From an uncultured bacterium (lineage in GTDB: Bacteria > Fermentibacterota > Fermentibacteria > Fermentibacterales > JCC-6): DNA of 34,755 nt. The translations under genes were made by a program, and so were the position numbers. Of this stretch, positions 1 through 34,755 are shown in pieces. Under the pieces are notes generated by a model. It did no database searches. It saw only the letters and a list, made by a program, of their open reading frames with translations, and had not been told where the DNA came from. Within the stretch, counting starts at the first letter, position 1. Each line of letters starts with the position of its first letter. The DNA is taken from NCBI GenBank assembly GCA_965371785.1, contig CBDUZS010000026.1:1-34755 (forward strand). Reading direction: 5' to 3'.

Positions 1-78
1 CTGGTAGTCCCTGTACTCGGGACCCGTCGAGCACGCGACTGCCAGAAGGGCAGACATCGTTAGAAGGATCGATTTCAT
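1..78 (-). CDS. N-terminal fragment (26 codons) of a secreted/lipoprotein gene running off the window edge
   Basis: ATG at 76-78 (minus strand) is preceded by GGAGGTG 5 nt upstream. It translates to MKSILLTMSALLAVACSTGPEYRDYQ, which has a signal-peptide-like hydrophobic core. The ORF continues past position 1. Confidence 0.4.
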   Translation of the reverse strand, partial: MKSILLTMSALLAVACSTGPEYRDYQ

Positions 79-79
79 A

Positions 80-110
80 GACACCTCCGGTACCGGTAAC
101 AACCGGTGTC
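80..110 (-). terminator. Stem-loop about 50 nt downstream of the clpB stop; possible terminator, also overlaps the SD of the next gene
   Basis: gacacc...ggtgtc forms a 6-bp stem. It encloses a 19-nt loop that contains the palindrome ccggtaccgg. On the minus strand it is followed by UAUGAAAU. No canonical U-tract. Confidence 0.3.
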
Positions 111-160
111 TACGATATCACCTGTCCCACGGTTTCACAATACAGGATGCACCGTAAAGG

Positions 161-2758
161 TCAGCTCGCCGCTTCCCCCCTGGTCGTGAACACCAGCTCT
201 CCATCCTTCGAGTCCAGCTCTATCCTTTCACCTGCGTGAACTATTCCTTCGAGTATCTGCCGAGCCAGCTCGTTCTGAACGTCCTTCTGCATCACCCTCT
301 TGAGCGGGCGGGCACCGTAAACGGGATCGTATCCGCGTTCGGCTATCAGGTCCATTGCAGCCGGTGTCGGCTCGATGACTATCTGTTGTGATTTCAGCAC
401 CTCGTTCAGGTACCTGAACTGGATCTCGACTATCTGCCTTATGTCCTCTCTGCTCAGAGAGCTGAAGACGATCACTTCATCTATTCTGTTCAGGAATTCG
501 GGTCTGAAGTGCTCCCTGAGCTCACCAAGGGCTCTTGATTTCAGCTCTTCGGCTGACAGCGTACCGGCCAGCTCGGCGATCCAGTCGCTCCCGATGTTGC
601 TGGTCATTATCACGACACTGTGCCGGAAGTTTACAGTCCTCCCCTGTCCGTCGGTGAGACGGCCGTCGTCGAGAATCTGCAGGAACACGTTGAAGACGGC
701 GGGATGAGCCTTCTCGATCTCATCGAAGAGGATTACTGAATAAGGCCTGCGCCTGACAGCCTCGGTCAGGTAGCCGCCCTCGTCGTATCCGACGTAGCCG
801 GGGGGAGCTCCTATCAGCCTGGAGACGGAGTGCTTCTCCATGAATTCGCTCATGTCTATCCTGACCAGGGCATTCTCATCGTCGAACAGAAAATCGGCAA
901 GTGAACGCGCCAGTTCCGTTTTTCCCACACCTGTAGGCCCCATGAAGATGAAGCTCCCGACGGGTCTGTCGGGATTCTGGACACCGGCTCTTGCCCTTCG
1001 AATCGCTTCCGAAACCACTGTTACGGCTTCATCCTGCCCGACAACCCTCTCATGCAGATCCTTCTCCATGTTGAGCAGCCGCATGCGCTCGCTCTCCAGC
1101 ATCCTGGCCACGGGAATTCCCGTCCATCTGGAGACAACACCAGCGATGTGCTCGGGGGTGATCTCCTCGGTGAGCATGGCGCCGTCCTCCTGAATCACTG
1201 CCAGTTTTTTCCGCGTCGAAGAGGACTCCTCTTCCAGCTCTCTTAGCTTTCCATAGCGTATCTCGGCAACCCTCTGGAGGTCTCCCTCCCTCTCGGCCTT
1301 CTTCTCGGAACTCTTTTCGTCCTCTATCTCACGGGCAAGTTCCCTTACCCTTTCTATCAGCTCCTTCTCGTTGAGCCATCTTACTTCGAGCGCACCGAGC
1401 TCCTCTTTCAGGTTGGCCAGATCTTCTTCGATCAGTCCCAGCTTCTGTTTCGAGAGCTTGTCCTTGTCACGCTTCAGCCCCTCACGTTCGATCTCGAGCT
1501 GAATGATCTTCCTGCGCACCTCGTCCACCTCTGCAGGCATGCTCTCTATCTCGATTCTGAGCCTGCTTGCGGCCTCGTCAACGAGATCGATCGCTTTGTC
1601 GGGCAGAAATCTGCCGCTGATGTACCGGTCTGACAGAGTGGCCGCGGCAATCAGTGCGGAATCCTGGATCTTGATTCCATGATGGACCTCGTATCTCTCC
1701 CGAAGTCCTCTGAGAATACTGATCGTGTCCTCGACGGATGGCGCTTCGACCAGGATCGGCTGGAAGCGTCTCTCGAGTGCTGCATCCTTTTCTATATGCT
1801 TGCGGTACTCATCAAGTGTCGTCGCTCCGATGGCATGTAGTTCACCCCTTGCGAGAGCGGGTTTGAGCATGTTCGCTGCATCCACGGCACCCTCGGCTGC
1901 CCCAGCGCCCACGAGTGTGTGCATCTCGTCTATGAAGAGTATGATCCTGCCTTCGGATGAAACGATTTCCGAAAGAACGGATTTCAACCTCTCCTCGAAC
2001 TCTCCCCTGTACTTCGCACCTGCGATGAGCGCGCCCATGTCCAGGGCCATCACACTCTTGTCCTTCAGGCTCTCTGGAACGTCTCCAGCTGCAATTCTTC
2101 CCGCCAGGCCTTCGACGATTGCCGTCTTTCCTACACCTGGTTCCCCTATCAAAACGGGATTGTTCTTTCTCCGACGCCCGAGGACCTGCATCGTCCTCCT
2201 GATCTCGTCATCCCTGCCGATCACAGGGTCCAGCTTCTCCTGCCTCGCAAGAGACGTGAGGTCCCTGGTGTACTTACTCAGAGCATCGTAGTGCTCCTCC
2301 GACGTTTCGGAGGTTACCCTCGTCGAACCCCTGACTTCGGCCAGGGCGGCTAGAAAACCCTTTTCATCGACTCCGGTCGAAGCGAGAGCTCCGGCTGCCT
2401 TCCCCCCTCCTGCCAGCACGGCCATGAAGAGGTGCTCCCTTGCGACGAAGTCGTCCTTCATCCTTGTGGCAATTGATCTGGACTCCCGCAGGATCTTCGC
2501 GAGCGCTGTGGACATGCCCGGTTCGGATCCCCCGCTGGACCTGGGCAGAGATGAGAGCTCCTCACCGATCCTTCTCTCCAGTTTGCCCCTGTCCACCTCC
2601 ATACGCTCCAGCACACCGTTGATCACTCCTTCGGGATCGCCGACAAGAGCCATTGCCAGGTGAAGTGGAGTTATCTCGGGGTTACCTGCGGTAAGAGAAA
2701 TCTGTTGTGCTTCCGAGATCGCTTCCCTTGATTTTATCGTAAATTTGTCGAGCTTCAT
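161..2758 (-). CDS. clpB: ATP-dependent chaperone ClpB (Hsp100, AAA+; two NBDs plus coiled-coil middle domain)
   Basis: 865-aa ORF. It has two Walker A motifs ([16 protein letters not shown]) and a long coiled-coil linker. The N-domain reads [14 protein letters not shown]... Confidence 0.95.
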
Positions 2759-3022
2759 TCAATTTCACTTCCTTTCGGTATACTTCAAAGCAAGAATCAC
2801 GCCACTGAGATCGGTTGACAGCTCCATGATACACTGCGCTATCTTGCCGTACTTATTTAGATTAAAGCGATTCGCAACAGCAAACCTGTTCCATTCTCGC
2901 AAGCAGCATGTCCTGTTGAGCCATAATGACACGCATAACGTAATACTCATCCTTCTTTACCATCAAGCCGCAAGGTGGTAGCTTTCCGACTGCGACAGCT
3001 AACCAAAACCGGAGGAAACCAA

Positions 3023-4012
3023 ATGGTAAAAGTCGGAATCGTCGGACTGGGGTACTGGGGACCGAACCTGTTGCGAAACATAATCGCTAACAGAAGATGC
3101 GAGAGCATCATCATCTGTGACAGCGATGCCGGCAGGTTGACCAGAATTTCAGAGAGATATCCTTCGCTCGAGAAGACAACGGAGTTTTCAGACCTGATAT
3201 CCAACAACGAACTGGATGCACTCGTGATTGCCACGGATGTCTCTTCTCACTATCCGCTTGCCAAGCAGGGTCTGGAAGCGGGAAAGCATGTTTTCGTAGA
3301 GAAGCCTTTTGCCGAGAGCACGGAAAAGGCGGAAGAGCTCGTCAGACTGGGCGATGAGAAGCAGCTGATCACAATGGTCGGCCACACCTTCCTCTTCTCG
3401 CCACCGGTTCTGAAAGTCAAGCAGATCATCGACAGCGGTGAACTGGGAGAGATCCGCTTCATCACTGCGAGCAGGGTCAACCTCGGACTCCATCAGAAAG
3501 ATGTCTCGGTTATCTGGGATCTGGCTCCACACGATTTCTCGATGATCTTCTACTGGCTCGGCGAGGATCCGGATCACGTGGAAGCCTTCGGGCACGACTA
3601 CGTGCTGAAGGGCATTCCCGATGTGGCATTCATCAATCTCGGCTTTCCCAGCGGAGTGATCTGCAACGTCCAGGTTGCATGGCTGGCACCATCCAAGCTG
3701 AGGAGAACGGTTATCGTCGGAAGCCGGAAGATGCTCGTGTACGACGACACACAGCCTTACGAAAAGATCAAGATCTTCGATACCGGTGTTGACATCAAGG
3801 AGCCACAGACTTTCGGTGAGTACCAGCTCACCTATCGAACCGGCTCGATCGTATCTCCCAAGCTGGACAGTTTCGAACCGCTTGCATCCGAGATGGAAGA
3901 GTTCCTGAGATGCGTGGAGACGGGAGACTCTCCCAGAACCAACGGGCGTAACGGTCTGAGTGTTGTCAGGGCTCTGGAAGCAGCTGATCGGAGTCTCAGA
4001 GAGAACGGATAG
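3023..4012 (+). CDS. Gfo/Idh/MocA family NAD(P)-dependent oxidoreductase (sugar-nucleotide dehydrogenase-like)
   Basis: MVKVGIVGLGYWGPNLL Rossmann motif and EKPFA motif. The internal ATG at 3023 is preceded by GGAGGA. It sits divergent to clpB. Confidence 0.85.
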   Translation: MVKVGIVGLGYWGPNLLRNIIANRRCESIIICDSDAGRLTRISERYPSLEKTTEFSDLISNNELDALVIATDVSSHYPLAKQGLEAGKHVFVEKPFAESTEKAEELVRLGDEKQLITMVGHTFLFSPPVLKVKQIIDSGELGEIRFITASRVNLGLHQKDVSVIWDLAPHDFSMIFYWLGEDPDHVEAFGHDYVLKGIPDVAFINLGFPSGVICNVQVAWLAPSKLRRTVIVGSRKMLVYDDTQPYEKIKIFDTGVDIKEPQTFGEYQLTYRTGSIVSPKLDSFEPLASEMEEFLRCVETGDSPRTNGRNGLSVVRALEAADRSLRENG

Positions 4013-4014
4013 AA

Positions 4015-4962
4015 TTGACGGAAGGACCTGTAGTACTCCTCAAACTGCTGGATCTGAAACCCTTCAGGGATTCCAGAGGATGCGAAGACCTGGCGGTTCT
4101 GGGCAATTCGATACTCGCGCTTGCCGGAACCGACGATTCCGCCCGCAGGAGTCTCACCAGAATGATCGCCGGGCTCGAGAAACCATGGTCAGGAGTGATC
4201 AGAGTCGGGCGCCGCATGATAGCCGCAGATCAGCGCCCAGCACGACGCTACATCGGTTACGCTCAGAATCCATTCATCTCCCCTCCAGGCGTAACTCCCA
4301 GAGCACACCTTGCACTCACTGCCGCGGGAGGAGGGCTCGGGCGAAAAGAGGCCGAGAACGCCGTGGACGAACTCATCAGATGGTGTTCCCTCTCTTCCTG
4401 CTCGAGAAAGCCCGTTGAGGAGCTGACGGAAGAGCAGAAGTTCTCGACAGGATTTGCCGCGGCGCTCATCCACGGGCCACAGCTGATGATCATCGAAGGT
4501 CCCGTACCGGAGAGCATCTCCGGAAGGCTTGCCGATATATGCGAATCGGGTAGAGCGGTTGTCCTGTCGGTGCCTGGAATCGAGCACATACCGCCGGGAG
4601 TCGATCGAATCGCGCTCTGCGATTCATCCGGAATTGCGGCGGTCGTCAGGCAGAGCGATCTTGCCGAAGCCTGCAGACGCAGTACAGAGATCTACGTTTC
4701 CTTTTTTCCCGCTCTCGATCGGAGAATCGTCGAGACCCTCCACGGGATGAGAGAGCTGGTTGCGGTCGAAGGCGGGTTCAGGTTCAAACCGTCCAATACC
4801 GCTACAGCCATTTCAAACCTTGCAAACCTTGCCAGAGCAAACGCAAGGTCGCTCGTTGGTCTGAAGGTCAGACCTCCGTCGATGAGTTCTCTCATCGAGT
4901 ACTTCACAAAGGATGAGGAATCGGGAGAGGCTGGACTCTTGTGTCTGGACGATCCGGAATAG
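4015..4962 (+). CDS. ABC-ATPase-like protein with degenerate catalytic motifs (probable pseudo-ATPase)
   Basis: TTG start 2 nt after the upstream stop. The layout follows an ABC NBD: Q-loop-like IGYAQNP, signature-like LTEEQKFS (in place of LSGGQ), Walker-B-like LMIIEGP and H-loop-like SVPGIEH. The Walker A P-loop is replaced by AGTDDSARRSL. Confidence 0.5.
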   Translation: MTEGPVVLLKLLDLKPFRDSRGCEDLAVLGNSILALAGTDDSARRSLTRMIAGLEKPWSGVIRVGRRMIAADQRPARRYIGYAQNPFISPPGVTPRAHLALTAAGGGLGRKEAENAVDELIRWCSLSSCSRKPVEELTEEQKFSTGFAAALIHGPQLMIIEGPVPESISGRLADICESGRAVVLSVPGIEHIPPGVDRIALCDSSGIAAVVRQSDLAEACRRSTEIYVSFFPALDRRIVETLHGMRELVAVEGGFRFKPSNTATAISNLANLARANARSLVGLKVRPPSMSSLIEYFTKDEESGEAGLLCLDDPE

Positions 4963-5609
4963 GGAGGATCTGGTTCCACACCGGACATCTCATGTTCCGC
5001 CAGGCTATGGAATCGGGGAGCTTCTGGTGGATCATCATCGGAGCTCCAATCGCAGCGATGCTGCTCTCCGGTTTCTCACATCCACTCCTGACCATCCCCT
5101 CCGCACTGGTATGGGGGATACCAGCCGCGTTGATTACAGGCTGGCCTTCCTCCGATTCGAGAAAGGGCCTTCGAGCGCAGCTGGCCCTGACATTGGCCGG
5201 CAGCCGCACAGTACGTGCGCCGGAAATGATTCTGCCCGCTGTTCTCTCCTCTGCTGCGGCAATGTTCCTCTGCTACATCTGCGGATTGTACGGCGCATTC
5301 TTCGTTCCGTGGCAGACCTATGTGATAATTCCGTTTTCAGCGCTATCGGCATCGGCCCTTCTCCTGTTGCTCGAGACCAGAATGCGCCCTGCCGGCAGGG
5401 TGCTGTCTTCACTGCTCTATGCGAGTCCATTCCTGCTACATCAGAGCTCGGAAAGAGCAGCCGAGGTTGTGCTGCCGTCGGGATACACACTTTTCACCTT
5501 GTTGTGGGGAAACGGGATACATACAGGATACCATGCAGACACCTACATGGCGCTTGCCGTATTCAGCTGCCTGATCCTCGTATTCCTTGCGGGTAAATTC
5601 TCAGCGTAA
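4941..5609 (+). CDS. Hypothetical polytopic membrane protein (Trp/Leu-rich, about 6 TM helices); start uncertain (GTG 4941 or ATG 4992)
   Basis: Hydrophobic segments throughout. It overlaps the end of the ABC-like gene, so the two are probably co-transcribed. Confidence 0.4.
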   Translation: MSGRSGIGRIWFHTGHLMFRQAMESGSFWWIIIGAPIAAMLLSGFSHPLLTIPSALVWGIPAALITGWPSSDSRKGLRAQLALTLAGSRTVRAPEMILPAVLSSAAAMFLCYICGLYGAFFVPWQTYVIIPFSALSASALLLLLETRMRPAGRVLSSLLYASPFLLHQSSERAAEVVLPSGYTLFTLLWGNGIHTGYHADTYMALAVFSCLILVFLAGKFSA

Positions 5610-5615
5610 AAAGGC

Positions 5616-6932
5616 TCAGCTTTCGGACATCCAGCAGCCCAGGGACTCGAGCGCCCTCTTACTGTATGCCGCTCTCTTCTCTCTTCTTCCCCTGCCTTTG
5701 ACCGTGGCAGGGAAAAGCCCGTAGTTGATGTTGCTGGGCTGGAACTCATGACCCGGGGCAGTAGTGACGTGGGAAAGGAGTGCTCCCAGGGCTGTCTCGC
5801 GAGGTGGCGGGACAGGTTCGACACCATCGAGGAAGGATGAGAGAAAATATCCGCAGAGCCATCCACTGGCCACTGATTCCAGGTAGCCCTCCACACCGGT
5901 TATCTGCCCGGCAAACGAAACACTCTCCCTCCCCCGCAGACGGAGCCAGGAATCCAGTATTGCGGGAGAGTTCAGGTAAGTATTCCTGTGCATGGAACCA
6001 AGTCTCAGGAAAACCGCCTTGCCGAGTCCAGGAATGCTTCGGAAGAGCCGTTTCTGGGCTGGATAGGTCAGTTGAGTCTGGAAACCCACGAGGTTCCAGG
6101 CAGAACCTTCTTTGTTCTCCATCCTCAGCTGAACGACTGCGAAAGGTCTCTCACCCGTACGGGGATCGATTAGTCCTACAGGCTTCATAGGACCGTGCGC
6201 CAGTGCCGCAGCACCACTCTCACCGATGACCTCTACCGGCATACACCCACTGAAATGTTTCTTCTTCTCGAATTCGCGGACCGGAACTCTCTCGGAAGAC
6301 AGCAGGGCATCGACGAATTGGAAATACTCCTCCTCCGACATCGGACAGTTGAGATAGGCTCCCTCTCCGCCGTCGTACCTCGACTGCAGAAAAGTAACCG
6401 ACCGATCGATGCCGTCACCCTCCACGATCGGAGCGAGTGCATCGTAGAAGTACAATTCGTCCGAACCGGTCAGGTTCGAGATTTCGAGAGCAAGCAGATC
6501 GGATGTGAGAGGGCCCGTGGCTACGATCTGGAATCGATCGTCTTCCAGATCGGTAACCTCTTCACGAATGAGCTCTATTCCCGGATTACGCTCTATCCTC
6601 TCGGTTATCTCGCTGCTGAAACCATGCCTGTCCACTGCAAGCGCACTCCCAGCGGGGACGGCATGTCCGAGGGCGACCGACAGCACGAAGGAGCCTGCCA
6701 TTTCCAGTTCAGATTTCAGCAGACCGGCAGCGTTTACAGGATCCGCGGAGCGGAAGGAATTGGAACAGACCAGCTCGGCAAGGTCTCCGGTTGTGTGAGC
6801 AGGAGTCATGGTTGCCGGACGCATTTCGAAGAGGACTACACGGAAACCACGCAGGGCCAGTTGCCAGGCTGCCTCGCAGCCGGCAAGACCACCTCCTATT
6901 ACCTTGACTTCAGGCTTTCCCACCGGTTTCAC
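5616..6932 (-). CDS. trmFO: Methylenetetrahydrofolate--tRNA-(uracil54-C5)-methyltransferase TrmFO (Gid)
   Basis: N-terminal KVIGGGLAGCEAAWQLA FAD-binding motif. It is 438 aa with a TrmFO-type architecture. Confidence 0.9.
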   Translation of the reverse strand: MKPVGKPEVKVIGGGLAGCEAAWQLALRGFRVVLFEMRPATMTPAHTTGDLAELVCSNSFRSADPVNAAGLLKSELEMAGSFVLSVALGHAVPAGSALAVDRHGFSSEITERIERNPGIELIREEVTDLEDDRFQIVATGPLTSDLLALEISNLTGSDELYFYDALAPIVEGDGIDRSVTFLQSRYDGGEGAYLNCPMSEEEYFQFVDALLSSERVPVREFEKKKHFSGCMPVEVIGESGAAALAHGPMKPVGLIDPRTGERPFAVVQLRMENKEGSAWNLVGFQTQLTYPAQKRLFRSIPGLGKAVFLRLGSMHRNTYLNSPAILDSWLRLRGRESVSFAGQITGVEGYLESVASGWLCGYFLSSFLDGVEPVPPPRETALGALLSHVTTAPGHEFQPSNINYGLFPATVKGRGRREKRAAYSKRALESLGCWMSES

Positions 6933-7195
6933 CCCCAGGGAAATCTACATCTGCTGAGGAGTATAATGTAAGCTGTACGGATAATCGGTCCCACCACCCG
7001 GGTGATCAAGGAGCCAACGTCTACAAACGCAGAAGACCTCGCAGTCTGCGCAGCGAATCCTATGGACGCAGATTTGGAGAGGGGCTATATCAAGACCCCG
7101 CTGGGCCTGCCCTGCAGGATATTTCCAGAAGTGGTTCAATTCAGCGCTGTGTGCGAAAAGTACGGTTGCTGGCTAAGATGTTCGGAGACTGAGTA

Positions 7196-8227
7196 ATGCG
7201 GATCCTTGTGGCTACAACTTACACTCTACCGGCCTATTCAGGTGGATGGACCACTCCGCTGGATCTTTTCGGAGACGAACACCAGGCAATGTACGTGGTC
7301 CGCAACTACCATGCCGGAACGAGTATCATTGAGGGAATCAGGTGTGTCGGTGCAGGCGCCGTCGGCAGGTTTGCCACCCCATGGAACAGGGCGGAAAAGT
7401 ACAGGCATGCCCTGGTTCAGAGATTGTTCCGCAACGCACTGAAAAGACACTTCCATAAGTTTCGGGCAGATTTCGTTCTCTGCCTGGATCCTGAAGCCGG
7501 CTATGCCGCCATGCATTCCGGACTCCCCTATGCCATGCGTTTCCATTCAAAATTGAGCCGGGTGGACCGGAAACATCCCTTTGACGATCTAATGGAGAAT
7601 GCGATTTTTGCCATTTGCTGCCAGGCAACGTACATCCCTGATATCGAGATCGTTCCCCACAATCAGGATCTCTCGAGATTCACATATCTGGAGAGCCCTT
7701 CCGCCGAAAGGGCGATTCTGCTCACCAGCATTGACAGTATCCACGAACCTGAGCTTTTCATCGAGGGAGTCATGCTCTCGAAGAGAATGAAAGGAGATAT
7801 CGTAGGTACGGGGGAGGATCGAAAGAAAATCGCAGCACTCTGCCGAAAGACCGGGGGGCGAGTCCGCTGCCTGTCACCTGTTCCCAGGCTGAAAGTACCT
7901 GCACTGCTCAATAACTATCAGGTGGGGGTTGCAACGGTCAGGAACATTTCACCGATCGTCTACCAGATGAAGGTCAACGCCTACATGGCTTCCGGTCTCT
8001 ACACACTGGCAAAGCCCTGGACCCACATAGCATCCGAAGCACCGGATCTGATCGGTGTCTTTACAACTGCCGGAGACCTGGCAAACCGTCTTGATTACCT
8101 GAGTGACAACTGGGCTGAAACACTGACAATCCGACGACAGGCCCGGGGCTGGATAAACGAGAACTACTCGGTGGAAATCCCGAGAAAACGCTTCAGAGAA
8201 ATACTCAGCGAGAAATTCTCGCCCTGA
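7196..8227 (+). CDS. Glycosyltransferase (GT-B fold, GT4-like)
   Basis: 343 aa, N-terminus MRILVATTYTLP. The C-terminal half carries a GT-B nucleotide-sugar-binding-like region. It sits beside the flippase and GT2 genes. Confidence 0.55.
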   Translation: MRILVATTYTLPAYSGGWTTPLDLFGDEHQAMYVVRNYHAGTSIIEGIRCVGAGAVGRFATPWNRAEKYRHALVQRLFRNALKRHFHKFRADFVLCLDPEAGYAAMHSGLPYAMRFHSKLSRVDRKHPFDDLMENAIFAICCQATYIPDIEIVPHNQDLSRFTYLESPSAERAILLTSIDSIHEPELFIEGVMLSKRMKGDIVGTGEDRKKIAALCRKTGGRVRCLSPVPRLKVPALLNNYQVGVATVRNISPIVYQMKVNAYMASGLYTLAKPWTHIASEAPDLIGVFTTAGDLANRLDYLSDNWAETLTIRRQARGWINENYSVEIPRKRFREILSEKFSP

Positions 8228-9779
8228 TCCTGTCCGCTACCTCTGACGATGCCCGTGCCAGGGTTGTGCTTCTCAGCACAATGAGAACCACCGTCATGAC
8301 CAGAATCCCACTGCCGGCATAGCAGAACAGCTGCAGTAATTTTGTGAAGGCGGGAGCTTCGGTTGAAAATGGCCAGAGGTGGATTGTCAACAGCGAGCCT
8401 GCAACAAGGAAGATGTTTGCGGAAAGAATCTTCAGCTGCTCTCCCACTACCAGCCGAAGCTGAAGGCCACCCATCTTCCTGGAGAGGGACCATGTCAGAT
8501 AGACGGTTTTAGCCGTTGACGTTGCCGTTGTCGCCAGCGCAAGCCCGCCAATCCCCAGTGGCCCCACCAGAATCAGATTCAGCAACACGTTTGCAACAAC
8601 ACCGAAAATACCGATGGTTACAGGTGTAGCCGAATCCTTCTGAGCATAAAAAGCCCTGGAGACAAGCGAGCCGATACCGAACTGGGCAAGCCAGGGGGCG
8701 TAAAAAGCCAGGGCATATCCGATGTACCGCGAATCCTCCCCGGTGAAGTTGCCTCTCTGAAAGAAAACGGAAACAACTGGAACCGCCAGAACGGTCAGGA
8801 GGGCGGCAGCAGGAAACATCACTAGCGACGTCGTGTTCAGGTTTCTTCTGAGGATGGCAAGTAACTTGTCCACCTTCCCTTTCGCCGCCTCAGCCGAGAA
8901 GCTCAGGTCCGCGAAGACCAGGAAGGGTGTGAAGACAACAGCAAGAACGATGTTCTTGATCCTGTTGGCATAGTCTATGGCCGTAATCGAGCTTACCGGC
9001 AGGAAAGAAGCCAGCATCTTGTCAGCAATGGGCGCAAGGAAACCTACAAACGTTCCTCCTACCACGGGAGCAGCCATCCTTGCGAGCTGCCCCATGAATG
9101 GATCCCTGGCAATGGAGGGGTTAACCTTGAAACCGCTTCTGTAACTCTGGACAAGCAGGAATACAAAGTCCGCCAGACCCCCTATCAGCATCGAAATCGG
9201 AAGGATTCTGATACCGATACTGCCGCGGACCACAAGAAGAACGGTAAGTGATACTGCAAGACCCAGAACTCCTGAAAGGGACAGGACAGTGAATCTTTTC
9301 TCGTACTTAATGAAATTCGCCAGTATCCCGTTGGTCGTTCTGAGGATCACGATAGGCAGCAGAATTCTGAAAAGGTTTGATGACAGTTCCAGCAGTTCCT
9401 GCGAGCCGCTGGGGCTTATTACTCTTACAAGAGTCCCGCTCGAGAACCAGAGAATGGAAACGAGTATGGAACTTGTAAGGACAAGCCAGGAAATGGTCTT
9501 GTTAACAAAGGCAACGGCTCCATCATGTCCTCTCTTCTCCATGACCCTGGAATAGATGGGAATGAAAGCCGAACCGAATGAATGTGCAACAACTTCCCTG
9601 ACCAGGAGGGGAAAGACCATGGCGATAGCCAGGGCATCGGTTTGCCAGTCTGCTCCGAAAATCGCTGTAATCTGGGCAAAACGAAAATAGGAAAGCAGCG
9701 CTATGAAAATACTGCTGGCTGAGAGTGCCGAAAGCCCGAGGAGTTTACTGTTCCCCGCCGGCCTGGGCTTTTCCGTCAT
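8205..9779 (-). CDS. MOP-superfamily oligosaccharide/lipid-linked glycan flippase (MurJ/MviN-like)
   Basis: About 14 TM helices. The N-terminus (MTEKPRPAGNSKLLGLSALSASSIFIALLSYFRFAQITAIFGA) is typical of MurJ/Wzx-type proteins. The ATG at 9777-9779 overlaps the upstream GT2 stop (ATGA). The 3' end overlaps the convergent GT gene by 23 nt. Confidence 0.8.
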   Translation of the reverse strand: MTEKPRPAGNSKLLGLSALSASSIFIALLSYFRFAQITAIFGADWQTDALAIAMVFPLLVREVVAHSFGSAFIPIYSRVMEKRGHDGAVAFVNKTISWLVLTSSILVSILWFSSGTLVRVISPSGSQELLELSSNLFRILLPIVILRTTNGILANFIKYEKRFTVLSLSGVLGLAVSLTVLLVVRGSIGIRILPISMLIGGLADFVFLLVQSYRSGFKVNPSIARDPFMGQLARMAAPVVGGTFVGFLAPIADKMLASFLPVSSITAIDYANRIKNIVLAVVFTPFLVFADLSFSAEAAKGKVDKLLAILRRNLNTTSLVMFPAAALLTVLAVPVVSVFFQRGNFTGEDSRYIGYALAFYAPWLAQFGIGSLVSRAFYAQKDSATPVTIGIFGVVANVLLNLILVGPLGIGGLALATTATSTAKTVYLTWSLSRKMGGLQLRLVVGEQLKILSANIFLVAGSLLTIHLWPFSTEAPAFTKLLQLFCYAGSGILVMTVVLIVLRSTTLARASSEVADRIRARISR

Positions 9780-10624
9780 TCTCCGCTCCGGGGAAGTCTG
9801 GGGGCGATCCCTCTGAGAACCGACTGCAATCCCAGGTAATATCCACTGACAGCTTCCGGGTTTATCGCTGCGTATACAAACAACCGTAGAATGCACTTCA
9901 TGATGATCAGTCTTCTGACAGCATCAGCATTGGAAGAATCGTGATTCCTGAAGAACTCGAGCATGCCCCAGTGAAAACAGGAAAGCCTGGTGGAAGTGGC
10001 TCTTTCTGAGCCCTGCCGCTGTTCATGAACGAACCTGCTTCTCTCACAGAGATCAACGTTCATTCCCAGCATTTTTGCTCTCGCGAAGAGATCCACATCC
10101 TCGAAGAAGAGTGGAAATCTGCTGCCGAATCCCTCCAGCTGAAGAAAATCATCCCGATGGATCAGAATCAGAGAGCCCTGAAGCCAGTTCATCCGGTCTC
10201 TCCGCCAGAGAGTTTCCGCAGGTTTGAATATCTGTGACCTGACCCAGTGGATTGTCGGCCATATCCCGGTGGAACGCATCGGCCTTCCGGAAGAATCCAC
10301 GGTTCGTCCCCCCGTAAGGCTGCCAGAGGAGTGATGATCCATGATAGCTCTCAGCGATTCACTGTTCTCAGGCAGAGTATCCGGATTGGTAATGAGTACA
10401 ACCGGGTCGTCGCATTCCCTGACTGCGCGATTTATCCCCAGGCCAAATCCAGTGTTACCCGTGAAGGGCAGTACTTTCACATTACCATTGATCAAAGCCG
10501 GAATGTTGTTGCCGTTATCGGATATCACACATGAGGCGCCGGTCTCTGACCATTCCCGTGCCCAGTTCCTGACAGCTTCCGGGTTTCCGTATGCAACGGT
10601 AACCACAGTTACCGGTAACGACAA
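9776..10624 (-). CDS. Glycosyltransferase family 2
   Basis: VTVVTVAYGNPE N-terminus with DxD-type acidic motifs (FFEDVD); a GT-A fold. Confidence 0.8.
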   Translation of the reverse strand: MSLPVTVVTVAYGNPEAVRNWAREWSETGASCVISDNGNNIPALINGNVKVLPFTGNTGFGLGINRAVRECDDPVVLITNPDTLPENSESLRAIMDHHSSGSLTGGRTVDSSGRPMRSTGIWPTIHWVRSQIFKPAETLWRRDRMNWLQGSLILIHRDDFLQLEGFGSRFPLFFEDVDLFARAKMLGMNVDLCERSRFVHEQRQGSERATSTRLSCFHWGMLEFFRNHDSSNADAVRRLIIMKCILRLFVYAAINPEAVSGYYLGLQSVLRGIAPRLPRSGE

Positions 10625-10824
10625 ATGCTGTCCTCTCCGTTTTCAGGCTGTCCGGTGAGCCTTGTGGCAATATAGTTTATTTGCCCGGTCCCGTAGTTGG
10701 AAGCCAGGGGGCTTTCCTTTCCATTCGAGGGAAGCTATTACATAGCCCATTGACTTGTTCTGATCCGATTCCGTACAGGATTGTTCTGCCTTTTTTTATG
10801 ATGTGACAGACAGATGAGGTTTCA

Positions 10825-11763
10825 ATGACATTCCCGGAGAAAACTGCTCTTCCCTGCATTGGTGTGCTCCTCGTTAACTACAACCAGTGGGAAATTACGC
10901 GGAAGTGCGTGGAGTCTCTTCTTGAATCTCATGGAGTCCGTGTTGTCATAGGTCTTGTGGACAACAACTCCTCAGAGCCGACACCTGGATGGATAAGGGA
11001 TATGTCGGAGATCAGCTATTTCAGAAATCCGGGTAATTATGGTTTCATAGCCGGCAACATCAAGGCTTACGAAATGGTTATCAAACGGGATGTTGACTTT
11101 GTTATTCTGCTGAACAACGATACAGAAGTTGCACCGGATGCTCTTCATCTTCTCGTGACGCACTTCGAGAAACATCCCGACACAGGCCTCGCAACTCCAG
11201 TGATAACCTATGCCGAGGATAGAACTGTTGTCTGGCATGCTGGCGGGACCTTCATCCCCTGGCGAATGGGTGTGAAGCAGTTGTACAAAACAACTGCAGA
11301 TCTTCCGGAGAAGGCTGTTGAGGTCGATCAGATCTCCGGTTGCGCCATGATGATGCGGGTGGAGCTGTTCAAAAGGATAGGTTACCAGGATTCTGATCTA
11401 TTCATTTACCACGAGGATGTGGAACAGAGCCTCATGTCCTCTGAGATGGGGTTCAGGAACTACCTTGTCCCGAATGCCAGAGTTGTACACCATGTTTCCA
11501 TTACCGTAGGCGGTGTACTCTCTCCGTTTGCAGTTTACTTCACTCACAGAAACAGGTACATATTCGCAAATCGCAATCTGAAGGGGATGAACCTGTTTGC
11601 CTTCCGTTTCTACTACCTGGCCGTCACGCTGGCAAAAACGGTGATCTATCCCCTGAGGAAGTGTGGTAAACTAGTTTACTGGATGTGGCTCGGGCTGATG
11701 CATGGAGTGAGAAACAGACCGGACAAAAAACCGGATGGTCTTTTCCCCAAAGACACTGAATGA
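10825..11763 (+). CDS. Glycosyltransferase family 2 (rhamnosyltransferase/WbbL-like)
   Basis: GVLLVNYNQWEITRKCVESL, LVDNNS and ILLNNDTEV motifs of the GT2 family. Confidence 0.85.
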   Translation: MTFPEKTALPCIGVLLVNYNQWEITRKCVESLLESHGVRVVIGLVDNNSSEPTPGWIRDMSEISYFRNPGNYGFIAGNIKAYEMVIKRDVDFVILLNNDTEVAPDALHLLVTHFEKHPDTGLATPVITYAEDRTVVWHAGGTFIPWRMGVKQLYKTTADLPEKAVEVDQISGCAMMMRVELFKRIGYQDSDLFIYHEDVEQSLMSSEMGFRNYLVPNARVVHHVSITVGGVLSPFAVYFTHRNRYIFANRNLKGMNLFAFRFYYLAVTLAKTVIYPLRKCGKLVYWMWLGLMHGVRNRPDKKPDGLFPKDTE

Positions 11764-11800
11764 CAGTATCTGCCGTCCTCCGTTTACAGGGGGATGCCAG

Positions 11801-12439
11801 TCAGTTGTGTGACGGTTCAGCGAACAGGGATTTAATGGCTCCATGAGTCGTCTGCACTAATCCCAGGCTGCCCTCGAATCGGAGCATGACCACAAGACTG
11901 GACATCGTGCCGCTTACATCCTCGTACTCCCCTGAGATGGATCTTATCGTACCGGTGTTCCAGTGCCATGAGTAAAGGCACTCATCCTCGGTTTCCCCGT
12001 CGCTCCAGAGGAACTCTATCAGGAGATTGTCTTCTCCGTTGTACCAGTACGGCGTATCCAGTTCGAATACTTCCCATTCACCCGGATCGGGTGAAAGGGT
12101 AATGGAATCCCTTTCGAAGATCGTGGTCCTGGAACCTGGGATGTAGTTGTCATCGAAGACGGGCACGAGCACGTCATTCCCGGTAAGCCCCATGCAGATC
12201 TCGAAATCAAAGAAAATCCCGACCGCCGGATTCCCAGGAGAGTACCTCTTGCAGGCGATACTCTCCACGGTCATGGCGTTGCCCATCTCCTCATCGAGCA
12301 CTACCACCAGGTAGCGAAGGGACTCAGCTCAACCGATTCCCATCGGATTGCACCCCGAAACCTCTGGATTGCCGACGACGATCTCGGTGCAGAAACCTGC
12401 GGAAGCGATGAACAGCATCAGCAGAGTCAGTATTTTCAT
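11801..12439 (-). CDS. Secreted protein of unknown family, candidate selenoprotein (212 codons; in-frame TGA at codon 37, plus strand 12329..12331)
   Basis: ATG at 12439 (minus) is preceded by GGTGAT. It encodes MKILTLLMLFIASAGFCTEIVVGNPEVSGCNPMGIG, then TGA, then continues in the same frame as AESLRYLVVVLDEE... into the 168-aa ORF from the six-frame track. It is a paralog of 12464..13111. Its terminal stop is also TGA. Confidence 0.6.
12298..12317 (-). promoter_or_regulatory. SECIS-like RNA hairpin 11 nt downstream of the in-frame UGA of paralog 1
   Basis: Minus-strand RNA ucgcuacc-UGGU-gguagugc has a 7-bp stem including one G.U pair. 19 of 20 nt match the element in paralog 2. The spacer to the UGA is 11 nt (12318..12328). 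Confidence 0.5.
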
Positions 12440-12463
12440 CCCGGGATCACCAATCCCGGATCG

Positions 12464-13111
12464 TCAGTTCGACTGCAGGATCTTGATACCTGCAAAAGTG
12501 GTTGACTCGAGATCCAGGTAGTCACCTACAAGTTTCAACCTGCTCATCGCACTGGAAAGGCTGCCGGTAGGGACTGAAGGCGCGCCTGCTGCAGTCGCAG
12601 CAACAGCCCTGATTATTCCCGTATCCCAGCCGTACGTGTAGAAGCTCTGGTTGTCGACGGGAGATGACCAGGTCACTTCGATGAGGAGATTTCCCTGGCC
12701 AAACCAGTAAGTGAACGGCGTGTCGAGCTGAATCGTGCACCATTCACCGGCGCTGCCGCTGAAAACGTATGTATAACTGTCGAATACCTGTGTCCTGCTT
12801 CCCTCGACGTAGTTGTCTTCGAATGTGGAAACGAGCTGATCGCTTGCGCAGTATCCCATGTAGATCTTCACATCGTTGAATTCGGCAGACGGGTCAGCTG
12901 CGGGATGCACCTGCACTCCGACGTCGGTAATGTGAAGGTTGCCCCCGATCTCTTCGTCCAGCACTACCACCAGGTAGCGCATGGCCTCGAATCAAGATCC
13001 GCAGTAGGGATAGCTGCTTGCGGGACCGCCTTCCGGTCCGATGATCACTTCATCGGCCAGAACGACCGAGAAGAGTGTGACGAGCAAAAGGACTCCAACG
13101 GTGCTTCTCAT
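12464..13111 (-). CDS. Secreted protein of unknown family, candidate selenoprotein (215 codons; in-frame TGA at codon 40, plus strand 12992..12994; Cys-Gly-Ser-[UGA] motif)
   Basis: ATG at 13111 (minus) is preceded by AGGAGAGGGG. It encodes MRSTVGVLLLVTLFSVVLADEVIIGPEGGPASSYPYCGS, then TGA, then FEAMRYLVVVLDEE... (the 172-aa track ORF) in the same frame. The domain motifs FEDNYV.GSRT, GEW, LDTP and NLLIE are shared with paralog 1. Confidence 0.6.
12961..12980 (-). promoter_or_regulatory. SECIS-like RNA hairpin 11 nt downstream of the in-frame UGA of paralog 2
   Basis: Minus-strand RNA gcgcuacc-UGGU-gguagugc has an 8-bp stem including one G.U pair. The spacer to the UGA is 11 nt (12981..12991). 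Spacing and sequence match the paralog 1 element. Confidence 0.5.
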
Positions 13112-13324
13112 ACTGCCCCTCTCCTTATTTCCCACTTGTTTGATATGTATTGATTTGCGAAATTAGAATAACGAGGCAATGACATAAGGTCAACCTTCCC
13201 TCTGTGATGCGTTGACAAAGACCTTCTGCGAATGACGAACAGTCATTTTCAGCACTACAAAGGTAGGAAATTGAACTCCGGTTGTTTATCTTACACGGGT
13301 ATTTTTCTTGCCGGGGAGCCCGAT

Positions 13325-15208
13325 ATGTGTGGAATTGCAGGAATCGTTTCAAAGGACATGCCTGGAGAGGAAATCCTCGCGAGGCTGAACAGAATGTCCT
13401 GTATACAGAAGCACAGGGGGCCGGATGAAACTAGAGCGCTTCTTCTACAGAAACCCTTTCGAGCCGGTTTCGGCTTCACGAGGCTCTCGATCCTCGATCT
13501 CGAAACGGGTATGCAGCCGATCACGTCCAGGGCAGACGGCACGACGATCATGTGCAATGGACAGGTATACAATTACTGTGAACTGAAATCACAGGTCAGT
13601 GATGAAGATTTCGTCTCGAGGGGTGACATCGAGGTTGCCCTTCATCTCTACAGAAAGCACGGAACCGATTTCCTCGGCATGCTGAACGGCATGTATGCGG
13701 GAGCAATCTATGATCCCCTGGAGAGAAAACTCCTTCTCTTCAGAGACCGCTTCGGGATCAAGCCGCTCTACTACGCAGTGATTGGCAGCAGTTTCGTCTT
13801 CTGTTCCGAAATCCGCCCGATCCTTGACGGGTTCGGAATGAGAGCAGAGCTCGATACCGCCCTGCTCCCCGTCTTCTTCACGTACAGATACATCCCCGGG
13901 GAACAGACGATGTTCAGGGGAATAAGGCGCCTTCCGCCAGGCTCTTATCTCGAGCTGGACCCGGACTCTGGTGACATCGGAATCAGCAGGTACTGGGAGT
14001 ATCTGCCGGGGAGGCATGTAACTTCGCAGACAATCGATGACGCTTCCGACAGGTTCGTCTGTCTGTTCAGGGACGCCGTGAAGATCAGAATGCGTTCCGA
14101 CGTCGAGGTGGGCACTTTTCTGTCGGGCGGCATCGATTCCTCGGCGGTTACCACGGAGAGCGCCGTTCATAATCCTGATATCAGGATGTTCACTATCTCA
14201 TACGGCGAGAAGACGTACAACGAACTCCCCGCAGTCGACCGCTTCGTAAGGAAGAACTCCCCCGCACTCGCTAATGCCCGGCACTTCACCAGCCTCTGCT
14301 CGAGGGAATCGATGGCACGGCTGCCTTCGATAGTGAAGGCAATGGAAGAACCTTTGTCACTTGGAACGCTTCTGCCCACGGATCAGATATGCAGCAGTGC
14401 TTCGGAGCACCTGAAAGTTGTCATGACCGGGGAAGGAGCGGATGAGATATTCGCAGGTTACCGGAAATTCATGCTTGAAATGGCTGCTGCCGACTACGGA
14501 CAACTCTCTGCCGGGGAGAGAACGGACCTGGAGAGTAAGTATCCGGAGCTGATTCCGTACATGGAAATAAGGGATCCGGATCCGGTCAGACGGTTCGTGC
14601 AGAGCGAGGAGCTGTTCTCAGCCACAGAGCTGGAATCCCTCCTCGGGGAGGCACCGGAGCACTCTCTGTATCCTCGCGATGCCATTCCCGCTCTCACTGG
14701 AGGAGTGCACCCGCTCAACGCGGCAATAGCGATGGAATGCCAGTCAAGGCTGCCAAATTACGTCATTCTGCGTCTGGACAAACTCTCCATGCGGCATTCA
14801 CTGGAGACGAGAACGCCTTTCCTCGATTACAGGCTGGCCGAATTCGCAGCGGAGCTGCCCGTTCACCTGAAAGCAGACCTCGCTCTGGACAGGGGAAAGA
14901 GTATCTGCAGGCATGCCTTTCACCGCAGCTCGATTCTCGACCAGGAAACAGCCTTCAGAAGGAAGAAACCGTTTACGATTCCCATGGCTGACTGGCTTGC
15001 TTCACCCGACACACTGCCGGATCCACTTCAGGATATCCTCCTGGGATCGGTTGTGGGGCAGCAGGGAATCCTCGATGCTGAACACGTTCGTAATCTGGTG
15101 TCAGATGTTTCCACTAAAGGTGTTGGGCCTGAAACGCTGGTCTCTGGAGCGGACAGAGTTTTTGCTGTGCTCGTCTTCTCACTCTGGTATGAAGAGTTCT
15201 TTCAATGA
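13325..15208 (+). CDS. asnB: Asparagine synthetase (glutamine-hydrolysing) family amidotransferase, AsnB/WbpS-like
   Basis: N-terminal MCGIAGI (class II glutamine amidotransferase nucleophile Cys2). The SGGIDSS PP-loop lies in the synthetase domain. The ATG is preceded by GGGGAG. Confidence 0.85.
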   Translation: MCGIAGIVSKDMPGEEILARLNRMSCIQKHRGPDETRALLLQKPFRAGFGFTRLSILDLETGMQPITSRADGTTIMCNGQVYNYCELKSQVSDEDFVSRGDIEVALHLYRKHGTDFLGMLNGMYAGAIYDPLERKLLLFRDRFGIKPLYYAVIGSSFVFCSEIRPILDGFGMRAELDTALLPVFFTYRYIPGEQTMFRGIRRLPPGSYLELDPDSGDIGISRYWEYLPGRHVTSQTIDDASDRFVCLFRDAVKIRMRSDVEVGTFLSGGIDSSAVTTESAVHNPDIRMFTISYGEKTYNELPAVDRFVRKNSPALANARHFTSLCSRESMARLPSIVKAMEEPLSLGTLLPTDQICSSASEHLKVVMTGEGADEIFAGYRKFMLEMAAADYGQLSAGERTDLESKYPELIPYMEIRDPDPVRRFVQSEELFSATELESLLGEAPEHSLYPRDAIPALTGGVHPLNAAIAMECQSRLPNYVILRLDKLSMRHSLETRTPFLDYRLAEFAAELPVHLKADLALDRGKSICRHAFHRSSILDQETAFRRKKPFTIPMADWLASPDTLPDPLQDILLGSVVGQQGILDAEHVRNLVSDVSTKGVGPETLVSGADRVFAVLVFSLWYEEFFQ

Positions 15209-16152
15209 TGGAGGAAGGCAGAATCCTGGATCACTACACAAACGGCCTTCTTTCTCTCCTAAGCGGCGGCTCGGCTGATGGACCGCGAACGTACGGCTTC
15301 GAGTACGAATTCCTTCCCGGGCAAATCCTGGATCTCAACGATATGAATGCCATCTACGAGTTCCTTCGCTCGATGGAATTCAGCGGGAAAGACGGGATCT
15401 TCTCGGGCTGTGCCGGAATGGGGATTGCGTTCGAACCGGGAGGACAGATCGAGTTCAGCAGTATTCCCCTTACCGCGACGGACCATGATGTGTTCACCTG
15501 TCAGCTCGAGAGGATCAGAAACGTCCTTGCGGGACTGCGAAACAAGCTGGGAATCGAGTACATCGGGACGGCATACGTGCCAGGCCGTGAGTCTGCCCCG
15601 CTCGTCCTCCTGAGCAGGCGTTACCGGCTGCTCCATGAACGTTTGGGCATATCCGGAACCAGGGGCATGGAGATGATGAAGGGAACGGCAGCAGTCCACC
15701 TGCACATACGGGTGAAGAAACCATCTGAGCTGATCCCGTTGTTCGATGTAATGCTGACCCTGTCGAGAGAAAAGGATTTCATGCTCTCGCCACAGAGAAG
15801 GGATATCTGGGAGAACACCGACGACAGCAGGTGTGGTCTGCCATTCACAGACGTATCCGGTTTCGCGACTCCCGAAGACCTTCTGAAGGGACTGGTCAGG
15901 TTCGTTCTGGACGCGGCGGAACTGCAATCGGGACGCCGGTTCGGAGATCTGGAGAACGTGACCTTTGATGATTTTCTCAACCACATGACCACCATCTTCA
16001 CGGACATCAGACTGAACCTGAAGGGCCCATCGGTTGAACTGAGAACTCCCGACAGCCTTCCTCTCGACAAATTTCCCGATCTCTGGCATACGTTCGTTTC
16101 CCGCGCAGAGAAGCACATGCAGGACTGGCAGGACAAGGTCACAAGTATTTAG
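15205..16152 (+). CDS. Glutamate-cysteine-ligase family 2 (GCS2/YbdK-like) carboxylate-amine ligase
   Basis: N-terminal YGFEYEF acidic motif and HLHIRV motif resemble the GCS2 fold. The ATGATG start overlaps the asnB-like stop (ATGA). The family assignment is tentative. Confidence 0.5.
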   Translation: MMEEGRILDHYTNGLLSLLSGGSADGPRTYGFEYEFLPGQILDLNDMNAIYEFLRSMEFSGKDGIFSGCAGMGIAFEPGGQIEFSSIPLTATDHDVFTCQLERIRNVLAGLRNKLGIEYIGTAYVPGRESAPLVLLSRRYRLLHERLGISGTRGMEMMKGTAAVHLHIRVKKPSELIPLFDVMLTLSREKDFMLSPQRRDIWENTDDSRCGLPFTDVSGFATPEDLLKGLVRFVLDAAELQSGRRFGDLENVTFDDFLNHMTTIFTDIRLNLKGPSVELRTPDSLPLDKFPDLWHTFVSRAEKHMQDWQDKVTSI

Positions 16153-16213
16153 ATTGTGCTGCAGACAGCCCCTGAACTGAATATCAACGAAAGTGGAAAA
16201 GGAAGTACCCCGT

Positions 16214-17887
16214 ATGGCTGCCCCTGGAATGGAAGCAACCGATTTCATCAGATCAATTGTCGAACATGATGTACGGAACGGCAAGCACGATGGCCGAGTC
16301 CACACACGGTTCCCTCCCGAACCGAATGGATGCATGCACATCGGGCACGCAAAGGCTATCTGTCTGGATTTCAGTATTGCCACGGAGTTCGGGGGACTCT
16401 GCAATCTGAGGTTCGATGACACGAACCCGACGGGAGAGAACCCCGAATACGTCGAATCGATAAAGAAGGATATCCGATGGCTGGGATTCGACTGGGGGAA
16501 CCGCCTCTTCTACGCTTCAGACTACTTCGACAGGATGTACATGCTTGCCGAAAAGCTCATCGAGAAGGGAAGCGCATACGTCTGCGATCTCTCTCCGGAG
16601 GAGGTCCGGGAACACAGGGGAACTCTAACCGAGCCCGGAAGGAACAGCCCTAACAGAGATCGGTCGATCGAGGAGAACCTGGATCTCTTCAGAGGGATGC
16701 GGGCAGGGAAATTCGAAGAGGGTTCGCGTACTCTCAGAGCGAAAATCGACATGTCCCATCCCAATATGAACATGAGGGATCCTGCTATTTACAGGATTCT
16801 CTCGGACAGTCACCACAGGACAGGTGAACGGTGGTCTATCTACCCCATGTACGACTACGCACATTGCCTCGAGGACTCGATAGAGGAAATAACACATTCG
16901 CTGTGTTCGCTCGAATTCGAGGATCACAGACCTCTCTACGACTGGTTCCTCGATCAACTCGACATCTTCCATCCGCAGCAGATCGAATTCGCAAGGCTCA
17001 ATCTCACGTACACTATCATGAGCAAGAGACACCTCAGGCGGCTTGTCGAAGAAGGCTGCGTCAACGGTTGGGACGACCCACGGATGCCCACGCTGTCCGG
17101 ACTGAGACGAAGGGGAGTCTCGCCCCGCTCCATCAGGAATTTCATCTCCAAGATCGGCCTTGCCAAGAGAGACAGTGTCGTGGACATGGCTCTGTTCGAG
17201 TACTGCATCAGGGAAGACCTCAACAGAAGCGCACCGCGGGTCATGGGTGTTCTCGACCCCCTCAGGCTGGTAATAGACAATTACCCCGAGGATCGGATCG
17301 AGGAATTCGATTTCATCAACAATCCAGAGGACGAATCTGCGGGAACCAGAAAGGTCCCCTTCTCCAGAGTGCTCTACATCGAGCGGGATGACTTCATGGA
17401 GGACCCCCCCCGAAAATTCTTCAGGCTTGCCCCGGGGAGGGAGGTCCGTCTCAGGTACGCCTACATGATCACCTGCAGGAGCGTGATCAGAGATGAATCC
17501 GGAAACATCACAGAACTCCGCTGTACGTATGATCCTGACACCCGGGGCGGGAACGCGCCCGACGGCAGGAAGGTCAGAGGTACTCTTCACTGGGTATCGG
17601 CATCACATTCGGTGAGCGCAGAAGTCAGACTGTTCGACAGGCTTTTCACAGTTGAGAATCCTCTGACGGATGAGAACCTGATCGACTTCATCAATCCTGA
17701 TTCCCTCGTCGTCCTGAAGGACTGCCGTGTCGAACACTGGCTGAAGAATGCGGTTCAGGGTGAAGTGTTCCAGTTCGAGCGCAAGGGTTACTTCTGTGTC
17801 GATGAGGATTCCTCCCCGGACGGTCTTACATTCAACAGGACCATCTCCCTCAGGGATACATGGGCCAGGATCAGAGGAAAGAAGTAA
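16214..17887 (+). CDS. glnS: Glutaminyl-tRNA synthetase
   Basis: [16 protein letters not shown] (HIGH motif), TIMSKR (KMSKS motif) and near-colinear similarity to E. coli GlnRS throughout. The ATG at 16214 is preceded by AAGGAAG. Confidence 0.95.
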
Positions 17888-17908
17888 TTGAACCGCAGTC
17901 GGTGCGGA

Positions 17909-18826
17909 ATGCTCGGAGAAGAAACGCGTTACCTGTACGCGGGTAGGAGAGCTATTACTCTCCTGGTTGCCGGAATCTTGCTCTCCTGTGGGGAATCGGT
18001 TCCCGAGGAAGCTGGAAACGGGCCATACTGGAACCCGGGACTCTACGAAGGTCTGGTCACGGCTCCGGGTATGATCGATATCAATACGTCACTGGTTCTT
18101 CGAGAGGATGGAACCGGACTCATTCTGATCGATGCATTCCAGGGATTCTTCAACGGTCCTGCCGACATCGATTCCTTCACGGATTCCACGTTGACGATTT
18201 CTTTCCGCGATGGTGACGGTCAGGATATTCTGGCGGAGCTTGAGTACGTATCGGATTCTCTCAAAGGCTACTGGCACTACAAGGCTGAGGAGGGCGGCTT
18301 TTCAGGTGAAATCCATCTGGCGTTCGCATCCGCGGACATCCCAACAGACGAGGATTTCTTTGCAGCCAGTCTGTTCGTGCCGGCCGACTTCGAAATCCCG
18401 GAAGGACTCGAAACGGAATGGTGCCGCCTGAGGATGCTGTCAGTCGATGATGTCGAACTCGACTACGAAGCCGTCATGTCCAGCGGTGAACGGCTCAGAG
18501 AGTTATCCGGAGGAACGTGGCCGGAACAGAATATGACAATCGAGGAAGACCTGTCGGATCTGGAAATGCATCAGAGTGAGCATGAATCACGGGTAGCCTT
18601 CACTTACACCATCATCTCACTCGACGAGGACAGCATTCTCGGCTGCGTCTACATCATGCCGCCCAGGCCGGGAGACGACATCGATGCAGCAGTCCAGTTC
18701 TGGCTTCGTCAGAACCTGGATGAAAAAGGTATGGGTCCTGTCTTCTACGATATCATCCGGAAATGGATAGCGGAAGAATGGCCCTTCGAAGACGTACTTT
18801 ACCCTCGGAGAGACGAGCAGCCCTGA
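17909..18826 (+). CDS. Hypothetical (lipo)protein with N-terminal signal peptide
   Basis: The N-terminus reads ...RRAITLLVAGILLSCGES, a lipobox-like LLSC. The body is acidic. I do not recognise the family. The start is uncertain (TTG 17888 or ATG 17909). Confidence 0.45.
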   Translation: MLGEETRYLYAGRRAITLLVAGILLSCGESVPEEAGNGPYWNPGLYEGLVTAPGMIDINTSLVLREDGTGLILIDAFQGFFNGPADIDSFTDSTLTISFRDGDGQDILAELEYVSDSLKGYWHYKAEEGGFSGEIHLAFASADIPTDEDFFAASLFVPADFEIPEGLETEWCRLRMLSVDDVELDYEAVMSSGERLRELSGGTWPEQNMTIEEDLSDLEMHQSEHESRVAFTYTIISLDEDSILGCVYIMPPRPGDDIDAAVQFWLRQNLDEKGMGPVFYDIIRKWIAEEWPFEDVLYPRRDEQP

Positions 18827-18908
18827 AACCGATGTTCTCAGCGGCGAGGGGCTACCGAGCCATTGACATCCAGCGCGGTCAGGATTTTCTTCCATCAAGG
18901 GGGATGTT

Positions 18909-19892
18909 TTGCCGGAGAAATTTCACGTACATCTTGCTGATGGATACGAGAGCGATTCCATCGATACACTGCAGAGAATGCTGCATCGATCGGTCAGCCT
19001 GACTTGCGGTGACCTTCCTGAAAACTCCGATTACCAGGTTCTCGTAGCCGGCAGACCGACCGCTGAGCTTCTGGATGCCAGTTCCCGCCTTGACACTCTG
19101 ATAATACCCTGGGCCGGTGTTTCGGAAAGAACTGCTGCTCTGATGAAGGATTACCAGCACGTACGGGTTCACAACATTCATCACAATGCCGGGGCTGCAG
19201 CCGAAATGGCTCTTGCGCTCATGCTGGCCGCATCGAAGAAGCTCATTCCAGCCCACATGAAATTGAGAGACAACGACTGGTCAATCCGATATCAGCCGGA
19301 TGCATCCATCCTGATATCAGGGTCCCGCATCCTGATCCTCGGCTGGGGTTCGATAGGCAGGAGGGTGGGTGATGTCTGCAGGGCGATGGGGGCAGAAGTG
19401 AGTGGAATCCGCCGAAGAGCTGATCGGGGCGATGCCGATTCAGGCATCTTTCCTCCCGATCGGCTTCATGCGGTGCTTCCCGAGACGGATATCCTGATCG
19501 TCTGCCTTCCCTTGACGCCATCGACCAGGGGAATGATAGGAGACAGCGAACTCTCTCTCATGCCCCGGGGAGCAGTGATCGTAAACGTGGCGAGGGGCGC
19601 TGTTATCTGTGAAGAACCACTTTACAGACATCTGAGTAATGGCTCTATTGGTGCCGCCGGACTCGATGTCTGGTACTCCTATCCAGAGACCGAGGAACAA
19701 AGAACCTCGACACCGCCGTCGGCTTATCCTTTCGGTGAACTGGAGAACGTTGTGATGAGCCCCCACCGAGGGGGAGCCTGGGGAGTGACCGGGCTGGAAA
19801 GACTTAGAATGGAATACCTTGCTGATTCAATAAATGCCTGTGCCCGGGGGGAATCCCCCCAATGGCGCGTAGACCTCGATGAGGGGTACTGA
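18909..19892 (+). CDS. D-isomer-specific 2-hydroxyacid dehydrogenase family, NAD-binding
   Basis: ILILGWGSIGRRVG Rossmann motif, VIVNVARGAVI and GAAGLDVW motifs. The TTG start is preceded by AAGGGGGA. Confidence 0.85.
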   Translation: MPEKFHVHLADGYESDSIDTLQRMLHRSVSLTCGDLPENSDYQVLVAGRPTAELLDASSRLDTLIIPWAGVSERTAALMKDYQHVRVHNIHHNAGAAAEMALALMLAASKKLIPAHMKLRDNDWSIRYQPDASILISGSRILILGWGSIGRRVGDVCRAMGAEVSGIRRRADRGDADSGIFPPDRLHAVLPETDILIVCLPLTPSTRGMIGDSELSLMPRGAVIVNVARGAVICEEPLYRHLSNGSIGAAGLDVWYSYPETEEQRTSTPPSAYPFGELENVVMSPHRGGAWGVTGLERLRMEYLADSINACARGESPQWRVDLDEGY

Positions 19893-19903
19893 GGAGGTTT
19901 TCG

Positions 19904-20701
19904 ATGGCTGCCACCATCTTCTACTTCACCGGAACCGGAAATTCGCTTGCCGCAGCACGAAGAATCGGAGAGAACCTGGGTGGCTGCTCCCTGATTCCGA
20001 TCGCATCCATCGTCGGACAGAAGACCAGTGGGACAGACGTTACGGGGCTGGTTTTCCCGCTCTATTTCTGCGGGCTTCCGAAAATAGTGTCCAGATTCGC
20101 CCGGCAGCTCGAACTGGATCAATCCGAATACACCTTTGCGGTTGTAACCAGAGGGGGAGGTCCGAGCAGAGCCCTGACGCAGCTCAGGAAGATCTTCGGT
20201 GGGAAGGATGGGAAGCTCGACGCTGGTTTCCTGGTGAACATGCCCGGCAACTACACTCCACTCCGGGATGTGTTGCCGCAGGAGAAGCTGAAAAAAGTCC
20301 TGACCGATGCCGAGAACAAGCTGGATGAGATCAGTGGAATAGTGAGCAGGCGGGAAAGCGCAATGGACAGGGAGAATCCCCTGTCGCGGCTGATAGGACG
20401 GGAAATCTATCACTACGTGATCGACACGATCAACACCCGTGACGAGAAATTCCACCTGACGGAGGGATGCACTTCCTGCGGTATTTGCGCTGAGGTCTGT
20501 CCCGTCGGGAATATCACCATGGAGAGTGGTCACCCTGAGTGGCACGGGAATTGCGAGCAGTGCTTCGCCTGTCATCATTTCTGCATCGAGCAGGTAATCC
20601 AGTTCGGGCGAAAAACTGCCAAGCGCGGCAGGTATCATCATCCCGAGATCAGGTACGACGATATCTCGAGACAGCGCATCGGTATAGCAGAACAATACTA
20701 A
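19904..20701 (+). CDS. EFR1-family ferredoxin (flavodoxin-like domain fused to a 4Fe-4S ferredoxin domain)
   Basis: N-terminal IFYFTGTGNS flavodoxin-like motif. The C-terminus carries CTSCGICAEVCP plus a second Cys cluster, CEQCFACHHFC. A GGAGG RBS precedes the start. Confidence 0.8.
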   Translation: MAATIFYFTGTGNSLAAARRIGENLGGCSLIPIASIVGQKTSGTDVTGLVFPLYFCGLPKIVSRFARQLELDQSEYTFAVVTRGGGPSRALTQLRKIFGGKDGKLDAGFLVNMPGNYTPLRDVLPQEKLKKVLTDAENKLDEISGIVSRRESAMDRENPLSRLIGREIYHYVIDTINTRDEKFHLTEGCTSCGICAEVCPVGNITMESGHPEWHGNCEQCFACHHFCIEQVIQFGRKTAKRGRYHHPEIRYDDISRQRIGIAEQY

Positions 20702-20737
20702 CCCCCCTTGAGTCCTCAAAACCCATGGGCGGCGGTG

Positions 20738-21199
20738 TTACCTGCTGTAATACCCCATCAATTCCGCGGTATCCAGTAAATGATCCTCCATGGCTTCTCT
20801 AAGCTCGGAGGCTGTTGCGCCAGGCTCGAGATCGAGAACCAGGTCCAGAGCGTACAGTCTGAAATAGTAACGGTGGGTTCCGGATGGCGGTGCAGGTCCT
20901 CCGTATCCGATCCTTCCCCAGCTGTTCATGCCCTGAACCGTGCAGTCAACCAGCTCGGAATCGGCAGGCACACCTTCACCAAGCGAATAAACCGTACCTG
21001 GAATGTTGTATACGACCCAGTGCACCCAGTTCCCCACCGGGGCGTCTGGATCCTCGCAGATCATCGCATAGCTCAAAGCACCCGGACAAATACTCCAGGA
21101 CATTGGTGGTGAGATATCGCTTCCATCGGCAGTGTAGAGAACCGGGATCATTTCACCATCGGCAAACGCGCTGCTGAAGAGCATGAAGAGTACAACCAT
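20738..21199 (-). CDS. YbhB/YbcL-family phosphatidylethanolamine-binding protein (PEBP) with signal peptide
   Basis: HRYYFRLYALD PEBP signature. The internal start MVVLFMLFSSAFA gives a signal peptide. Confidence 0.85.
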   Translation of the reverse strand: MVVLFMLFSSAFADGEMIPVLYTADGSDISPPMSWSICPGALSYAMICEDPDAPVGNWVHWVVYNIPGTVYSLGEGVPADSELVDCTVQGMNSWGRIGYGGPAPPSGTHRYYFRLYALDLVLDLEPGATASELREAMEDHLLDTAELMGYYSR

Positions 21200-21552
21200 T
21201 ACGAACCTCCTCCTGAACCGACGAACTGAGTTAACGCAAATATGTGCATTAACCCCTGTTCGTTCGGATATCATCTAAGTCCATATCGGCAGAACAGCCT
21301 TACATACGGTTCTCCATTCATGAAGAGGGAGAATCAATCGAGTTGATAGCAATGACCCGGATACAGAAGCCCGGGCTGAGTGTAATGTTCGCAGGAGACT
21401 CTACGATTGATACATTCCGTGGCCCTGTTATCAGTATACTCCCAACACTTTGGATAAGCAAGTATCGGAACAGACGCCCATACGACCTGTAGATTTAGAT
21501 TTCCACAGCCTTGAAGCTCTCTCCTACGGATCTTTTCACTATATTCCATGCT

Positions 21553-22626
21553 ATGAGAATTGGATTGTATGTAGATTTCGCCGGGAATATCACAGGAATT
21601 GGCCGCTACGGTATCGAAATCGCAAAGGCTCTGGCGCGTAAGAGCGTTCTGTCTGAATTATGGCTGAACCGCTACCTCAAGAGGGATCAGGGCATTTTCG
21701 ACTCGCTAGATATACCGAAAGTGTTCTTCCACAGGCTCAGGGAGATTTCCGACGTTTACTGGCCGGGTTTCCGGTTCCGCAAAGCTGGGCTCGATATCCT
21801 TCATTGCCCGAATTGCACTCTGATCAGCACACTCCTTCCGATCAGGCAGTCCGTGATGATACATGACATGGGGCCGTTCCTGTACCCGGAGATGAAACAC
21901 GGAAGCGACATCGAAGCATGGCAGAAACGAATAAGACGGGTCGATTCCCATGCCGCGGTGATCACGACTAATTCCTTGACTACAAAGAACGACCTGCTCA
22001 ACTCTTTTCCAGATCTCGAGGAGCGTCTCTTCCTCACACCTCTGGGAATCGATCACTTCCCCGTAAGGGAAGGTCACTCCCCCGGCATGAAACACATTCT
22101 TGCAGTCGGCACAGTTGAGCCAAGGAAGAACTACAGGGTGTTGCTGAAAGCCTACAGTATCCTCGCGGCTTCTCGTGGACCATCGTTCCTCCCTCTGGTC
22201 ATTGCTGGTAGTTTAGGATTCAAATCCGATCAGATCATCGGTTACGCAGAAGAATACGGTATTGCCGAACGAGTCACGTTTACCGGATATGTAACCGACG
22301 CTGAGCTGGATGACCTTTACGGGAATGCTGCCTGCCTGGTGCATACGGCTCATTACGAAGGTTTCGGTTTCATCGTTCCAGAAGCGTTTTCCTGGAATCT
22401 GCCCGTGGCTGCACCCGACAACACCGCGATCAGAGAATACTTCAGCAAGGCAGCGTGGATGCTCGATATCACCGATCCCGAATCCGTTGCCGACGGTATC
22501 GAGCTATGTCTCGAAAAAGGAGTTTCTCACGAGCAGCGGATCGAGAGAAACAGGCTTACAGGATTTCTAACGTGGGACAATTGCGCCGCGAAGACTCTCG
22601 ACGCTTTCAGAAAGATCCTCCCGTGA
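21553..22626 (+). CDS. Glycosyltransferase family 4 (GT-B; EX7E-type EGFGF motif), copy A of a tandem pair
   Basis: MRIGLYVDF...GRYGIEIAKAL...EGFGFIVPEA. It is near-identical to the next gene. Confidence 0.85.
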   Translation: MRIGLYVDFAGNITGIGRYGIEIAKALARKSVLSELWLNRYLKRDQGIFDSLDIPKVFFHRLREISDVYWPGFRFRKAGLDILHCPNCTLISTLLPIRQSVMIHDMGPFLYPEMKHGSDIEAWQKRIRRVDSHAAVITTNSLTTKNDLLNSFPDLEERLFLTPLGIDHFPVREGHSPGMKHILAVGTVEPRKNYRVLLKAYSILAASRGPSFLPLVIAGSLGFKSDQIIGYAEEYGIAERVTFTGYVTDAELDDLYGNAACLVHTAHYEGFGFIVPEAFSWNLPVAAPDNTAIREYFSKAAWMLDITDPESVADGIELCLEKGVSHEQRIERNRLTGFLTWDNCAAKTLDAFRKILP

Positions 22627-22663
22627 CAGGTATCCTCATCGATCATCCATTATATTTCATTAC

Positions 22664-23737
22664 ATGAGAATAGGACTGTACGTCGATTTCGACGGGAACA
22701 TCACGGGGATCGGCCGCTACGGCGTCGAAATCGCGAAGGCTCTGAAACGCAAGGATGTTCTGTCCGAATTGTGGATGAACCGGTATCTCAAGAAGAGGCC
22801 GTGTGATCTCGACTCACTCGATTTGCCGATTGCGTTCTTTCACAAATTCAGGAGGATTTCCGACACCTACTGGCCGGGTCTCCGGTTCCGCAAAGCAGGG
22901 CTGGACGTGCTTCATTGCCCGAATTGCTCTCTGATAAGCACACTGTTTCCAATCAGGCAATCCGTAATAATCCATGACATGGGACCGTTCCTGTTCCCGG
23001 AAATGAAACAGGGAAGCGACACGGAAGCATGGCAGAAACGAATCAGACGGGCCGCTCACCATGCTGAGGTGATCATGACCAGTTCTATTACGACAAGGAA
23101 CGATCTGCTCAACTCATTTTCAGATCTCGAAGAGCGTCTCTTCCTCACACCGCTGGGAATCGACCACTTCCCCGTAAGGGAAGGTCACTCCCCGGGCATG
23201 AAACATATTCTTGCAGTCGGCACGGTTGAACCCAGGAAGAACTACAGGGTTCTCCTCGAAGCTTACAGTATTCTCTCGGCTTCAGGCGAGCACTCGCTTC
23301 CACCTCTGGTAATAGCTGGAGATTTCGGATTCAGATCCGATCAGATCATCGGCTATGCAGCGGAATACGGTATTACCGACAGAGTCACCTTCACCGGATA
23401 CACAACCAATACCGAACTGGGAGATCTCTACAGGAATGCTGCCTGCCTGGTGCATACGGCTCATTACGAAGGTTTCGGTTTCGTCGTTCCAGAAGCGTTT
23501 TCCTGGAATCTGCCCGTGGCAGCACCCGATAACACCTCGATCAGAGAATACTTCAGCAAGGCAGCGTGGATGCTCGATATCACCGATCCCGAATCCGTTG
23601 CCGACGGTATAAAACTATGTCTCGAAAAGGGAGTTTCTCACGAGCAACGGATCGAGAGAAACAGACTGAAAGATTTTCTGACGTGGGACAATTGCGCTGA
23701 GAAGACTCTCGACGCTTTCAGAAAGGTTCTCTCGTGA
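22664..23737 (+). CDS. Glycosyltransferase family 4, copy B of the tandem pair
   Basis: MRIGLYVDFDGNITGIGRYGVEIAKAL...EGFGFVVPEA. It is a paralog of 21553..22626. Confidence 0.85.
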   Translation: MRIGLYVDFDGNITGIGRYGVEIAKALKRKDVLSELWMNRYLKKRPCDLDSLDLPIAFFHKFRRISDTYWPGLRFRKAGLDVLHCPNCSLISTLFPIRQSVIIHDMGPFLFPEMKQGSDTEAWQKRIRRAAHHAEVIMTSSITTRNDLLNSFSDLEERLFLTPLGIDHFPVREGHSPGMKHILAVGTVEPRKNYRVLLEAYSILSASGEHSLPPLVIAGDFGFRSDQIIGYAAEYGITDRVTFTGYTTNTELGDLYRNAACLVHTAHYEGFGFVVPEAFSWNLPVAAPDNTSIREYFSKAAWMLDITDPESVADGIKLCLEKGVSHEQRIERNRLKDFLTWDNCAEKTLDAFRKVLS

Positions 23738-25002
23738 CAAGTGTTCTCCTCGTGGGTGACGATGGTTCTCGGGATGCCGCCAGCAAAGGTACCGGTGCTT
23801 GCATAGCACGTACCGGAAGGTTCAAGTATGCGCTCGAAGAAGCTGGATTGCAGGTTACCGTGTGTTCTCCATTGGAGCTTGAGAGGGGTGCCGCCGAGAT
23901 CAAGTGCCTTCTCCGGGATGGATCGTTCACATGTATCGTAGCAATCAGCCCTTTCCCCGCAGAAGCTGCGGTTATGGCGGACCCGGTACTGCCGATCTGG
24001 ATCGACATGAACGGAAACCATCCTGCCGAGATTCAGCTGCAGGATAACGCAGATCGCAGGGCAGGTGAGCGGCTGGCAAGGATACTCGCCCTGGAAAATT
24101 CTCTTCTCCGGCGGGGTGATATTTTCTCAACCCCATCCCGCAGGCAGGCATGTGCCGTTGCGGGAGAACTTCTTCTCCTCGGCAGACTGGGGCATCGATC
24201 AGCAGGAGTCATTCCTGTGGTTCCGATTCCTCATTGCGCGGTGGGAGAGTTCAACAAATCGAGCACATCGGGACAGGAGTTCATTATCATTTCCACGGGC
24301 TCATTCAACCAGTGGTTTGACGAACAGACTCTGTTCACAGGTCTGGAATCTGCCATGGAGAAGAATGACAGAATCCGATTCGTATCCACGGGAGGCGGGA
24401 TTCCCTCTTCCCCGCGCAAGTACGATGGTTTCAGGGAAATGGTCGAGAACTCTCCTTTCAGAAGCAGGTTCGCACTGCATGGCTGGGTTCCGTTCGATCA
24501 TCTGAAGGAAGTCTATGCCTCAGCTTCAGCGGCAGTATACACGGACATACCAGCTCTCGAGACCTTTCTCGGCGCGCGAACAAGAACCCTGGACTGGATC
24601 AACAGAGGTATTCCGGTCATCTGTACCGATGGTGCGGAGATTTCAGAGGAGATCGGTAACCATGGTCTGGGACTGGTAGTTCCGCCCAGTAACCCTGAAG
24701 CCCTTTCCGATGCGTTTCTGAGGCTCGCTTCCTCCCCTGATCTATCTCTGGAGATTACGGCCCGTCAGAAGACCTGGTGCTCCACTCATGGCGCATCGGA
24801 ACGGCTGTTTCAGCCGCTCGTGAGCTGGTGCTCAGACCCTTCCAGACTGCCGCATGGATCACTGGGCAACCCAACCATTCCCAGGATGAACAGCCATGGA
24901 TACTTCAATATCATCTTCCGTGAGCTGACCGCGGACAGGGGGCTGGGCTATGCAATCTCCCGTTTGATGGCAAGGCTTTTCCCGGTTTTCAGACGGCATT
25001 AG
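23734..25002 (+). CDS. Glycosyltransferase (GT-B fold C-terminal domain, GT4-like) with divergent N-terminal domain
   Basis: The GTG start overlaps the upstream stop (GTGA). The C-terminal region (GWVPFDHLKEVYASASAAVY...GIPVICTDGAEISEEI) is GT4-like. Confidence 0.6.
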   Translation: MTSVLLVGDDGSRDAASKGTGACIARTGRFKYALEEAGLQVTVCSPLELERGAAEIKCLLRDGSFTCIVAISPFPAEAAVMADPVLPIWIDMNGNHPAEIQLQDNADRRAGERLARILALENSLLRRGDIFSTPSRRQACAVAGELLLLGRLGHRSAGVIPVVPIPHCAVGEFNKSSTSGQEFIIISTGSFNQWFDEQTLFTGLESAMEKNDRIRFVSTGGGIPSSPRKYDGFREMVENSPFRSRFALHGWVPFDHLKEVYASASAAVYTDIPALETFLGARTRTLDWINRGIPVICTDGAEISEEIGNHGLGLVVPPSNPEALSDAFLRLASSPDLSLEITARQKTWCSTHGASERLFQPLVSWCSDPSRLPHGSLGNPTIPRMNSHGYFNIIFRELTADRGLGYAISRLMARLFPVFRRH

Positions 25003-25982
25003 TGAAGGATGATATCTCGCACTCGTCCGTAGATTTTTCTCTTGACCAGTCCTACTGTTGAATCGGTTTTTGCGAAACGACTGAACACATCCCTGACGGA
25101 AATCTCTGCCTCAAAGAATTCAACCGGCATCCCGAGCCCATCCATAGTACCCTTGAATATGGCTCGCGCAAGAGTGAACCTTCCTCTGAGAAGGCTGAGC
25201 ATAATCCACATTTTCTGCCAGAGTATGATGTATGGCCACAGTTTTCGGAAAGTTTGCACATCGAAGTGCTTCCTGAGAACCAGAAGACGGTTACGCACAC
25301 AGAAGTATTCCTTGAAGAAACTACCTCTGACTGACGTTGCCGAATGCACATGTCTTACTATGGCGTGTGGTTCGTAAACGATCTTCCAGCCGGTTCGCAA
25401 CAGCTCGAGACCGAGATCGAAGTCTTCCTCGTATGCAAACAGCTCTTCCCAGAAAAGCCTGGAACTGTCAGGGAGTGCTCTTCGGCGGATCATCACAGCA
25501 CCTCCGCAGGGGAAGCAGACGTCCCGGCGAGAAGCATGATCGGATGCCGGTTCTCCCTTTCCTGTGTCTCTCGAAAAGCCCATCCAGTCGATCTCTCCTC
25601 CTGCTGAATCCATGATTCCCATATCTTCAATGTTTCGCATTGAACTGGTGATCGCTGCAATCGACGGGTCTTCCATGCGAACGGTGAGCGCATCGAGCCA
25701 TCCCGGCTCGACTATGCAGTCGTTGTTGAGCAGAATGAGGAATTCCTCTGTTGCAGATTTCAGACCGGCGTTGTTCGCACCCGTGAAGCCAGTGTTGTGC
25801 TCGAGGGAAATGAGCTTTACCTCTGGGAACTCCGTTTCGATTATTCCGGGAGACCCATCCGAGGAACCGTTGTCAACCACTACTATCTGGTCGGGTACCC
25901 GATCATGATTCAGAAGAGAGATCAGACACCGTCGAAGCATTTCGATTCCATTGAGATTCGGAACGATCACCGAGACGGTCAT
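24999..25982 (-). CDS. Glycosyltransferase family 2
   Basis: MTVSVIVPNLNGIEMLRRCLISL...VVVDNGSSDGS...ILLNNDCIV. It has a 4-nt convergent overlap with the preceding GT. Confidence 0.85.
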   Translation of the reverse strand: MTVSVIVPNLNGIEMLRRCLISLLNHDRVPDQIVVVDNGSSDGSPGIIETEFPEVKLISLEHNTGFTGANNAGLKSATEEFLILLNNDCIVEPGWLDALTVRMEDPSIAAITSSMRNIEDMGIMDSAGGEIDWMGFSRDTGKGEPASDHASRRDVCFPCGGAVMIRRRALPDSSRLFWEELFAYEEDFDLGLELLRTGWKIVYEPHAIVRHVHSATSVRGSFFKEYFCVRNRLLVLRKHFDVQTFRKLWPYIILWQKMWIMLSLLRGRFTLARAIFKGTMDGLGMPVEFFEAEISVRDVFSRFAKTDSTVGLVKRKIYGRVRDIILH

Positions 25983-26081
25983 CTGGACTCCTGCCCACCC
26001 GGACGGCAGTAACATTCAGTTCTCACAGGCATTGCGTATCCTGTAGCCTGATCCATCCCATCCTTCGCCAGGCTCCGATGC

Positions 26082-27014
26082 TCACTCCGGAGTGAACGTA
26101 TGGCTGGTCTGTCGCATCTCCGTCTGGTTTCCGGCTACGGCAGAAGCTATCTGCTGTCCCATCATGCCGGTCATGGGGTAGATGATAACCATGGAACTCT
26201 CCTCTTTCGATATGTCAAGAAGAGCCTGGATCTGCCGCAGCTCCATGGCGTTCGGCTGCGATGCAAGAATGCTCGACGCTTCGGAAAGATAAGTGGCTAC
26301 AGTCTTTTCAGCCTCTGCCTGAATCGTCTTGGCCTTGGCAGCCCGTTCAGCACGCGCGATAACCGCGAGTTCCTCGATAAGCGATGTCGGAGTACCCACA
26401 TCCGTGATCCGGACGGCTCGGACGTTTACACCGTAGTCACTGGCAGCGGCATCTATCTCCCTCTTGAGGTCAGATGCTATTCTGTCGGTTTCGCTGAGAA
26501 GCGGTCTGAGATCATTTCTTCCGATCGTGCTCTTCAATGCCTCCATGGAAGCCCATTCCGTAGTCTTCCAGTAGTTCTGAACATCGATTGCTGCCTTTTC
26601 CGGATCCTCTATTTCCAGTTCTACTGCAGCGGTTACATCGATCGGGATGTTGTCCTTGGTCAGTGTCTTGGTTGCCTTGACCTCATAGGTTACGATACGG
26701 ACGTCGAGGATACGGGCAACGGAGTAAATGAACGGTGGTACCAGAAAGAACCCGGGACCTTTTGCTCCGACGGACTTTCCTATACGCAGGAGAACCATTC
26801 GCTCCCACTGCGGGAGTACGTGGAACATCTTCGCGAATATGTTTGCAAACCAGAAGATCGCCAGAGTCTTCGCGAGACTCCATATAAGGATGTATCCATT
26901 CTCGAAATCGAGCCCCTGAAAATCGGGGAGAACGATAACGAGCCATAACGGAACGACGATTACCAGACGGACACTATTTCGTATAAAACCCTGAACCGGA
27001 TTTCTCTTGAACAT
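26082..27014 (-). CDS. SPFH/band-7 (stomatin-like, slipin) family membrane protein
   Basis: N-terminal TM helix, then VLPQWERMVLLRIGK...GPGFFLVPPFI. The C-terminal part is coiled-coil/Ala-rich. The RBS is GGGAGGAG. Confidence 0.85.
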   Translation of the reverse strand: MFKRNPVQGFIRNSVRLVIVVPLWLVIVLPDFQGLDFENGYILIWSLAKTLAIFWFANIFAKMFHVLPQWERMVLLRIGKSVGAKGPGFFLVPPFIYSVARILDVRIVTYEVKATKTLTKDNIPIDVTAAVELEIEDPEKAAIDVQNYWKTTEWASMEALKSTIGRNDLRPLLSETDRIASDLKREIDAAASDYGVNVRAVRITDVGTPTSLIEELAVIARAERAAKAKTIQAEAEKTVATYLSEASSILASQPNAMELRQIQALLDISKEESSMVIIYPMTGMMGQQIASAVAGNQTEMRQTSHTFTPE

Positions 27015-27293
27015 GCTTCTCCTCCCGGAATTGTACTTATCGCCCTGAATTCAGTATACGATCGATCTCTTTCCCGAACAGTCCCCTCTCAAGATGAGCA
27101 TGCGGCAGCCAGCATTCGTTCAGCGTTCATGCTGTGCTGATCGTGCATCAATATGGCTCACAGCCCGGGGGACAGCAAGCGAATCCGAATGGACATCGGG
27201 GCATCACTCACACAATTGCCTTCGGGGCCGATAGAAGTTATTCTGTGAACTGTTCCACCGTGGCAGAGGAAGTAATCAAACAAGGGGGGATAC

Positions 27294-28139
27294 ATGCTGA
27301 AGATCATATCCGTCATCGGTTCCATCAGCCTTCTGCTGCTGCTTGGCAGCTGCGGTGAAGGCGAGGAGGTACAGAGCTCGGACGCCGCCGACACACAGGT
27401 GGATGAAGTCGTTCCAGAACCTGTCGATGAGGTTGTCGAAGAGGGACCTCTCTATCCGGAAGGCACTCTTGATCCCACAGTGATCACTGCGGACATGCCG
27501 CTTGCCGCCTCCTCTCTGTACGAAGCCTACTTCGCATGGGACGGCATGCAGGTGACACTTGCAGGATACCCATTCATCTGGTACGGAGACAGCACGGTGA
27601 TAGAGGACGAGATCAGGCTCGTCGCCGATCCCGAATCCACTGACGAGCTTGCCACGGCTTTCTTCGCCGAACCATTGAATCGAACCGTACTGAGGGGTGA
27701 GATACTCGCCGTCCAGGGAACGGTTGAAATGTCCTGGACCGGCGACATCGAGATTGCGGATGCGGCCATCGTGGAACCTCCAGCCGTGATAGAACCCCTG
27801 GAGACAAGCTCGTGGGTTTACGATGGAACGACTCCCATTCCAGTCGATCAGTTCTTCGAGCTCTTCAACGCCTGGATGGGCAAAGAAGTTACCGTCGAAG
27901 GTTACTACCACTCCACCACGACGTCCGTAACGGACTACGGCACGACTATCAGGGTAGACCTCTCACATCCAGACGACACCTACACCAAGTACGTAGCCTG
28001 CAAGATGGATGCAGAGATCCCGGCTACTTCCGATGAGAGTATGGTGAACAACAGAGAAGGTGTTCAGATCAGGGGAACGGTAACCGGCGAGTCATTCGAC
28101 ATGGTCTGTATCGAGGGTTGCACACTGGTCAACAGGTAA
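27294..28139 (+). CDS. Hypothetical lipoprotein with internally duplicated roughly 100-aa domain
   Basis: Signal peptide with lipobox-like LLGSCG. The two halves share LYEAYFAWDGMQVTLAGY / FFELFNAWMGKEVTVEGY and RGEILAVQGTV / REGVQIRGTV. Confidence 0.6.
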   Translation: MLKIISVIGSISLLLLLGSCGEGEEVQSSDAADTQVDEVVPEPVDEVVEEGPLYPEGTLDPTVITADMPLAASSLYEAYFAWDGMQVTLAGYPFIWYGDSTVIEDEIRLVADPESTDELATAFFAEPLNRTVLRGEILAVQGTVEMSWTGDIEIADAAIVEPPAVIEPLETSSWVYDGTTPIPVDQFFELFNAWMGKEVTVEGYYHSTTTSVTDYGTTIRVDLSHPDDTYTKYVACKMDAEIPATSDESMVNNREGVQIRGTVTGESFDMVCIEGCTLVNR

Positions 28140-28149
28140 TTCTCATACC

Positions 28150-28183
28150 GGGGAGCGGGCACGGAAGACCCCGTGCCCTCCCC
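28150..28183 (+). terminator. GC-rich stem-loop 11 nt after the lipoprotein stop (putative terminator or RNA-stability element)
   Basis: ggggagcgggcacgg-aagac-cccgtgccctcccc forms a 13-14-bp stem with one bulge. No U-tract follows. Confidence 0.3.
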
Positions 28184-28211
28184 TGTCAGGGCTCGGCAAG
28201 AAGGGAAACTC

Positions 28212-29765
28212 GTGAAGTCTTTCGGTGAACTCTGGGAGAATTTTGGAGTATACCTCAAGCATCTGGAACGATTCTACTCCCGCTTCCTTTGCCTTGTCAT
28301 TGCTGGAATTATTGTACACATCTTCCTCGGAAGCGGGTTTGGACTTGCAGCCCTTGAAGAAGTTCAGCATCTCACAGGGCTCGGACCGTCAGCCGTATCA
28401 ATCATCATCTGGGGTCTGCTCACCATTCTCTGCACGGTACTGCTGTTACGCATTTTCAGAAGGTTACGCCTGAAGTTCAAGCACACGGAGGGAATAGCAA
28501 ACTTCGTCAAGAAGGAAGACCTTTCCGTTCATCCCAACGAAATGATCAACAAGCTGCCCGAGCACAGAACCAGCCTCGCGGAACTGTGCAGCCAGTCCGG
28601 AGACAGCGTGGTCGAATTCGTGAACGAACTGATCTCTGCCGGTTTCTCACTCAGCGCAAGCGACATCTACCTGAGCCCGAGGCAGGACTCGGTCAGCGTG
28701 ACGATGCGTGTACACGGACAGCTCTACGATCTGGTCGAATTGAAGACGCTCTCCTATCCTCAGGTAACCAACAGGATAAAAGTCCTCTCCGATCTGGCCA
28801 TTTACAAGCACAACATACCGCAGGATGGTCAGATCCGCTTCGAGGACGGCTCGTATACGGCTCGTGTCTCGCTCATTCCGACCAATCATGGAGAAAGAAT
28901 AGCCATTCGGCTTGTGACGCGTTATGCAAGCACTATGAACCTCGATCAGGTGGGTATGCCTCCGCAAATGCTGACAACCTACAAAGCTCTCCTGAACCGG
29001 AACCAGGGGATGATCATTCTTACCGGACCGACGGGAAGCGGCAAGAGCACCACGATGTTCGCAAGCCTGCTCCTCATCCACAAGCTCAGGGGAGACAGCG
29101 TGAACATCGTCACCCTGGAGGATCCGATCGAGACAGATTTCGAATACTTCAGTCAGACACAGATCGATCCCTTATCAAACATGACGTTTGCCAGAGGATT
29201 ACGCTCGATACTGAGACAGGATCCGGACATCATCATGCTCGGAGAGATCAGAGACGAGGAAACCGCAGTCAACGCCATGCGAGCCGCCATGACCGGACAT
29301 CTGCTGTTCACAACCGTTCATGCAAGCAGTACGACGGGAGTCTTCGACCGCCTGACGCAGATGGGGATCGGCTCTGTGCAGCTGTCTTCGGCAATCCATG
29401 CAGTACTGTCCCAGCGCCTTTGCCGCCGCCTGTGTGAAAACTGCCGCAAAGAGGTTCAATTGACCGATTCGCATATTCGACAGCTCGGGCTGATGGGAGT
29501 CGAGAAGGCTCCGGAAGGGGTGTTCTTCTCCTCTGAAGGCTGTGATGAATGTCTCGGGAAGGGATACACCGGTCGACTGCCTCTCTTCGAAATGCTGATG
29601 ATCACGGATGGCCTGCGTGACATGATTGCAGCGGACAAACCCGCCCACAAGATCTACTCCGAAGCCAGGAAAGAAGGCATGCGTACCCTCTTCGACCACG
29701 GTCTGGTTCTTGCCCGCCAGGGGAAGGTCTCCCTGGCCGAAGTCATACGGCTGGCATCCGGCTGA
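28212..29765 (+). CDS. GspE/PilB-family secretion ATPase with N-terminal two-helix membrane anchor replacing the N1 domain
   Basis: Walker A GPTGSGKST, Walker B DIIMLGEIRD and tetracysteine CENC...CDEC. An N2-like region (ASDIYLSP) follows two predicted TM helices. The probable GTG start at 28212 has an AAGAAGGGA RBS. Confidence 0.8.
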   Translation: MKSFGELWENFGVYLKHLERFYSRFLCLVIAGIIVHIFLGSGFGLAALEEVQHLTGLGPSAVSIIIWGLLTILCTVLLLRIFRRLRLKFKHTEGIANFVKKEDLSVHPNEMINKLPEHRTSLAELCSQSGDSVVEFVNELISAGFSLSASDIYLSPRQDSVSVTMRVHGQLYDLVELKTLSYPQVTNRIKVLSDLAIYKHNIPQDGQIRFEDGSYTARVSLIPTNHGERIAIRLVTRYASTMNLDQVGMPPQMLTTYKALLNRNQGMIILTGPTGSGKSTTMFASLLLIHKLRGDSVNIVTLEDPIETDFEYFSQTQIDPLSNMTFARGLRSILRQDPDIIMLGEIRDEETAVNAMRAAMTGHLLFTTVHASSTTGVFDRLTQMGIGSVQLSSAIHAVLSQRLCRRLCENCRKEVQLTDSHIRQLGLMGVEKAPEGVFFSSEGCDECLGKGYTGRLPLFEMLMITDGLRDMIAADKPAHKIYSEARKEGMRTLFDHGLVLARQGKVSLAEVIRLASG

Positions 29766-29962
29766 CCGGAACACCAGGCAGGTACGTTTACACCCTGGAA
29801 GGCATGGTCTCCAGACAATCCGGAAAGGCACTGGAACATCCTTCGATCAGTGTTCTCCTGCTGTGCCTGGTCGAGGGAAAAGCAGGTGTTGCCTGACGGG
29901 GCGACAGGCTCCATTGTAGGCAACAACAAGCTGCCGGAAACGGTTGTGCCAAGGAGGGAAGA

Positions 29963-31474
29963 ATGGCTCACAGGATAGGGTTCGACAACGAGAAGTACCT
30001 CGAAGAGCAATCGGCCGAGATCCTCTCGCGGGTCAGCGGCGCCGATGGCCGCCTTTACCTGGAGTTCGGCGGAAAGCTCATGTACGACTATCACGCCGCG
30101 AGGGTCCTGCCCGGGTACGACCCGAACGTGAAGGTCAGACTGCTTCAGAAGCTCAGGGATCAGGCGGAGATACTCCTCTGCATATACGCTGGCGACATCG
30201 AGAAGCGAAAGATCCGGGGTGACTTCGGCATCACGTACGATATCGATTCCCTCCGGCTCATAGACGGGCTCCGCTCGAGGGGGATACTGGTACGCGGAGT
30301 CATCATAACCCGGTTCGACGGACAGCCGGCCGCGGTGACCTATGAGAAGCGTCTCAGGAACAGGGGGGTCGATGTCTTCCGACACTACAGAACGAAGGGG
30401 TACCCCACGGACGTTGATCTCATCGTGAGCGAGGAGGGATATGGCAAAAACGACTACGTAGTACCGGAAAGACCGCTGGTCGTCGTCACCGGACCCGGTC
30501 CCGGAAGCGGCAAGCTGGCCACCTGCCTTTCGCAGATGTACCACGACCACAGGCACGGCCTTCACCCGTCCTACGCCAAGTTCGAGACCTTCCCGATCTG
30601 GAACCTGCCATTGAAGCACCCGGTCAACGCAGCCTACGAGGCGGCCACGGCGGATCTGCTGGACTTCAACCTGGTTGACCCGTTCCATCTCGAAGCATAC
30701 GGAAAGACCGCTATCAACTACAACCGCGACGTGGATGCCTTCCCCCTGCTGAAGAGAATACTGGAGAAAATTTCAGGCAGCCGTTCCCCCTTTGCCTCCC
30801 CCACCGAAATGGGGGTCAACAGGGCAGGCTTCGGGATAGTGGACGATGAGGTCGTCTGCGAGGCGGCAAGGCAGGAATTGATCCGGAGATACTTCAGATA
30901 CAGATGCGAGCAGGTCATGGGACTCGCTGACGATCGGACCGTCAGGAAAGCAGAACTCCTCCTCAGAGATTACGAGCTGACCCCTGAGGACAGACTCGTC
31001 GTGGTTCATGCGAGAAAGAGGCTCCACCTTCTGGAGGAGGAAGGAGTCGTATCGGAGGAGTGCTTCGCGGCAGCCCTCGAGCTGTACGACGGCACCATGG
31101 TCACCGGCAAGGGCTCCAGCCTTATGCACGCGGCGGGAGCCCTCGTTCTGAATGCGATCAAGCTGACGGCCGGTATCGACGACAGTCTGCACCTGCTCTC
31201 TCCTGCCGTCATGGACTCCATCAGGAAGCTGAAGAAGAGCCTGAACTCCCTCCCCCTCAACCTCGACCTGGAGGAGGTCCTCATATCCCTCAGCGTGAGC
31301 GCGGCATCTTCGTCCTCGGCAGCGAAAGCCATGGAGCAGCTCTCCAAGCTCAAGGGGTGCGAAGCCCACCTGACCCACATGCCCTCGCTGGGAGACCAGA
31401 ACGGCCTGCGGAACCTGGGGATCAACGTCACTAGCGATCCGGAGTTCAGCAGCACGCGACTCTCCATGGACTGA
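29963..31474 (+). CDS. DUF1846 (UPF0371) family protein
   Basis: Colinear with Bacillus UPF0371 proteins, for example IGFDNEKYLEEQS...LYLEFGGKL...HAARVLPGYDPNVK. The RBS is AAGGAGGGAAG. Confidence 0.85.
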   Translation: MAHRIGFDNEKYLEEQSAEILSRVSGADGRLYLEFGGKLMYDYHAARVLPGYDPNVKVRLLQKLRDQAEILLCIYAGDIEKRKIRGDFGITYDIDSLRLIDGLRSRGILVRGVIITRFDGQPAAVTYEKRLRNRGVDVFRHYRTKGYPTDVDLIVSEEGYGKNDYVVPERPLVVVTGPGPGSGKLATCLSQMYHDHRHGLHPSYAKFETFPIWNLPLKHPVNAAYEAATADLLDFNLVDPFHLEAYGKTAINYNRDVDAFPLLKRILEKISGSRSPFASPTEMGVNRAGFGIVDDEVVCEAARQELIRRYFRYRCEQVMGLADDRTVRKAELLLRDYELTPEDRLVVVHARKRLHLLEEEGVVSEECFAAALELYDGTMVTGKGSSLMHAAGALVLNAIKLTAGIDDSLHLLSPAVMDSIRKLKKSLNSLPLNLDLEEVLISLSVSAASSSSAAKAMEQLSKLKGCEAHLTHMPSLGDQNGLRNLGINVTSDPEFSSTRLSMD

Positions 31475-31502
31475 GATCCACAGGTCCGAAGGAGGCTCCG
31501 GT

Positions 31503-32390
31503 TTGAAGGACATCGGCAGAAAGAAGCTCATAGAACTGGGGATGAGCGCAGGTGACTCGGATATGTACGACGAGGACCTGCTCTGGTCTCGCTACAGCGG
31601 GGACAAGGTTGATATAGCCGAAGTGCTCATGGGTGTTATCCGGACCCTGTTCAGGATGACACCTCAATCCCGCAGGCTGCGTGTCCTTTCCATCGGTTCG
31701 GGTTCCGAACCCCAGTTTCCAATACTGGAATCAGCCTTCATGGGCGGTGTTTACCTTCTGGACGTAGACAGCATTCCCCTGGAGGTAGTGAACGAAAGAA
31801 TCAGGAGACAGTGGATCGACCATGTAACAACGGTTCAGGGGAATTACTGTGAGATGCTCATCCAGCCGGAGGATGCGGAACGAACCCTGAAGAAAAGTCT
31901 GGGTGACAAGAGGTTCGACCTGATAACCCTGCATCATTCCCTGTACTACTGCAGCGAATCGGAATGGGAGAACCTCTTCGTGAATCTCTACGGAAGGATA
32001 CTCTGCCGCCGAGGAGTCATCCATGCGGTGATGATGGCTTCGGAGAGCGACAACCACTTCAGCACTACCTGGCTGTACAACCACTTTGCGGGCAGGTTCT
32101 TCGACTGCCGCAACGACCAGGATCTGAAGACGTTCGGAAGCAAGCTGTCAGGAAACAGCACCTTCATCGGTTCGGAATTCCGGCAGCACACACACAGGGT
32201 AAACTTCTTCGTTGACGACTTTGAGAAGTTCATGGCTGTCGTATGGATGATCCTGCTCTACCCTGACGTTCACAGGTACACACTCGAACAGCGTGAGGAG
32301 ATCACCGAATACGTCTACAACACATTCTGGTCGGAGAGTAAGCCCTTGCTCCAGATGCAGGACCACCTGATCATCAACAGAAAATCGTGA
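31503..32390 (+). CDS. Class I SAM-dependent methyltransferase (putative)
   Basis: TTG start with a GAAGGAGG RBS. Motif I-like LSIGSGSE, acidic LLDVD after beta-2 and motif II-like FDLITLHHSLYY. Confidence 0.55.
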   Translation: MKDIGRKKLIELGMSAGDSDMYDEDLLWSRYSGDKVDIAEVLMGVIRTLFRMTPQSRRLRVLSIGSGSEPQFPILESAFMGGVYLLDVDSIPLEVVNERIRRQWIDHVTTVQGNYCEMLIQPEDAERTLKKSLGDKRFDLITLHHSLYYCSESEWENLFVNLYGRILCRRGVIHAVMMASESDNHFSTTWLYNHFAGRFFDCRNDQDLKTFGSKLSGNSTFIGSEFRQHTHRVNFFVDDFEKFMAVVWMILLYPDVHRYTLEQREEITEYVYNTFWSESKPLLQMQDHLIINRKS

Positions 32391-32427
32391 ATCGGATTGA
32401 CTTGAACCATCAATGAATCATTACCGT

Positions 32428-33021
32428 TTAAACGAGTAGCGTGAACTTGCCTCTGTCCGCCATTTCCAGAAAGCTCGCGACACCGACGTAACTGAGCCCC
32501 TCGATTTCCATCAGCTCGTCTTCCTTGATCCCCATCAGTTCCATGGACATCTGGCAGATGTAGAAATTGACGCCGCACTCCTGAGCCAGCTGAAGGAGGT
32601 CGGGAAGGGAGGGTGTGTTGAACTTCTTCATCAGGCTCTTCATCATTACCGGACCCATTCCCGCGAAGTTCATCTTGGACAGCGGCAGTTTTTCCGGCCC
32701 CTTGGGCAACATGAATCCGAACATTTTCTGCAGGAATAGTTTTCCTCCGGACTGGGGTCCCTTCTTCTTCAATATCGATGTACCCCAGAAAGTGAAGAAC
32801 AGGTTGACCTCCATACCCATGGCAGCACCGCCTGTAGCCAGGTTCAGCGCGACCATCGCCTTGTCCATTTCGTCGGAGAAGACAATAATCGTGAGCTTTT
32901 CCTGCAATTCAGTTTCTGAAAGCTTCCCTCTCAAGGAGGATATCTCCCTCTCCAGTGTGTCCAGACGAGCGCCGAGACTGGAACTTTCCGGAGCATCCTT
33001 CTGGAGTTCAGTAGAAGTCAT
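32428..33021 (-). CDS. DsrE/DsrF-like sulfur-relay family protein with about 45-aa N-terminal coiled-coil extension
   Basis: LTIIVFSDEMDKAMVALNLATGGAAMGMEVNLFFTFWG matches the DsrE-like fold. Its 5' end overlaps the TusA-like stop (ATGA). Confidence 0.6.
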   Translation of the reverse strand: MTSTELQKDAPESSSLGARLDTLEREISSLRGKLSETELQEKLTIIVFSDEMDKAMVALNLATGGAAMGMEVNLFFTFWGTSILKKKGPQSGGKLFLQKMFGFMLPKGPEKLPLSKMNFAGMGPVMMKSLMKKFNTPSLPDLLQLAQECGVNFYICQMSMELMGIKEDELMEIEGLSYVGVASFLEMADRGKFTLLV

Positions 33022-33242
33022 TGTCCTGCCTTTCGAATAACCGCATACGCGACTTCATCCACTACCTCGAAGGAGACGAGGTCATTTCCCGTCTTCCTCA
33101 CCCACGCTTCAAGGTCCGGTCTGAAGGCCGGGTCGTCTGCGGTAACCGTTATCTGAGCCTCTGCGTCAAGACCTTTGATGGCCATACTTAGCTTTACGAT
33201 TGGCATGGGACATCGCATGCCTCTGCAATCGAGTTGCTCCAT
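33018..33242 (-). CDS. TusA-like sulfurtransferase (CPxP motif)
   Basis: MEQLDCRGMRCPMPIVKL...; 74 aa. The longer upstream extension in the ORF track is non-protein-like. Confidence 0.8.
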   Translation of the reverse strand: MEQLDCRGMRCPMPIVKLSMAIKGLDAEAQITVTADDPAFRPDLEAWVRKTGNDLVSFEVVDEVAYAVIRKAGQ

Positions 33243-33353
33243 GTTCTGAAATCCTCTCATTCTGCTGCAAATGTAAACTGTCATCGGCTGTGAGATGGCC
33301 GATACGATGTTGGATGAAGTACTTATCCGACCACTATTTCTACCAGAAGAGCG

Positions 33354-33383
33354 ACAATACTCGGAACCGCTCCATCCTGTCAA
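33354..33383 (-). promoter_or_regulatory. Possible sigma70-type promoter for the TusA-like/DsrE-like operon
   Basis: Minus strand TTGACA-18 nt-TATTGT, about 110 nt upstream of the TusA-like ATG. Confidence 0.25.
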
Positions 33384-33545
33384 AGCTCGGAAAGGGAACG
33401 GGTGTGGCCCCAGCCAACTCCGCCTACCAACCATCACTAATCCCGTAACCTCCGACGATACCCACGTGCGAAGCACGTGTTGGCTCTAACCGCGTGTTGG
33501 GCGGACGGCTCACTCATCAGTGCAACAAATCTCTATTCCTCTGCC

Positions 33546-34421
33546 TTAAAAATACGACTTGGCCCTTTTCCAATTCCTCAGAATATGGAAAGCCAAGGGT
33601 GTTTTTACCCACACATTTCTTATCCACCTTTTCGGCCACGTCTGCTTATCTGCGAATCCAAGTTCATACACCAAGTACTGCTCTTGATCCTGCCCTGTGA
33701 TACGCAACTTGCCGCAGGGATCCGAAACCACCATATGCCCATTCCAGAACCAGCCTTCCTCATCCCCATATCGATTCGCTGTGACTATCCAAGCATCATA
33801 CATCCGTGCATTGAACTTGCTCATAAACAGGCCGTCATCCCTGTCATCCGCCAAACTGAGGATGATCAGGTCCAGACGGCTTCTCATCAACTCCCACATC
33901 GCGCGTGGACTCGCCACGTCGGAACAGATCACAATGCCAGTCTTGACTCCTCTGATATCTGTGATTGTCACTGGTACCGGGCCCGGTCGATAGTTCGCCT
34001 TCTTCTCACCAGGCTTCAAGTTCCATTTACGATGGACAACTTGAACTTTGCCTTGCGGGTCTAGCAACACCTGAGCGTTGTGCAGTGCCTTGCCATCAAT
34101 CTCGGACATACCAAAGCAAAGATGAATCTTGTGTTTCGTCGCCAATGAGACAAATACTTGAAGGGTTTCTTGCGAAATAGGTTCAGCAATACGGCGATGA
34201 TACTCCGGCATATCGCCAGGGTTATACCACCCCAGGATCATTTCGCCGAATATCACCAACTCGATGTCTGGATGCGTTTGCATAATGGCGTCTACCCTGT
34301 TAGCAATCCTGGTGCGATTTGTATCGGGATTACGATCACAGGACATCGCAACGGTGGCGACTTTGAGACGCTTTGTAGCGGCCCGCTCATTGCAGAATAC
34401 CGACTTGAATATGGGTATCAT
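33546..34421 (-). CDS. Carbon-nitrogen hydrolase (nitrilase/amidase superfamily)
   Basis: LKVATVAMSCDRN...IELVIFGEM...GIVICSD are CN-hydrolase E-K-C-type motifs. GC content is lower than the rest of the window, and AT-rich sequence lies upstream. Confidence 0.65.
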   Translation of the reverse strand: MIPIFKSVFCNERAATKRLKVATVAMSCDRNPDTNRTRIANRVDAIMQTHPDIELVIFGEMILGWYNPGDMPEYHRRIAEPISQETLQVFVSLATKHKIHLCFGMSEIDGKALHNAQVLLDPQGKVQVVHRKWNLKPGEKKANYRPGPVPVTITDIRGVKTGIVICSDVASPRAMWELMRSRLDLIILSLADDRDDGLFMSKFNARMYDAWIVTANRYGDEEGWFWNGHMVVSDPCGKLRITGQDQEQYLVYELGFADKQTWPKRWIRNVWVKTPLAFHILRNWKRAKSYF

Positions 34422-34755
34422 CTTACAATTCCATTTTGTGTTCTACGTTTTATTATGACGCAGGAAGCAAGTGCCGCCCAACGATTGAGTTCACCTGCAT
34501 TTTGGAGCGACAGCGGAAAAATGTCAGGTGCAACAATTTGTTATACATTTTATCTATCCTTCTTCTCAACTTGTAGTTGGGCAAATTTAATGCACCACAC
34601 CTCGCAATTATTTCTAAAGTTTAATAATAGTAAATTATTCTCAAAACCACCATATACGCCCAATTACATTTAGCATGTGTTATAAACTGGCCGGTTTTAA
34701 GAACTTTATCGGTTTTGCAATCTATATTCATAAAAACAAAAGTTAGTCCAGTATG

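Follow-up and report, generated by a model that had tools for sequence, protein, structure and literature searches.

Tandem, probably exported proteins with a conserved in-frame UGA as a predicted selenoprotein family of Fermentibacteria

In the window, the whole stretch of 34,755 nucleotides that was analysed, we found two tandem genes on the minus strand, each interrupted by one in-frame TGA. The first, paralog 2 (CGS-U type; 12464..13111, minus strand), starts at an ATG at 13111 and ends with a stop at 12466..12464, and its complete gene comprises 215 codons plus a terminal TGA. The second, paralog 1 (GCxPxGIG-U type; 11801..12439, minus strand), runs from an ATG at 12439 to a stop at 11803..11801 and comprises 212 codons plus a terminal TGA. 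A preliminary description of this DNA had seen in each gene a signal-peptide region, one in-frame TGA and then a domain of about 170 amino acids, and we observed no second stop within either frame. The internal TGA is codon 40 of paralog 2 (12992..12994, minus strand), where the predicted residue is the Sec of C-G-S-U, and codon 37 of paralog 1 (12329..12331, minus strand), likewise read as Sec; both assignments draw on the translation, the aligned copies and the Cys column. C-G-S directly precedes the TGA of paralog 2, as described, and in paralog 1 the closest Cys lies six residues before the predicted Sec (SGCNPMGIG-U). The paralogs are 36-37% identical, in agreement with the one third of shared residues estimated earlier, and the motifs said to be common to both (RYLVVVLDEE, F(E/D)DNY, GEW, LDTP and NLLIE) were present in each. 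Because paralog 1 starts 24 nt past the stop of paralog 2, the two are probably co-transcribed. A candidate weak sigma-70-like promoter (TTGACC-17-TATTCT; 13165..13193, minus strand) lies upstream of the pair with 9/12 matches, a count not above shuffled expectation.

The start regions bore out the preliminary description in part. A good Shine-Dalgarno sequence had been claimed for both genes; by inspection, paralog 2 has one (AAGGAG, 9 nt before the ATG; 13121..13126, minus strand), whereas that of paralog 1 is weak (GGTGA). The signal peptide of paralog 2, MRSTVGVLLLVTLFSVVLA (13055..13111, minus strand), retains its predicted cleavage between VLA and DE. That of paralog 1, MKILTLLMLFIASAGFC (12389..12439, minus strand; both peptides by inspection), has an uncertain site: cleavage had been placed between ASA and GF, and alignment with orthologues (LSA before EVTVG) instead gives a site between GFC and TE. 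By inspection, 41/41 copies of the family show a small-x-small site preceded by a basic n-region and a hydrophobic core, and we infer from these sequence features that both proteins are exported. TGA also serves as an ordinary stop, as stated earlier: it is the main one in the window, where 14 of the 21 long ORFs end in it, and it terminates both paralogs. We rejected genome-wide reassignment of UGA on the same counts.

TGA-carrying homologues were found in every Fermentibacteria locus examined. We recovered 43 copies of the family from about 27 loci, and the counts for the TGA column cover the 41 copies that have upstream sequence. The TGA occupied the same column in 41/41 of these copies and was never replaced by TAA, TAG or a sense codon, although their terminal stops vary (18 TGA, 14 TAG and 9 TAA); the recurrence of the same TGA in copies from other genomes means that it is not a product of chance. 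Frame and spacing around it were invariant. Among orthologues the 18-20 residues preceding the TGA are 60-80% identical, compared with 40-59% for the domain that follows, and this higher conservation of the upstream segment indicates that both sides of the TGA are coding. Orthologues of paralog 2 with the same layout occur in L001, L004, L006, L007 and L009, and in 13 loci an orthologue of paralog 1 follows a paralog 2-type gene. Public gene calls show an ORF of 36-38 amino acids and a separate ORF of 160-176 amino acids. The public call for paralog 2 retains only 12464..12982 (P0001), and the 16 database homologues are all called at 169-174 amino acids, with starts just past the TGA.

Cysteine homologues supported the selenocysteine reading. 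All eight full-length representatives (P0146, P0171, P0173, P0178, P0196, P0212, P0246 and P0268) carry Cys exactly on the TGA column, as does a clade of about 24 clusters with the motif PFC(G/A)xC, so the CxxU of the Sec forms corresponds to CxxC. Trp, Gly or Arg never occupied this column in the eight representatives or the roughly 24 clusters. One Cys homologue is named Ca. Fermentibacteraceae, and clusters at 50% identity divide about 6:1 between Sec forms and Cys forms. We also observed the segment before the TGA (PFxG...RYQ) contiguous inside domain repeats of giant extracellular proteins; in these multi-domain relatives the Sec column is occupied by A, S, T, V, G or N.

Past the TGA, all 41 copies can form a hairpin with an 8-bp stem and an (A/U)GGN loop at a spacing of 11 nt (stem from nt 12), with 6-8 of the 8 pairs formed per copy and a family-wide pairing of 94.8%. 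The hairpin of paralog 2, GCGCUACC-UGGU-GGUAGUGC (12961..12980, minus strand), folds at -13.9 kcal/mol (z -4.0), and that of paralog 1, (U)CGCUACC-UGGU-GGUAGUG(C), with 7 bp (12298..12317, minus strand; alignment A2), folds at -9.8 kcal/mol (z -3.4); the two share one register. Compensatory change was seen as a C-G to U-A double change in six alignment cells, although covariation is modest, with double changes at one pair and three pairs invariant. The hairpin is encoded by the codons of R-Y-(Q/L)-V-V-V, so its conservation is partly confounded with that of the RYQVVV peptide. Codon choice is skewed against background: CGC encodes Arg at +5 in 29/29 copies (background 15%), GTA encodes Val at +9 in 26/34 (background 12%), and GTC and GTT, together 58% of the Val codons in the background, are absent at +8 to +10. 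Five Cys-form genes (TGC or TGT) retain only 3-4 of the 8 pairs in register, showing that the hairpin is absent from them. A GU dinucleotide of the SECIS loop contacts SelB in E. coli and Moorella; position 4 of the family loop is not always U, and this contact dinucleotide is therefore not strictly kept. The distance from UGA to loop is 19 nt, inside the 16-37 nt published for UGA to the apical loop of bacterial SECIS elements (PMC10778597), and the loop contains G. Searches of the whole window at Rfam gathering thresholds, and of 11750..13200 at E<=10, returned only noise and no SECIS or tRNA-Sec match. Separately, a home-made SECIS scan of the Fermentibacteria loci recovered the family; the rest was largely noise, apart from a further plausible selenoprotein that has a UxxC motif and a T9SS tail.

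The selenocysteine genes selA and selB are present in the lineage. In Hyd24-12 UBA5074 (L010/L033), the contig that carries the gene pair also has selA and selB at a distance of 7 kb, and the SelA encoded there is 49% identical to that of E. coli. In Aegiribacteria MLS_C (L026, L041), selA-selB is on LQBI01000032 and the family gene on LQBI01000034 of the same MAG. Among the best 120 SelA matches listed, most entries had no name and 5/5 of the named ones were Fermentibacteria. We know of no other role for selA and selB. The window itself contains no Sec machinery. ARAGORN found no tRNA-Sec in the window and about 40 loci (about 0.6 Mb), and tblastn with E. coli SelD gave no match in those Fermentibacteria loci that it covered, but coverage of about 20 kb per genome is too partial for either absence to count.

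The preliminary description could not place the family, and neither could we: with the Cys homologue P0171 and the two read-through products, Cys standing in for U, as queries, Pfam-A and NCBIfam 20.0 gave no match better than E=0.06. An inventory of 2026 holds 119 prokaryotic selenoprotein families (PMC13188914, Table 1), and by Pfam/NCBIfam models the gene pair was not found among them. In the literature on Fermentibacteria or Hyd24-12 we found no paper linking the group to selenoproteins. The selenocysteine reading is strongly supported, and on it the tandem pair defines a selenoprotein family of Fermentibacteria which we could not locate in the 2026 inventory. An AlphaFold model of full-length P0171 (pLDDT 89.1) placed residues 17-47 in confident strands of a sandwich; a model of the post-TGA domain alone reached a pLDDT of 66.6. 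As modelled, the fold is a beta-sandwich of the binding-module type and not thioredoxin-like, and no thioredoxin fold with a redox motif at the N terminus of helix 1 was present. Galactose-binding-like, CBM and phage receptor-binding sandwiches (Bxb1 gp29, phi812 DUF4815 and PHR domains), together with the CBM of the acetylxylan esterases PbeAcXE and FjoAcXE, resemble it at 5-12% identity. To our knowledge, none of those binding modules has Sec or CxxC in this loop. Relatives of the family occur in extracellular multi-domain proteins, and a conserved C-terminal TFGxIK motif, common to other exported Fermentibacteria proteins, is probably a surface sorting or anchoring signal.

We considered whether each locus could instead hold two genes, one for an exported leader of 36-39 amino acids that the TGA terminates and one for a cytoplasmic product of about 170 amino acids made from an independent start or by stop-restart. 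Public gene callers do annotate a small ORF plus one of 160-176 amino acids, and an ATG stands four codons past the TGA in paralog 2 and in 15 other copies. However, that codon is ATG in only 16/41 copies and otherwise CTG, CTT, CTC, AAC, ATT, ATA or GCC; the downstream ATG has no Shine-Dalgarno sequence, and gene callers begin the short forms at scattered places (MRYQ, VVVL, MALE and others). Paralog 1 had been reported to have no ATG for a restart, and its first 14 codons past the TGA indeed contain none. Further evidence against separate translation comes from the invariant frame and spacing and the use of TGA as the only internal stop, from Cys homologues that are continuous across the site, and from the pre-TGA segment, which forms strands of the domain in the P0171 model and is contiguous with it in multi-domain relatives. 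The scarcity of ATG at the restart position and the place of the pre-TGA strands within the domain disfavour this arrangement, which we regard as highly improbable.

Read-through without Sec would also yield a single polypeptide, through near-cognate insertion of Trp, Cys, Gly or Arg stimulated by the hairpin or through a lineage-specific suppressor tRNA. In other systems, read-through can be stimulated by a hairpin that follows the stop codon, and neither selD nor tRNA-Sec turned up in the loci searched (about 20 kb per genome). Yet homologues with a sense codon carry Cys and none of the other three residues, the motif is the classical CxxU/CxxC pair, the position and G-rich tetraloop of the hairpin fit bacterial SECIS elements, selA and selB are conserved in the lineage and occur on the same contig, and TGA is the main ordinary stop; such decoding is improbable in our judgement. 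Parallel nonsense pseudogenes, or a TGA created by assembly or sequencing error, deserve almost no credence: nothing beyond the stop codon itself speaks for them, and the same TGA recurs in 41 copies whose assemblies, samples and sequencing projects are independent of one another, with strong protein conservation on both sides and intact starts, signal peptides and terminal stops. The pseudogene explanation, called very unlikely at the outset, is refuted by this conservation.

We conclude that the two genes very probably encode single polypeptides of 215 and 212 amino acids with selenocysteine inserted at the internal UGA, the reading first proposed for them, which is supported by the continuous coding frame around the conserved TGA, the Cys homologues, the hairpin specific to the TGA form, and selA and selB in the lineage. 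Apart from selC and selD, every check suggested with that reading turned out in its favour. Translation from the ATG would first produce a Sec-type signal peptide and about 18-20 mature residues. At the UGA of codon 40 or 37, the 8-bp (A/U)GGN hairpin inside the ORF would recruit SelB with GTP and Sec-tRNA(Sec), Sec would be inserted, and translation would run on to the true stop, which is also UGA but lacks the hairpin. After export and cleavage, the mature protein of about 190-195 amino acids would be a single beta-sandwich (galactose-binding, CBM or phage receptor-binding type) whose second loop bears (F/W)-C-x-x-U in paralog 2 or C-x5-U in paralog 1.

A selenenylsulfide or selenolate in this loop could serve extracytoplasmic redox chemistry or metal(loid) binding, although this functional part of the proposal is weak because the fold is not an oxidoreductase fold. 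Neighbourhood analysis of the loci revealed no universally conserved neighbour of the pair. ArsR, an ArsP_1 permease, thioredoxin and CcdA cluster near it in only 5-6 loci (ArsR alone in L001), and not in the window. In some genomes neighbouring CcdA and a periplasmic thioredoxin, with an ArsR-type regulator, might possibly supply reducing power; this idea of redox partners is tentative because the cluster is found in few loci and the neighbours in the window are envelope-polysaccharide genes. A more doubtful suggestion is that Sec has no catalytic role of the oxidoreductase kind and instead sits in the conserved PFxG... ligand-binding loop of an extracellular CBM-like or receptor-binding sandwich, held at the surface by a phylum-specific TFGxIK signal, making the paralogues a heteromeric pair that acts as a selenium-dependent binding or capture module for ligands such as polysulfides, metal(loid)s or surface polymers that contain thiols. 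As a further speculation, slow decoding of Sec at codons 37-40, as the signal peptide emerges, might act as a pause that aids targeting to the translocon.

With these genes the known selenoproteins would gain a family apparently confined to the candidate phylum Fermentibacterota (Hyd24-12), which is common in anaerobic digesters and sediments, and this family would be unusual in using a non-thioredoxin, binding-module fold outside the cytoplasm. They also expose a systematic annotation error: all the public calls that we saw for Sec forms are truncated, having lost the N-terminal ORF of 36-39 amino acids as a separate piece, so that these proteins are invisible both as exported proteins and as selenoproteins. 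The uniform hairpin offers a clean phylum-specific SECIS model that could find the rest of the Fermentibacteria selenoproteome. The family further suggests a selenium requirement in this uncultured group, which may help cultivation.

Among known selenoproteins, the family can be compared with the exported thiol-disulfide proteins, which include DsbA-like, DsbG-like and TlpA-family UGC proteins and a thiol:disulfide interchange protein (PMC13188914, Table 1). It shares with them a predicted signal peptide and extracytoplasmic site, a Cys three residues from the predicted Sec and Cys-only homologues in the same lineage. They are, however, thioredoxin-fold proteins with UxxC at the N terminus of a helix, whereas the family is predicted to be a beta-sandwich whose CxxU lies in a loop close to the N terminus of the mature protein, and thioredoxin-type Pfam/NCBIfam models did not match it. 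A 22-strand outer-membrane barrel selenoprotein is likewise a non-thioredoxin protein of the cell envelope, and its F-C-x-x-U is close to the (F/W)-C-G-S-U of the family; judged by its tabulated description, the likeness is one of motif only; the barrel differs in fold and size, and there was no NCBIfam match. For decoding, the closest comparison is E. coli fdhF, whose minimal SECIS hairpin begins 11 nt past the UGA, a spacing matched by the family hairpin. Although the family hairpin differs from the fdhF SECIS in having an unbroken stem of 8 bp closed by a tetraloop, without a bulged U, and is unrelated to it in sequence, the two have in common a UGA within the ORF, a hairpin inside the ORF, GG(U) in its loop and the presence of selA and selB.

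Two tandem genes on the minus strand of the window, paralog 2 (CGS-U type, U denoting selenocysteine, Sec) and paralog 1 (GCxPxGIG-U type), are each interrupted once. Paralog 2 runs from an ATG at 13111 to a stop at 12466..12464, with its sole in-frame TGA at 12994..12992 (codon 40), and paralog 1 from an ATG at 12439 to a stop at 11803..11801, with its sole in-frame TGA at 12331..12329 (codon 37). Conceptual read-through yields products of 215 and 212 aa, respectively, which are 36–37% identical to each other and both begin with a typical predicted signal peptide. These coordinates and translations confirm the arrangement given in the preliminary description, which had also credited both genes with a good Shine–Dalgarno sequence; that holds for paralog 2 (AAGGAG), but the sequence ahead of paralog 1 is weak (GGTGA). 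Because the paralog 1 ATG follows the paralog 2 stop by only 24 nt, the two genes are probably co-transcribed. By eye, this spacer (12440..12463, minus strand; CGATCCGGGATTGGTGATCCCGGG) contains an imperfect inverted repeat (TCCGGGA/TCCCGGG) around the weak Shine–Dalgarno sequence, which might modulate coupled translation of paralog 1. The neighbours of the pair are MurJ, GT2 glycosyltransferase and AsnB-like genes. The surrounding envelope and other genes (8205..9896 on the minus strand; 10825..11763, 13232..15208, 15205..16152 and 16193..17887 on the plus strand) comprise a MurJ-type flippase, a GT2 glycosyltransferase, an asparagine-synthase-like amidotransferase, a GCS2-like ligase and a class I Glu/Gln-tRNA synthetase, and no redox partner or sel gene was found among the neighbours.

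An in-frame TGA could reflect genome-wide reassignment of UGA. However, TGA is the ordinary main stop in the window: 14 of the 21 long ORFs end in it, both paralogs among them. This rules out reassignment, which the preliminary description had judged unlikely. A protein search returned 16 homologues of 169–174 aa, each called from just past the TGA position. One of them (55% identity) comes from a 45-kb contig, where a single frame likewise runs through a signal peptide, AVIIGPGDGPASSYPFCGS, TGA and FSAMRYQVVVLDEE, and a second paralogue comes next (...SGCAPIGIG, TGA, SSSLHYQ...). A scan limited to one genome per species gave 26 loci; those named to taxon were all from Fermentibacteria (Hyd24-12, Aegiribacteria and Sabulitectum), and a few bear only the label 'uncultured bacterium'. 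The window and these loci hold 43 family copies, 41 of them with upstream sequence. All 41 have TGA at the identical column, and none has TAA, TAG or a sense codon there; the terminal stops of these genes are 18 TGA, 14 TAG and 9 TAA. The TGA forms a C-x-x-TGA motif in 34 of the 41 copies; the sequence is G-C-x-P-x-G-I-G-TGA in the paralog 1 type, and one copy has TGA-C. The region around the TGA is also conserved in relatives, with orthologues being 60–80% identical over the 18–20 mature residues before it, compared with 40–59% after it. The tandem pair is retained in 13 loci.

Both TGAs in the window are followed by a SECIS-like hairpin, which would recruit SelB. An 8-bp hairpin, GC(G/A)CUA(C/U)C-(A/U)GGN-G(G/A)U(A/G)G(U/C)GC, is present in 41/41 TGA copies and starts 12 nt after the UGA in every one, without any length variation. 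Paired cells make up 94.8% of the hairpin alignment, slid registers were far poorer, RNAalifold recovered the core, and one stem pair shows a compensatory switch from C-G to U-A in six sequences. The two hairpins in the window have fold energies of −13.9 and −9.8 kcal/mol (z-scores −4.0 and −3.4). Codon usage in the stem is strongly biased: the arginine codon is CGC in 29/29 copies, as opposed to 15% of arginine codons in the rest of these genes; the central valine codon is GTA in 26/34, as opposed to 12% elsewhere; and GTC and GTT, 58% of the valine codons elsewhere, are absent from the three stem codons. This bias indicates selection at the RNA level. Five Cys-form genes, with TGC or TGT, served as a control and form only 3–4 of the 8 pairs in the same register. 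No Rfam model matched the hairpin.

We also found homologues that place cysteine at the TGA. A profile search over 1.84 billion representatives gave 946 matches at E-values up to 0.001. The best 150 of these include about 54 short single-domain proteins whose called starts are scattered just past the TGA position (MRYQ, VVVL, MALE and others), a scatter that truncated gene calls would produce, and eight full-length proteins of 201–209 aa, all of which align a cysteine with the TGA column in a MAFFT alignment (for example, PFCGD-C-AASMRYQ against YPYCGS-TGA-FEAMRY). A search seeded with one of the eight, annotated as Candidatus Fermentibacteraceae, returned a PFC(G/A)xC clade of about 24 clusters. 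All other members of the best 150 are extracellular proteins built of several domains; they have three repeats or span 1,000–3,000 aa, and carry CBM96, disaggregatase, PKD and Big domains. These relatives have a counterpart of the pre-TGA segment (PFxG...RYQ) that runs unbroken into the domain, and therefore the domain cannot begin after the TGA. Their residue at the Sec column is A, S, T, V, G or N, which marks the Cys/Sec residue as an innovation of the Fermentibacteria subfamily with a single domain. Proteins in which this unmodelled beta-sandwich domain is repeated 2–7 times are either lipoprotein-like, with about 565 aa, or giant extracellular ones (1,000–3,000 aa) that also contain the CBM96, disaggregatase, PKD and Big domains; the repeat-bearing proteins (P0139, P0143, P0153, P0154, P0183, P0187 and other profile-search matches) keep a YPFxG...(R/H)YQxLY start and lack cysteine at the Sec column. 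This repeated domain is a sizeable family without a Pfam entry.

Sec machinery is present in relatives whose genomes carry the family. E. coli SelA and SelB queries matched a Hyd24-12 contig (L010) 7 kb downstream of its gene pair, and in the same region from another sample a Pfam SelA protein adjoins one with GTP_EFTU, Beta-barrel_SelB and WHD_3rd_SelB domains. Among the best 120 matches listed for that SelA, the five named entries are all Fermentibacteria. In Aegiribacteria MLS_C, rnf-selA-selB and a family gene (L026) are located on separate contigs. The order nrdR, rnfCDGEAB, selA, selB is common to the Hyd24-12 genome (L033 4082..13248) and MLS_C (L041 4012..13266), with SelA about 60% identical, which suggests that the Sec trait may be inherited vertically within the phylum. 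Neither tRNA-Sec nor selD was seen in the ~20 kb covered per genome, a stretch too short for absence to mean anything. A second, unrelated candidate selenoprotein lies in a Fermentibacteria MAG (L013 19072..20071, minus strand; TGA 19972..19970). Its 332 aa comprise a signal peptide, RTVLFEYFTQTG-TGA-GTCYSSW (UxxC) and a T9SS Por_Secre_tail, the only family found by Pfam or NCBIfam, and a hairpin (GCAGCU-GGUC-AGCUGU) lies 13 nt past the TGA. A 336-aa homologue, matching it on both sides of the TGA, has cysteine at that position (...FTNCGCSPCW; L036 2412..3422) and lies 16 nt upstream of P0171, a full-length Cys-form family member.

The post-TGA domain alone was modelled as a beta-sandwich (pLDDT 66.6). 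The full-length Cys homologue gave a good model (pLDDT 89.1, pTM 0.82), in which residues 17–47, with the CxxC among them, are confidently placed as strands and loops of the sandwich. The (S/T)x(F/W)GxIK motif at the C terminus of the family recurs at the extreme C terminus of unrelated ORFs in these loci, which end in (S/T)x(F/W)GxIKxx(F/L) (L008 18621..19490(−); L011 8614..9267(+) and 1910..2809(−); L012 19948..20490(−); L021 1827..2465(−) and 3397..3756(−); L039 5574..6878(+) and 6888..7544(−); L005 7921..8559(−)). This recurrence suggests a lineage- or phylum-specific sorting or anchoring signal. Some of these ORFs are CBM96-like. Five genomes have a divergent cluster 0.3–7 kb from the pair (L010 6713..9739, equivalent to L033 1..2044; also L011, L008, L013 and L017) that encodes ArsR (HTH_5), ArsP_1 permease, Thioredoxin_3, a signal-anchored thioredoxin (CIPC) and a CcdA/DsbD-like protein. 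This cluster is a possible reductant-supply or metal-response partner. An ArsR gene in L001 overlaps the beginning of the pair. The role we infer for the family is most likely redox chemistry outside the cytoplasm or the binding of metal(loid)s, either of which would be carried out by the C-x-x-U loop of a surface-exposed binding module.

The conserved TGA, the Cys homologues, the hairpin and selA/selB support the earlier proposal of single polypeptides, and we consider it very probable that UGA in both paralogs is decoded as Sec. In public gene calls, every Sec-form gene seen is an ORF of 36–38 aa plus one of 160–176 aa, or has lost the first ORF (P0001–P0016, including P0014, NCBI KAQ97_03050; L001 9875..9991 and 10001..10522; L033 2186..2296, 2306..2827, 2824..2934 and 2962..3462), and therefore the family is annotated as truncated cytoplasmic hypothetical proteins. 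In agreement with the preliminary description, which could not place it, the family matched no model in Pfam-A or NCBIfam 20.0 and none of the 119 selenoprotein families with model identifiers in a 2026 inventory (PMC13188914). A literature search found no paper linking Fermentibacteria with selenoproteins, although databases or supplements outside that search might list the family. We class it as a new, phylum-restricted, putatively exported, beta-sandwich selenoprotein family. The 19 nt between its UGA and the apical loop fall inside the 16–37 nt reported for bacterial SECIS elements (PMC10778597). The decoding mechanism is the ordinary bacterial one, whereas the family itself is not ordinary.

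Follow-up and report, generated by a model that had tools for sequence, protein, structure and literature searches.

Two tandem genes on the minus strand of a contig from an uncultured member of Fermentibacterota each carry an in-frame UGA, closely followed by a nearly identical RNA hairpin. Judging from sequence comparison, these hairpins are very probably bacterial SECIS elements directing decoding of the UGA as selenocysteine (Sec) in both genes. With a smaller degree of confidence, we lean towards reading the products as members of an uncatalogued secreted selenoprotein family, which would have a jelly-roll fold, a tandem pair with Sec in both members, a Sec:Cys ratio of about 6:1 and an extracytoplasmic CxxU site, and would give the first sign of Sec decoding in Fermentibacterota. 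Throughout the text, the window denotes the whole stretch of DNA analysed, 34,755 nucleotides in length.

Two tandem genes with an in-frame UGA

The features of the two genes, with Sec-related assignments as proposed here, are as follows:

12464..13111, minus strand: putative selenoprotein gene of paralog 2; ATG at 13111, Sec-UGA at 12994..12992, terminal TGA at 12466..12464
11801..12439, minus strand: putative selenoprotein gene of paralog 1; ATG at 12439, Sec-UGA at 12331..12329, terminal TGA at 11803..11801
13055..13111, minus strand: predicted signal peptide of paralog 2, read by eye, boundary approximate
12389..12439, minus strand: predicted signal peptide of paralog 1, read by eye, boundary approximate
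12992..13003, minus strand: CxxU motif (Cys-Gly-Ser-Sec) of paralog 2, with its UGA at 12994..12992
12329..12331, minus strand: putative Sec-encoding UGA of paralog 1
12961..12980, minus strand: candidate SECIS hairpin of paralog 2; 8-bp stem GCGCUACC/GGUAGUGC, loop UGGU
12298..12317, minus strand: candidate SECIS hairpin of paralog 1; 7-bp stem CGCUACC/GGUAGUG, loop UGGU

Both paralogs consist of a signal peptide, the in-frame UGA and then a domain of about 172 aa starting with (M/L)RYLVVVLDEE. With the UGA read as selenocysteine (U), the paralog 2 precursor has 215 aa (MRSTVGVLLLVTLFSVVLA/DEVIIGPEGGPASSYPYCGS-U-FEAMRYLVVVLDEE...) and the paralog 1 precursor 212 aa (MKILTLLMLFIASAGFC/TEIVVGNPEVSGCNPMGIG-U-AESLRYLVVVLDEE...). 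We infer that the mature products are two secreted proteins of about 195 aa, their export being predicted. The Sec motif is C-G-S-U (CxxU) in paralog 2 and C-x6-U in paralog 1. Upstream of the paralog 2 ATG there is a Shine-Dalgarno motif, AAGGAG, and the part of the paralog 2 protein following the UGA is 100% identical to a database protein (P0001).

The original prediction had described the paralogs as strongly diverged, with roughly one third amino acid identity; the divergence is real, although the measured figure is 38%, with identities of 52% at the nucleotide level and 42% at third positions. No 21-nt window of the pair is better conserved than the one encoding RYLVVVL, where 20 of 21 nucleotides are identical, compared with a mean of 10.8 +/- 3.2.

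The pair is flanked by a GT2 glycosyltransferase gene and an asparagine-synthase-like gene, and the wider window encodes ClpB, TrmFO/GidA, MurJ, GlnRS and several GT4 enzymes. Across the related loci, no conserved neighbour was found beyond the tandem partner. TGA terminates 17 of the 30 large ORFs in the window and is thus the commonest ordinary stop; genes ending with it include ClpB, MurJ and AsnB (all with full-length Pfam matches) as well as both paralogs. Since housekeeping ORFs end with TGA, UGA evidently serves as an ordinary stop in this organism. Nothing convincing was found when the window was inspected for other ORFs split by TGA. A possible hint of selenium metabolism, the DsrE2/TusA pair at 32.4-33.5 kb, was discarded, as it represents a generic sulfur relay and its similarity to YedF is far below the cutoff.

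Hairpins downstream of the UGA codons

The hairpin reads UCGCUACC-UGGU-GGUAGUGC in paralog 1 and GCGCUACC-UGGU-GGUAGUGC in paralog 2. It lies inside the ORF, immediately downstream of the UGA, from which it is separated in both genes by a spacer of 11 nt (uucgaggccau in paralog 2 and gcugagucccu in paralog 1), and the apical loop thus starts 19 nt past the UGA. The coordinates and sequences of both hairpins had been predicted exactly, and the same holds for the common spacing and for the identity of the two elements in 19 of 20 nt. The predicted stem of 7-8 bp with one G.U pair agrees with RNAfold, which forms the expected hairpin in both sequence contexts with 8 bp in paralog 2 and 7 bp in paralog 1. 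Folding energies of the bare 20-mers are -12.7 kcal/mol (paralog 2) and -9.8 kcal/mol (paralog 1); the paralog 2 hairpin is extendable by CCA/UGG (12984..12958). When both strands of the window were scanned for TGA-N11-17 followed by a stem of at least 7 bp with an NGGN loop, just these two sites were retrieved, the expectation from dinucleotide shuffles being 0.76 per window.

The bacterial SECIS consensus of Zhang and Gladyshev, as excerpted in PMC13188914, comprises an apical loop of 3-9 nt on an upper stem of 4-16 bp, a G at loop position 1 or 2, with G or U as the usual next nucleotide, a UGA-to-loop distance of 16-37 nt and a minimum free energy (MFE) of at most -7.5 kcal/mol. Set against these four excerpted properties, the hairpins of the window have a loop of 4 nt and a stem of 7-8 bp, a G at loop position 2 with G or U following, a distance of 11 + 8 = 19 nt in both paralogs, and the MFE values given above. 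An Rfam scan of the region 11700..13300 returned chance matches alone and no SECIS family.

Conservation of the UGA and of the hairpin in related genes

Next, we searched 1.8 billion representative sequences with a profile of the family, which yielded 943 relatives, and fetched the DNA of 49 loci from genomes and metagenomes. Organisms named among these loci are Fermentibacteria, Aegiribacteria, Sabulitectum and Hyd24-12, the other contigs being unassigned metagenome sequences. Sixteen database proteins are close homologs, the named ones belonging to Candidatus Fermentibacteraceae, and all of them are called as proteins of about 172 aa starting at a Met located after the UGA.

The UGA is kept in all of the approximately 55 related gene copies examined, usually as part of CxxU. 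All 39 loci with upstream sequence have both the in-frame TGA and a signal peptide, and the segment preceding the UGA is conserved as ..V-I-I-G-x5-7-SSYPFCGS-U or variants thereof; hydrophobic N-termini were found upstream of the UGA in all homologs. The Sec motif varies among orthologs (CGSU, CATU, CGTU, FSCU, FGCU, SNGU). Tandem second copies carry a UGA in 11 loci, in the form of GCAPIGIG-U, EPFCCS-U or EPLCVS-U, followed by the same hairpin, and second copies of the paralog 1 type (GCAPIGIG-U) are present in L001, L003 and L004. Seven more divergent copies retain the in-frame TGA as well.

In all but one of the approximately 55 copies a hairpin is found 11, 14 or 17 nt past the UGA. The corresponding UGA-to-loop distance is 19 nt in both paralogs and about 48 homologs, 22 nt in seven and 25 nt in one. 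The mean MFE within the family is -10.7 kcal/mol, the weakest member reaching -7.1 kcal/mol. A covariance model built from the hairpins matched 52 sites in 350 kb, scoring 39.7 bits for the paralog 2 hairpin and 38.0 bits for that of paralog 1. UGA-form genes account for 49 of the 52 matches (E <= 0.003) and for a weak match at the second copy of L001 (E 0.24). Two remaining matches (E 0.06 and 0.35) lie outside family genes and none falls at a Cys-form gene; the model also picked up second copies that had previously gone unnoticed.

Homologs having the in-frame UGA without the hairpin had been named beforehand as an observation that would speak against a SECIS function. A single clear case was found, a copy in L056 (3898.., FSCU-GSQ-VVVVQ), in which the UGA is present, the 5' arm is lost and no hairpin forms. 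L041 has a different hairpin (10 bp, GAG triloop) at the same 11-nt spacing, and L006 has one U-C mismatch in the stem; the others keep the hairpin.

Comparison of the apical loop over 48 distinct hairpins showed A or U at position 1 and G at position 2 in all 48; position 3 has G in 46 of them and U in the other two, and all four nucleotides occur at position 4 (U 36, C 8, A 2, G 2). Of the loop bearing G and U that the original prediction had emphasized, the G at position 2 is therefore invariant and followed by G or U, whereas the loop U is not conserved.

Covariation and codon usage in the stem

An alignment of 37 distinct hairpin segments was analysed for covariation. Pairing holds for 92.6% of its cells in total and, within the inner 6 bp, for 221 of 222. 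Double-sided changes occur in four of the eight stem pairs, in 14 cells altogether:

Pair 5-24: commonest G-C; double-sided variants U-A and A-U
Pair 9-20: commonest U-A; double-sided variants C-G and A-U
Pair 11-18: commonest C-G; double-sided variant U-A
Pair 12-17: commonest C-G; double-sided variant A-U

None of 500 shuffles reached the observed covariation score, and slid registers gave 19-77% pairing with 0-2 covarying pairs. The covariation rests on a minority of the sequences, because the sequence of the stem is so conserved. Some of the compensatory changes alter the amino acid (Val to Met in L012 and L061), and the hairpin is kept even where the peptide is different, as in MHCLEIVL (L057) and TRYMAVAY (L058). 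The covariation check suggested earlier for homologs from related genomes thus came out in favour of a SECIS: homologs with the UGA retain a hairpin at the conserved spacing and show compensatory changes.

Codon choice within the stem is strongly biased. The stem Arg is always encoded by CGC, which elsewhere in the same genes makes up 10% of Arg codons as against 66% for AGR. For the first stem Val, GTG is the codon in all 32 cases (23% elsewhere), and where this codon encodes a different amino acid (GCG, GGG, GAG, TTG), the third-position G, which pairs with C28, is still kept. GTA is used for the second stem Val in 25 of 34 cases, compared with 15% elsewhere. GTC, the commonest Val codon outside the stem (34%), was not found once among 98 stem codons. 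By contrast, the Leu codon directly 3' of the stem varies freely.

Selection at the RNA level, argued originally from the two paralogs, is supported by these comparisons, as third positions show constraint within the stem but vary immediately outside it; freely varying third positions that break the stem, the other observation named in advance as adverse, were not seen. The earlier reservation that the peptide accounts for part of the nucleotide identity was also justified: conservation is due in part to coding, RYQVVVL being a strand of the fold. The codon bias of the stem (Arg always CGC, Val never GTC) and the compensatory changes nevertheless go beyond the needs of the peptide.

Homologs with cysteine at the UGA position

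The usual hallmark by which comparative analyses recognize a selenoprotein is Cys aligned with its UGA. The relatives include full-length proteins of about 205 aa, encoded by single contiguous ORFs, which possess a signal peptide and have Cys exactly at the position of the UGA. Such an aligned Cys occurs in P0027, P0051, P0052, P0058, P0074, P0091, P0120 and P0147. The motif is CGDC in P0027 and P0074, CGFC in P0051, and P0052 reads ..NPFCGDC-AAS-MRYQTLYL; in two cases the Cys form can be paired with a similar Sec form, PWSNGC of P0058 with PWSNGU of L017 and FGSC of P0147 with FGCU of L038.

Among the single-domain proteins in the best 150 of the 943 relatives, about 48 are N-terminally truncated calls and eight are full-length Cys forms. 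Five truncated calls were looked up as DNA and all five carry the UGA. This suggests that Sec forms dominate over Cys forms, roughly 6:1 among single-domain representatives by this rough count.

The DNA of five Cys-form genes (L050, L053-L056) served as a control for the hairpin. None of them has it after the Cys codon; the Arg codon is AGA or CGT and local folds, in a different register, reach only -0.7 to -5.1 kcal/mol. The earlier rating of the hairpins as strong SECIS candidates is well supported, with folding, covariation, the Cys-form control and all four properties of the consensus as excerpted in PMC13188914 in its favour.

Protein family and predicted fold

With both paralogs, Pfam returned only DUF7030 (E 0.06-0.09, below its cutoff) and NCBIfam nothing relevant. 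A catalogue of May 2026 lists 119 prokaryotic selenoprotein families, most of them with NCBIfam or Pfam identifiers (PMC13188914). Comparison with the catalogue entries and with Pfam and NCBIfam models revealed no counterpart among these 119 families.

The structure model of the full-length Cys homolog P0052 has pLDDT 89 and pTM 0.84, and that of the domain without its N-terminal segment has pLDDT 67. The gain in pLDDT indicates that the segment preceding the Cys/Sec residue belongs to the fold. According to the model, the domain adopts a jelly-roll beta-sandwich fold similar to those of PHR domains, carbohydrate-binding modules and phage receptor-binding modules, and CxxC/CxxU lies in the loop that connects its second strand with the RYQ strand. 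A thioredoxin-like fold around CxxU was also considered; the predicted fold is the jelly-roll beta-sandwich instead.

The same domain, free of the Cys/Sec loop, is present in three copies in lipoprotein-like proteins of about 565 aa and in two to seven copies in proteins of 1000-3000 aa that also contain CBM96/disaggregatase, Big_5 and PKD. Sharing of the domain with such proteins points to an extracytoplasmic binding role. The selenium site itself might possibly serve redox, metal or chalcogen handling.

Alternative explanations

The UGA could be a true stop, so that each gene would encode a short secreted peptide (..CGS) and a cytoplasmic beta-sandwich reinitiated at the Met four codons further on, with the hairpin acting as a coupling or pausing structure or arising as a by-product of RYQVVVL. 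Database homologs are all called from this Met, an ATG is there in many orthologs and in paralog 2 it is preceded at 4 nt by GAGG. Yet the residue at this position is Leu, Ile, Phe or Val in many other homologs, encoded by CTG, CTT, TTA, ATA, ATT, TTT, TTC or GTT (CTT in paralog 1 of the window), which excludes separate initiation there for much of the family, and the Shine-Dalgarno-like GAGG is not conserved. The contiguous ORFs of the full-length Cys homologs, the confident model obtained only with the segment upstream of Cys/Sec and the stem codon bias and compensatory changes beyond the needs of the peptide argue in the same direction, and we regard translation in two pieces as extremely improbable. 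Still less weight, next to none, is due to the idea of pseudogenes or assembly errors with TGA as a disabling mutation, for which nothing but the internal stop speaks: TGA is found at the same position in about 55 copies from independent assemblies and habitats, and the protein is conserved on both sides of it.

It is known from other systems that downstream hairpins can stimulate read-through. The UGA might accordingly be read without selenocysteine, by a near-cognate or suppressor tRNA (Trp, Cys, Gly) or after lineage-wide reassignment of the kind known from genetic codes 4 and 25, with the hairpin as a generic stimulator. In favour of such decoding, the available DNA yielded no Sec machinery: neither the window nor the related loci, which total 387 kb, showed selA, selB, selC or selD, and ARAGORN detected no tRNA-Sec in the window or in 31 loci. 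A tblastn search of this DNA with SelB and SelD of E. coli gave no hits, an outcome that carries no information given coverage of just 12 kb or so per genome. Genome-wide reassignment of UGA is ruled out by stop codon usage, with TGA as the main stop of housekeeping genes in the window (17/30). Furthermore, the residue aligned with the UGA is the Cys of CxxC, the classic partner of Sec, and the geometry of the hairpin with its G[G/U] loop fits the SelB-type consensus as far as excerpted in PMC13188914. Read-through without selenocysteine is therefore, in our view, very improbable, and selenocysteine insertion directed by the hairpin remains the preferred reading.

Proposed mechanism and implications

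We infer binding of SelB, actual insertion of Sec, export of the protein and the chemistry of the CxxU site, the proposed mechanism being the established bacterial one. With the UGA in the ribosomal A site, the still-folded hairpin would stand at the mRNA entrance and present its apical loop. The loop, with its invariant G followed by G or U, would be bound by the C-terminal domain of SelB carrying GTP and Sec-tRNA(Sec), and SelB would deliver selenocysteine at the UGA, outcompeting release factor 2.

The hairpin sequence is unusually invariant across the whole phylum because it also encodes the beta-strand RYQVVVL. Such dual coding would mean that RNA structure dictates the sequence of a beta-strand: UGA forms have RYQVVVL, while Cys forms are free for RYQTLYL.

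Gene callers and NCBI cut every member of this family at the UGA, leaving hypothetical proteins of about 172 aa, and because of this truncation the signal peptide and the selenocysteine are missing from all databases. Recognition of the SECIS element would give back a secreted precursor of about 215 aa. If the assignment is true, a scaffold for glycan or surface binding carries, in its CxxU loop, an extracytoplasmic selenium-based site for redox, metal or chalcogen handling, and the prokaryotic selenoproteome gains a family outside the thioredoxin-fold paradigm. Selenium dependence would also be implied for a candidate phylum whose members abound in anaerobic digesters and in sediments. Our literature searches found no record of Sec use in Fermentibacterota or Hyd24-12, and the founding paper on the Hyd24-12 genome says nothing about selenium.

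Comparison with known systems

In the SECIS element of E. coli fdhF, the minimal upper stem-loop is reportedly placed 11 nt from the UGA and has the loop AGGUC, and a bulged U in its upper stem is said to contact SelB. The likeness to fdhF put forward in the original prediction holds for the 11-nt spacing and for the loop, which recalls AGGU and exposes G and U; it does not extend to the bulged U, which is absent here, the helix running uninterrupted and including a single G.U pair. In the present family the U of the loop (position 4) varies, and the host protein is unrelated to that of fdhF. A further fdhF likeness is seen in some orthologs, where a lower stem reaches the UGA (second copy of L010, -29.5 kcal/mol).

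In comparison with the bacterial SECIS consensus as excerpted in PMC13188914, the hairpins share the location within the ORF 3' of the UGA, the 4-nt loop and an upper stem of 6-8 bp. They differ from described SECIS elements in their unrelated primary sequence and in having a perfect helix with a G.U pair and no bulge.

CxxU selenoproteins listed in Table 1 of PMC13188914 include the SelW-like and AhpD-like proteins, GrdA and the FCYXU-type TonB-dependent receptor. The present proteins differ from the catalogued CxxU families in that no model matches them, in their predicted jelly-roll fold and in Sec forms apparently outnumbering Cys forms. They share with the known ones the combination of CxxU with CxxC homologs, and some of the known ones are extracytoplasmic too; F-C-G-S-U found here resembles F-C-Y-x-U, after which the TonB-receptor family is named (PMC13188914).

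Possible expression signals of the tandem genes

Upstream of paralog 2, the first of the two tandem candidate selenoprotein genes, and in the gap separating it from paralog 1, the following elements were recorded:

13165-13193 (minus strand): promoter-like TTGACC-17-TATTCT, upstream of paralog 2
13115-13125 (minus strand): Shine-Dalgarno motif AAGGAG, upstream of paralog 2
12440-12462 (minus strand): intergenic hairpin UCCGGGAU-UGG-UGAUCCCGGG, stem of 8-9 bp, centroid energy -12.7 kcal/mol, z -1.9

The promoter-like element and AAGGAG are consistent with a two-gene operon of paralog 2 and paralog 1, but a promoter scan gave no more than would be expected from shuffled sequence. The intergenic hairpin sits in the gap after the paralog 2 stop codon, and its 3' arm directly adjoins the paralog 1 ATG, for which no clear Shine-Dalgarno motif was seen. 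The hairpin could influence how translation of the second gene starts, or it could indicate where the RNA is processed.

Conserved C-terminus and domain repeats

The C-terminal regions of both paralogs belong to a conserved family C-terminus, seen in alignments A1 and A4:

11801-11850 and 12464-12500 (minus strand): C-terminal regions, family motif T-F-G-x-I-K-x-L-F

In these alignments its K is invariant and its T nearly so, and the motif often provides the final residues of the protein. This conserved tail is reminiscent of a sorting signal or a beta-signal.

The beta-sandwich domain of the paralogs also occurs as repeats in seven larger database relatives (P0019, P0024, P0033, P0039, P0060, P0063 and P0066). 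Among them, lipoprotein-like proteins of about 565 aa contain three repeats, and proteins of 1000-3000 aa with CBM96/disaggregatase, Big_5 and PKD domains contain two to seven. The repeats of all seven are devoid of the Cys/Sec loop, and no Pfam model was found for the repeated domain.

Other genes in the window

32428-33476 (minus strand): DsrE2-like gene and TusA-like gene, ATGA overlap
8205-9896 and 9776-10624 (minus strand): longest ORFs of MurJ and of the upstream glycosyltransferase-like gene, overlapping by about 120 nt

The DsrE2-like/TusA-like pair is a generic sulfur-relay pair; its similarity to the selenium-linked YedF is far under the cutoff. The overlap of the MurJ and glycosyltransferase-like ORFs most likely reflects mere start-codon choice.

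Variants of the probable SECIS hairpin in homologs

Two homologous loci carry atypical UGA copies. The copy in L056 (3898-4383; FSCU-GSQ-VVVVQ), which lies next to a Cys-form paralog, no longer has the hairpin's 5' arm; this copy may be in decay. That in L041 (around 3001) keeps the 11-nt spacing; its hairpin is a different one, of 10 bp, which contains a bulged U and is capped by a GAG triloop. In several paralog 1 orthologs (second copies of L003, L005, L008, L009 and L010), the SECIS is extended by a lower stem; in L005 and L010 (the latter at 6620-6680) this stem reaches the UGA itself, with energies down to -29.5 kcal/mol. Although the register of the lower stem is not conserved across the family, the extended structure resembles the full-length E. 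coli fdhF SECIS.
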